The notes beneath the pieces are model-generated. The model saw only the letters and a program-made list of their open reading frames with translations. It did no database searches and was not told the origin of the DNA. DNA of 64,000 bases from assembly GCA_023515725.1 (NCBI GenBank), contig JALDTO010000212.1, positions 124,001 through 188,000 on the forward strand, given 5' to 3'. Origin of the DNA: Amoeboaphelidium protococcarum X5 (lineage: Eukaryota; Fungi; Aphelidiomycota). The translations under genes were made by a program, and so were the position numbers. How positions within the stretch are numbered: the first letter of the stretch is position 1; every line of letters starts with the position of its first letter. Below, in pieces: positions 1 to 64,000 of the stretch.

Positions 1-732
1 TGGCACCTAGTCTCCTCTCTTCACCACGACAATATCTCCTACTTGGATATCCTATCTTGCAACCTTCTTCGTCTGCAGACCATCTCCATCTGCAGACACA
101 CCAGAGTGGAACACATTCTTCATCAGGATATCGAAATCTTTCTCGACTGCGTCCACGTGTCTCATCAGCTCACTGTACGATGCAATGTCTGGATCAGTCG
201 TAAACTTTGAACGGGCCACCTCAACTTGAGCCTAATTCTCGGCTGAGTCCTGCAGATGCCTCTTGAAGTCATCATACGCCTCCCTCAGCATTGACAACGA
301 GACAAAGAGGATCAGTGGAGCTACGGTAGTGTACTTCCCAGTAGGACTCAAGCCGGGAATCTGTTACAGAATCGAGATGAGCAGAAAATAAATGTTGGCC
401 ACCTTGCTGAACTGATACACCGCCTGCAGAGGAATAAAGTTGTACCATGTATATAGAGCAGAGGTCACACGATTGTCTTTGAACTGCTCATACGCCTGAT
501 ACTTGTACTTGTTACCGCCTCCTCGGTGTTTCAGCTACTGTCTCGACTCGGCAGCCGCACCAATTTTGAAAATCTTCGAAACCAGACGCTCAATCAGAGA
601 AGTTGTGATCTTGGGATCATATGCAAAGGAATAGTATCTATTCAGAGCTCCGGTGAATATCACACGGCCAGCCTAAGCCATGGACAGGTTGGAGTGGGTT
701 GACTTGTTTTCCACAGCTGTCTATGAAGGCAT
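1..732 (-). CDS. P4-type ATPase (phospholipid flippase, DNF3/DRS2 family), 5' part; runs off the window start
   Basis: With TAR=Gln, ATG at 732 opens a frame containing FKDNRVTSALYTWYNFIPLQAVYQFSKVANIYFLLISILQQIPGLSPTGKYTTVAPLILFVSLSMLREAYDDFKRH, the typical P4-ATPase N-terminal/TM1-2 signature. Confidence 0.9.
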
Positions 733-1103
733 TTCGTTTGTAATTTTTACTGATATCTCAGGTGGATCTATAAAAATAAGTTGCAATAACAGGTGGACAC
801 AAAAGGTTGTTGAGATGAGCCTGTTGCTAGACTCGGAAATCGGTGTATAAAAATAGCATTACCACCCGCATGATTATCAATCGCGCGTTCATAATAATGG
901 AGAATAATAAAGAGCACAGGAGCGTTCTTGGTGGAATTTGTTCTTCTTGCTGATATAGTGCGCGTTTTTAGATCTCTTTGGTGACGATTTCTCTTCTCTT
1001 GCCTCTCTCTCATTAGCGCTCTAAATCTCTATTTTGTTCCCTTAGAAAGAAAGGACGGGAGAGAGAGAGAATTTTTCAGTTCTAAATTACCAAAAAAACT
1101 ATC

Positions 1104-2501
1104 ATGATCACCTCATCTTAGAAATATTTAAAGTAAGTTTTTCATTTATTATTCAGCATTTATTGCATGATTTAATTGTGTAGAGTCGCTTCATTGAAGA
1201 GAATTGGAGCGAGCCGTGTGTTGTCCAATCGCTGGTATGCGCACAAGGTCATCAAGGTTCCTTAGATGGCGGACAGTATCACTGAGGGAGAACTGGCTCG
1301 CTGGGAGAAGAAAGTTGGTGAGTACGTAAAGTAGGACGAGTTGATGGCCACTATTGAGACTGACAAGGTGGATGTCTAGTTTAACAGTCCAGAGTCTGGT
1401 GTCGTTGTGGAGCAATTCTTTAAGGAGGGAGATAGTGTGCAAACTGGTCAAGATTTTTACAAGCTTGACTTGGACGGAAAGCCGTCAGAGTCATCTTCAT
1501 CTAGTTAAAGTCAGGATAAGAGCGAGTCGAAGCAGCAGCAGGAATAGGCAGTTTCTTCCACTTCTACTGCATCCACTTAGTCAGAGTAGAAGACTGAGTA
1601 ATCTGAGCCAGTTGCACCCAAGGAGAAGGCATCTTCATCGAGTGGTGAAGAACGCGTTTACTCAAGCAAGGCTTCCACCTCTTAAAGCGCACCTGCTCCA
1701 TCCAAACCTCAGGCTCAAGTAGACGCTTAACCATTGGTATTTAAAGAAGGCTTGGTACCGGGAACTTATCCTCTTCCTGAAGCTTTCAGAGGAGAGAGAC
1801 GCGTGAAGATGAACAGAATGAGACAGCGTATCGCTGAGAGATTGAAGTAGAGTTAGAATACCGCCGCATCTCTGACCACCTTCAATGAGGTTGATATGTC
1901 CAGTTTGATGGAGTTCCGCAGCAAGTACAAGGATGAGGTATTTAAGTAGCACGGCGTTAAGCTAGGATTCATGAGTGCTTTTGTTAAGGCATCTGTGGCT
2001 GCCCTGCAAGCAGTGCCCGCTGTGAATGGAAGTATTGTCTATCCAAGCAATGACAATGAAGATCCGACGATTGTGTATCACGATTTTGTTGACATTAGTG
2101 TCGCTGTAGCCACGCCAAAAGGCCTAGTTACTCCAGTGATTAGAAATTGTGAAAAGCTGTCATTCATTGACGTTGAGAAGGCTATTGCAGAGTTTAGTAA
2201 CAAGGCGCGTGATAACAAGATCTCTATTGAGGACATGGCCGGTGGAACGTTCACTATCTCAAATGGAGGAGTGTTTGGCAGTATGTTTGGTACTCCAATC
2301 ATCAACCTACCGCAGTCTGCCATTCTGGGAATGCACGCCATCAAGGATAGAGCTGTCGTTGTCAATGGCAAGATTGAAGTCCGTCCAATGATGTACCTGG
2401 CGCTGACTTATAACCACTCGCTCATTGACGGAAGGGAGGGCGTGACCTTCCTGAAGACTATCAAGGAGATTATTGAGGATCCGCGAAAGTTGCTTCTATG
2501 A
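1104..2501 (+). CDS. KGD2: Dihydrolipoamide succinyltransferase (2-oxoglutarate dehydrogenase E2)
   Basis: Intron 1133-1183 (GTAAGT...TAG). Lipoyl domain [11 protein letters not shown]...IETDK; catalytic domain [12 protein letters not shown], HxxxDG; ends in TGA. Confidence 0.95.
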
Positions 2502-2680
2502 TCCCTCTCTCACATGATATTGATATAGTATTGACTTTAATCTTGATATACTTATTATTAGCTACGACATTAATTTTATCATTGTCTTACAGCATATTAG
2601 ATTTTTATCACCTCTCTTGTTAATTCTCTTCTTTCGAAACACAAATAACTGTAGGTGATCAACTTAACATCGACAAAGTT

Positions 2681-4103
2681 ATGATTATAGAGATCAATTT
2701 GAGAAGTCTGAGGACAGCTGGATTAATTGCTGTACCATGGCTGATGAAGTATATTCTGCCGCATTCAGTAAAGAAGGCTATGATATCCACATTCGCTGCC
2801 ATCTTTCGTTACTTTCTGATGCATGTCATTGGCAGGCGAATCACTCAACTTCCTCAATGGCTTCGTAACAGAAGAACATTGTCCATATCGACTACACCTA
2901 AACCACCTCGCCTGTCCTTTATTGTTAAGCATGAAATTCTATTATCGCATCAGGCCGATCGCTCCGGTGTTGCTTACGGTAAGTATTCCATAGAGAATCT
3001 CTTATAATTGCCGCGATCCAACAATGAATGATATAACCGCATTGGGTGTATGTAGCTGGAACTATCTTGTCTCATATTGATATCTGTGCTGGTATTGTGG
3101 CTAAATCTCATTCTTAAATTGCGTGTGTCACTGCCAGCCTAGATTCTATTCACTTTGTAAGACCTGTGAATGTGGGAGATATAATGTGTGTCAGCGGTAC
3201 TATAACAAGGGCTTTCAGGAGCAGTATGGAGATTTGCGTTGAGTTGTACAGAGAAGATCATTTGAGTGGAGAGCGTGAGTTTTGCTGCCAAGGTATTATC
3301 ACGAATTAAGAACAATTTTAACATATTGATACAGCATATCTATAAATGTAGCGTACTTGACGTTTGTGGCAATCTAAGACGGTAAAGCAGTGCAAGTGTG
3401 TCCAGTCAGCCCAGAGAGTGAGAAGGAAATTAAAGACTTTGAACTGGCAGAGGTGAGAAAATAGGCGAGATTGGCATTGAAGAAGGCTCAGAGTGAACTG
3501 ATGAAGCCGGCTCAGGTTGAGTTTGTAGACTCTGGTGGTAATGTGGTCCATGTTGAAGGTGAAGGTGTGCGCACTGACTAGATTAATGATCCTCATGCAG
3601 AGTCTGTAAAGATTATAATGCCTCAGCATGCTAATGCTCTTGGTATCACATTTGGCGGTTACATCTTACAGTGTATGGAAGAGTGTGCGATAATGGCTGC
3701 AATGAGACACGCCCACCAGTCCCGAATAGTCGATAAAGACTTGATATTTCATACCGTGTCAATCGACAGTCTCAACTTTCGCAAATCATCTACGGTGGGC
3801 GATTTCGTTCGCATCCAGGCCAAGGTGACGCGTGTGTGGAAAACTAGCCTAGAGATATACGTTACTGTGCACTCAAAATCTCCTACTGATGCATTCAATG
3901 ATGATTTGCAGTTTACTAATGACGGCTACATGACCGTATTGGCCACGGTGAAGGGTGAAAAGTATAAAGAGCATGGCCGCGTGGACATTCCAGATGTTCA
4001 GCCTCGCTCTGATCAAGATCGTCAGAGACACAATGAAGCTGACATTAGACGCTGTAAGCGCTTGGAAGAGAGAACTGCTCTCACAAAAATTTATAAAATT
4101 TGA
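2681..4103 (+). CDS. Double hotdog-fold acyl-CoA thioesterase (ACOT7/11/12-like)
   Basis: Introns 2979-3055 and 3293-3351. Two hotdog repeats: ...AGTILSHIDICAG...VTASLDSIHF and MPQHANALGITFGGYILQCMEECA...TVSIDSLNF. Confidence 0.85.
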
Positions 4104-4172
4104 CTTACAGTATGATTACTGGAAAGAGATATTGTAGAATTTATGAATTCATTCTTATAATTCCCCCTTATT

Positions 4173-4409
4173 TCAAGCCTACTGGGCGCATTTTCGAAAA
4201 TAGATCCGAGCACCACTAACAGCATATGGCTCCTACCCATCCTAAAGGAATTATTACTGGTGTGCTTAATTATATGCATCTTTCACCTACCAGCGAGCAC
4301 ATCCAGAGGCTTCATAGGATTACCCATATGCAGCAGCCTGACCATTCCAATTAGGATACATTGCACTTACGGCGGCCGCAGATAGCAATGACAGCAAAAT
4401 GATACGCAT
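4173..4409 (-). CDS. Small predicted secreted protein (78 aa), unknown family; paralog of 6512-7033
   Basis: With TAR=Gln: MRIILLSLLSAAAVSAMYPNWNGQAAAYGQSYEASGCARWQVKDAYNQAHQQQFLQDGQEPYAVSGARIYFRKCAQQA-TGA. Signal-peptide-like N-terminus; shares C-terminal motifs with the 6512-7033 product. Confidence 0.75.
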
Positions 4410-4816
4410 TATTATCGGGTATTTCTGGTGTTGTCTTTATTTGAAACGGAGGATATCAATTTTTAAAGTAATGATGGCTATGAACAAGAAAATGATAATT
4501 ACAAGACCGGATTTCAACGTTTAACTCCTCGTGTACGTTCTTGCTACGTGCTACATCATCATTGGATCAATTGTTGTGACGTTGAACTATGGGTATATCA
4601 CACTTGGGCCAACTAAACATATCATTCGGATGAATCTGAAGAATATACTGGATATAGTAATTTCATAGATAAAGCAATTGTTAGAGAACATCGGTGGATG
4701 AGCATCTGTCTCTGGAGATATTACGCGTTGACATTTCGCAGCTTTGGACGATGTTTAGTTAGCAGGACGTAGGTTAAAGAGCAATACACAATTCAAATAT
4801 ATTTAATTATGCAAAT

Positions 4817-5992
4817 TCAAGATTCTTCACAATGCAATTTGGCTAAATTCATGATCAGCTCTGTAGATAACGGGAACTGGTGGTTCGGTACTTCTCTGAC
4901 AGATGGAATTCGACCAGATCCGGTCACGCTATAAACTTTGCCTGGAGACTAACAAGCTTTCAACATCTCTTAGACGAATTTCAATCCATTCTTGACGCGA
5001 ACGTCTACATCGTCCGTCATAAAATCATCCGGGCTCTACATAGCAATATTCTTACTAGAGAACGTGACGGGTCCATTATACACTCCACGCTCAGCTGTAA
5101 ACTTTGCAAACATTATCCTCTTGACGTTGGCGATAACAGACTATGCCCAAATATCAAAATTGCGCGATGTATCTCTGACCCAAACAGGCTTAGTTTTCAC
5201 TTCAATGATATTTCCCTTCAGGTCAACACCGTCAACTTCACCGGTAGAGCAAATGTTCAAGTCACCAATTTTCACATTAAATACACCATAGAATCGATGG
5301 TAGTCCAACTTGGACTCCTAGATTACTGCTTTCTCGAATTGCATACCAATAGATCCGGGGTTCGTGGGATAACTATGTTTTCTATCTACAAACACTGGGC
5401 CAACATCTGTGGAACGATACATAACGAAATCCACATCTTCAAACTTATTGGTAATAATTAATTGCAACACTTTCCTGGGCACAATAGCTTCATACTTGTT
5501 TAAAGTGTCACACAAACGTTCCGGTGTAATTGCCTTATTGGCCTTGGCATTTTGATAGAAGATTGTGCTTACAGCTAACAATAAATTCGGTTTAGGTTCC
5601 GGATCGACAACGCTTTTATACGGCGTAATAACATAAGAACTCTTCACCGGGTCTTTCAGCAGCGGCAGATCTTTGACAGCTACATCTACAGCCAGATATT
5701 AGCCCACCATCTATCTCAAATTGTCAATTTTCGACTCTTTCAATGTCATTAGGCCTTCAACCGGTTTGGCCTTCCAGGCAGAGAAAGCCAGGACTTCCGA
5801 AGAAATGGGCGAATTTTTGCTGATACCTAGAGAAGCTACTCCAGATAGAATCGCGTCTATATTTATATCATTTCGATGTTCCTTGCTCATGACTTTCTGC
5901 TTTGGGAATCGACTTTGATTAATCCTTAAGAAAGGAGTTCCGTGTGGCGCAAGTCGTCTGTGAAAAATAAATGTTCTAGTACGCAACGACAT
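4817..5992 (-). CDS. RAI1/DXO/Dom3Z-like PD-(D/E)xK nuclease
   Basis: One open frame when TAR=Gln. Motifs GMQFE, GEVDG, EVKTK and WAQS occur in the RAI1/DXO order. The start could be 5992 or the downstream MSKEH ATG. Confidence 0.75.
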
Positions 5993-6511
5993 GCATTTTA
6001 AAGCCTTGGCGCTAGAGTTCGATAGCTGAACAAAGTAAATCCTTATAAATGCGTCGACTTAAAATTAGCAAAGTCGCGTAAATTATTATCCAAAGTTTAT
6101 TCATGTGCTTTGGCTTCAAAGAGATTATGTTTGATTACAGAAGAAGCAATCGTAAATTTGAGTAATTGCTATATCATTTTCATTGGATATCTCTATGCTT
6201 AAGGATGGATAGAGAGATGGCAGATTCGACTTAAGCCGCGCTTCGAATTGATTTTTTATCACACTACCTACTCGTTAACCAGAATACTTTATAAAATTTT
6301 TGATCGCTTAAGAATGACCTTTCTCAACTTCATTTGCTGAAATGCATTGAAAATGAAAGTTGGAAACGCGCTACTGTCACTACGATGCGATGGGAACCGT
6401 AACTTGGTAGCTCATAAAGACGTTTGATCCAATAGGTGGAAGATATACTGTAATTCAAAATCTGTAATGTTATATTGAACAATTTATTCTGTTTGCTCCG
6501 TCTTCCATACT

Positions 6512-7033
6512 TCAAGCATAAGTAACGCATTTACGATATAAAATATGATTACCATAACGGCCAAAAGCGGCAAATGGTTCGTATCCATCTTCAAGATGTT
6601 TACCGTCATTAAATTCATAGGCTTTGGCCATTATCCAGCGAACACATATCGGAAATCCAGTCGTGGACTTGGCTTTAGCAGACTCGACATCTCTGATTCT
6701 ATCAGCGGAACCCTGTAGCTATTAGATTTCCGATCGCAATTGTAGCACCTATTTAGAAGCTTGAGATATCGTACTGGTAGCCTCAACTCGAGCTTTGCCA
6801 ATTAAATCATCAGCCTGCAATTAAGCATCATGGAGAACAGTTTAAGCCTGCAACTGTGCATCTCTTAACACTTACTTCGCATCATCCAATAGTACTCTAG
6901 TATCAAATCTATTCTTTACACAACCAAATAGACCGCATTTCATACCAGAATTCATAGAACGATCTTCTTCGTCGCCATTGGATTTCATAGCACTGATAAC
7001 AATAGCAAAAGCAAACAGCAGAATAACGCGAAT
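6512..7033 (-). CDS. Predicted secreted coiled-coil protein with a C-terminal domain shared with 4173-4409; start uncertain
   Basis: IRVILLFAFAIVISAMKS...DAQLQAQTVLHDAQLQADDL...CVRWIMAKAYEFNDGKHLEDGYEPFAAFGRYGNHILYRKCVTYA-TGA. No in-frame ATG before the hydrophobic segment; a possible upstream exon lies at 7215-7135. Confidence 0.65.
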
Positions 7034-7506
7034 ATTATAATAACCAAGATCCTAAAATGTATTAAGAATTATTTTTTTCAAAAGAGAGGAAGAGTAATTA
7101 TTCTGTATGCCTTAGAGAATAGGATTTGAAATACGGAAGCTGTTTGGAAATGCCCCTTGATTTAAGGTTCAGTGGCGCAGCTACGGTTTGATCTTGATAA
7201 GATGAACAATGACATTTTCCTACAAAGCTGTTACTCCTGTAGACTAATAAACTTCGCAACGGAAGCACAACACCGGCATATGATGCTATGGCGCAATCTT
7301 AGACTTAAAGGGTTCATCAAAATCAAATAATTTATTTGGCTTAAATGGAGCAATCTTAAAAACAGCTCGTTTGGCCTATTAGTCTGTTGCTCTAAACAGT
7401 CGCGATGCGCGAGATGAGTTAAACCGGGATTTCTTTTCTTTGAAAATTACGCAAAACGATAAAAGATTATAAAATTAAAACAGAGTTATAAAGCCAGCAG
7501 AAGATC

Positions 7507-10500
7507 ATGAATTTCTCTGTGCCTATCAGTACAGAGATTGAGGGCTTATCATTCTCGTTCATTGACTCTAATAATGTGAAAGCATTGTCAGTGAAAAGAA
7601 TCGATAATCCTTTAACTTTTGATCCAACCACTAGGCAGCCTACTGATGGTGGCCTGTACGATCCTCAGCTTGGTCCTACTGATAAACAGCAGCTGTGTTC
7701 CACGTGTAAATTGAATTTTTTTAGCTGTGCTGGTCATTTTGGTCATATCGAGTTGACGGTACCTGCGTATCACCCACTGCTCTTCAAGATGCTGTTCACC
7801 CTGCTAAAGTCTACGTGTCTTTGCTGCCACTCGTTCAAGATGAAAACGGCACGCGTCGCGCGTCATGAAGCCAAACTGCAGCTGCTGCATAACGGTTGTG
7901 TCCTGGAAGCAATGGAGATGGATGGTATGGATTTTAGTCTTAAAACTGACCCTGAGGATCTTACTCCCGTTGATGAAGAGTTTATATGCGCCAATATTCA
8001 AAAGTATGTGAAGAAATCTATCAAGAATCACAAGAATGGCTGTGGGCCATCTAATGTTGGGCAGAAGACAATGTTGGCTAATGATGTTCTCCGGCTGGCT
8101 GTCAAGGAATTTCTGTCGCTTGCCCAAGCAGTGAAGAAGTGTGAGAACTGTGGTGCCAAGAGTCCTACTCTGCGTAAAGAGCAGAACACCAAGATCTTTC
8201 AGTAACCTCTAAGTAAGAAGGATCAGGCAATTAATGCTGCTATAGGTATGAAATCTCGTGTCATTGGCTATGATGCTGATGATGATGACGATCTTGTTGA
8301 GTCGAATAATGATCATCTACTACATGAAGATGAAGATGATAGCCCGAACAAAGTTAAAGGTATTTATTTAACTCCTATGGAAACTAAAGAGCATCTACGT
8401 AGACTATATGAGAAAGAGCAATCTATGCTTAACCTTCTCTTTGGATCTGTTGATAATAGTGAAACTGGTGGACATCGTGTTAGTAGCTTTGAGCACTTTT
8501 TCATGGAAGTTGTCGCTGTGCCTCCTAATAAGTTTCGTCCAATCTCTAAGATGGGAGACAAATAGTTTGATCATGCTCAGAATGGTTACTTGACAGAGAT
8601 CATCAAGCACAATAATAGGATAGTTGAGCTTCGTTAGGAAAGTAAACAGGCAGCCTAGCAGAGCAAGGATGAGTAGCAGCTAGCATCCATGTCTGGCGCT
8701 GATTCGTAATAGAATTCATCTCAAGATCTCAAGGATGCAGATGCAAATCAGCTACGTAACGTTATTAATGCGTGGGTTCTATTGCAAGAAAATTTGAACA
8801 ATCTCATAGATTCTACCAAGAACCCGAAATCCAAGGTGGTTCCTCCAGGTATAAAGTAGATTTTGGAGAAGAAGGAAGGTCTTTTCCGGAAGAATATGAT
8901 GGGCAAGCGTGTCAATTTCGCAGCTAGAAGTGTTATATCTCCAGATCCGATGATTGAGACGTCCGAGATTGGTATTCCGATGGTGTTTGCCAGGAAGCTT
9001 ACGTATCCCGAGCCGGTGACTCCGTTTAACATGCAAGAACTTAGAAAGGCGATTATCAATGGACCTAATACTTATCCTGGTGCAGTATCGATCTAGAATG
9101 AAGATGGCTCTCTGATCATGTTGACATCCTTGTCGAAAGATAAGCGAATCGCTGTGGCGAATAGTCTGCTGACACCATCATCTTCATTTGGTCGTATGCA
9201 GAGTGAAGATTAAGAGTTTGTGAATAAGAAGGTTAATCGCCATCTCAAGAATGGTGATATGCTTCTCCTGAATCGTCAACCCACTTTACACAAGCCGTCA
9301 ATTATGGGTCATATGGCTAGAATTTTGCCTTAGGAGAAGACTATTAGAATGCACTACGCTAATTGTAACACTTATAATGCTGATTTCGATGGCGATGAGA
9401 TGAACATTCACTTTCCGTAGAATCCACTGGCTCAAGCTGAAGCTCGTCTTATTATGAACACTAATAATCAGTATCTAGTGCCAACTGATGGTTCGCCTCT
9501 CCGCGGTCTGATCCAGGATCATATCGTCATTGGTGTGCTAATGACTAGTAAGAATACTCTGTTGCCTAAAGATAAGTACGTTCAGCTGATTTATGCATGT
9601 CTGCCGGATAATGGGAAACGTCTGAAGCTTCTTCCTCCAGCAATTGTAAAGCCAAAGTAGCTTTGGACTGGTAAGCAGGTGATTTCTACAGTCTTGGCCA
9701 ATCTCACTTTGAGCAAGGAGCCTCTGAATATGGAATCCAAGTCTCAGGTACCTGGTAAGTCTTGGAGTGTTGAACAGGTTGTGGACACTGAAGAGGGCGC
9801 CGTTATTGTTAGAGATGGAGAGTTGCTTACGGGTATTCTAGATAAGAAGTAGTTTGGTGCCAAGCCTAATGGTCTTGTGCATGCCTGCTTTGAAGTGTAC
9901 GGTCCGGACACGGCAGGTCTACTCTTGACCACTCTGGGTCGACTGTTCACCATGTACTCTCAGATGACTGGATTCACATGTAGAGTGGATGATTTGATCG
10001 TTAAGGTAAGAGTTGAATTATTGTGTCGGCGGTGAGAATAAGGAATCCGAAGCGGTAGCAGGGCTATTATGAATTAGGATCTTATGATGACGCATTGTGA
10101 ATCGTCTGTCGATCAATTTCACACGAGAGCCAAACTTAAAAACTTTGGGGAACCCACTCGTGTAGTTGGTCTGTAATGACAGAGTTTGTTATCACAACGG
10201 CTGAAGATTCTTGATTCTTACTTACATCACTTTAGACGTGTTCCTATTCGCCCGCCTGACATTTACAGACGAGTTAAAATGTTATTATTATCAAAAATTT
10301 ATCTATGTAGTCTAAGCATGAGGAGCTTCGTCGACAAAAGATCAAGACTGCTCTCGAGTAAGGTTAAGATATTTTGAAAGAGTTTGCATTTGGAGACGAT
10401 TGGAGGCAGAAGGATATTGCAGATACTCCGTTGGAGAAGCGACTGATGAAGATTGCGGCTGATAAGAATGTGTCTTCAGAGGCTCGTATAAAGGCCTAGA

Positions 10501-12953
10501 AAACTCTGTTGTCGTTGTATAAGTAGAAGCTGTACGAAGCTCTGGAAGAGACTACGAGAAGTGATGATAAGTTGGCAGCGTTGGATAACAAGATGAAGGG
10601 TAAGACTGGAAGCGTGACTACTGATGTGGTGAAGACGCTTATTCCTAATGGTCTATTCAAGCCATTCCCTGAGAATGGTATGCAACTTATGACCACTTCT
10701 GGTGCAAAGGGTTCCAATGTCAATGTGACTCAGATAAGTTGTATGCTGGGCTAGCAGGAGCTGGAAGGTAGAAGAGTTCCCGTCATGGTCAGTGGTAAGA
10801 CTTTGCCATCCTTCTTGGCCTTCGATCTTGGTCCGAGAGCTGGTGGTTACATCACGGGTCGTTTCTTGACTGGTATAAAGCCTCAAGAGTTTTACTTTCA
10901 CGCTATGGCTGGTAGAGAAGGTCTTATCGATACTGCTGTTAAGACTGCGCGTTCTGGATACTTGCAAAGATGTCTCATTAAGCATTTAGAAGGATTGAAG
11001 GTGAATTATGACAATACCGTGCGAGATACTGCGGATGGATCAATTCTGTAGTTCAACTATGGTGAAGACTCTCTGGATGTTACCAAGTCGTCCTTCCTGA
11101 ACAACTTCAAGTTCAATGCGCAAAATTTCTAAGCGTTCCTGAAAAAGTATAATCCTCAGGCTGCTGCTAACTCTATTAATATTAAGAAAGCATGCAAGCA
11201 TCTGTAGAAAGCACTGAGTAAACCTCACAAGTACGAGCCTACGCTTTCTCAGTATAATCCTGGCAGGTATCTTGGTTCAGTGTCGGAGAGTTTTGCTTCT
11301 AAATTGGATAGTTACATTAGCCGCGATCCTGATGGTTTGTTCACAAAGTAAATGTTTAAAGATGAAGCGCTTCTTAACGCCAACGCTTTTAAGACTCTTA
11401 TGCAGTTGAAGTACATGCACTCCCTTGTAGATGCTGGTGAAGTTATTGGCCTTCTGGCCGCATAGTCTATTGGTGAACCGTCCACTCAGATGACGTTGAA
11501 CACTTTTCACTTTGCCGGTCACGGTGCAGCGAATATGACTCTGGGTATTCCGAGATTGAGAGAAATTATTATGACTGCCAGTACAAAGCCCAAGACTCCT
11601 CTGATGAAGGTTGCTTTCAAATCTAATGTTACCCGAGAACAAGCTGACGCTATTGCTAGAATGATATCTAAGCGGACATTGGATATGATGGTATAGGAGG
11701 TATCTGTAGTTGAGTATCTCACCTCGCCAAAGTCTTCAATGATGGGCAGAACGCGAAGTTATACCATTAATCTGAAATTTAGTGATAGCTCAGAGTACAA
11801 GAAGGAGCATGGAATCTCGTCGGAAGATATCCAAATTTGCATCGAGAAGAAGTTTGTGAAGAAGCTGGTGTCGGCCATTAATAAGGAGTTGAAGAAGGCT
11901 CAGCAAGCAGAGCAATCTCCAGAGGGTGAAATCGGTGTTGGTATAGATGTTAACAAGTTTGGTGAATCGTCTCACGCCTTGAAGGAGAATGATGGCGAGG
12001 AAGGTGAGAGTGCAGGTGACGGCTAAGGTAAAGGGAAAGCAAAAGATAAGAAGGATGTCAAGTCTATAGTGGAAGATGATGATCATGACGATGATATGGA
12101 CGTTGACGCGACTGCGGCCACTAGAGCTGCAAAGAGAAAGCAGTAGAGCTCGTATGATGGCCCAGATGAAGAAGAAGTGGTACCTGATGCACCGGATTCA
12201 GATAATGAAGATGGTAATGTTTTGCCGCCTCAGAATCTAGATCAACTGGAGCAATTGGAAGAATTGGATAATTTCAACTCTAAAGAATCAACGCGTGCCA
12301 GAAGAGATGATATTGTCAATGGTAATATGTACATTGTCGACTATAAATTTGACGATCGCGGTGAATGGTGTCAGATTTAGTTGGAGCTGCCTGCTGAAGC
12401 AAAGAAGTTGCTCATGTTGGGCATGGCTGAACATATTATCCCTTAGTGCACGGTCAGAGAGATTCCGGGTGTCAATAATGCTTTTGTGAGTGAAGATGCT
12501 GTTAAGAAGTGTTTGATCCTGACCACGGAAGGTGTTAATATTCAGGGCATGTGGGATTTCGATGGCTATCTGGACGTGCAAAAGATTGAGTCTAATGACG
12601 TGTCTGCAATTCTCAAAGTGTACGGTGTTGAGGCTGCTAGAAAGACAATTATCAATGAAATCAGCGGCGTTTTCGCAGTCTATGGCATTGAAGTTGATTT
12701 GAGGCATCTTACTGTCATTGCTGATTACATGACATTTGAAGGCGGATACAAGCCATTTAACCGTATGGGCATAGATAGCAATGTGAGTCCATTTGCCAAG
12801 ATGAGTTTTGAGACTTCCTTCACATTCCTGACCAATTCTGCACTTAATGCTGATGCTGACTCACTGAAAAATCCCTCCGCTAGAATCGTTATGGGCAAAG
12901 TAGTTGACGGAGGTACTGGATCTTTCGATGTTATGCAGAACTTGGAAGTTTGA
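7507..12953 (+). CDS. RPA1: RNA polymerase I largest subunit
   Basis: Zn site CSTC...[22 protein letters not shown], catalytic [32 protein letters not shown]. Single intron 10006-10310; ends in TGA. Confidence 0.98.
10076..10211 (+). ncRNA. Candidate intronic box C/D snoRNA-like RNA
   Basis: Box C ATGATGA at 10084-10090, box D CTGA at 10201-10204, terminal stem AGGATCT/AGATTCT, long internal hairpin. Lies in the 305-nt RPA1 intron. Confidence 0.65.
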
Positions 12954-13082
12954 GAATGATCATGAAATAAACCATTAAATTTTACCATGATTTATTCAGG
13001 ACTCTTTGTAAACTTTAATTTTCATCTTCAATAAACTTTGCTATTTGCGCGTTGTAGATTATCTTACACCGCCCCAATCTGT

Positions 13083-13596
13083 ATGACGCGTTAACTGTTT
13101 CGTAAGATGAGCGAAATATCAAGTAGAGGACCAATATACACAAGCATCGAGGTAAAGGTAAGAGTTTTAATGCAAAATATCTACAAAAGCCTAATGAATC
13201 GCAGTTGTGTAGTTGACTGAAAGTTTAAAACCTCAAAAATTGGTTATTCGCGATGATAGTTCTCTGCATGGTAATCTGTATATTTATTGTCTGTTCAATC
13301 TCAGTACATATCTTACATTTTGTAGCTGGACACGTCGCTATGAAGGGTCTCAAGCCGGTGGAAAGTCACTTTCACGTTGAGATTGTGAGCGATGCGTTCA
13401 TGGGAAAGGTATGACATTATTGTTGACACGCGATTGTTCATTAAGTTTAATGTGTTCATTCAGTGTGGTGTAGAGCTCACTTTAACGACACCGAATGATT
13501 TACGATATTCTGGACTCGGAAATGAAGAATGGCATTCACGCTCTACAGATCAAAGCTTCTCCTCCTACTTCTTCCTCCGCTAATCATAAACAGTGA
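13083..13596 (+). CDS. BolA-family protein (BOLA1-like)
   Basis: Three short GT-AG introns. Spliced product contains GPIYTSIEVKL...DDSSLHAGH...ESHFHVEIVSDAFMGKSSLQRHRMIY...GIHALQI. Confidence 0.9.
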
Positions 13597-13762
13597 ATAA
13601 AAAGACTTTTAATTGATACTGGCATGATATCTTCGTCAATTCTCTCTGCTTTACTCTTCCTCTCTTCGGTTTCTTGCGCGCACTCTTTTCTTCGCAGTCG
13701 ATCACCTAAAACGTTCATTAGTCTTTGGTCTCAGTGCCGCACAGTGTATTGAAATTGCAAGT

Positions 13763-16700
13763 ATGTTTTATTTAAAATGGCTATTGGTAGTGGTGATCAC
13801 TAATGCATTACAGCTCAGTGCTGGCAAAGTTCGTGTATCTTTAAAGATGAAAGGTGGGTGCCCGTTCTATGCGCTTGCTGCTCAGAGTTGTTACACTGTC
13901 ACTCAGTCTGTAAATTGTCTATTGCCTCTCGCTGATGTGGACTATCCCACTGTTGATGATGACCGTCATATTTATAACTAGATTATTGCTAATAATACTG
14001 GAAGTTTTCTAAATGGAGATGGTGTTAATGTGAATAAGTGGAAAGAGATTATAGACATACATCTGTTAGTCAAGTACGATTTGGTCAGTATTCTCGCTCA
14101 ATATCAATATTACGCTAATACACTCTAATAGGTGACCTAGAAGGAGCAATGTCAGTTGGAATTTATCAAACTGGGTGGTGGTGTATTCTGTTCTATTAAA
14201 GATTTTGAAAGTGCTATATAGTCCTAGAATGTTACCATAGGAGGTGCGCGTTAAAAGCAGTCCATGTCGACCTAATCTGATGCTGAGAGTAAGCTTGGTC
14301 TTGTTATTGGCAATGAATTACCATCCTTTGCATTGAACTCCTTGCCTATTAATGTTGTAATATATTCGCAAAAGCCAGGAAAGTTATTTTAATAATTTAT
14401 GGCAAAGTACGGTGGTAAGGTCAAGTTTATACTCATGTGGATTCCACCATCCAGTCAAGCTTCATCATCAGTAGCACAAAGAGAGTATTCTACTCTGAGT
14501 GGATATGGAATAGAGTTGGCGGTGAAGAGTACAGAGTATAAGGCTAAAGATGATTAAAAGTACCAGGATGAAGATGCTGAAGTGTAGAGTCAATAGGCAG
14601 CTGATATGACTTTAAATGACAGCTTGGACTTTGAGACTTTACATGCTCTGTACCACCGCTATGATTATAGTGAATCTCAGCTAAGTTCTGTAAATTAGCT
14701 CTTGGTAGATTAATTGAATAAGAATTCTATTTATTAAATGAGTCAAGATGACAAGAAGAAGAATTTGCCAGATTTGGGATATAGATTAGCATCGTGGTTT
14801 ATGGACGTACCATTCTCTGTTGATATAGCAAAGAAGATCCTATGTAACTTCCCATCATTCTATGCTTAGGCACTTAATTTTTCGGTCAATGCTAAGCTGA
14901 GAAATGAAATCAATGTCAATAAGAGATATTTTAGCCAAGCGCTGGCACGTGGTCAGTAGATTATGCTCATAAATGGCCTAGTGGTGGATTTAAGCGATAT
15001 AGACGTGTTCACTCTGTCTGATATTATTAGGGTGGAGTTTTGGTTGTCCAACTTTATCAAGGGTTTAGACATTAGCTTTGATGGTAGTAGTACTATGTAA
15101 GATCTGATATCATCCATGTCTGGTCAGTCAGGGAAGTCTGGGAGCGGTGGCTAATAAGATGGGAGATTGGAGGTGTATGATTTGCGAATGAAGTTTGAGC
15201 GGCCCGGATAGAGATAGAAAAAGTCTGACATCTCTCCCGTGGTGTGGTGGAATGATATTGAGAAAGATAGTAGGTACAAGTAGTATCCAACATCTCTATA
15301 AGGTCTATTCTAGATTTAACGAGCAGGATAACTACCTATGATCAGAAAGAATATTGTCAATGTTGTAATTGCCACTTCGCTGTCGAGTAAAGTTGGACTG
15401 AATGTTCTATAATAGTATTTGGATTTCATTGCAAAGAGCTACCCCATCAGAGTTGGCTTTCTCCCGATAAAGATTAATGGTGAGTTGGATGATCACTTGA
15501 TCACAGTATTCTTTGTATTGTTAGATAACTACGGCAAGAAGGCTGCAAGTGATTTTATTAACCAGCTGACTGAGCATTTTACTACTAGCACTGGTCCTAT
15601 CTCTGACGATGTGGCTCGTTAGAAGTACAGTTCTGTTATAAACACTCATAAAATTACTAGTAAATCAAAGCCTTCCAGTAAAGATGATGAACCGTATCAA
15701 GAATTGACTTTTGATCAAGTTAAATCTTATACTGGGGATAGATTGAGTTAGTATTTAAAGTTGATAGATTAGAAGTAGAGGGATCTTTTCTTGTTCCCCT
15801 TCACTGCTGGGGATAAAGTTATGGCTGATACAGATGGTGACACTTACTTGTATAATGGAGCCTTGTTTATAAATGGAGCGTACCATGAACTTGATGGCAA
15901 TCACGCATAGTACTTGGGTTAGACTATTACACAGTAAATATAGTATTTGTAACAGGCAGCATATTATGGTAAAGTGAATGATTAAACGAATGTCTATCAT
16001 CATTTGTTATAAATACAGAAAGCTAAAAGTAGAAGAAATCCTTATCTGCAAGATGAGTATGTTAAGATTCTTGACTTGTCCTCGTCATTGTTCTACTAGT
16101 CGGATCTTCTTAAGCGTGTGTCTTATAGCTATGGAAAATGCTCCAAGTCTTGCAGCATTACTTTGTGGATACACGCTGTTGACGATAAAGATTCTATTGT
16201 GAATGAAATTGGCAAATTTTACGAGTCATCTTCCCAAGAGATTCGTGATAGTGTCAGAATTGCTTTTATTGCCTCTGATGCGGAAGACAATAAGACTTAT
16301 AGTAATGGTGAATTGTTATAGGTGGTGCTGTAGTAAGTGCCTTTATAGGATGGGAGAGAGAAGATTGGTTCTTTTGTTGTCGTTAACGGTAAATTACTCG
16401 GCCCTTTTCAGCGTGGGTATTTCCTCAATGGAGATGATTTAACTGAATTGTGTACTGGTGAACTTGAGGCTTTCAGGCCTTTACGTTAATTTGTTGATTA
16501 AGAGCTTACTGATAATGATAGTGCACAGGATCAGCAGTCAAATGGAAGTCTGAATCCTGGTGATAAACTATTGCTGGCATACAATGCTGTTATGAATGCA
16601 GCGGTGAAGCATCTGCAGCTAGGCGGAGGTTTTTTACCTTTTGGCTCAACTCTGAAAGACGTGTAAAGAATCAATATAGCCAGCAATTTTAAGAACAAGT

Positions 16701-18460
16701 ACTCCATGGTGCATTTGGGATCCGATGACGCATACATTTAGATTATTGGTGTCGTTGATCCATCGCTTCCGTCTGCCCAACGTGCTCTGTCTATTCTGAC
16801 CGAACTATCCCGGCTGAATAATTTAATTCAACTTCAAGTCTACTGGAATCCATCTGAAGTTGGCGGCGACAAGATGCCTATAGATCGCTATTATCAACTC
16901 AATTATTAGACGTTGGTCACTTTTTAGGAAAATGGTGTGTTGGATCAACCGGAGACAAGTCTTGATCACATCCCACTAGAACCTCTGTTTACGCTCGCCA
17001 CTGAAATACCACAGGCTTGGGTGGTAATGTAGAAGAAATCAGTTTTTGATTTGGACAATATTCGCATGGCTGAAGTGAAGTCATCTAAAGGCCTCTACGC
17101 CGAGCTGGAATTGGTTAATATTCTGATTGAGGGTCATGCTAGAGATGTCAAGTTGGGAACGGCGCCGCGCGGTCTGTAGTTTACATTGGGAAGATTGAAT
17201 TCTGATGCCATCACTACTGACACTATAGTCATGGCCAACCTCGGTTATTATCAATTGCAGGCTAATCCTGGTGTATGGCAATTAAAGATTAGAGATGGTC
17301 GATCTCAAGAATTTTACGATTTAATCAGTGTCCACGATGGCCGGCATGGTGTCAATAAAGTTGATGCTAATGGCAGTCTGTAGTTTTATCTCACCAAGTT
17401 TACTGGGTCTTTACTGTTGACTAAAGTTGGTAAGAAGACGGCAAAGTTGGATGAAGATTTACTGACCGAGAATGCTCAAGATGCTACCAGTCGAGAAAAG
17501 AAGTCGTGGTCCGAGTGGCTTGGTCTTGCTAAATAATCTTCTGACTAGAAGTAGAATAAACATGGAGAGATTAATATCTTTTCTGTTGCATCTGGTCATT
17601 TATACGAGCGATTCTTGAGGATTATGATTATTAGTGTGTTGAGGCACACGAAATCTGATGTCAAGTTTTGGTTTATAGAGAATTTTCTGTCTCCCCAGTT
17701 TAAAGACTTCCTACCTGCGATGGCTGAGAAATACAAGTTCAAGTACCAGCTGGTGACTTATAAATGGCCTCAATGGCTGCGGCATTAGACTGAAAAGTAG
17801 AGAATCATATGGGCATACAAGATTCTGTTTCTTGACGTGCTCTTTCCGTTGGATTTGAATAAGATTATTTTTGTCGATGCTGATCAGATTGTTCGCGCCG
17901 ACATGCAGGAACTCATAGATATGGAACTCAAAGATGGTGCACCGTATGCGTATACTCCATTCTGCGATGACAGGTTGGATATTGAGAATTTCAGATTTTG
18001 GAAGAAGGGATACTGGAAGGAGCATCTGCAAGGCAAGCCATATCACATCTCTGCATTGTATGTCGTGGATTTGAACAGATTTAGAATGATTGCCGCGGGT
18101 GATCGTCTGAGACAGCACTATTAAATGGTGACTAGTGATCCTAATTCTCTTGCCAATCTGGACCAAGACTTGCCGAATGATGCGCAACATGCGATACCGA
18201 TTCACTCTCTTCCTCAAGAATGGCTTTGGTGTCAGACTTGGTGTTCTGATGAGTCGCTCACTCGCGCCAAGACTATCGATCTCTGCAATAATCCAATGAC
18301 CAAGGAGCCAAAGTTGGAGCGAGCATAGCGGTTGATTCCCGAATGGAAAGACTATGATCATGAAGCACGGAATTTATTTGATTAATGGAGAAAATCATAG
18401 TAGTAGTAGTCTGGTTAGTCTGATCAAATGGACAATAAGGTTATTAAAGATGAACTTTGA
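13763..18460 (+). CDS. UGGT: UDP-glucose:glycoprotein glucosyltransferase
   Basis: Signal peptide; [17 protein letters not shown]; GT24 domain [36 protein letters not shown]; C-terminal KDEL before TGA. Start and stop are in one frame (1566 codons). Confidence 0.96.
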
Positions 18461-18673
18461 TATAAAGAATATGCAGGGATTATGGATGTGGTATCTGAGA
18501 ATGTTCACCTCTCACACTTGATGTGAATAATAAACTCTCATTCTGTTTAAATATAAAATAAAGCAAAACTAAAATATTTTAATGACTATTTTTTTATTTC
18601 TCAATATTTCATATCTCGCAATAAAGTCATAACTCCAATCTTTATCTGCTATATTCCCATAAACTTGCGAAAC

Positions 18674-21281
18674 TCAGACAAAGAACAGCACATTTGCCAA
18701 TGCTTGATTAATAGGCAACAGGTCAGAACGATAGTCGGATCCAGCAGATGCAGTAGATTAGGTATCTGATCCACTCCACAAATCACGTTTACTCAACAGT
18801 CTTGCGCGATATGCGAGCAGATCAGCATAATACACAGGCGGTACAAGGCTTGTGCTTCTGGTACATCTACTATACGTAAAGCACAACTTGTACACCAGTT
18901 CTTATAGCTTGTCACTTGAGAAATTGTTCTGATCCAACAGCACATGGTAGTGGCATGGACGGTTAGTTCCTTGAATACCAGAGTGAGAGTTCAGATAGAA
19001 ATCATACTCCACAGGGTGACAAATCTCAGTATCCACCACAGTACCAGGCATAACATTACCAGAACGGTCTCCCTCATTACGACCGGCAGGGAACAGACGA
19101 ATGTGGTGACGCTTCTGCGTGATGATGAACGTCACTGGCGGCTTGTAGTTTGGATCCAACTCAAAGCAAGCAGACTGGATAGCCTGCACCTCCTTCTTGA
19201 ACACCAAACCAAACTGACCCTCAGAGACACCATCACGGAAAATGATCAGACGCTCAGGCTTGACACCACCAGCGGAAAAGAAACGACGCAACAAAGTCTT
19301 CACCATCTCAGACAGACGCGTAACATTCTCTTCACGGCCATTCTGGAAATCAATAATGGAGCTGTACTGAGAAGCATAACGATCCATGGATCCCACAACA
19401 CCGACAATGGATGGCGGCACGCTGGTAGCAGAACGAGGCACACCAGTTGGATGCGTAACGTCAATACCAATCAAGATGGTTGGACGATCAAATCCAGGCA
19501 AGTCACCACCAATACGTGCATTCTAACCACCTAGCTTAGAGTTGATCTTCAACAACAAATTGGCCATATACTGCGGCTTTGGAGTGTAAGAATGCTTCAT
19601 CAGCATACACTGACTGGCAACTCCCAACTCAGAGTCACACAAACGCTTGATGGCACCATACACAGCGGCAGATCCACGTACCATGAACAGAATAAAGTCA
19701 ATACGTGCATTAATGCGCTGCTTCAACTGCTGCATCTTGGCCAGAATATCTTCAGGCTGCTCGGAAGCATACACAACCTCTGGACGTGGATTCTTGAATG
19801 GAACACCAGTATTACGTCCCATCTGAGCCAGCTCCTGAGCAAAGTACTGCACCTTCTGCGGTTGAGCATCACGCTGAGTTCCCACAACGATAACACCCCA
19901 GTTATTCACAGTGACACCATCAATGAAAGCACGACCTCTCATGTTCCAAGAGCCACCGGAAGCTTCACGAGGCTCAACAACCTTGCGATCCTTGTACAAG
20001 ATGGTAGGAGGATCCAGAACACGAGCCTTGACCTGAGACAGACGGTTGTCAATGTTCAAGCCAATATCAGCCAACTGGGAACTAGAGTTACATCCCAAAT
20101 CACGGAAACCATCCTCAATACGTCTGATACGATCACCAGGACGAGTAGCGGTAAACTTGATCATACTTGCAACCTGGTCAGCATCCAGCTTTGGAGCGTA
20201 CGGCTGAGATGGAACAACAGTACAAATCTCCATAGGGAACAGAGCACGGTTGGCACCACAGACAAAACACGGCAGGTTAGGATAACGCAGCTGAACATTG
20301 TAAGTGTCGCGGAAGTAGTCAGCCACACTGATAGTCTTACCGTCAGCATTGAACATGCAGCTGGCAACAGGATCCTGACTAACGTCCATAACACGAATGG
20401 TACGCTTAAAGTCGGATCTGTGAGTCAACTGCACCTTCAAATGACGCACAATCTTCTTCAAGCGCATAATGTCATCTCTACGTGGACGGAATTGAGCCAG
20501 ATCAGCCTGACTTCTCACTCCCCAAACTTCACACAGCAAATCCAGAACAGGCTAGTGCTTGTAAAAAGCAGATGCAGAGACATCCAAGTTCAACACCAGA
20601 CCACTCTGCACAGGACGCAGTGACTGGAAATACCCACTCCAAGCCTCAACACCACCACCCAGTCTTGTATTCTGCTGAGGATTGTAAAAGTTTCTACCAC
20701 GCGGCACCCACTTGTCAGAAGGCACGGCAGCCATAATGACATCCAGAGCAGTCAGAGCCTCCATAGGCATCTCACGCTGCTTACCACCGATAAAGTCAGC
20801 CAGCACAGATAACTGTACCACCTTGACAGCCTTCATGGTGATGGTGAAAGTCTTCTCACGACCCTCCACCTGCAGAGTTACTTCAAAGTTGCGCTCCTCA
20901 AACGGCAGAGGCTTGGTGGTGTAAGCATTGCTCTTACCATCATAAGCCACAGCGACACCAGTCAAGTCCTTTGCAAACTGCTTGGCCACCAGATTCAAAA
21001 CCTCTCTGTTGACAGCCGGCTTCATAGGATTCTTTAACACGACACCCTTCTGTCCAATCTTTGGAGCCTCTGGAGTCTTGGCACCGTGCTCCACAATGGT
21101 AACATCGTAAAAGTGTATAGCACCCTTTGGCAGTGTAGCCTACATTTAGAGAGATGACAACAATAACGAATAAATGATCAAAAATGTCAATACAAACAGT
21201 TCATACCTTGAACACATTGGCCAGGATGGTCACCTAACGACCTTTACTACCTCCTTTATCAGGACGATTTGGAGGATTCAT
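18674..21281 (-). CDS. AGO: Argonaute (N-PAZ-MID-PIWI)
   Basis: Intron 21206-21140. PAZ (ISVADYF...LRYPNLPC), [13 protein letters not shown] motifs [32 protein letters not shown]. Confidence 0.97.
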
Positions 21282-21413
21282 ATTCAGTTCAAGTGTAGTA
21301 GTAGTAGCAGTGTAGTCTTGTAGATTCAGTCAATTTCCTTCAAATAATCAAATCTCAATTGTAATAAGGCAATCTGTAAATAATAATAATAATCAATCTA
21401 TAAATGGTATTGA

Positions 21414-21417
21414 GATA

Positions 21418-21446
<29 letters not shown>
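21414..21446. repeat. (ATT)n microsatellite upstream of Argonaute, with (GT)n and GA-rich runs nearby (21478-21566)
   Basis: Direct reading: attattatt..., gtgtgtgt..., gagagag... Confidence 0.8.
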
Positions 21447-21448
<2 letters not shown>

Positions 21449-22312
21449 GAAATTGATGATAGTCACTAGTTTATACGAGTGTGTGTGTGTGAGTGACTAG
21501 CTGTTTCTAATTGATTGCTTAGATTGTGTGTGAGAGATGAGAGATGAGAGAGAGAGAAGAGAGAAGACGCGAGCGGCCGACCGAGTGAATGGGGTCAAAG
21601 CGAAACGGGTCAGAGCGATGGAAAAGTGTCGTCTGTCTGTCTGTCTGTTGACCGAAATTGGAAGCGAGCGACCGGCAAGAGGAGGCGGAAAATTACAGGC
21701 GGAGCGACAAATCATCGCAACGTGATTGGTCGTCGTTGATATTTGATGATCACACCGATGATACACCAGTTGGTTACAACCTCAACAATACCATTTAGGA
21801 TTTAATCGTAATCTTTTAGTCCCGCAATCCTTATACGCCATGCTCGCGTTCAGTATTCCTATTATGCGTCATAGTCTCTCTCATCTAACAACTGTATACA
21901 ATAATGTATTACGTAAAAGTTGTACGCGACACTTTTTATCCTAAAGATATCTTCATACCCATTTACTTTTACTGCGCCACACACTTTAAAATCTTTGTGT
22001 AAAGGTTTCGGTTTCTGCAGTGCGTTTACACAGGGGTATGAACATTTGCTAAAAGTTATAGAGCTTACACTTCAAGAGTAGTTTCAATAAACATCACTAA
22101 TAATAACTAAAATAGTACAAAGGTCGAGAAGCATAACGGAAATGCGGTGAAAATTTGTGAAAGTTAACCAACATAGTCTAGTCATTTAACACGCCGCACG
22201 AATATCACGTTTCACTCAAACACTTTCTATACTGGCAGAGGCTACAATCATACCAAGACACTCGCCACATTACCTATATAAGAGTCTCTTTCATGAAATC
22301 GAATCAGCAGTA

Positions 22313-23769
22313 TCATTAGCCGGCACAACAGAATACTCTTAGAAACCAACCCTTGACACCACCACCACCACCTCTTCGCTCTGTAGATCCACCAGCGTTG
22401 GCATTATTGTTGCGTAAGCCTGATGAAGTGTTGATCATGTTGGCATTCGACGCGTTGGCCTTCTGATTTGGAATAGAGACTCCCAAATTATTATTAATAT
22501 TATTATTCCCAGCAGTGCTATTAATGCCGCCACCCGTGGACTGATTAACACGAGACGCCGTAGACATATTCTAATTCTAATCACCATCCGGCTTCTAGCT
22601 GACATGAGTGGAGCTGTTGATCTGTGCATTACTCGTCGGCTAGATGGCCTTATTCGTGCCGTTAGGACTCAATTCGTCAATCTTCTTGGATTTATTCTTC
22701 TCAATCAGCATCCAGTCATATACTGCATCATCAGTCTCATTAATCTTCTGCAGAACCTTGTTCATCAACCCTCTCAGATAGTCATAATCTGGAGTCTCCT
22801 CAAAACCGAGCTTCCTAGCATAAGTCAAGTACATGGCAAACTCTTCCGGAAATCCTTCGCAGAGATCTTTAATATTCGTCTGCTACTTCTTCTCACCAAT
22901 CTTCTCATACTTTTGCTTATTAGTGGCAGCCTTCAAGCCTTGCCACGGCAGCGATCCACGCAAAAAGTACATAAACACATGGCCCAGAGCCTCCAGATCA
23001 TCCCTGCGTGACTACTCCCTCCCCAGATGAGTGTTTATAGACATGTAACGCGCAGTTCCACTCAAGCTCTTTCTCTCTCGATATGGAATGTGCTGCTTCG
23101 TCTTTGGGTCCCGATACTGTTTGGCCATACCAAAGTCGACAATGTAAATCATATTCTACTTTGCTGCACCTCTACCAACAAGAAAATTATCAGGCTTAAT
23201 GTCTCTGTATATCAGATTTTTCTCATGAATGGCCTGCACTCGAGTTATCATCTACTTGGCAGCCATTGCAGTGCACTTCACCGTCAACTTGCGGTTGCAC
23301 AGATCGAACAGATCCTCCAGCGATGAGCCTAGTAAATCAATAACCAGAATATTATGAAGTCCCTCCTGACCAAAGTAGTATACTTGAGGTACACCGACAG
23401 ATCCCTGTAAGATTTTATACGTTCTATACTCATCTCTCAACTGAGGCGCATCAGACTTTCTAGGCTCAAACTTTATCGCAACTGGGATGTCATTTAACAA
23501 ACTCACTCCTACATAGATGCATGCATATATAGCAGATATTAGATAAACAAGTACATGATCGCCAAATCAGTTCACTCAACAAACAACATACCTTCATAAA
23601 TAATACCGAATGATCCTTCGCCAATCTTTTTAATGATTTTGTAGTGAGATCCAACGACAGACGATGTGTGAGCAGCAGAAGATCCACTCTAATGACTGCT
23701 CTTGTGATGACCATGACTCCGCTGAGCTTATTAAGCTGCCTAATCTTTCTATGTAGTCTCCGCTGTCAT
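22313..23769 (-). CDS. Casein kinase I (YCK1/2 / CK1gamma-like)
   Basis: IGEGSFG, one short intron near 23590-23510, [34 protein letters not shown]-terminus reads FCCAGQ-TGA. Confidence 0.95.
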
Positions 23770-24324
23770 TCGCTATTAATAATTAAAATTGATATAGAAT
23801 AGATCTATGATTATTCCAGGTAGAATAAAATCGGCAGTATGGCAACCAGCTATATAATCAATAAAGTTTGCAAATTGGACCAAGCTTTAGTTCGTTCGTT
23901 GCCTTGTTATTTAAAAGCTCACTTTGATTGAACGGGCGGGCGGAAAGAACGTCGAAACGGGGAAACTTCGCAGTCGCTGATCCGTTTCCAACACGACAAC
24001 GAAGAATCGTGAACTTGGCCAATGATGTTGCTGCGGCTAATGATAGAAAGTTGTTGTGTCTACATCAATGTCGTTTTCAGGCAGTGTGGAAGATCAATTA
24101 AATAAATTAATAGAATTCAGTAACTAATTTTCTTTAATTAATCATAAAGTAGTTCAAAAATATTCACTGCTCGTATTCAGATTCTTCTTCGTCGCGATGG
24201 TGGTTGCGCATCTTGACTCTCTTTCTGTTTGGCTGAGCGTCGCTGGATGGCTCATCTCCATAGAACTGATCTTCATCGTCCTCAGTGCCAACATCAGAAT
24301 CGTCTTGTACCACTGCCGTCTTTC

Positions 24325-27045
24325 TCACCTTGCGCCCACTACTACTGACTGCACCACAATCAGAGTCATCAGCGGAATCAAAGATTCTTTAACGAAACTG
24401 TTCTTCGGTGTGGCAATACTGTAAATGAGCAGGAAAGTGAAGAATATAGCAGCAGGCAACACCACAGTACCAAACAAGTCCATCAGAATGACAAACTGCA
24501 TAGAGATACAGAAGGTACCACACAAATCTTTAACAAAGACCAGTTCGGCGAGATTGTGCACTGTGGAATTAATCCAACGACGACGTTGCGACAACAACAC
24601 GCGGAATTTATCAGGCACAACAGTCTCACATTGGGCCTGTGGCAAGAATATCATCTACCTCTTTGGGAAAGTCTTGAGCATCAGAGTGGACAAGAATCGA
24701 TCTTCACCCAATAGCAAAAGATTCTTCTTGTGCAAAGTATCAACAACATTCTGCGAATACTCTTCAATAATATCTGGATTTGCTAGAATAGGCACCCAGA
24801 ATCCATCACCCTTAGGAGATTTAATTCTATACATGGAGAAACAGCCGGGCAAGCAACTAACACCACCAAATATACTCTCGAAATTCTTCACCAGGTAATG
24901 GCTGATGAAGTACTCATACACCTGAATCATCGTCACCCAGGATGCATTAGGATTAGCCAGGCGCGTCTCACCACAGACTCCCATAAGTTTAGTGTCATTT
25001 CTCATTGCATTGACCATTTTGGGTAGAGAGTCCGGGTAGATCTTCGTATCAGCATCAACCATGAGGACCAGTTCAAAGCGATCACAATACACGCCAGTAA
25101 TAGAGCGAATCTTTGTAAATAAGTCATACTCCAACTCGGTCATTCTATCATCAAACATCACCTTACTCAGGAAATTCATTAAGATAATCTACGAATCTCT
25201 TTTACCTCTATTACCAGGCTTGGGCTCATTAGCTTCAGCAGGTGTACCGCATTTGACAACCAGCACGGTGGGTACGGAACGCCCATCATGATCAAATGTG
25301 CCATAGAACACCTGAGCCATGTTGTGCTGCTTTGATCCATCAGCAATGGCGACATAACTCTTTGGCTGAGCTTCTGGTTCACGCAGAGTCAACAAACTCT
25401 TACAAATCTCTGGAGTACTCTTACTCTGCCCACCGCCTGTAATGAGACCATCGGCCACCATGAAGATCAACTTTTATTCATCAGGGTAATGCGTCTCAGC
25501 GATGGATATCAGAGACTTTTTAATCTCATCCTCATTCTCACTGTACATGGTGACTAGTATCATGACATGACACGCGAATATACTCAGATCAATCTGAGAC
25601 AGATCCATATCCTCCGGAAATACCGACATTCTACTGGATTTGAACATTTACGTAATTGGTCTCTTTTAATCATCCAGTTATGTAAATCTGGACTGTCTGA
25701 ATGGTATAACACTTTTACGGCCATCCTAACCAGCTGGCTGAGTCAACATTTTACTTTTCACAGACTTTGGGATGACAACACCAGGCGGAACGTATGGAAT
25801 ACCTTTAGGCTCGGCGCTGAGAGCAGGAGCAACCACCCACGAATAAATCAGAGCCATTATGAAACGCACCAACACCAGACCCATAATAACGACCAGAATG
25901 ATGTAGTTGATGACATTGGCAGCAAAACAACCGACACTCTACTTGGACACCAAGCCGACTTGATACAGCTGAACAAGGCAGGGCACCTTTTCAGAAGCAG
26001 AGGGATCTTGCAAAAAATTCCTCGTAACATCCGTACCAATACCATTGATAATAATCTTATGAGCAGCAGGACCTAGAAATTCCGAGCCACCTTGCAGATA
26101 ATTGCTCACATCCAGCACATAACCATTATACACGAGCAGATTAGAATCCGTCTTCTATACATCTGACCACTCAAAAGACACACCAAGACCGGCAAGATTA
26201 CCAGACAGCTGACTAGCGGTATACGAATGACAGTGTTCAGGTGCGCCAGATATGGAACATTTCGTCTGAGGAATAGAGCCTATGGTCTACCCGTTACAAG
26301 CATCAGTATTAGGAACCCTGGGAAATAGGACCGATATATCGCGCGCTCTCCCACTTGACTAAAAGTCATTTATGGCACCAATAGATGCTGTGTGAAATCT
26401 TTACATATCATTAGGCTAAATCACGTACCATTGTCCGTGGATAGCCCAGGCATCAGGAAATGGAGGACTGTTGATTGGAGCACGATTACCCGTAGGCAAA
26501 CAGATGGTAGCCTGCAGACCAACAATCACAAAGCCCATCACAAAACAAGCTAGCAGGATGGCAAAGATCAAAGTCATCTTCTCTCGCCATGCCCACATCG
26601 CAACAGGGTCCTTTTTACCAAAACACTTGCGGATCATGATGTTAGGGAAACAGCAGGTGGAGGCTGTAACTAGATATATCCACCAGTCATACACGCGCTT
26701 CTTCTCTTGGTCCATTTATTATTATTACTACTTCATTCGCTATTCTTAATAAAGCTGCTGGTCATAGTTGTCCTCCTGATCATTATCGCCACTTCTACCA
26801 AGCGTGCTGACATACTGTGGACCACCGCCATTCTAATATGGCACTTGCTCAACTTGACGATGGAAATTATCTGCAATACGCGTGGTATTATCAGCAACCA
26901 GAGGCCTTCTAGCCACCGAATGACTTCTCTCCGGTCGTGTCAGACGAGATTTACTCCTCTGCAATTTCCTTGGCTTATACTGATTCTGCTGTTGATAGTA
27001 GAGATCACCAAGCTCTTCATCCGCATATTGATTATAAGGATTCAT
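24325..27045 (-). CDS. CHS: Chitin synthase (division 2, class IV-like, with cytochrome-b5-like region); C-terminally truncated
   Basis: [46 protein letters not shown]. The frame stops at 24325 before the usual last TM helices and the DDFSWG motif. Confidence 0.9.
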
Positions 27046-27498
27046 TCTCTCTCTCCCTATATCACTCAGATATTTATTTACAGATTTAAGGTAGAGTAAT
27101 ACTAATAAGAAGAAGACAACACAAAGTCAAGTTGAAATTTCGATTATATAACTTGCCAAATTTAGATTGCAAAGGCCGAATTTAGCCAATCAGCTAGCCT
27201 CTTGGCGCTCGCATTAAGATCGCTCGTCCGTTCTATTCACACAAGCACTGATATAGAGCTTACAAAGGAGGCACTCGGTCAAGTACGGAGTTCGAGAAAC
27301 GCAAAACCGCCTCGCAGTTTAAAATTACTAAACATAGAAAGTAAAATGAAAGTTCCCATTAATATTTTAAATGATTTTTAATTTTTATTTTGTTTTGTAA
27401 TTTTAAAAATAAATTCATTGCTATTTTGTTTCTTATCATGCACTATATCCGCCTTATAATAGGGGACATCTTAACTCGAATTCATTTTTTGCAGCAAA

Positions 27499-28878
27499 AT
27501 GTCTTAAGAAATCGACTTGGAACAGGTACGGCAGTTAGTAAATTAAGGTTTGAAGCGCAAGGAAATTTTAGATACTCTAAATTCTAGTGGAACAATCTGC
27601 TCCAAGTCCAAATTGGACCGGTTTATGACTGAACATGGATTGAGTACTGCTTTAAATAGAGCCACATTTGCGGATTAAAGTGAACATTGGATTGAAGAAG
27701 CTCGCCATCTAATTAATGGCGGGTCCACTTAACAATAATTATTGGATTGGCTGAAATAGAAGCATAATATTTAAATGTCCTTAAGGACTTTGCAATCGAT
27801 TTTGTCGCAGCATTAAATTGGAACGAGACATTGTGCGCTATCTCCTGTCGAAGTTTTGGATTTAGTGCATGTTGTAAATCAGGATGAAGGTGAAAGATTG
27901 GGAATTAGATCAACTACATAAGTCCTTCGTGAACTATCAGGCCAATAAGTATCTCGAGACATGGTTATGGTTTGCTAAAGATTCGACAATCCAGAGGCTG
28001 TGTAAATGCGTAAAAGGCGCAAGTTGAAACGCCGTGAATATTAAAATGATGGTCCTAATTAAGTGTGGCATATAGATGGCTTCGATAAGCTGTCGTAGTT
28101 TGGCTTTGGAATAAGTGCGTGTGTAGATGGTTTTAGTAGGTATGTTGTGTTTAGTATGGTCGCAGATACGAATAGGCCCGCGCGTTACATACTGGAATAT
28201 TTTCTGGATGCGGCTGACAAATGCAATGTTATGCCTGGAAAAGTTCGTGTTGATGGCGGAACTGAGAACAATTACATCAAGTAATTGCAAGAAATATTGG
28301 TAGGTGAGAACTCTTATATTGTGGGTTCATCCAATTTCAATACGCGTATAGAAAGTTACTGGGGCAGATAGAATCATTATGGGCTTGAATATTGGATAGG
28401 AACGCTGAACAATCTTCACTTTGCAGGTTATTTTAATACCACGCTTTATTCTCATAAGACAATTTCTCAGTATTGTTTTGGACATTATATCGCTGAGTGT
28501 TTAGATAAAATTACCACCTTGTGGAATTACCATAAGATTCGAAATCAAGGACAGCCCATCATGCGTTATCAAGTTCCCGAGATGTTTGATGGAGTAGAAT
28601 GTGGTTTGGAGCCTCCTCAAGACATGCGTGATATGGCTATTCAATTGTTTGGACCAAGTACTATAGATATGAATGATAGGTTTAGAATTAATTACGCTAG
28701 GCATCTTATTGATGAAGTTGTTATAGAGAAAGGTTTTGATCAACTTACCTTTGACAATTGTCAAGATGTGTTCAAGGCTTTAGTGTCCGATGGCGATCTC
28801 GTAAGCGCGCTGGATGCATTTAGAGATTAATTGTTGATAGCAGAATAGTAAGTGAGAGGGTAGGAAATTGCTTAGTGA
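27499..28878 (+). CDS. IS3EU-type DDE transposase (integrase core) with N-terminal HTH/Clr5-like repeats
   Basis: Intact 459-aa frame with TAR=Gln: RRKLKRREYQNDGPNQVWHIDGFDKL..FGFGISACVDGFSR, PGKVRVDGGTEN, GSSNFNTRIEKYW, WNYHKIR. Confidence 0.9.
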
Positions 28879-28963
28879 AGAATGGTCTGAATAATTAAAA
28901 ATTTCTTATTGCTATTACTATCTTTACGTACTCATTGTTAACTCCACCAGAGCTACTAAATAC

Positions 28964-30979
28964 TCAATCCTCAGTCAAAGTTGGCAATTTCTTCTACGCA
29001 GCATTTTTAGCACGCGTATTAGGTCTTCTGCTAGACGGACGTATGTTTTTAACAATAGGATCCACCAACTTAATCTTAGATTTCTCCTTTACTATCTGCA
29101 AATCCTGAGTGGCTTGATTATTAACTTCTACCTGTTTAGACACAGAAGTTATGGAGACATCCGACTTCAATGATGTCTTCTACTATCCAAGAGGATTAGG
29201 AGCGGCCTATGCTGGAGATCCAAACACAGTGGACTCGAATTTATCCATTAAGAGAGAATCTTCCATAATCTTCTCCATTACTAAAGACGGAATGGTCGCG
29301 ACATCTAAATGCAAAGCCTTGCAAATCTAATTGCACTAGTGCATAACGAAGAACTTCACAATTGCTGGTAAACCCATATTGCCAATACTGCAATCGGTGC
29401 CATTGACAGTGCACACCTAAAGATCTGTAAAGTGACACTTAGAGCCTTGAATATCAACTATCATTTACTCGTAGTTCTCCTTCTCAAACCAATAATAGGA
29501 GTAATGGGCAAAAGCCCAGGCCACTTCTTCACGAAAGTTCTCCTCATAAGTCTGATCATCATCACAAATTTGCATAAAATGCTCGTTGTCGATATACTTC
29601 ACAAATTGGCCATCTACGAAGGGTTCAACTGTCCATATCTTTGCTAGATCCACCATATCACCAAATTCCTCATTTTATTTGTCTCTAATCTCCAGCATCA
29701 CGCCAGCACAAACTCCACGCTACTCACCAGCAACCTATAGATATTCTTAACCCAGCAGCGTCTTAATCAATTCCGCGTCAAAATCTAGGAAGCACCTTTG
29801 AGCGCAAACAGAGTTTAATATTTCCCTAGCATGTAATCCATAATCATCGTCATCCTTATCAATTGCGCACTTAAAGACTACTGGCAGATCTGGAAAAAAC
29901 TTGACCAGAGATCCATTATAGTAGCATCTTTTTATATTCCCTTTGTTAGTCTTTCCTGCCAGATCTGGCATTCCAACTACTCCTGGATCCTCAGTGAACC
30001 AGGAGCCTGTTTCATAGTCGTAGACATGCACAACCACACTGCCTTACAAGGAGCGCGTATTTTTTATTACACGCTGAGGGGACACCTTGGAAATGTTTTC
30101 AAACTAGCAAAACTTATTCTTATGTTCAATCTAACTATTTCTCGCAACATTTGAACTGACAGGTATGATCGTAGACTCCTGCGCAGATTTGATCTTTTTG
30201 ACAGGCTTGACAGGTTGAATAATAGGCTCATCTAAAGTACGCGTCGGTTCAACAATTTCAAAATCATCCTTATCCTGCATCTTCTCATCTGGCAAACCAT
30301 ACTAGTAATCAAAGTCCTCGACATTCAAAAAATTCAGCTACTGTAGAGACTCATAGTTTCTCTTTAAACTAGGATGCAATTACACGCGATTGCTTTCAAC
30401 CAACGGAATCAAATATAGCACCTTATCCTTATTAGAGGTATACTTACATCCTGCCAATTGAATATTCTGGGTCCATTATATTACGTCAAAATCAACTCCA
30501 AATTAGGGGATTTGGTGGATTTGACTTTGTCCAATTGACGATTGCTCAACTTGATAGTGAAACAATGCACAAGCTTATGCTAAGACAGATTGATAATTGT
30601 CATTATACTTGTCAATCTAAATCATCTATGGGCCAACATTTTCCAGACGCTTAAATTATCCAACCTTTGATCCTGAAATACAAGGGACAATGCTAATTTG
30701 CACCAGCGCGTTTTTACGCGTCAAACCTCTATTTCCACTACCAGGACCGTTTCTATGAACAGGGGGCGGCGGCTTAGTCTGGTATCCACTGTGCAATCTA
30801 TTTACCATTGACTCGGTTCTTGTCTGCACCGCAAGCTTTTTCTTTTACTCAAATTGCATTTGTGAATGCATCAACTAGGCTTGCGCCTATTGCCAAGATT
30901 TACATCCAGCACAATGACAGTCCTCCCTTTTGAGTCCGGACGAATTGGGACATAACACATCTTACAACGGATTAAACAT
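28964..30979 (-). CDS. Alpha-kinase (eEF2K/MHCK-type) with Cys-rich N-terminus; transposon cargo
   Basis: 671-aa frame with TAR=Gln: VVFKC, VEPFVDGQFVKY, AFAHYSY, IVDIQG, FTDLQV, GNMG, and the HQCNQIC zinc site. Confidence 0.88.
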
Positions 30980-32422
30980 GCTTGATACTGATTCTATTCA
31001 AAAGACACTAGGATATAGATATCAACTAAAGAGATTGCGTATATTTGTCGCGTTTTAGTTATCTGAACTATGAGAGCTGTTATTAATAATATGATTGCGT
31101 AAGATCTTAGAGTGGCGTAAGGGGGGTGGCGCAGCAAGTAATGACAACACTACGGCGTCCCAATGCTGCATTGCTTATACCTGTATGCTTATCTCGCAAA
31201 TAAGATTGTACGTTGTTAAAAAGTAGTTTAGTGAATAGTGTGTAAGAGATAATAAAGTATCATTCAGTATCAAAACAATTTATCACAAATAATCGCTTAC
31301 TTACTGTTAAATTGCAAGCGCCAGTTTCGAGATTAACGCATCAAGCAATCAGTTGTGACAAAGATCGAGCAACCACTACTCACAAACAGTTTGCAAATTT
31401 TTGCTTGAGGTTTGGTGCATATATTTCTTTACTAGAGAAGCGGAGCAAATACTGCTATATTAAAAATCTTGAGATATTTACACCAATACTGCTGCAGTTG
31501 CGCAAGTTGCACATTAAAGTAAAGCAACACACACACGGTGCATGACTAATACATTTGATTTTGCAGCATGATATAAATAAGAAAGTAATCACAAAAATTA
31601 ATCAATTTGTTAAGTCGCATTCGCGTATTACAAGTGCAAAAACGTTATGTATTAATGTGAGGCACTGATTGCGGCTCTCGAACATTAAAAACAAAAACAG
31701 TTGTAAGAAACAAATATTCGTTTCTGCTTTTTAAATAGCGACGCGCTTTTGCGGCTCTCGGATTCCGTAGTCAAGCATCGGGAAACTATTAGTAATGCAA
31801 CATATACTAACTTTTTACGTAATTTATGTTCTCTCTCTCTCTCTGAAGGCCGACCCAAATGCAATGAGTTCATTTGTTGATGTCCATACACGCATTTCAT
31901 GATACAACATTTTAATGCTTCTCTTTCTGCAGTCTGCCAACTACAGTACTAACGACCCATAAAGCGCGGAATTATATAAAATACAGTTTGCAGTTACCAT
32001 TTCTGACCAGTGATTAACATACCTTTATCAAGCCCAACACTTGATGATTAAAATCATAGAGCTGTGGACAAAGCCTGCAACAAAGAGGATCATGTAAGAG
32101 TGAAACAGAGTCGCTTCTACAAACGGTCTCAACAGGACTTTTTGATGATGATGATAATGATAAACTCGTGAAGTCTTGATAAATTGCAGTCAGATTTATG
32201 TGAAAATGATTAAAATATTAAAAATTTGAGTTAACAGACTGAATTAAAGCGACCTGTCCAATCAGAGAGTGACTTGTTCTCTAGTTCTCTTTAGCTGTCT
32301 TTTCTCTCTCTACATTTTCGCTTTGCAATCGTTGAATTATTCTGTACCGCTCCAGGCTCTTGTTAAATCGTTATATATTCATTTGCTCACGTACTCTAAT
32401 AAAATAAAATCTTATATTAATA

Positions 32423-32809
32423 ATGAATGCACCTGCTAGGCATGAGATTATTGTACTACCCGATGGAGTGAAGAAGATCACTGTGAAATAGGACATTAAG
32501 ATACCGAATGCGGCGACATTCGAGATTCAGCGAGAAGATCATACGCTGGGAAATGTGCTCAGAGAATATTTGCTGTAGAATCCCAAGGTTTTATTTGCCG
32601 CGTACAAGATGCCGCATCCTTTGAATCCGTGGATAGAACTGAAAGTACAAGTGACCGCAGACACTACGCCCAGGAAAGCTGTAATATAGGCTCTGAATCG
32701 CATAATCATTGACGGTAATCATATGAGCGCCTAGTTTAAACAAGAAATTGAAAGATTCCAGCGACGTAGAGGCATTCATTAATAGTCGACTTCTTCTTAT
32801 TATCAATGA
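32423..32809 (+). CDS. RPB11: RNA polymerase II subunit RPB11
   Basis: MNAP...KIPNAATFEIQREDHTLGN...VLFAAYKMPHPL; ends in TGA. Confidence 0.95.
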
Positions 32810-33099
32810 GGTGTTTAATAGTTGTTGGCGATCCTCACATAGAATGAAATTATTGTATTTTAGGCCATTTTAATGTTATCTCTCTATTGCCTGATGTTTC
32901 TCGCGTTCTTTTAATTCCTCACTTGCCTCTTTATCACATTACCGAGCCCTCTCTTTCACTTTCTCAAATTCGCTCTCCCTTCTTCTCTTCAACGCGTCTC
33001 GGTTTTGAGTTTAACGAAACCTCGTTTGCAATTTCTTGCAACTCCATTACAACCTTGAACATTGCTGAAGCTATAGAAATAAATTATTGAGAAGTGACC

Positions 33100-34836
33100 A
33101 TGTCTGTGAATGTGCATTATAATGGCAAAAGTGTCAAGGTGAAAGCGTCTCCGAATTCTGTTCTGAATCAGATTAAACTGGAGGCTTGTCAGTTGCTGAA
33201 GTTGAATGATGAATCCATGTTTGGTCTCAATTGGATAACTATCAGTAATAATAAAAGCAGTAATGTTGCAGGTGGTGGTAGTAAGAAGAGTGGTGGCAGT
33301 TAATTGTTAGACTTGTCGCTCAGTCTGCGCTATGCTAATATTCCTCTGAACTCTCGGCTTGATCTTGTGTAGTTGACTGCTCCCAACGCGGCTCCAATGT
33401 TGTCATCCAACGCTGCTGGTAATGCTTAATAAATTCTTGTTGCATTGTAGCTGGAAGATGCGCGATTAAAGTCATAGTTTCCATCCACGTGTACATTGTT
33501 GGACATTTTGCTAAAGTTTGAAGATTAGTAATCATCTGCTTCAAGTAGTCAGTCGATTCTTTATAAAAGCCATGGAGCCAAGAAATCAATTGGTAATTTG
33601 TTAAAGCTTACAGATTAGAAGAAGGGTCCATCCTACTTGCAACCTGTAATCTTGGTAGCTAATAGAGAGTTTAATACATTGCAATAGTTGTCGGCAACCA
33701 CTCTTTCATCTATAGGTGTGAAGAGTGGCAATGTGTTATTGCGGTGTTCCTTCAAACAGAGTGAAATGTCTTTAGAATAGGCTTAAAAGTTTATTTAGAT
33801 TTATCAAAGCCAGGCTGAGGATCGCAAAGCTGGAATTAACTAGGAAGTTATAGCATCTTCATCATAATCTTAATCATAGTCTGCTGCCCTTAAGGCTTAG
33901 TAATAGTTGTAGTAGAATGAGAGTTCATCAGTAGATTCTGCAGGATAATAGATTGAGTAGAAGTTAGCTAGCTAGAACGTGATAACAGATGATTCTGTTG
34001 TCCAACCTTCTTCATAACAATAAGATGATGTGAAGAGCGCAGCAAAAGCTGTTGCAGGTGATATAAAAGTTTATAGAATTAGTGATATTCAACCATCTGC
34101 CACTAATCTTAATCTACCAGATTCATATTATGAAATATCAGCTGGTGATTTGAAGTCCATAATGTAGCAGAGTTCTGCAAAGAATAGCACCGATTAGCCT
34201 CTACTTACCAAGGCACTTAGAGACAAGATGGATATGGAGAAAGAGAGAAAATATCCGCATACTGTTATAAGATTCAAGTTTCAAGAGTTGTAAATCATGG
34301 TGGAGACTTTATTTAAATCTTCTGTGAGCACAATTGCAGATTTATACCGCTTCATGGATGGATGCCTTTACTCTCAGGATCTTGCGGATAAGTATTATCT
34401 ATTCACAGCTCCACCGATGAAAAGGCTTGATAAATCATCGAGTACCACATTGTATAAATCTGGTCTGTCTCCCTCTGCCGTGGTCCATGTTGGCTTTGTG
34501 GATTAGAGAAGTATCAAAGGAAAGTAATTCTTGTCAGATACTGTGATGTAGAAGCTTACCGACCTTCCAGTCCATCCATCACTATCTGAATGGGCTCAAT
34601 CTTCGACATCTGCGGACAATCTGTAGTCTAGTTCTTCCGCATCTATCGGCGGTTAATCAGATGGTGCAGATCGCAATAATGATGCTACGTCTCAACATGA
34701 AGGCAATAACTCAAAGAGATAGTAATCGTCTTAGTAGTAGTCATCAAATAGAAGTGATAATCAGTCGAAAGATGGTGCAAGTGATAGAAAAGTGCCCAAG
34801 TGGTTCAAAATGCCTCTAGGGCCATATAAAAAGTGA
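33100..34836 (+). CDS. TUG/ASPL/Ubx4-like UBL-UBX protein (p97/Cdc48 adaptor)
   Basis: N-terminal UBL (LDLSLSLRYANIP), UBX region KYPHTVIRFKF...YLFTAPP, C-terminal KVPKWFK; Gln/Ser-rich linker. Confidence 0.8.
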
Positions 34837-34906
34837 TAGTATTAGCTGAATTTACAATATTTAATGCACACTCATCATTCACAAACTACAATTATATCTA
34901 GATCTT

Positions 34907-35509
34907 TCAATTCTATCTTTACTACTAGTAATTATTAGACTAATATTTATCATTACGAGAGAAGCCATGCGCACCACCATCCTTGTTAGTATTTACAAAG
35001 TCATGCACCTCAAATTTCGGGTGTCCAAGTTCACACTCTGGTCCAAGCGGACAGAATCCAGTCATAAAATTCTAACACACCATCTATCGCGTGTGCTTAT
35101 TGCGACACTGAGGTCCATGCTTGCAAAATCCACGATTATACCATGGACACTCTTTGGTCTTCTTCGCGGCATCAATGTGCAGGTAGATACAGTCGGCATT
35201 GGTACATTCACCATAGTTGGCATAGAACCAGCACTCGGGCATTCGCTTCAGATTATATTCATGCAGAAACTCACACTAATCGCCCTTCTTACACAGATTC
35301 CGCAGCCAATGCTTGCACATGACCATCTTCTCCGGTTTGATGTGTCTATACTAGCAATGATTTCCATGCCGACAATTTCCCTTCAAGTAAAATTTACAAA
35401 TCTCCTAGTAGGGCCTCTTATTCTCTCCAATGTACAACCCCAATTCATTCTTTAGGTACGGCTCAAAATCGAAATGCAGATCCTTTGTCGGGGCTAATAT
35501 ATCCTGCAT
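34907..35509 (-). CDS. YTH1: Polyadenylation factor YTH1/CPSF30 (five CCCH fingers)
   Basis: [44 protein letters not shown]. Confidence 0.95.
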
Positions 35510-35635
35510 ACTGACTAAAATTTTGATACGTGATTGAGCAAACGCTTTACAAAGAAGAAGGAAAGATTGTCGATCTGATCTCAGTTGATCGTTGAAGACT
35601 ATGCAAGAACTGATTTCTTCTAATATCTAAATGAA

Positions 35636-36462
35636 ATGAAAATCTTTGATCAATTAGAATTAGACGATTTGTAGAAAAGGAAGTATTAGCCCCTGGCGAA
35701 TTATTTTGGGGCGCTTGATTTGTAGGATATATTGTCGGATGACGAAATTTTAAGCAATATGGTCGAAATGGTGGAACCTAGAGATAAATTCATCATGTCC
35801 GTCTTTGTCAAGTAGATTCTTACCCCAAAGATTGAGGCTTTGAGTGGATAACAATCTGTCAGCAGTGGTTAGTACTATCATACTCAGCGATCTTTTGGGA
35901 ATGATGTCCTTCGCCTGTCTAATGCAGCTTTGTGTTCCTCTCTTTTTACAGATTTTAACAAGCCTACATGCAATGAACTGGGTATTTTGATAGAAAGTAT
36001 GGTGCCTGAAGGTTAGGTAATCAAGCAGTTGGATTTATCGTGTAACATGTTATTATCTGCTGATGTTAAACTCATTAGAGGTACTATCGAACAATGTGAC
36101 GCGTATTTTGCTGACCGTTTTGTATTACAGCTGAGACGTAATCAAATATAAGGTGTTAGCTGTTATCAGCTAGAGGTACGGGATGAGATAATGAAGTTGG
36201 TGAACATGGAAAATTGTTATTTTTGGATTTGACTGGAAATCCGTTTTGCACTATTGATAATCAAGATTTCTTTGTCTAGATTACAATCGACACCAATGTC
36301 TGCAAAAAGTTGATTTGGATCAGTGAATGTAATGTACCAACTATAGGATGGCGTAGTATGGTCAATAATGCTCAAGTGGCGTCTCAAGTTTAAGAATATC
36401 ACTATCGCTACTACTCTCAGCTGGGCCGTAGAGATGTTTTCGATGATGTTTCCAAACCATGA
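35636..36462 (+). pseudogene. Frameshifted leucine-rich-repeat-like gene
   Basis: IKQLDLSCNML...LQLRRNQI in one frame, which ends at TGA 36230-36232. LLFLDLTGNPFC...KLIWI continues in another frame after an A4 run at 36210-36213. Confidence 0.6.
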
Positions 36463-37050
36463 AGCTGTATATGAGTGATAAGTTCGATAAATGTATTATA
36501 ATGATAATGCTTTAGCAATAGTACTGCGGATAAAGATGAAAACAGAAATAAGGAGATTATAATGCGGCTAAGTACAGTAATTAACCGCTGTGCGATTCTA
36601 AACATAGCGTGTTGGCCAGTGATGATAATCCCCAATTGATTTACACCAAACGCGATTAACTCTTTTGTCATGATTGTTATTAAAACAATGATTGTATATT
36701 ATACAGAGACCCATAGTGAACTAGAAGAGCGTGGACTACAGTTCTCACCACAACGTACGCGTCTCAAGCGACCATAGCGATGGTGCTGAGCCACTGAGGC
36801 TTACTTTGTATGTTCACACGCTCAATATATATATATAGACATGTGAGGTTGCGCTACAAGACTAAAGACTTACGGCAGATGAGTGTAGCTATAAGCAACA
36901 GTCTAAGGTCCTGTAGTTGACGTTCAAATGCATCAAGCCCAAACAATATACGTGATTACTGTTTATAAAAACGCGTACAAAATAGGTAGAGAGAAATTAG
37001 ATCACAGAACCTTTCCTGATATAATTAAGGCCGCCTAGTACACATTTTAA

Positions 37051-37731
37051 ATGGCGAATGATGCGCAACAGTCCGATAGCGATAGTGAATAAGGGTATAC
37101 TTTGAATTTAGAGCGAGTGTTTCGATTTGATGGATTGCGTCGGGATATTTTAATCCAAGAAGAATGGATGAATGAGGATTGTGATCTGGGCGGGAGCGTT
37201 TGGTCTTCATCTGTCCGATTATCACAGTACTTGATTGATCACGCGTAAACACTGGCGATTCGTGATTCTAATGTCCTTGAACTCGGCGCTGGGTGTCATG
37301 GCATTTGCGGTATAGTTTCATACTTTCTTGGTGCGAGACAAGTAGTTCTTACTGATTAGTAGTCTCTAACGCCGTACATAAATGAGAATATTGTAAAGAA
37401 CGCGATATCGCTGGATTCAGTAACTGCTTGTGCTTTGGATTGGAAGAATCCATCGCAACTCCCTTGTTCAAAGTTTGATTTAATTCTAGCTGCAGAGTGC
37501 CTGTATAATCTTGAATCTGTACCTCTTCTCTGCTCAGTGCTTAAAAAGTACAGTCGTCCCGAAACTCGAATAGCTCTCTGTGGCATTATAGGGCCTGAAG
37601 TATTTGACGCGTTTGATGATCTGTTTCGGCGAGAATTCTAATTGATCTCATTGCACGATGAAGTATCTAATTAGATTCAATGCATTGATCCCCTCAGGCA
37701 AGTTTACGTGTTTAGTCCTAGATAAAAGTGA
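37051..37731 (+). CDS. SAM-dependent protein methyltransferase (METTL21/Methyltransf_16 family)
   Basis: GGSVWSSS, VLELGAG, VVLTD, LDW, FDLILAAECLY. Confidence 0.88.
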
Positions 37732-37821
37732 TTTAATAGTTTGTTCATGCTAAAGGCTGTGTTTATCATAATTATTATCATCATCATCATACATTTCAAT
37801 CTAAACTTGACTCCGTATTCT

Positions 37822-39667
37822 TCATTTCCTTCTGTTCCATGACCGAACTCTATCCTTGTCTTCAAACAGTGTCTTTTTCAAGGCAGCAGAATTTTGACTC
37901 TTGGATTATTATATTGGCTCTGAGGTGAAATTAAAATCAAAATCCACATCTTCCTTACCATAATCCTTGTTACTATCATTGTCCACCTAATTGATAGATG
38001 AGCTAAAAGGATCAGAATCATCTCTTGCCGGTTTACTTACACAGAAGGATTGATTCTTCATTAGAAGACTTCTTATGGAGTTCACTCCTCTTGTATCATT
38101 TTAAGGTGAAGACACCTGAGACGTAGATGATTACTAGACAAAACTCTTGGACTGCAATTTTCTAGTTATATAACTTCCGTGTCTCTTAAACTTCTCCACC
38201 TTCCGTTACTCCGTGTGCTTGCTGCAATTCATTGAAACATATCCACAAGGATGGCAGTAGTTCTACATCTAACGCGGATAATTGTTACAACTTTTGACTC
38301 CAAACACACACAAATATACCTTGTAATTCGTGTAGAACTAACAATATCCACCATCCAATACATAGATCTCTGGATAATGTAAGTGGGGATAATTGAGTTA
38401 GTTGATCATTCGATCTTTACCGCGAAGATGCTGAACACTACACAGATGACCATTATAATACTCTATATGAGAGACTTATAAACCTTCGATATGCTTACAA
38501 GGTCGGCGCCCTGCACTAAGAGAACTCACAGTGAAAAATAAGGGCAGTTCTAGAGTCTGACGCTTCAGGTGGTAATGTGCCATCGGATGGGAGAAAGTAC
38601 TCTAACATGGCATCTTCACTATCAAAATTGATTGCATTCTTAATATGACCTCCATCGTACTCGTACTTGAAGCGACAATCCACAATTACAAATCTGTCAA
38701 CCTGTTGATGAAACTTGTCATCTATCAAATCTGACAAGGTTGACTCACTAATTCGCTTGATAGCAGCCTTCTTGCACGTTGTATGAGGCAGTGATAGACG
38801 CTCACCAGACATGGTCTTTTAGACAGAGGAAACAGCTTGCTAACCACTAACACGCCTAACTTTACTCGCTGGACCGTGCTCAAAGAGACTTCGAGGAATA
38901 CTCCATGTAAGCTCTGAATGCTCTTGAGTAAGCGATTATGCCCCAGTATTCCCTCTAGGAGTGGACACAATAGCTGGTAGAGGAGCAGACTACAATCGTA
39001 GATTAAGATTAATCAATCATGAGCATAACAATTAAGCAAACTCAAATAAATTGAAACAACTTACATGGCCAACTTCTACATACTAGTTGCGATTAATGCT
39101 CTTCTAACCTGAAGCGTTTCTACAAGATCCATTAGGTGAATAAAAATCATGGTAACAGTTGGAACTAGATGGATTTGAATTACTTTGAGCACGGACTATC
39201 AACATTACTGTTCTCATTAATAGTTTAGGACAGCCGTTGCAGTGTGAAGCTATATTTTGGTATGTCAGAGACTTAATCAGAGGCAGATGTTGAACTTTGA
39301 AAGGCAGAGCATTTTTACGCTGATGATACTTACGACTCTCCAGAGAAATCTTCATCTATCTAAGTAGCTGAGCATTTAATATTCAAACCTGCCAGAGAGT
39401 CTTCCGCATGTCTAGCAAACGCCATAAACTTTCGCTTCAATCCCATAGTGACAGGACTACAATATTCGGTAATTATAAGTATGTTGTACTTGATACATGA
39501 AAGATATTAATGAATATCATTGTAATAATAACATACCTGGCCATCATTGTAGGCGAGGATGTATCCGCCACAAATCCGCTTCGACTGCTGCTGTCCTTCC
39601 CGTGGGTATTAGCGCTTTTCGACGAAAGGCTGACTGTGTGCGAATCGGGAGATGAGGTGGTGAGCAT
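37822..39667 (-). CDS. CDC25: Cdc25/Mih1 M-phase inducer phosphatase
   Basis: IVDCRFKYEYDGGHIKNAIN, catalytic HCEFSQCR (Gln from TAG), YPHLHYPEIYVLDGGY; several short introns, boundaries not all mapped. Confidence 0.9.
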
Positions 39668-39894
39668 TGCTAATAATATCAGAAGCCCGGCGATCTATGT
39701 ATTGTATAATATAATGTACAAAATAGCTCTTCTATTAGAAGTTTACAGGCGTGAAACACAATTTGATATTTGAAACAGAGCGCGTCAGTCAATGGGTGAA
39801 ATCAGCGGATCTATTTAACATAAAGCGTTGAATGATATAAGTTGGTTGTATATAAAAACATTAAACTTTTTTATATTTTGATTAACTTAGGACA

Positions 39895-42294
39895 TCAAAC
39901 TTCAACTTTTGATAAGGGTAGAATGCTAGGTGATTCTTATGGAATAGTGGAAGTAAGCGGCAGCAATAGATTTGATCCCGCGCACTTCTTGACGTGAACC
40001 TTCTTATGACCGTTCATGCAATGTTTCGAGCAGTAATAAACACCAGCGCAATTTTTACACGCGATAAACTGCTTCCACTTGATCTCCTTGGTGCAGCAAT
40101 TAGAGTTAGAGCAAACCTTAACTGCACAAAAGTCTTTAACTTGGAAATCGACTCTTGGAAGTTCACAATCATCTCCGAAAGACATTTAGTATTTCAAAAC
40201 AGCATCATAAGGATGTTATTGATTCAATGATTACGGCCATATTTTGAATATTTAGACATTCTCATACGACTACCACGCTTGCACCTTTAAAATTTCTTTT
40301 GCAATCTTGCGCACGTCAGCATTGTTAAAATATGTGAATTTGTTAACTTGGTCAAGAAGAGCTACGTCAACATTCACCGATTATTTCTATGAAACTTCAT
40401 TAACCAACACCAATGAGTAATAGATTATTGACTGCAGAATTTAAGGATCGCAAACGGAGTCCACATCATTATATTCTGTACCGCACTGTCTATACTGATC
40501 TTGCTAGCGATCCTACTCCCTGTATGTATCAGTGACAAATTTCATAAGACTAGTTATTGCATTCAACACGATCGGCCATGCCTTACTATCCATCAAATCA
40601 ACAGTCGCTTTTAACAATACTTGCACTAAACTAATGATGTACTCAAAGCGCCATTACATGTCTTTTAGGTTCTCAAACAATGCTCCAGTTACTCTGCCTT
40701 TCAGCTTAAATTGACAGACGCGTCCTAACTCCTAAACAGCGATTTTATACATTTATATAGAAACACTGCTATCATCGAAGTACTTTGATGGCAATTTGGC
40801 CATGAATTAAAGTGAAGCCCATTTCAGCAAATCTCCTGCCGTTCTAGACTCTACTAAACTAAAGCAAAATGAGATAATGGCTGGTAGATTCCTGCGAATA
40901 CCTCTGGGTAGATTGGTCTAAAACTTGCATATCAATCCAAGAGATTTAAGAGACAGCGAGCGAATTATATCAACAGCCGACAATTAAGCATTGCACTAGG
41001 TAATGGATCTCGACACACTCTACTACAGACCTTTGATCTGTGATAAGTCGTCTATAGTCAAACAATCAGACTAAGCGAGCGTAATCAATCTTTGCTATAA
41101 CTCTTCATTTCGCGCTGCCAATGTCCACTATTCATTATCCATCATGAATGTTGTATCACAACTCAATAGAAGCAGAGCCTTATATACGCGCGTAGCTGAT
41201 TTTGAATTCAACATTTTCATTACAGTCTGGACGCTCATTTGAGCCATTGGAGCGCCAATACCAATAAACATGAGGAACTTGATCAACTCCTCGTGTTCAT
41301 GGTTCTGCATGTACTGAGCTAGCAATTTTATGCCATCAGATAGCCCGGGATACCGAATAATGTATGCCTTACATTCAGAGTCCATGTAACCAAGCCTCAT
41401 CAGTAGGAATATCACCGTCCGGATAGTTGAACCCATGTCACCAATATTAATAGCGGAACCTTTAAATAAACCAGGACCGCTGAACATTGTGCCAAATTAC
41501 TGATCACTCTCAGATGGCGCAGCATCACAGACAGTGGTTATAATGGAGCACAAGGTATCAACCAATTGATAATCAAGAGTGAAATGCCTCGTATCACTTC
41601 TAATCTTGTATATTGTGATATCAGAGTTTGATGAAACTACACCATCACGGTCTATGAATAAAGATGTTAATAGCTCCAGGCTCTATCGCCAGGCAGCCAG
41701 TTTCCATCTCATCCGCGATAGCAGACAATGATTACCCTCTTTAGCAGAGTTGGCATCAGCAATATACTGACATACAGCTCGAATTAGGCTAGGCTCTTCC
41801 AACATTGACCTGACTAAGCTGGAATTGAGAATTAATACATCCAATGCTACCATGCAACCATACTTTTCCATATCACTACCATAACGCACACCATCACTGA
41901 AAGTCTTCACTAGCCAAGGGTATGAGGATATTAACGCGCATATCAACGAAGACTCCATAGCCAGCATTTTACCAAATACTTCAGCAGCTGCACCGAAAAT
42001 CACAGATTCGTACGCATCATACAGAACCGATGGGCCATGCACACTATGATGAATTTGAATTATGACTCTATCTGACTTTGCTTTCTTAATAGATGACTGA
42101 CCAGCTGCAAGTTAGTGCTAATTTCTAAGCAGATCAATAAGACACGTTAGGCCACCAAGTTTTAAGAAACCAGCTAGAAATTACTGATTACGACGCCAAA
42201 AGTTATATGACAAATATTCCAGAGATTACAGCACTTGCGCCGGCATATCCTTGCTCTAAAGGTGATCGATTACAATTTGAACAGATTTATCCAT
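39895..42294 (-). CDS. Helical-repeat (ARM-like) protein with a C-terminal MYND zinc finger
   Basis: About 800 codons with the track's ORF fragments in the same frame. C-terminal CSNSNC...ACKNCAGVYYCSKHCMNGHKKVHVKKC. Confidence 0.75.
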
Positions 42295-42610
42295 TTATAT
42301 AGTTAATACGACTTAATTACACGATGACACAGATTTTGATATGGCAAAGATAAAGACAAAAGTACTCAGATTAAGAGCAAGATATGACTGGTTCAAATGG
42401 ATGGGAACGATATTAATAATATTATATATAAAAAGCAAGTTGTTATCACGTTGTCATGGAAATACACGTCCTGCCAACCAATCACACAAATCACACCCAC
42501 AGCAGTGCTAGTAATAATAACTCATTGACGACGCGACAAATGCAATTGACCACTAAAATAGAATGAATGACGCGCAAAGTCTGCTAATATAGGAACACGT
42601 CTCCTCAAAT

Positions 42611-44724
42611 TCAGCAAAATGAAATCGGCTTTTCATAGTCAGCAATAAGAGTCACATCGAGCTAATGCTAGTGAACGAAAGACTCAAATTCATTGATGTA
42701 CGTAAACGGGTGTGTATCTCTTTATACCAGGATAGCACCGGCCAATTTGCGCTTATCTCTACCTGCCAGTGCCATCTAAATGTACGTAACGGGATCTGTG
42801 TTGATTCTCACGAATGGAGATGATGCAGGATGAGTCCACAGAGTGCCATGATATCGACGACTCTAACGGTAGGCAACCACAACGCTGTTCTAAGCCAAAT
42901 CCGTGGCACGAACGTTAGCTTCTGTCACACAGCTAAACAGGCAGGTGACTAATGTGCTATTACTTGAGAGAATACGAGGCATAATCTACGCCTTTTAGAA
43001 CAAATTTGAAATGCCAACTAGCCCCAGATTATTACCTCCAACTCTTTTGCGCTAAGTAAATACTACATATCCATCAGAAGACTATTTCTGCAACGCAAAA
43101 AATACGTCAACTCCTTAACATCCCTCCCCGTTGATAATGACAACTAAGCCCTCTCACAACCAGTCATGTCTTTCATTGTAATTCCCGTTTATACCAAAAG
43201 ACGTCGATGACATATCTGCAGAAAAGAAGGTCATCAGTTTCCATAACCAGCATCGGTTTCAGTTGAACATAATCTTCACATCCGTTGACTATGGCGCTCT
43301 TGAAGAGCTCCTTGACTTAAACTATTGGGCGGCCAACAATAATAAATGATAATCCGCAGCGCATGAAAATATGCTCCAAACACCTCCCACAATTACCAGG
43401 GCGTTTTATCGTATATTAACATATCAACTTTATCAACTAGCCCTTTACCCCATATCTCCACATATTAATTCTTGACAAACAAAAACGCATTCTCAATAGT
43501 TTCAACATCCAGGATACTATCTGATGGAATCCTCTCAATCTCCTTCAGTAATAACAAAATATACTAACTAACCTACCGTGGAACTCCACCAAGATAAAAC
43601 ATGTGTCTACGAACAAGCGCATGCAATAGAAGCCTTTCTCCATTTGGAACTTACCTGATAGCAGTTTCCACGTCGGATTGAGTCAGCAGGTACATTGGCA
43701 TACGTAAAATTTCTGTCCTCGAGGTGTTGACAATGGATATGGCTGAGAGATCGGTTCCTGCAAACATTGGATATACAGTATGCGCACGCCAGCAACAGGA
43801 TTAGATATAATGGCACCGAACTCGTCTAGCAAATCTTATAGCAACTCTTAGTGTCCCTTTTTCACTCCATTGACAAGATGAATCGTCTGATATTCGTCAA
43901 CGCCAAGAAACAAATGAAGAGAATCTTCTGGCCTGATCCTGCCCAGGTTGATCCACTTCTGGCAAATTACATCGAGAGCCAAGCGAAGAGTCAATTACCT
44001 GCCATTTACAGGCAACTAATCAGTGAACCATTAGCAAATTCTTTACCATTGCCATCAATAAAACATCGATGTAGCAAGCGCCAAGCAAACGAGGCTTCAA
44101 TAGTCATTTTGCGCTCCACAGGGTGTGGCATATAACCATTGTAATAAAGCACAAGAACGCCAAGTCGTGTAGTTTAGGAAATACCGGCCAAATCAAATAT
44201 CTACTCCCATTCTTCTAACATTCTCGTCTTACCTAGGCCAGATAATCCAGCGCACACAGGTATTCTCCGATCCGTCCGTGATGTTGAAGTAATAGGCTGC
44301 GAGATGACTCTCATACACTCTGCAGCTTATTTTAGCGCGTCATCACGACCAGATAGAGGAACATCATGTGATATTTACTGAGGACGTGAGGGACACTATT
44401 AAATTTCGTCAAATCGCTCGTTTACCGTTCAAGAAATTCCAACAGACTCGAACAATCCATAGCTATTCGCTCTCCTTTGGGCTCAGGAGAAGGCAGCTGT
44501 TCATCGACATTCATCGCGCCATTTACTGAAATCGAAGCCGTTGGATGCAGGTGGTTGTAAATGACAGTTCAAATCATAGGATTGCCGCAGAAAGCTTGCC
44601 ATTCAGCTTTGGAGAAAGCCATCACCTCCTCAAACGTCAAAATATCCTCCTTTAAATCATTGGCGAGATTGATCAACTACATCCTCTTCAACAGAGCCAG
44701 CAGAGTATCTTTAGTTGGCGTCAT
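42611..44724 (-). pseudogene. Disrupted Crinkler-type P-loop NTPase plus restriction-endonuclease-like effector gene
   Basis: Walker A GLSGLGKT, Walker B LFLGVDEYQ, GGVPR, GVDVFFAL, YHGTLWTHPASSPFVRINT. In-frame TGA at 44569-44571 and at least three frameshifts. Confidence 0.7.
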
Positions 44725-44976
44725 GTGTTGGTTTCTCTGATTGATTTTTATGACCTCAACTCGCCTCAGCCAGTGTACTGGAACTTATAGATTCCCACGT
44801 TAACTTTCACGATAATTTTCGTAGATAAGAATGTATTTAGACTACAAAAGGCTGAATGAACAGGGAAATACTATAAAAAATATAGACGTTTAAAGCAAAC
44901 TGTTAGCACGGTGTAATACAACGATTCAATTAATCACTCCGACCATATCATACCACAGCATTGTTACTGAGGCAAA

Positions 44977-47754
44977 TCATTGTCGCCGTAACAGTTGTTA
45001 TCCATCACTCTGCAGTGACTCTGCCAATAAGTGAATAGATTCAATAACGCGCTACGTCTGCTCTTATGGATAGAGACCTATTTAATTCTGACTTCCATGC
45101 CACACCACTTGATCTGATGATACCTTATGCTTCTTCTTCCACTACACTATACCACTATTCTATTACGATTACAAGTGCTTCTCTTTCTCAGCTTTAAACT
45201 GCAGATATTTAAGGGAATGGAGTGGTCTTTTAGGAGGCTAAACACGAGGTGGATTGTTAAACCAAATGATCTGACCATTCTTATTTGTGGTAACCTTCTA
45301 CACAAGAAGTTCCGGTATATGATCACTTTGAGCCATTGAAGATCTGGTAGGAGGGAATGTCTATGCACTAGTACTACTGCCGCGTTAACTGCTAGCCTGT
45401 CCAGCTGGCGGAGGAATCGGCGGCTGCAGCTATTGCTACTATTATTACTACTACTGTAAGGGCGGCTAATGTTACAATCTAACCATATTAGCCATCATCA
45501 TATACATCTGCTACTGCTGCGGAGTGAGCTGCGCAAAGTTGACTTGACTCATATTCTGGAGTTATGGGAGCATAGACTGAGGAATCTAAGGCATTTGCAT
45601 TGGATAGCCTGCAGGACCCATCGTTGGCCTATACTGCTAACCTTGTTGCTACTACTACTACTACTACTGCAACAACTACTGTTGCTACTATCGTTGTTGC
45701 AACTGCACTGAAGTAGATAAGCTCTTGCGATTGCGGTCACTACTTTTTCCTGCTTTACCTGTGGGACGTCCAAACTCTTGGTCACTTACACCCTCACTGT
45801 TATCATCGCCTTCATCCTCTTCTGATTCTTCTTCATCGAACTCATCTTCTTACTCGGATTCCTCTTCGACAGCAATCACTGCCCTCTTTCTAGCCTTCAA
45901 CTAGAATGGAATATTACGCGAAGGCAGAAGGGAATTCAACTTTGCAATTTCTTCATCCACAGTAAGTTTTTAAAGCTACCTAGGTTGATCTAATCTAATT
46001 AGAGCAGGTGGCTCAAACTCATCAATACCTTCAGGAAGACAGTCAGTCCATTCTTTCAGTGGTACAATATCCAAACTATCACCAGAGCTGATCAGCTTAT
46101 TCTCAAAGAACCATACATCCTTCTACTTGTCTTCTCCGTTCCAGCCCATGTAAATACCTCTAACGTAATCAGGCTTGAACATTACACAGCATCTGCCGCA
46201 AATGTCCATAGAACCGTGCTCAACATACTTGTCACTCAAGTACAGTTCTTTAGTATCAAGCTTGATGCCAACCAACTTCTCTTCCATATTCTTACCTACG
46301 AAAGCCTTCTTGATATTATCAGCCTGCAGGAACCATCTGGCAATAAAGCGATTCCGACCTGCTGCATTCTTCCAAATCCTGGCAATGATACCAATGGTGA
46401 CATACTCTTCATCCTCATGCGATAGATACACGACATCACCAACTTCAAAAGAGGCTCTCTTGTACATAATCTCATTCAGCTCTTCTTATATATCAGACTT
46501 TGGTGGAAAGTAGGCATCCAAATACTTGGAATAATCAATAGGCAAATCTTCTTCCAACTCCTCCTCCTCCTCCTCTTCATGATCAAGACCGTCATTGCCA
46601 GCTTCTTGTCTAAATGGAGACTTCAACTTGCCCACTTTCTTTTGTTATTACTACTACTTGTTAACAGGACCACCAGAAGATTTACGTGGCCTTCCCACTT
46701 TACCTTTGGGCTTCTACACCGATACCTATCCACCATCTTTCCGTTTAACATCCCCGCCATCAATATCCATCTCGTCTTCACCACTACCTTCGATTCCAGC
46801 CTATAAACTCTGCTACTACTCTGCAATAACCATGGCGGCAAAATCTTCATTAGCTGGAGTAGGTAGACCCAATTGCTTTCTAAACTCTTTCAAAACGACC
46901 AGAGCATCTTTACAAACATCACTCGTGCTCTCATTAAAAGTAAATGCATTCTTCACCATCAAGACCATGTCATCCTGCATAGCCTTGGCTGGATGATCAT
47001 ATCCCTTACGCTTGGCAGCTTTGTCATAAGACGAACGATCAATCTTCCCTTTAATTTCCTTCAATGAAATTGGGCTTTTGATAACATCATAGTAGAAGGC
47101 ATAGTCCACTTTAGAAGGCAACTCCAAGAATAGTCCCGATATCAAATAATCACCATCTTTGAGATTAGATATAACTTTCCATGCCTTCATCAACTACTAA
47201 CCTTCTAGAGTTAATAACTTCTTGCCTCCCGATGCAGTAGTGGCGGTAGCAGATGACGGTTATGATTGTGCAGACTTGTCACCCTCCTCCTGATCATTAT
47301 TGCCAGCATTGACCGACTGATTCGATGAAGATTTACTCAGAGGATTCTTGATCTTGATCATTAAAGAACTTCTTCTACCAGAGGATTAGGCATCGTTATT
47401 AGCAGTAGATGAAGATGAAGACTATGGCTAGACTGAATACTAATTAGTAAAACGCTCAATCTCCTAGGCATCCTTGTAGATTCTACTGCCCTTTCTATTG
47501 TAAGTCATAGCATTCTAAGTCATCAGAAGCACGTCAGCTATAACTTCATCCATCGATGTATGCTTCTTTGATTGTATAACATCTATGGCAATAGGATTCT
47601 TGATCAGCATGTAATAATCGGGATACTCCTTCTTGGATGGTAACTCTATAAAGAACTCACAGCAATCATGTCCACTCCTAGCATCTCTCAGTCCTTTCAA
47701 TCCCGTCAAAAATGCCTACTTCTGCTACTTGATACTTTACTAATAATTAGACAT
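44977..47754 (-). CDS. RSC1/RSC2/polybromo-like chromatin remodelling subunit
   Basis: Two bromodomains (FIELPSKKEYPDYY; FLELPSKVDYAFYY), AT-hook GRPRK, BAH domain, poly-Gln encoded by TAR/CAR, C-terminal WFNNPP...HSLKYL. Confidence 0.88.
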
Positions 47755-48195
47755 ACCCAATCTAAAATAATAACTAAATGCTTGTAAAGAGGGACTAAAT
47801 TAAATTATGAAGATCAAGTTTAGAATATAATTAAAGGCAGGGAACTGAGCAGAAAGAAAGCGTAAAAGCAGAAAGACAAACGCGGATCAGAGAGAGGGAG
47901 AGAGAGAGAGAGAGAGAAAGAACTCTGTGAGAAGGCGAGATGTGGCCGTCTAAGAGGAAACAAAGCGCGCGGAAAATCCAAAGCGAAACGAAAGAAGAGG
48001 CGAACAGAGCAGAGCAGAGGCATGAAGAGGAGAAGAGAGAGAGAAGTGACAAACCAGGAGCGATTCAAGATCAAATATCAGCAGCGTGAGAAGTTGGTGA
48101 TTTCCTTCTCTTATTCCATTTTTTAATTACGAATTACGTAGTACAAACTTGATTCGCTTACTTTAAAAAAATCCAATTTACTTTTAACTTGTAAG

Positions 48196-49656
48196 ATGGA
48201 AAAGTTTATCGAGTACATTGAAAAGAACTAGGACGTGTTTGTAAAGGTGCTGAGTGATGCTGTGGCGATTCCATCAGTGAGCGCGTAGCTGTGTCATCGC
48301 AAGGATGTGTACAAGATGGCCGAGTTTATCCGCTCTCTCCTTCTGGATGTCGATGCCTCGGTCGAGTATCGTCAGATTGGCAAGTAGGAGTTGGAGGGAG
48401 AGACTGTGGATCTGCCACCGGTGGTTCTAGCGCGTTATCCCAAATAGAAGATGGATGGTAAGAAGACTCTTCTGGTGTACGCGCACTATGATGTTCAACC
48501 TGCTGCTCTCGAAGATGGATGGTCCAGCGAGCCTTTCAAGTTGACTGAAGATGCTCAAGGTCGCCTGTATGGTCGTGGTAGTAGCGACGATAAGGGGCCA
48601 CTCCTATGTTGGATCAACATAATTAAGGCGCATAAGATGTTGAATCTAGAGTTGCCTGTCAATCTGCTGATGTGCTTCGAGGGTATGGAAGAGTCTGGTA
48701 GCCAGGGACTGGATGATTTGATCAAGAAGGAGAAGGATCTGTACTTTAAGGATGCTGATTACGTCTGCATCAGTGACAACTACTGGCTGGGAACTGAGAA
48801 GCCTTGTCTGACGTATGGACTTCGCGGTGTGCAGTACTTTATGGTTGAAGTGCACGGACCGCCTTCTGAAGATGGTAGCCGCAAGCATGGATTTGATCTG
48901 CACAGCGGTGTATTTGGTGGTACTGTGCATGAACCAATGGTGGATCTGGTGAATGTCTTGTCCTCATTAGTCAAGCCCGATGGAACTATCCTGGTGGATG
49001 GTCTGATGGATCAAGTCGCGCCATTGACTGAGGAAGAGGAGAAGTTGTACAAGTCTCTAGACTTCTCCCTGGATGCCTTCTTACAATCTACTGGTACCAA
49101 GTCTGCGATTACGGAGTAGCCTGCGGAAATTCTGAAGCGTCGCTGGAGATACCCAACGCTGAGTGTGCACGGTATCCAGAATGCATTCAGCGGCAGTGGT
49201 GAGAAGACTGTCATTCCAGGTAATCCAATAGGTAAATTCAGTATCCGTACTGTGCCGAATATGCAGCCAGATGAGGTGACCAAGTGCGTTTAGGCTCACG
49301 TTGAGAAGGTGTTTGCCAAGCTGAATAGTAAGAATGTGTGCAAAGTTTACTGTTCTCACGCCGGAAAGTGGTGGTTATCATCGCCCAACCATGAGAACTA
49401 TGTCGCTGCCACGAGAGCTATTTAGAAGGTGTATGCACCGAATGACCCCAACTTTAAGCCAGACTTTACTCGTGAAGGTGGATCTATCCCGGTGACTTTG
49501 ACTTTTGAGGAGACTCTGAAGAAGAATGTACTACTCTTCCCAGTGGGCAGATGTGATGATGGCGCACATTCGACTAATGAAAAGTTTGATCGTGGTAATT
49601 ATGTCTTTGGCATGAAGGCTCTGGGCACTTATCTGTACGAATTGGGCAAGATTTGA
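48196..49656 (+). CDS. DUG1: Cys-Gly metallodipeptidase (M20A, DUG1/CNDP2)
   Basis: [48 protein letters not shown]. Confidence 0.95.
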
Positions 49657-49709
49657 GAATATTGAAAGGAGACTGAATAAAGAAATACTTCAAGTACAAA
49701 TGAACCTAG

Positions 49710-50753
49710 TCATTCAGTGTACACGTAATTACGCGTAATTTCTCCTGCAGTATAATCGCCAAGTTGATCTAGCAAGTGATTCCATAGTAGTGGGATCATA
49801 TTCACCACGTCGGAGGTAAGTAGACTTCTCCCCAACTCCAAGTATGCCTTTTGCATAAAGGTGCGCACCACATAACATGCAGCTTGGCTAGCAACTACGG
49901 GTATTAGTTGGTCATCCTTTGAATTGCCCAAATCTACCCCATGTTAAAATCGTCTCCAGTTTGAGAAATCCAGAGGTCGATCTTTATAAGTTCCGTCAAG
50001 AGTCAACTTTCCCCAAGCCATGAATGCCGCAATGGCACCGCTTAACAAGTCTCCCTGGCCGCCAACTCTTCTCGGGCTCCCCTCATCCGATGTCCGTGTA
50101 ATTTCAATATTCGGATAATGGGCGATTACATCACTCTTGGCCTTCTCGACTACAGTCACATGCTCGCCCAACTTACGCGCCAATTCAATAGCTTTTACAC
50201 TACTCACACTTTCCATAGGCTCAGCTCCGAACGCTGCCTAGCATAATCGTTTAAACTCCATAACATTAGGAGCAAGTACAACGTTTTCAGACTCTTGCAG
50301 GAGAGATAAATTCTTGCCGATCATGTACAGCGCATCTGCATCAATAACCATTGGAATCGTCAACTCTTTGGCCCGTTTGAACACTTCCACAAGCACGCTC
50401 TGCATCATCCAACTTCGCCCACAGCCAGGACCTAATACGAGACAATGAAACTTTTCCATCCACTGATTGATCTTGGCCATGGAGGAGACGAGTGATTCCT
50501 CATCTTCCTCGCCTTTACTCACATCAATTACAGGCAGCACAATCAGATCAGGACTGTATGACTTTATCGCCGTGGAAGCAGATTTATCACAAAATACGTA
50601 CACCAAGTCTACGCCAAGCTTGAATGCCATAGAAGCGCAAAAGTACGGCGCGCCAGTATACTCCTCGCATCCACCCACAATGCCTATTCGCCCACACTAT
50701 CCCTTATGCAATGAATCAGACAGCGGAGGTAGAAGATCTCGGACTGCTTCCAT
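49710..50753 (-). CDS. NAXD: ATP-dependent NAD(P)HX dehydratase (NAXD/CARKD)
   Basis: [51 protein letters not shown]. Start approximate. Confidence 0.92.
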
Positions 50754-50992
50754 TGATTATAAGACTGAATGATTTTACAGATTAGTTTAAGGCGGAACTT
50801 TCAAAAGTTGTTTAATCGCTGTAGCGCAAGATTATTAAAAATTTATCGAATCATTCAATCGTTATCATAATCACAAAGTCTGTCCAGGCAAACAATAATC
50901 AAAAATGGTGGACAAAAATATATTGATACAGAGGTTGAAGACGATATGAAAAGGAGACATTTATATATTTGGGTATCATCAAAACTCTATGA

Positions 50993-53110
50993 TCATGCTT
51001 TGCCCAAATTCATGGACTCACTCACTCACTCAGTACTAGAGAAGGATGATGAATTGGTGGAAGAGAAAGACTTCTTCTACTTGGTCATTTTCTTATCAGT
51101 ATTGGCAACGCGTTCAGTCTCAACAACAACGGCACATATCACAGTGATATCGTCGATCTTACCACCCTCCGTGTCATGGAAGCCATTCATCTGGGCATCT
51201 TTTGCAAATGGACTCAATCGAGGAGACAGAGCACAGACTGCAGCCTGACGCGTTAATTACTCTGAGAGCTAATTCAACTTGTTCTGCAACTGCTCACTAC
51301 CAAGTCCAACATTAACTTGACTCTTTGCGTTCTAGTTCTCCTTGTCCGTGTTCTAATTAGCCACACTGCCACCCAACATGATATCCAGAGCTAAATCCTT
51401 CATCACAGACCCCACAATCTTTCCAATATCTTCAGGGAACAGGTTGTCGAACAAACCATCAGAGGCCATGATAATCAGGTCGCCATGCTTCAGAGGGCCA
51501 AATGAAGACTTGAACGCGTCGGACGGCTTGTCACACATAAAGTACCTCTTGTGCTACTCACTTATGGATGGAGGAAGTTTAGCTAGTTGGAACGGAGCAT
51601 TGAAGTAATGCTGTGCTTCTGTAGTCTCAAACACAATCTACGGCTCTGGTGTCTATGACAAGATCTTCTTTCTCTTTCTAAAGCTAGAGAATGCAGACGC
51701 CATACCTCTAGACGATAGTGATGAAGATTACGACGATGATGATGATGTTGCCAGTGAGGATGCGGAGCCGATTGAACTATCGCCATCAGAATGGTCACCT
51801 TAAGAGAGAAGCATAGAGCGAGCAAATGCTTTAGGATCCTTATTCTGAACTATTGCTGACGGCTGAGTATTGACAGAACCATGATTGTCTTCGCTAATGA
51901 CAGCATTAGGAATCTCTTCATTCATTTGACCAAATCTAAAGACGAAAAAACCAGAATCACCCAAGTTGGCACTGTGCAGCATCCCAGACTATCTGTCAAA
52001 CAAAGCGAGACAAGCAGTGCTACTTCCACCAACTACATTCGGACTCTAGAGAACATTCTAATAAGCTTCATGCATCAAATCCCAAGGCATAACAAGTTTG
52101 GAATCTACGCCAGTTTGAGACGCATTAACATTATTGTTATCGCCGACAATAGACTTGCATTAATCCATCAGCTCCCATGCAAAGATGGCTGGGTTAATTT
52201 CCAACTAGGTCCATCCACCAACACCATCGGCTACACCAAAACTGGTACAGTTCTAAGCGTCCACCAAGAAGTAAGCATCTTCGCCTGATATAGCTCTACC
52301 ATTATCCAAATGAGACCTGGCCATTGCAGTATCCCAAACACCAGCCTATACCAGGGTTTTAGGGAGACACGATATGGAGTTGTACATTGAATATTTAGAA
52401 CTTGATAGGCCATTTGTGGAATATTAACGCTTGGACATGTAAGATGATCTAAGGTAAGAGGATGCCTTAATAGTGGACGAAGACGATACAGTTGACAGTT
52501 CGTGAGTCTAATTCTCCACATCAAAGGATACCAGAAGACTGTCATCATAGTCATTCGATACGGATTATAATTCATACGACTCTTTGTCAACACATATACT
52601 TATAGCACCGCAATATGAATCGTGTTCTTGATGGGTGTATGCCACATCAAAATCAGCATAACTTTCGACATCCATCTTATCTGACGTAACAGTGATATTC
52701 TCATCCTTCATAGTCTATGGTGCAGATAGGGAATTAGCCAAAGAAGCAGTAGACTTATATCTCAAACTATTAGTACTCTATGCATCATCAGCAGTATTCA
52801 ATGATGAACTGATGTGTTATTACTAGACTCCTTTGAATGAATTTATAGCATTCTGCCTAAAAGCATTCAAACTATGGGCAACGTTCTTCATTGAAATAAG
52901 CGGTGTAAATGAGAAATTATTCGTCGACTCTTTTCTATCACTTTTCTACCCATGTATATCCCCTTCTTAACTTTATCTTCCAATACTAATACTACTACCA
53001 CCACCACTCTAAGGAGTTTATACAGTCATTCGTCCAAATTCACTCAAAATCCAAGAATTATAAATCAATTTCTATTCAGCAGGTAATTTCGAGATTCTAT
53101 TTATTATCAT
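50993..53110 (-). CDS. PTC7-like PP2C phosphatase with a long low-complexity N-terminus
   Basis: GEDAYF, GVADGVGGW, GSSTA, ANLGDSGF, QHYFNAPFQL, ASDGLFDNL, GGKIDDITV. Start is either 53110 or 53029. Confidence 0.88.
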
Positions 53111-53559
53111 AACAAACCAAAAGAGTAATAGCCGTGATGAGAAGATATTCAATGGTACTGTAGGTAGTATATGCTATTAGTCTTTCCACACGGCAGTGCT
53201 TGTCTATCAATCAATCAGAAGACGCAACGACGAAAACTGGCAATGTGACAATGCAGCAGGGAGATACTTTATTGAATAAAAAAAATTCCAATAAAAATTA
53301 GAACTCTATAATCACAATATCAGAGGTAGAGAGAGAGAGAGCAGGAGTGTGAGAATCTGTGATATGATGAGTAAATGTAACGTTGATAGTATAATATTGC
53401 AATGATATAATAAACGGTGAATGAGAGCGAGAGGGAAAGTGTTTCACAAAAACGCGAAAACGCGTCAAAGTCGATCGCGACGATTAAGGTTAGTCTTCAG
53501 CTTTACTTGGCTCTAGTCTCTTTCAATGATGTTTCACTCCTAACAAACTCCTAATTGTT

Positions 53560-53998
53560 TTCGCATTGTTGACTCCTTTAAATGGATTTACACGCAGATG
53601 CATAAATTCTTGATCATATCTTATATATCGAGAAGGAAATTTGTGTTGCTGCTAATCTGTCTGATGCCCGCCAGATGACTCCTCACGCTCTGTGGTCACA
53701 TTGTTTCAAATTGAGCAAGGTCTCCACTACTACTATAAATCAGAGAAGGCGTTTTGGCTACTCTATAACATCCGACGGCGTTGGATGTTGTCCTGCTTCC
53801 TTTTTACGGCCTGCGTATCCTGCCCTTCCTGCTAGCCACTACGGGTTCGCTTTAAATGGTACCGGATATCAAGAACTAGATGTAATTCATGAAACACGCG
53901 TAGTAGGAATTGACGTCAATCGTGGCGTGCTTTTGGCTGCTTCCTGTGGTCCTGATACCGAATCACAGATGTTTCAACCGATCAGACCCGTTTGCTGA
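53560..53998 (+). pseudogene. Possible Fanzor/TnpB-like relic (fragment up to RuvC-I)
   Basis: LWSHCFKLSK...RFGYSITSDGVG...RVVGIDVN resembles the Fanzor1 F-x-x-x-I-x-TDG(V) motif followed by RuvC-I (V-x-G-x-D); the frame stops soon after. Confidence 0.5.
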
Positions 53999-54215
53999 TG
54001 GAAATTAGGAGCTGGTGAAGTGGACAGTTAAATCACGTCAAACAGCTTCTTATACTACAGTAATACAATTTTCGTCTTTCTTTTGTTATTAATAATCGAG
54101 CGAGATCATTTCTAACGACATCTAAAGGTGCGTACTAACTGACTAGATTAGCAATTTTTTTGAACCTAATATTTAATCAAATTTATAGCAAAACTTTCAT
54201 TTTTTTACTAGCTAA

Positions 54216-54965
54216 ATGTAAAGCGACGCAGTAAATTTGTTGTAACCGTACTCTAGCTGCGATGTAAGTTTTTGAGTTCAGCTTCTTGTGACATTAATGC
54301 TAGCATGTCGTAAAGAGCTAATAATGTAGATTGCCGATGCTCTGTCGAAATTAGGCGATAGTAATGGTGGTTATCTGCCGGGTGTAAAATCGATTATTGG
54401 ACAGGATAGGAACATAAAATGTATTGGTCGCGCTTTCACGGTCAAAATGGAGCCAGTTGATTCTGCTGTATAGTGCCAGTTTGAAGGTCATTATTTGGAT
54501 TATGTAAAGGAGGGAGACATTATTATCGCATCATCACCTCAAGGCTATCCAAATGCAGTGTTTGGTGGCTTGATGTCCCTGCGTGCAAAGTACATGAAAG
54601 CAGCCGGAGTAGTCATTGATGGTCATCATAGAGACACTAATGAACTCCTTGACAATGGATTCCCTACTTATTCTCGTGGTAGCAGTTGTTTAGGAGCGTC
54701 AAAATTCACTAAAGTTACAGCGATTCAACTTCCAGTGTCAGTATCATTTAATTATGCTGGGATTCCGTCGTTTCAACAGTCTGTTATGATCAATCCTGGC
54801 GATGTAATAGTTGCTGATATCGATGGAGTTGTCTGCTGTCCTCAGCCTAAAGTCAGCTAGGTAGCAGAGTTGTGCGCTCGTCTCACAAAGCAAGATAATC
54901 TATGTGCCCGAGATATTCAGTAAGGGATGTCCATAAAAGATGCGTTTAAAAAGAACAGAGAATGA
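54216..54965 (+). CDS. RraA-like / HMG aldolase family protein
   Basis: One intron; IADAL, NAVFGGLMS, GVVIDG..RD, INPGDVIVADIDGVV. Confidence 0.88.
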
Positions 54966-55008
54966 ATAGTAAAGATGAACATTCAATTAATTCAGAGTTT
55001 TAAGTAGA

Positions 55009-55655
55009 TCACCATCTGTAGCGATGATTGCAATAGCCACCAGGATTCAAGTCTAGGTACTGCTGATGATAGTCTTCAGCGCGATAAAAGTTCTGAGCGG
55101 GTAGAATTTGAGTCACAATCTTTTTGAAAGGTGAACCATAATGCTCTTACTACACCTTTTCCAGAACTTGTTCAGCAATCTCCTTTTGTTCATCATCGTA
55201 ATAAAAGATGGCGCTTCTGTACTAAGATCCAGTGTCATTTCCTTACTTGTTCAGCGTGGTGGGATCATGAAAGCGAAAAAAGTGCTCAATCAGATCGGCA
55301 TACTTGACTTTCTGGGGATCATACTCGAATCGATACGCTTCAGCATGTCCAGTATTTCCACTACATACCTGCTTGTACGACGGATTAGGATACAGCTTCT
55401 CGTCCCCGCCAGAGTATCCAACATGGCCGTCAATGATCTTGTCACCAAACTCCTTTTTCATGTAACGCTCCGTGCCCCAGAAGCACTACACTTACAGTAT
55501 GTTACGTAATGATGTTGTATGAGTATGCATTAGACAATAAATATAGGCAGTCATACCCCTGCGGCAATATTACAAAACTTATTACTAGTAACTTTCGGTG
55601 TATTCGATAGTAGCGAAGACATTTCTGACGAATTTCTGGCTCCCATTGACGTCAT
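55009..55655 (-). CDS. MSRA: Peptide methionine sulfoxide reductase A
   Basis: Spliced [60 protein letters not shown]. Confidence 0.95.
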
Positions 55656-55952
55656 AAAATTGATAGAAGAAGATTATGGCCAAATACTTTTAAAGTTTTG
55701 ATCAAACGCGTAATATGTAATTTTAAAAAATTCAACATATTGTTGAGAATGACGTCGATGGAGAGCATTTGAAGCATATTGGAAGTGACCGCCAGGGATT
55801 GGCTGGTCTGAGATCATTATTGTGTCACTCACAATTCGATTTGCTCTGAAGCTTTAGAACAGAGCGTTTTACCGCGTTCATATCACAATTGAGTTGCGAA
55901 AGGTTTATTAATTGATTGAAACAACTCTTTTATTGGCGATTCGGATTATAAA

Positions 55953-57764
55953 ATGGATCGTATTGACGAAGAGAATAGTCCACTGTTACATCATGATGCG
56001 CACAGCGATAATGTCAATGCTGATTAGATCATCACTCCGATTGATAGGCACAAATTTTTTGCCATTCTATGTGTAGTCATTAGTGAACCACTGTGCATGA
56101 CAATCTTCTTCCCGTACATAGTGTACTTGATACGGGATTTCAACATAGCATCTAACGAGAATGACATTGGTCTGTATGCTGGATTTCTTGCCGCAAGCTT
56201 CTCTTTAGCTTAATTTATTACATCTCTACTGTGGGGATATCTTAGCGATAAATTTGGTCGTAAAATAATCATAACTGTTGGTCTTCTGGGAAATATTGGC
56301 CTGCTCATTTGGTTTGGTTTCGCGCGTGATTACTGGACAGCTTTGATTATTCGAGCATTCACCGGAGCATTGAATGGCAATGTGTGCGTTATGAAAAGTG
56401 TAATTGCTGAAATCACTGATGATACGAATGCTAGCATGGCTTTTGGGTATTTTAATCTTGTTTGGTCATTTGGCTCTATTATAGGCTCAATTATTGGAGG
56501 CATCTGTCATCATCCGGCGGATCTATATCCTTCCGTGTTTGGTTCAGAATTTTGGCGATAGAACCCGTATCTACTACCTCCCTTGGTTGCAGCGACATTG
56601 ACCACAGTGGGATTAATTGTACTTTTGGTAGTATTTAAAGATGGACCTCCTCCTCAGATTACTGCAGTAGATGATACTCCATAAACATCTTATCACGTCC
56701 ATTAGATTGTGTAATAGTCTCCCGCGCTATCTTCTTAACTGAGAAATAGACGTCGATATCTAAGCGAATATCTGGCCGGGAAGTCTCCATTGGTTAGTAA
56801 TTACAGTTTTCAGTCTGTGCCAATGTCTCGATCAAGTATAAATTAATTGGCTGATAATTTGTCGTTTAGAGATGCAGTTCTTACGCGATCTAGCGGTGTC
56901 GACTATAAATCTGTAAGTTAGATATTCCGGAGAGGTGATCGTCAATAAACTGCCTATTATTAGTAGGAAGATTTCAAGTCTACTTATATCTGCGTGGCTG
57001 CGTATGTGTGTCTAGCTCTGGCTAATGTTATGATGGATGAAGTCTACGTATGGTGGACGGTGTTGGAGCCATCGAAGGGCGGCCTTGGATTTAATCCTAC
57101 TCACATTGCAATTACATTAGCAGTGTTTGCTCTCGCTGAAGTTTTGTATCAGGCATTCCTTTATACTCGTCTGGAAGTTCGTGCTGGTATTGTGAATTAT
57201 TTTAAATATTCCATGTTTGTGTGCGGTCCATGTGTTGTTTTACTTCCATTAATCAATCTCTTGCTCAAAGATGCACCTGTACTTAAGTATCCTGATGGCG
57301 AGTTTAATCATCTTAATATCAATTCGTAATTAAAAGTTTGGGCGTCTCTACTCGCGCTTGGAATATTGAGAATATCTGCATAATAAGGTAATTATACCAG
57401 CATTAATATTCTAGTCAATAATTCTGCTTCAGTGTCTAACGCTGGATTTGTGAATGGTTTATCGTAAAGTTGTGCGGCTCTAAGTCGATCAATTGGTCCG
57501 GCTTTGGCTGGAGTCGTTTGGTCATGGAGCTTGGGAAATGGACAAGGATATCCGCTCAACTATCATTTTGTGTTCATTCTCATATGCTTGTTCTATATCC
57601 TCGGTGGGTGCGTTGCATTCTTCATGCCGCAATCTCTTAATCGGCGAACTTAGTAGCATTTGGCGGGTGATGATGATGATGACTTGGATAGTGATCGACT
57701 TAGTAACTACTCTGGAAATGATGCGAGCAACATGGAAACTCAAGGCTTATACATCCGAAATTGA
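55953..57764 (+). CDS. Major facilitator superfamily transporter (ZIFL-like)
   Basis: WGYLSDKFGRK (MFS motif A), GALNGN, GGLGF, multiple hydrophobic helices; single frame ending in TGA. Confidence 0.9.
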
Positions 57765-57860
57765 TTAAATTTATTATATAGATTTCATTATCAATTCAGG
57801 AGTTACGTTTAAATGTTCATGAACGATGCTACCTGTCTTAGACTTCATTCACCTAAGTGG

Positions 57861-59774
57861 TCATGATGAAGTTGAGAACCAATTAATAGATGACAAATTC
57901 TGAGGTACAATGAGGTTGAGCACTCGAGGCAGACATTCCACCAGAATACCATCGTATTTGATCTTTTCTCCATCAACATCAATGATTCCATTTAGACCGC
58001 GTATTGATTATAACTCTTCCTAGATAGTTAACGGCGCAGACAATTAAGACAATTGACGCTTACCAGGCAAAGGTGAACCACTCGATCCAGGAATAAGGAT
58101 AAATGAAGAACATTTGGCATGGTGAACGAATGGATAATTAACATACTTGCCACTCTCCGTGTCTAATAGTACCTTCAGCAAATTGCCACGCCCAGCATCT
58201 TTGTGCATCCAATACAAATCGAGTTGACCGTCATCAAGTTAGCTCTGAGGCGCAACAAGGAAATCGGTTGCACACCAAGGCATGTTCATAGCCATAAAAT
58301 ATGTAAACTCCCTCTCTGTAATGGCGACAGTCTATTTTGAATCAAGGACAGCAGCCTGAATTTACGCAATCAAATCATGGCCACTATCCAGTTACATGCC
58401 ATCTTTGAATAGGTATAAAGATCCAGAGTACTTTCGCAACTTCAAAATACGCATAACTGCCCATAAAGTAAATCTCAGACCCCCAGCCCAACGTATTTTA
58501 TCAGACTCAATGTCAATATCAGCCACCAAAGTCCACATGATCTCCAGAAAACCATAATGTCTCTTCTATTATTAGGAAGTACCAACACTAAGATATTCAA
58601 ATGAAAACAAATCAGTCTTAATGCAATGACGCTTGATAACATTCAACACTGCATGCGGCACATTGGGACAATTGATATTCTTGCCCAGAGCATTCCCCGA
58701 ACCACAAGGTATGAAGCCTAAAGGAACTTGCAAGCATTTTTAAGCAGTCAAATTATCAAAATCTTTGACACCATGATCAGAACATCTATCCATTAGCCCA
58801 TTGACAAACTCGTGAAATATCCCATCACCGCCACATAGAATGATAGCATTTGTTGTATCTGGATCAAATGCGCGAGCAATGTCCGCAGCATGTCCAGCTC
58901 GCTCGGTAACAATAAGATTAATTTAGATTTAAGCCAACTGGAGCATCGGTCTGATCTACTGCTTGTACATTTACATCGCCTTCTTAGTACCTGAGAATGG
59001 ATTAACTATTACCGTGTACTTTGCAGCAGGTGTGCCAGAAGCTGAGCCATTTCCATTTAAATACATTTGCCTCATATCTTGAACCATTTTAACACAATCT
59101 AAAGAGTCTTGTATCATACGCAGTCTCAAACAGAATAGACGTCCTTTTCCATTAACGATTTAAGATGCACCAACACCATCAGCTTTTGTTTAAAGATGGA
59201 GTATAACCAGATCATACTATTCTTTACCACCAGCTCTAGTAGATCCAACTTAAACGCGCTGTGAAGTAGCGTTATTCATCACAAATTGTTAAAGGTCACT
59301 CTTCGTCAACTCATATCCATAAATACTCGCATTCAGAGGTACAACATCCAGCTCAATAACACCTATCATTGCACTCTCAGAATCCACCATCTTCTCCCCT
59401 TACTCTAATTGAGAGGGTGATGGCACGCTAGCTGGAGAAGGCACATTAGTCGAACCTGTTGCATGCTGAGACTAGTTCTATTATTTTTGCAACATTGAGT
59501 GTTATTGTGATACACCGCTATTAATCTACTTGTTAGCAGAGGCATCAGCACTATTTCTCCTTGAAGCTGATCGAGACGCGCCGACCAGCGAACGCCTAGC
59601 ACCACCCAAGAAGCCCTGCATTGAACTTCTCCTCCACTACGTTACAGATGATTTACACAAATAAACACCAAATATAGATTGCGCAGGTATTTAAATCTCA
59701 TTATTACCACTTTTAGTACACAGCTTCAGCGAGATTCCAACTGATTAAGAATATTCCATCGACGCGTCATGCAT
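57861..59774 (-). CDS. Sphingosine/long-chain-base kinase (LCB4/5-like)
   Basis: INPFSG, TERAGHA, GGDGIFHEFVNGL, PCGSGNAL, ADIDIESD, GGLRFT, DVDGE. Confidence 0.9.
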
Positions 59775-60064
59775 AGCTCCACTTTTCGTTCCAACGTACA
59801 CTTACATTGTCTAATTGGAGATTTAATGCTACTTATTACGTTCTTTTAGATATAAATTATTGAAAGATACTCAATTCGAAAGGTCTGTGGCGACAAAATT
59901 GATATGAAAAAATAGAATTAGTCAGATTATAGCCTTTTGCGCAAGAAGGTATAATAGAAAGTTAGCTTGCGCCACATCGAATCATCTAAAATTTATTACA
60001 ATCAAGTCCCACAATATCAAACATGCTTTCACGTATATAGATCCCGCAAGCCCAGCAATACATA

Positions 60065-60850
60065 TCACCGTTAAGTATGGAATATGGACCGATATAAGGG
60101 ACTGGAGTACAGTCGACGAAAGATAAAGTAGCCATACAGAGCAGAGGGCCGTAGATCACCGCTGAGCCAAGATCGACGCGCAATCAAGAAACCGGACGCG
60201 AGTTCCAAAACGCAGCCAGCAAGCACAATTTTATTACCATACAAAAGTCGTTTAAATCTGTTAATAATACTATTTAAACTCCAAAAACCATTAGCTTCCG
60301 TTGCAGTCAGTAATGCAGAGTAACCATTGAACGTGAATCCGGAAGATACACTGCCACAAATAAGTTGAAGAACGTGAGTGATCCTCCGTCCAAGCAATGA
60401 TCTAATATATGGATGAGAGACAATCGAATGAGAATACGATGCAACGTGTGATGTTGAGTATAATGCAAACACTATTAGTAACAAGTCATATTCATTCCAC
60501 TCAGCCAGCCTTGATGTCATTAAGCTATGATTCTTTGATAAATAAAGAGCAAGTACGATATATATAAAACTTTCATCGTTCCATACAGCTTACATCCAAG
60601 GCCAGAGACGAGATAGAGAATGTTGTGGGATTTTGTACTTTTGCCATAGAGATATCAAATTTGCAACTGACCAAGACAGCATAGCAAAAGCATATAATTA
60701 TTGAGATGATGCACCAGTCTAGCTACCGTCTCTGAACACTACAACTTACAGCACATACTTGATAGAGCATGATAATCCCACAGAGTGACACAGCGCCCAC
60801 AGTCCATGCAGATTTATTCTACTTTCCACAAAATTAACAAGATTATTCAT
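60065..60850 (-). CDS. POM33/TMEM33-like ER/nuclear-pore membrane protein
   Basis: Multi-pass hydrophobic frame with NDESFIYIVLAL, FALYSTSHVASY and RRLYSSPLYR segments. Family call by eye. Confidence 0.6.
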
Positions 60851-61469
60851 TCAATTTTTACAGCTGACGATTCGGATGTATTTTATGTTAAAATATTAAA
60901 AATTTATCGGAATTTTTTAGGAGGTTTGAGAGTAAAATGACAACACAATAGGAACGTTGATAAAATTGGTTCAAGAGTGTGAAGTTCCAACAGCAAAGGT
61001 AGAAGAAGACACGCGTTCTTCAGACTTGAGAATGGCGGTTCGAGTGGGGAGATTAAGTCTACATACTTTATAGCGAAAATCATTCAAGCAGATAAACCAT
61101 GGTAATTAATAAATATCACCTGCGACGTGCCGTAAGAAGTAGCGAAAGAAATGCTCTTAAATCCGTACAGTCGTAATTTCGACACAGAAGTTCACCCGTG
61201 TTGCATGTGCTTAAAACGTACGCATCGCTTGTAACATATAAGTATTAAAAACCTAATCTCATAAAAAGACCAATGAAAATATACACGTCCATATGCAGAG
61301 TTGTGATGGATAAAGATCGCAAAAAGGTACGGTTTCAGTTCAATTCAGTCTGTGTCAAATCAACATCAACAAATGCAGATGAACAAAAGTCAAATTCTGC
61401 CAAGAACGGAGAGCATTAGCTGTATTGTCTTCATGCAACATTCAAGAGTGGTTTAATACATGTAAAATC

Positions 61470-61782
61470 TCATGCGGATGCACCGCCACGAAGAGCCAAT
61501 ACCAAGTGAAGAACGGAGCCACCTTCAACGCCATAATCTTTCGCAGTCTTGTCATCACTCATCTGCTTGCCACCAAATATAAGTCTCTACTACTGTGGTG
61601 GTATGGCCTCCTTCTCTTCGATTCTCTCTTTAATCCTCACGATTTTATCAGCAGGCTCAACATCAATTTCAATCTATACACGTAAAAATAGGGAGATAAT
61701 GACAAGTTAATACGCTATAAAAATACGGCATATGCACAGAACTTACTTCTTTGCCAGTCAACGTCTTAATTTTTATCAACAT
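61470..61782 (-). CDS. NEDD8: NEDD8/Rub1 ubiquitin-like protein
   Basis: [12 protein letters not shown], intron, IEIDVEP...[15 protein letters not shown]...[17 protein letters not shown]. Confidence 0.97.
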
Positions 61783-62467
61783 CTATGCGCTAGATATGGG
61801 ATTGAAGGAGCAATAATAAAGGTGGTGAATCAAGAAGATTATTTTTATAAAATCAAGCTGTGGTTAAAAGAGAGAATACAGAAGGCAAACTTAGTCTTGA
61901 GTTACTGCAATGGCAGAAACAAGGGGAGGCACTCAATTCTAATAGAAAAAAGAAGTAACTTGAAAACGATATTATTCACACCACAATACTACTAGGACAT
62001 ACAATATTAAGCATATTGAATCACCCAGAGCAACCAGCGAATGCGCAGCTTGAGTATTGATGTTGTCTGCGCGCAATTCTAACAGCTAGACAATTGCTCG
62101 CGCGGCCTTGTTTATGATTAACCGAGCAATTCTATCAATTAGAATGGAACAGCACATCGAGTAGATGATACCTTGAGCACAGTTGGAAACTACTTAGATA
62201 TACACTTTTGACCATACTGAATTTCCCAAAGCAGTCGGCAAATACTTAGCATGAGTTTTGCCGTTGTGAGTGAGCAGTTTGACACTAAGACGCTCGCAGT
62301 GGCGCAATGAGTGGCTGCGCGTAGTCAAAACTGGACTTCTCGCCGCTCTCAAAGGGTCATCATTCAGTCTTTGACCATTCTCAATAGTACCATTCTAAAG
62401 AGCATTCAAAACTACACCTATCCACTAAATATTAGTGTTTCAACATCACTCCTCATAACGCCAGACA

Positions 62468-62521
62468 CTTTAGCCATAAAATCTGGCTAATCTCTTGACT
62501 TTAGCTATAAAATCTGGCTAA
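62468..62521. repeat. Tandem direct repeat (period 31) of a palindromic unit TTAGC[C/T]A-TAAAATC-TGGCTAA
   Basis: Copies at 62468-62490 and 62499-62521 differ by one base. Confidence 0.8.
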
Positions 62522-64000
62522 AGTATCTCACCATTCGAGGCTGGCGAATTCGCACTTGAAGTAAGACTATATAGATTCGAAATAGTCTACTGCATAGATC
62601 CATAAAGATCTGAAGTGGTGAGAGTGTTTATTGGCGGCACGTTAGTTGATTGATTGTGCAAAAGTAGCGACACATGGTGTTATCTGGAGTTCAACTGGCG
62701 GTAACAATGTCGCCACTCAAGTAATGACCAATTTCATTGGTACCAGCTTGTAGCGCATCCAATGATATACTAGTTCACCATATATTATCGAGTAATAATG
62801 GTGAGCATATGCGGATTTGTGAAGTCTGCCAATTGACAGAGTTGTGGTTAAACCGCGATCTGCATATTCCAGGCTGAGATCGGAGAGTAGACAGGTGCTT
62901 CACTATCAGAATACACTAAGTTTTGAGTAATGGCAGCTTTATGGTGTTCTAATATTACTTACTACCCATGCTGCCAAATAGTCACTGGTTAGGTGCCGCC
63001 TCACCTGGAGTTTACCGAGCGATCCTAAAGAGTAGAATGTAACAGCGCACTCAGTAGGCAACTTGAGCATACTTATTAATCAGGAGCAGTCAGAAAACGC
63101 GCAATAAGTTTGTGTGTAAGCAGTCTAATATTTTAAACACTCGCTAGCGATATGAGGAATGGCTGGACGGACTGCACCACTGATTGGTTAATGTTAGGAC
63201 ATTCAACTACAGATCTTTAAAGGCGGTTTAATATTTTTGTTTCGTCTTAAGCATGATATTCGTAATCTACAATTAATTTAACCCAAAACTATTACGCGTT
63301 TACTTTTTTGGTGTAAAAGTAATGATTGTTTCAATGATTTCTGTATCGAATGGCTATTTCACATACTTACTGCGCTACTGTATTAGCTGTTAGAATCACA
63401 AAAGTAATTATCGTATACCTTTACTACTTCCTAACTCTTCTGTTTGGTGCATCATAGATTTAAAAAATTATTTTTTTTGTAAGTATGGTTTCATAAAATG
63501 TTTAGGAATTTATAGGGACTTTGATGTCGAGACGCGCATTGACTCGTAAATTCGGCTTTGCTTTGAATAATTCTATATCTTTATTGCACTTCTTTTGATA
63601 TAGTATTACCTATCGAATATCTTTCATTAAATCATCTAAGCTTACAAGGTAGCAATTGAGCAGCGTCAATTTTTGAATAACACCTGGAACTGAACGCGAT
63701 TGCAGACTTTGAAGCTGACGTCTTTTCAGTCGTTCAGCCTCGTTCCTTTGCTTTATTTAAACGTGCGTTACTTTCTGCTAATTCTGTGAGACAAGAAGTA
63801 CTTATAGTGTTAATAAATAATATTTAACTATTCGCTAACGTCATTATCCAATAGAAGGTGTTAAAACTAGCAAAAGTATAGTAAATAATGTTTCCAGAGT
63901 GTCCGCTACCTTTTGATTAGACCAACTATATGAATAATAGTGGTAGTACCAACTTGAAGGCTGCTCACTACAGCGATCCAATGACTCGCACGCAACAGCC

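Follow-up and report, generated by a model that had tools for sequence, protein, structure and literature searches.

We analysed a 64,000-nucleotide stretch of the Amoeboaphelidium protococcarum X5 genome (the window; positions 124,001 to 188,000 of contig JALDTO010000212.1) and found in it an intact DNA transposon carrying two convergent genes, a DDE transposase and an alpha-kinase, with a gap of 85 bp between them (Table 1). The terminal inverted repeats (TIRs) described in the initial annotation, with TACGG ends and 26 of the first 32 bp matching, were recovered, and identity was 80% over 41 bp. This pair was the longest among 152 inverted pairs in the 7 kb around the element. The perfect 6-bp target-site duplication (TSD) reported there was also found, as identical hexamers on both sides. 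A 12-bp core of the TIR is repeated exactly in a subterminal position and is likely to serve as an additional, putative transposase-binding site. A chitin synthase gene on the minus strand starts at 27045, and this copy of the element lies 233 bp upstream of that start.

Table 1. Features of the transposon and its target site, in window coordinates.
Feature	Position	Strand	Details
Left target-site duplication	27278-27283	+	GTCAAG; flanks left TIR
Whole transposon	27284-31769		4486 bp, TACGG..CCGTA ends
Left TIR	27284-27324	+	41 bp, starts TACGG; 33/41 vs right TIR
AT-rich imperfect palindrome	27318-27407	.	Immediately internal to left TIR, upstream of transposase; 72% over 94 bp
DDE transposase	27499-28878	+	459 aa (table 6), PF24764 rva_4; profile match and open frame
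Alpha-kinase (second gene)	28964-30979	-	671 aa (table 6); PF02816 match and open frame
Region upstream of kinase	30980-31728	-	~750 bp, presumed promoter/5' UTR
12-bp TIR core, exact subterminal repeat	31669-31680	+	Second instance at 31749-31760
Right TIR	31729-31769	-	Ends CCGTA; 33/41 vs left TIR
Right target-site duplication	31770-31775	+	GTCAAG; flanks right TIR

The transposase frame, previously called undisrupted, was uninterrupted under translation table 6, with 22 in-frame TAR codons and TGA as the stop. It matched PF24764 (rva_4) with 98 bits (E 6e-27), and its closest look-alikes were eukaryotic rva_4 proteins. We assigned the catalytic triad to D193, D252 and E285; the position of D193 fits the IS3EU/GingerRoot trait that the first Asp lies 100-300 aa into the protein. 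A basic run, KRRKLKRR, occupies aa 172-179, and no HHCC spacing was seen in the protein by eye. In the best cases, identity to IS3EU-like transposases encoded in metagenome contigs was 30-35% over ~300 aa.

The alpha-kinase frame was likewise open under table 6, as had been claimed, with 28 in-frame TAR codons and a TGA stop; when the element was shuffled 300 times, a frame of this length arose only once. A check of both proteins for integrase-core and alpha-kinase domains had been suggested, and here too a profile was matched: PF02816 aligned over its C-terminal half (profile positions 89-185) with 81 bits (E 1e-21; cut-off 21.3). The domain spans approximately aa 345-560 (window ~29950-29300), preceded by a Cys-rich, low-complexity N-terminal half and followed by a basic tail. 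The DIQG, TD-x-Q and GNxG motifs listed in the initial annotation stood in the C-lobe (D509-I-Q-G, T-D519-L-Q521, G533-N-M-G), together with E452-P and H492, as did the His/His/Cys/Cys zinc site with H547, C549 and C553; the catalytic Lys that it also listed could be read by eye only. The N-lobe was unmatched by the PF02816 HMM and out of register in the pairwise alignment; candidate residues picked by eye are G347-x-x-K-R-C-Y, K370 (in VVFK) and E386 (helix-C Glu), and the K370 position is Asn in a dead relic. Upstream of the gene, 31185-31302 was 75% like G000:C264:291589-291701. Searches for homologs with TAR-free protein pieces returned the window's own fragments or blanks, and with queries this short the blanks say nothing on rarity. 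The element was found in none of the RNA runs.

Both frames are open only when TAR is read as Gln, an assignment published for A. protococcarum (PMC5304391). The view that the element is adapted to this code held up: TAR makes up 49% and 58% of Gln codons in the two element genes and 32-73% in host genes of the window, and, on comparison with an older relic, TAG/TAA and CAG/TAG are exchanged at equivalent codons. The conserved Gln of the kinase TD-x-Q motif is itself encoded by TAG. From the code and the same report (PMC5304391), the host is probably an intracellular parasite.

With TA..TA termini and a 6-bp TSD, which are IS3EU/GingerRoot traits (PMC10045372), TIRs above the 30 bp expected of this group and an rva_4 DDE core, the element fits the IS3EU type, as first proposed. 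The integrase-like core, the position of the first Asp and the coding of two proteins are also shared with IS3EU/GingerRoot (PMC10045372, PMC6839031; two proteins in described IS3EU elements, PMC8232023). The REP9/Styx elements of Zymoseptoria are likewise fungal, IS3EU-related and recently active, with TIRs and 6-bp TSDs, but they have four genes and no kinase is mentioned for them (PMC8232023). The kinase shares the C-lobe catalytic and zinc motifs of cellular alpha-kinases (PF02816: eEF2K, MHCK, TRPM7, ALPK) but is transposon-borne and diverges from them in the N-lobe. Alpha-kinases have also been reported with fungal Kyakuja-Dileera-Zisupton elements. The present element stands outside that group, having an rva_4 transposase and a 6-bp TSD where 7-8 bp is the rule (PMC12730594).

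The initial annotation had known of no pairing of IS3EU with an alpha-kinase, and had said that an architecture already catalogued would count against it. The pairing is catalogued by Kojima 2025 (PMC12730594), and the claim of novelty therefore fails. That work covers IS3EU families of seven rust species and of Tuber indicum. Those of the rusts show 6-bp TSDs, TIRs >30 bp and TAYGG..CCRTA ends, all shared by the element here. [quoted passage not shown] The likeness is one of architecture by description, the paper being silent on whether the gene pair is convergent or divergent, and independent capture of the kinase is possible. Unlike the TET+ families of Pucciniales and T. indicum, our element leaves only the 85-bp gap where TET/JBP would lie, has single-ORF genes for which no introns are needed, shows a strain-specific burst and resides in a TAR=Gln host outside Dikarya. 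A genome-wide search with PF20515 found nothing, though its control was silent too. The element extends to a recoded lineage outside Dikarya a pairing so far mentioned only in passing, for rust and truffle elements.

We searched the 23.6-Mb assembly for further copies. There were 17 full-length matches, 16 of them flanked (15 identical, one with a single change) and one on a contig, C104, that consists of exactly the 4486-bp element. In a further copy, a nested element of 4036 bp with a 9-bp TSD interrupts the sequence; two copies are cut at scaffold gaps (N), and stubs of 75-76 bp lie at five contig ends. Left flanks were of 21 different kinds and right flanks of 20. On C142, the flanks of two copies are exchanged. 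Perfect 6-bp TSDs numbered 11 as assembled and 15 after re-pairing of flanks, and all 15 differ, which bears out the prediction of further copies with different TSDs; four sites have imperfect target duplications. At the centre of the TSDs there is a weak preference for C-G (10/15 and 8/15). Each insertion duplicates 6 bp, with nearly random choice of target. The whole 4486-bp unit moves, and the kinase with it: both genes are present in every assembled copy of sufficient length, and derivatives lacking the kinase did not turn up in the assembly. A scan with the TIR pattern for non-autonomous derivatives gave only five extra exact matches, approximately the chance level.

In the source run, two contigs spanned the element with 0 differences at a depth of 1382-1454, where single flanking haplotypes stood at 46-59; contig depth does not equal copy number, and the ratio of ~25x agrees with the assembly count. 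Near-identical elements were present at only ~1-2x flank depth in three other samples: a second sample labelled as the same organism, a biofilm metagenome from 2013 and a freshwater metagenome from 2024. The biofilm copy had 10 differences in 4.5 kb. An empty site had been sought as a further check, and a biofilm contig indeed crosses the locus, joining 27283 to 31830 without the element, with a different right flank. Contigs of the second sample break off at 27277 and pick up again at 31770, leaving 30 letters unmapped between them; such a gap would fit an empty site carrying GTCAAG once. Given the low depth elsewhere, the empty site and the near-identical copies, the burst of ~20 copies is recent and strain-specific, and the proposal of recent activity was thus borne out.

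It could be objected that copy number and perfect identity are in part the product of a collapsed repeat unitig pasted at many sites during assembly. The exact length of C104 and the five short stubs are what de Bruijn assembly would give, the swapped flanks on C142 and the two copies cut at N point the same way, and Logan contigs lose rare variants, so the identity of the copies may be flattered by the assembler. However, pasting cannot create 15 different perfect TSDs, the source-run depth fits ~20-25 copies, and independent samples differ by only ~0.2%. We regard this explanation as very improbable; it could touch only exact identity and the pairing of flanks, not the existence of the burst.

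The kinase proved integral to the element, as had been supposed, since it travels in all copies long enough and, of 20 PF02816 matches genome-wide, 19 fall in this family. The remaining match, on C98, is a distant, TGA-interrupted locus; at 26% identity over 124 aa it was ruled out as a recent donor. Relics of the element at 84% DNA identity were found on C212 and C233. The proposed dN/dS comparison, made against relics, gave 0.058 for the kinase C-lobe (dS 0.73), 0.21 for part of the N-lobe and 0.38 for the tail, with dS values of 0.5-0.7. The C-lobe is under purifying selection, and selection also acts on the N-lobe region that holds the candidate residues. The family has therefore been resident in the lineage through at least two waves with the kinase kept. 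The older kinase copies decayed together with their elements.

To look at second genes elsewhere, we used a degenerate first-Asp motif pattern, which yielded 80 metagenome loci with related transposases, most of them too short to place a second gene inside the element. No alpha-kinase was seen among the 80, only 19 of which had at least 3 kb downstream. Convergent HECT-type genes were found in four loci (L061, L087 and L106, with L104 recognised by its N-terminal module) and a convergent RING gene in L115, with L114 assigned by eye. Seven loci had divergent BTB-like genes, identified by a weak Pfam match (E 0.01) and mutual similarity, and in L063 such a gene sits between perfect TIRs flanked by a 6-bp TSD. 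The second gene differs between our element (alpha-kinase), coral-like loci (HECT) and fungal-like loci (divergent BTB-like), a pattern suggesting that protein-modifying enzymes occupy the slot. A literature search for IS3EU with HECT returned nothing, and a DDE motif pattern had no match in viral contigs. The possibility that the kinase N-terminus corresponds to the zinc-ribbon/ubiquitin-like-looking module of the HECT-type genes was rejected at the sensitivity used: a weak in-register HSP had an E of 0.38, and against a profile built from the longer members of 114 homologs the kinase scored below shuffles.

The element is probably an autonomous IS3EU/GingerRoot transposon of the known alpha-kinase-bearing kind, long resident and recently amplified, with the kinase as an accessory protein. 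In this family, a DDE transposase of the RNase H fold binds the TIRs, cleaves the ends and joins them across a 6-bp stagger. In this case the transposase would bind the TIRs, and probably also the subterminal 12-bp repeat; cleavage of the ends and strand transfer across the 6-bp stagger would then leave the 6-bp TSD. Given this class, we lean towards a dedicated accessory role for the kinase, as a nuclear Ser/Thr kinase aiding transposition. Its substrate would be a host protein with a part either in restraining transposons or in handling the DNA break, and the kinase would fill the slot that ubiquitin-ligase modules take in other IS3EU-like loci. The Piwi-domain and C5-methylase-like genes encoded in the host genome would provide a context for this host-directed role.

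The principal competitor, which we think unlikely although it deserves weight, is that the kinase regulates its own transposase, whether by activating it, by affecting its stability or by controlling copy number. Some DNA transposons with two proteins, among them the Harbinger type, require the partner protein, and selection on the kinase, its presence with the transposase in every copy of sufficient length and the lack of kinase-less derivatives in the assembly would all suit such an arrangement. Against it, unrelated chemistries occupy the slot in other IS3EU-like loci, and the rise of 15-20 further copies argues against strong self-limitation; action on the transposase does not exclude action on the host. 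A more ambitious and equally doubtful version of the favoured host-directed role would make the IS3EU second gene a swappable slot for host-protein-modifying enzymes as counter-defence, filled by alpha-kinases in rusts and in the present host and by BTB adaptors and HECT or RING ligases in other cases, with a kinase branch reaching the root of the fungi and acting on a host silencing or repair factor. If true, this would be the first tractable DNA transposon to promote its own spread by phosphorylating such a factor.

Among the three roles for the kinase raised in the initial annotation, that of a mobile effector is the weakest. Here the kinase would be cargo benefiting the parasite, for example as an effector directed at its algal host, with the transposon doing no more than spreading it. 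The host is probably an intracellular parasite, and alpha-kinases are expanded in biotrophic rusts, with 79 and 39 copies (table of PMC4469406; also PMC5295586). On the other hand, no hydrophobic signal-like stretch was seen by eye at the kinase N-terminus, copy number varies approximately twentyfold among samples, and older kinase copies were not retained when their elements decayed. The HECT, RING and BTB-like genes in the slot elsewhere also lead us to view the kinase as a protein-modifying accessory enzyme rather than an effector, and we give the effector role little credence. The rust expansion is plausibly a footprint of IS3EU copies, and what are taken for 'expansions' of alpha-kinases in fungal genomes may be counts of transposons.

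IS3EU elements are poorly studied, and in the published accounts consulted their second gene has no tested function. The present element overturns no existing view and would be of value mainly as a compact test case for the role of a kinase encoded by a transposon, being small, intact, readable without a splicing model, freshly amplified in one strain and of low copy number elsewhere.

One copy of the IS3EU element has its kinase interrupted by a 4036-bp element, which is flanked by a 9-bp TSD and has GG..CC ends. It carries an intact ORF of 1224 codons (table 6) with DDE-like motifs and a weak match to DUF6729 (E 0.09), and is probably Mutator-like. Activity of a second transposon family thus followed the onset of the IS3EU burst.

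Copies L011 and L012, which lie on the same contig in opposite orientations, have exchanged TSDs (AGCCAG/GACGCG), reflecting either a ~340-kb inversion through recombination between the copies or a misjoin. Target duplications were imperfect at copies L006, L010, L015 and L016, with a one-base mismatch in three; at the L016 junction, 13 additional bases, starting with TACGG, come before the left flank is repeated over 8 bp.

Coordinates of copies, genes and other loci (G000, host genome assembly)
Feature	Position	Remark
IS3EU copy L011	G000:C142:361907-366392	opposite to L012
IS3EU copy L012	G000:C142:18577-23062	opposite to L011
Nested element	L050:4040-8075 (G000:C146:611539-615574)	
Argonaute gene	window 18674-21229	Piwi match at C211:142800-143693
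Chitin synthase gene	window 24325-27045	
Flanks of window insertion	window 26600-27283, 31770-32450	
Alpha-kinase match	L056:3650-4300 (G000:C98:489639-490280)	
ORF pair	L054:3760-8000 (G000:C264)	
TnpB/Fanzor-like ORF	L055:1-2100 (G000:C264:287000-289100)	
Metagenome element	L063:634-5776	

In the window, the Argonaute and chitin synthase genes lie immediately left of the insertion. The source run contains two flank haplotypes here that differ by several percent and are about equally deep, as a hybrid or duplicated genome could give. The second of them is similar to the biofilm contig with the empty site.

The complete IS3EU-like element on a metagenome contig has TATGG ends (TIR start 25/25), a 6-bp TSD (CGATTG) and a divergent, BTB-like second gene.

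Only one alpha-kinase match in the genome, on C98, is unrelated to the element's kinase. It has an in-frame TGA, a FunK-like kinase fragment upstream (by eye) and, after it, a TIR-like word of 14 bp. Two further loci share this word, which may reflect chance or another relic family.

Other ORFs were seen on C264. Beyond a gap at a truncated IS3EU copy, a D5/SF3 primase-helicase-like ORF adjoins an 864-codon tyrosine recombinase-like, Crypton-like ORF (both by eye); the pair is possibly another mobile element. The TnpB/Fanzor-like ORF (by eye only) has a RuvC-I-like motif (IGVDVG) and is broken by a TGA; ~2.5 kb from it, a 118-bp stretch shows 75% similarity to the sequence that lies upstream of the kinase gene in the element.
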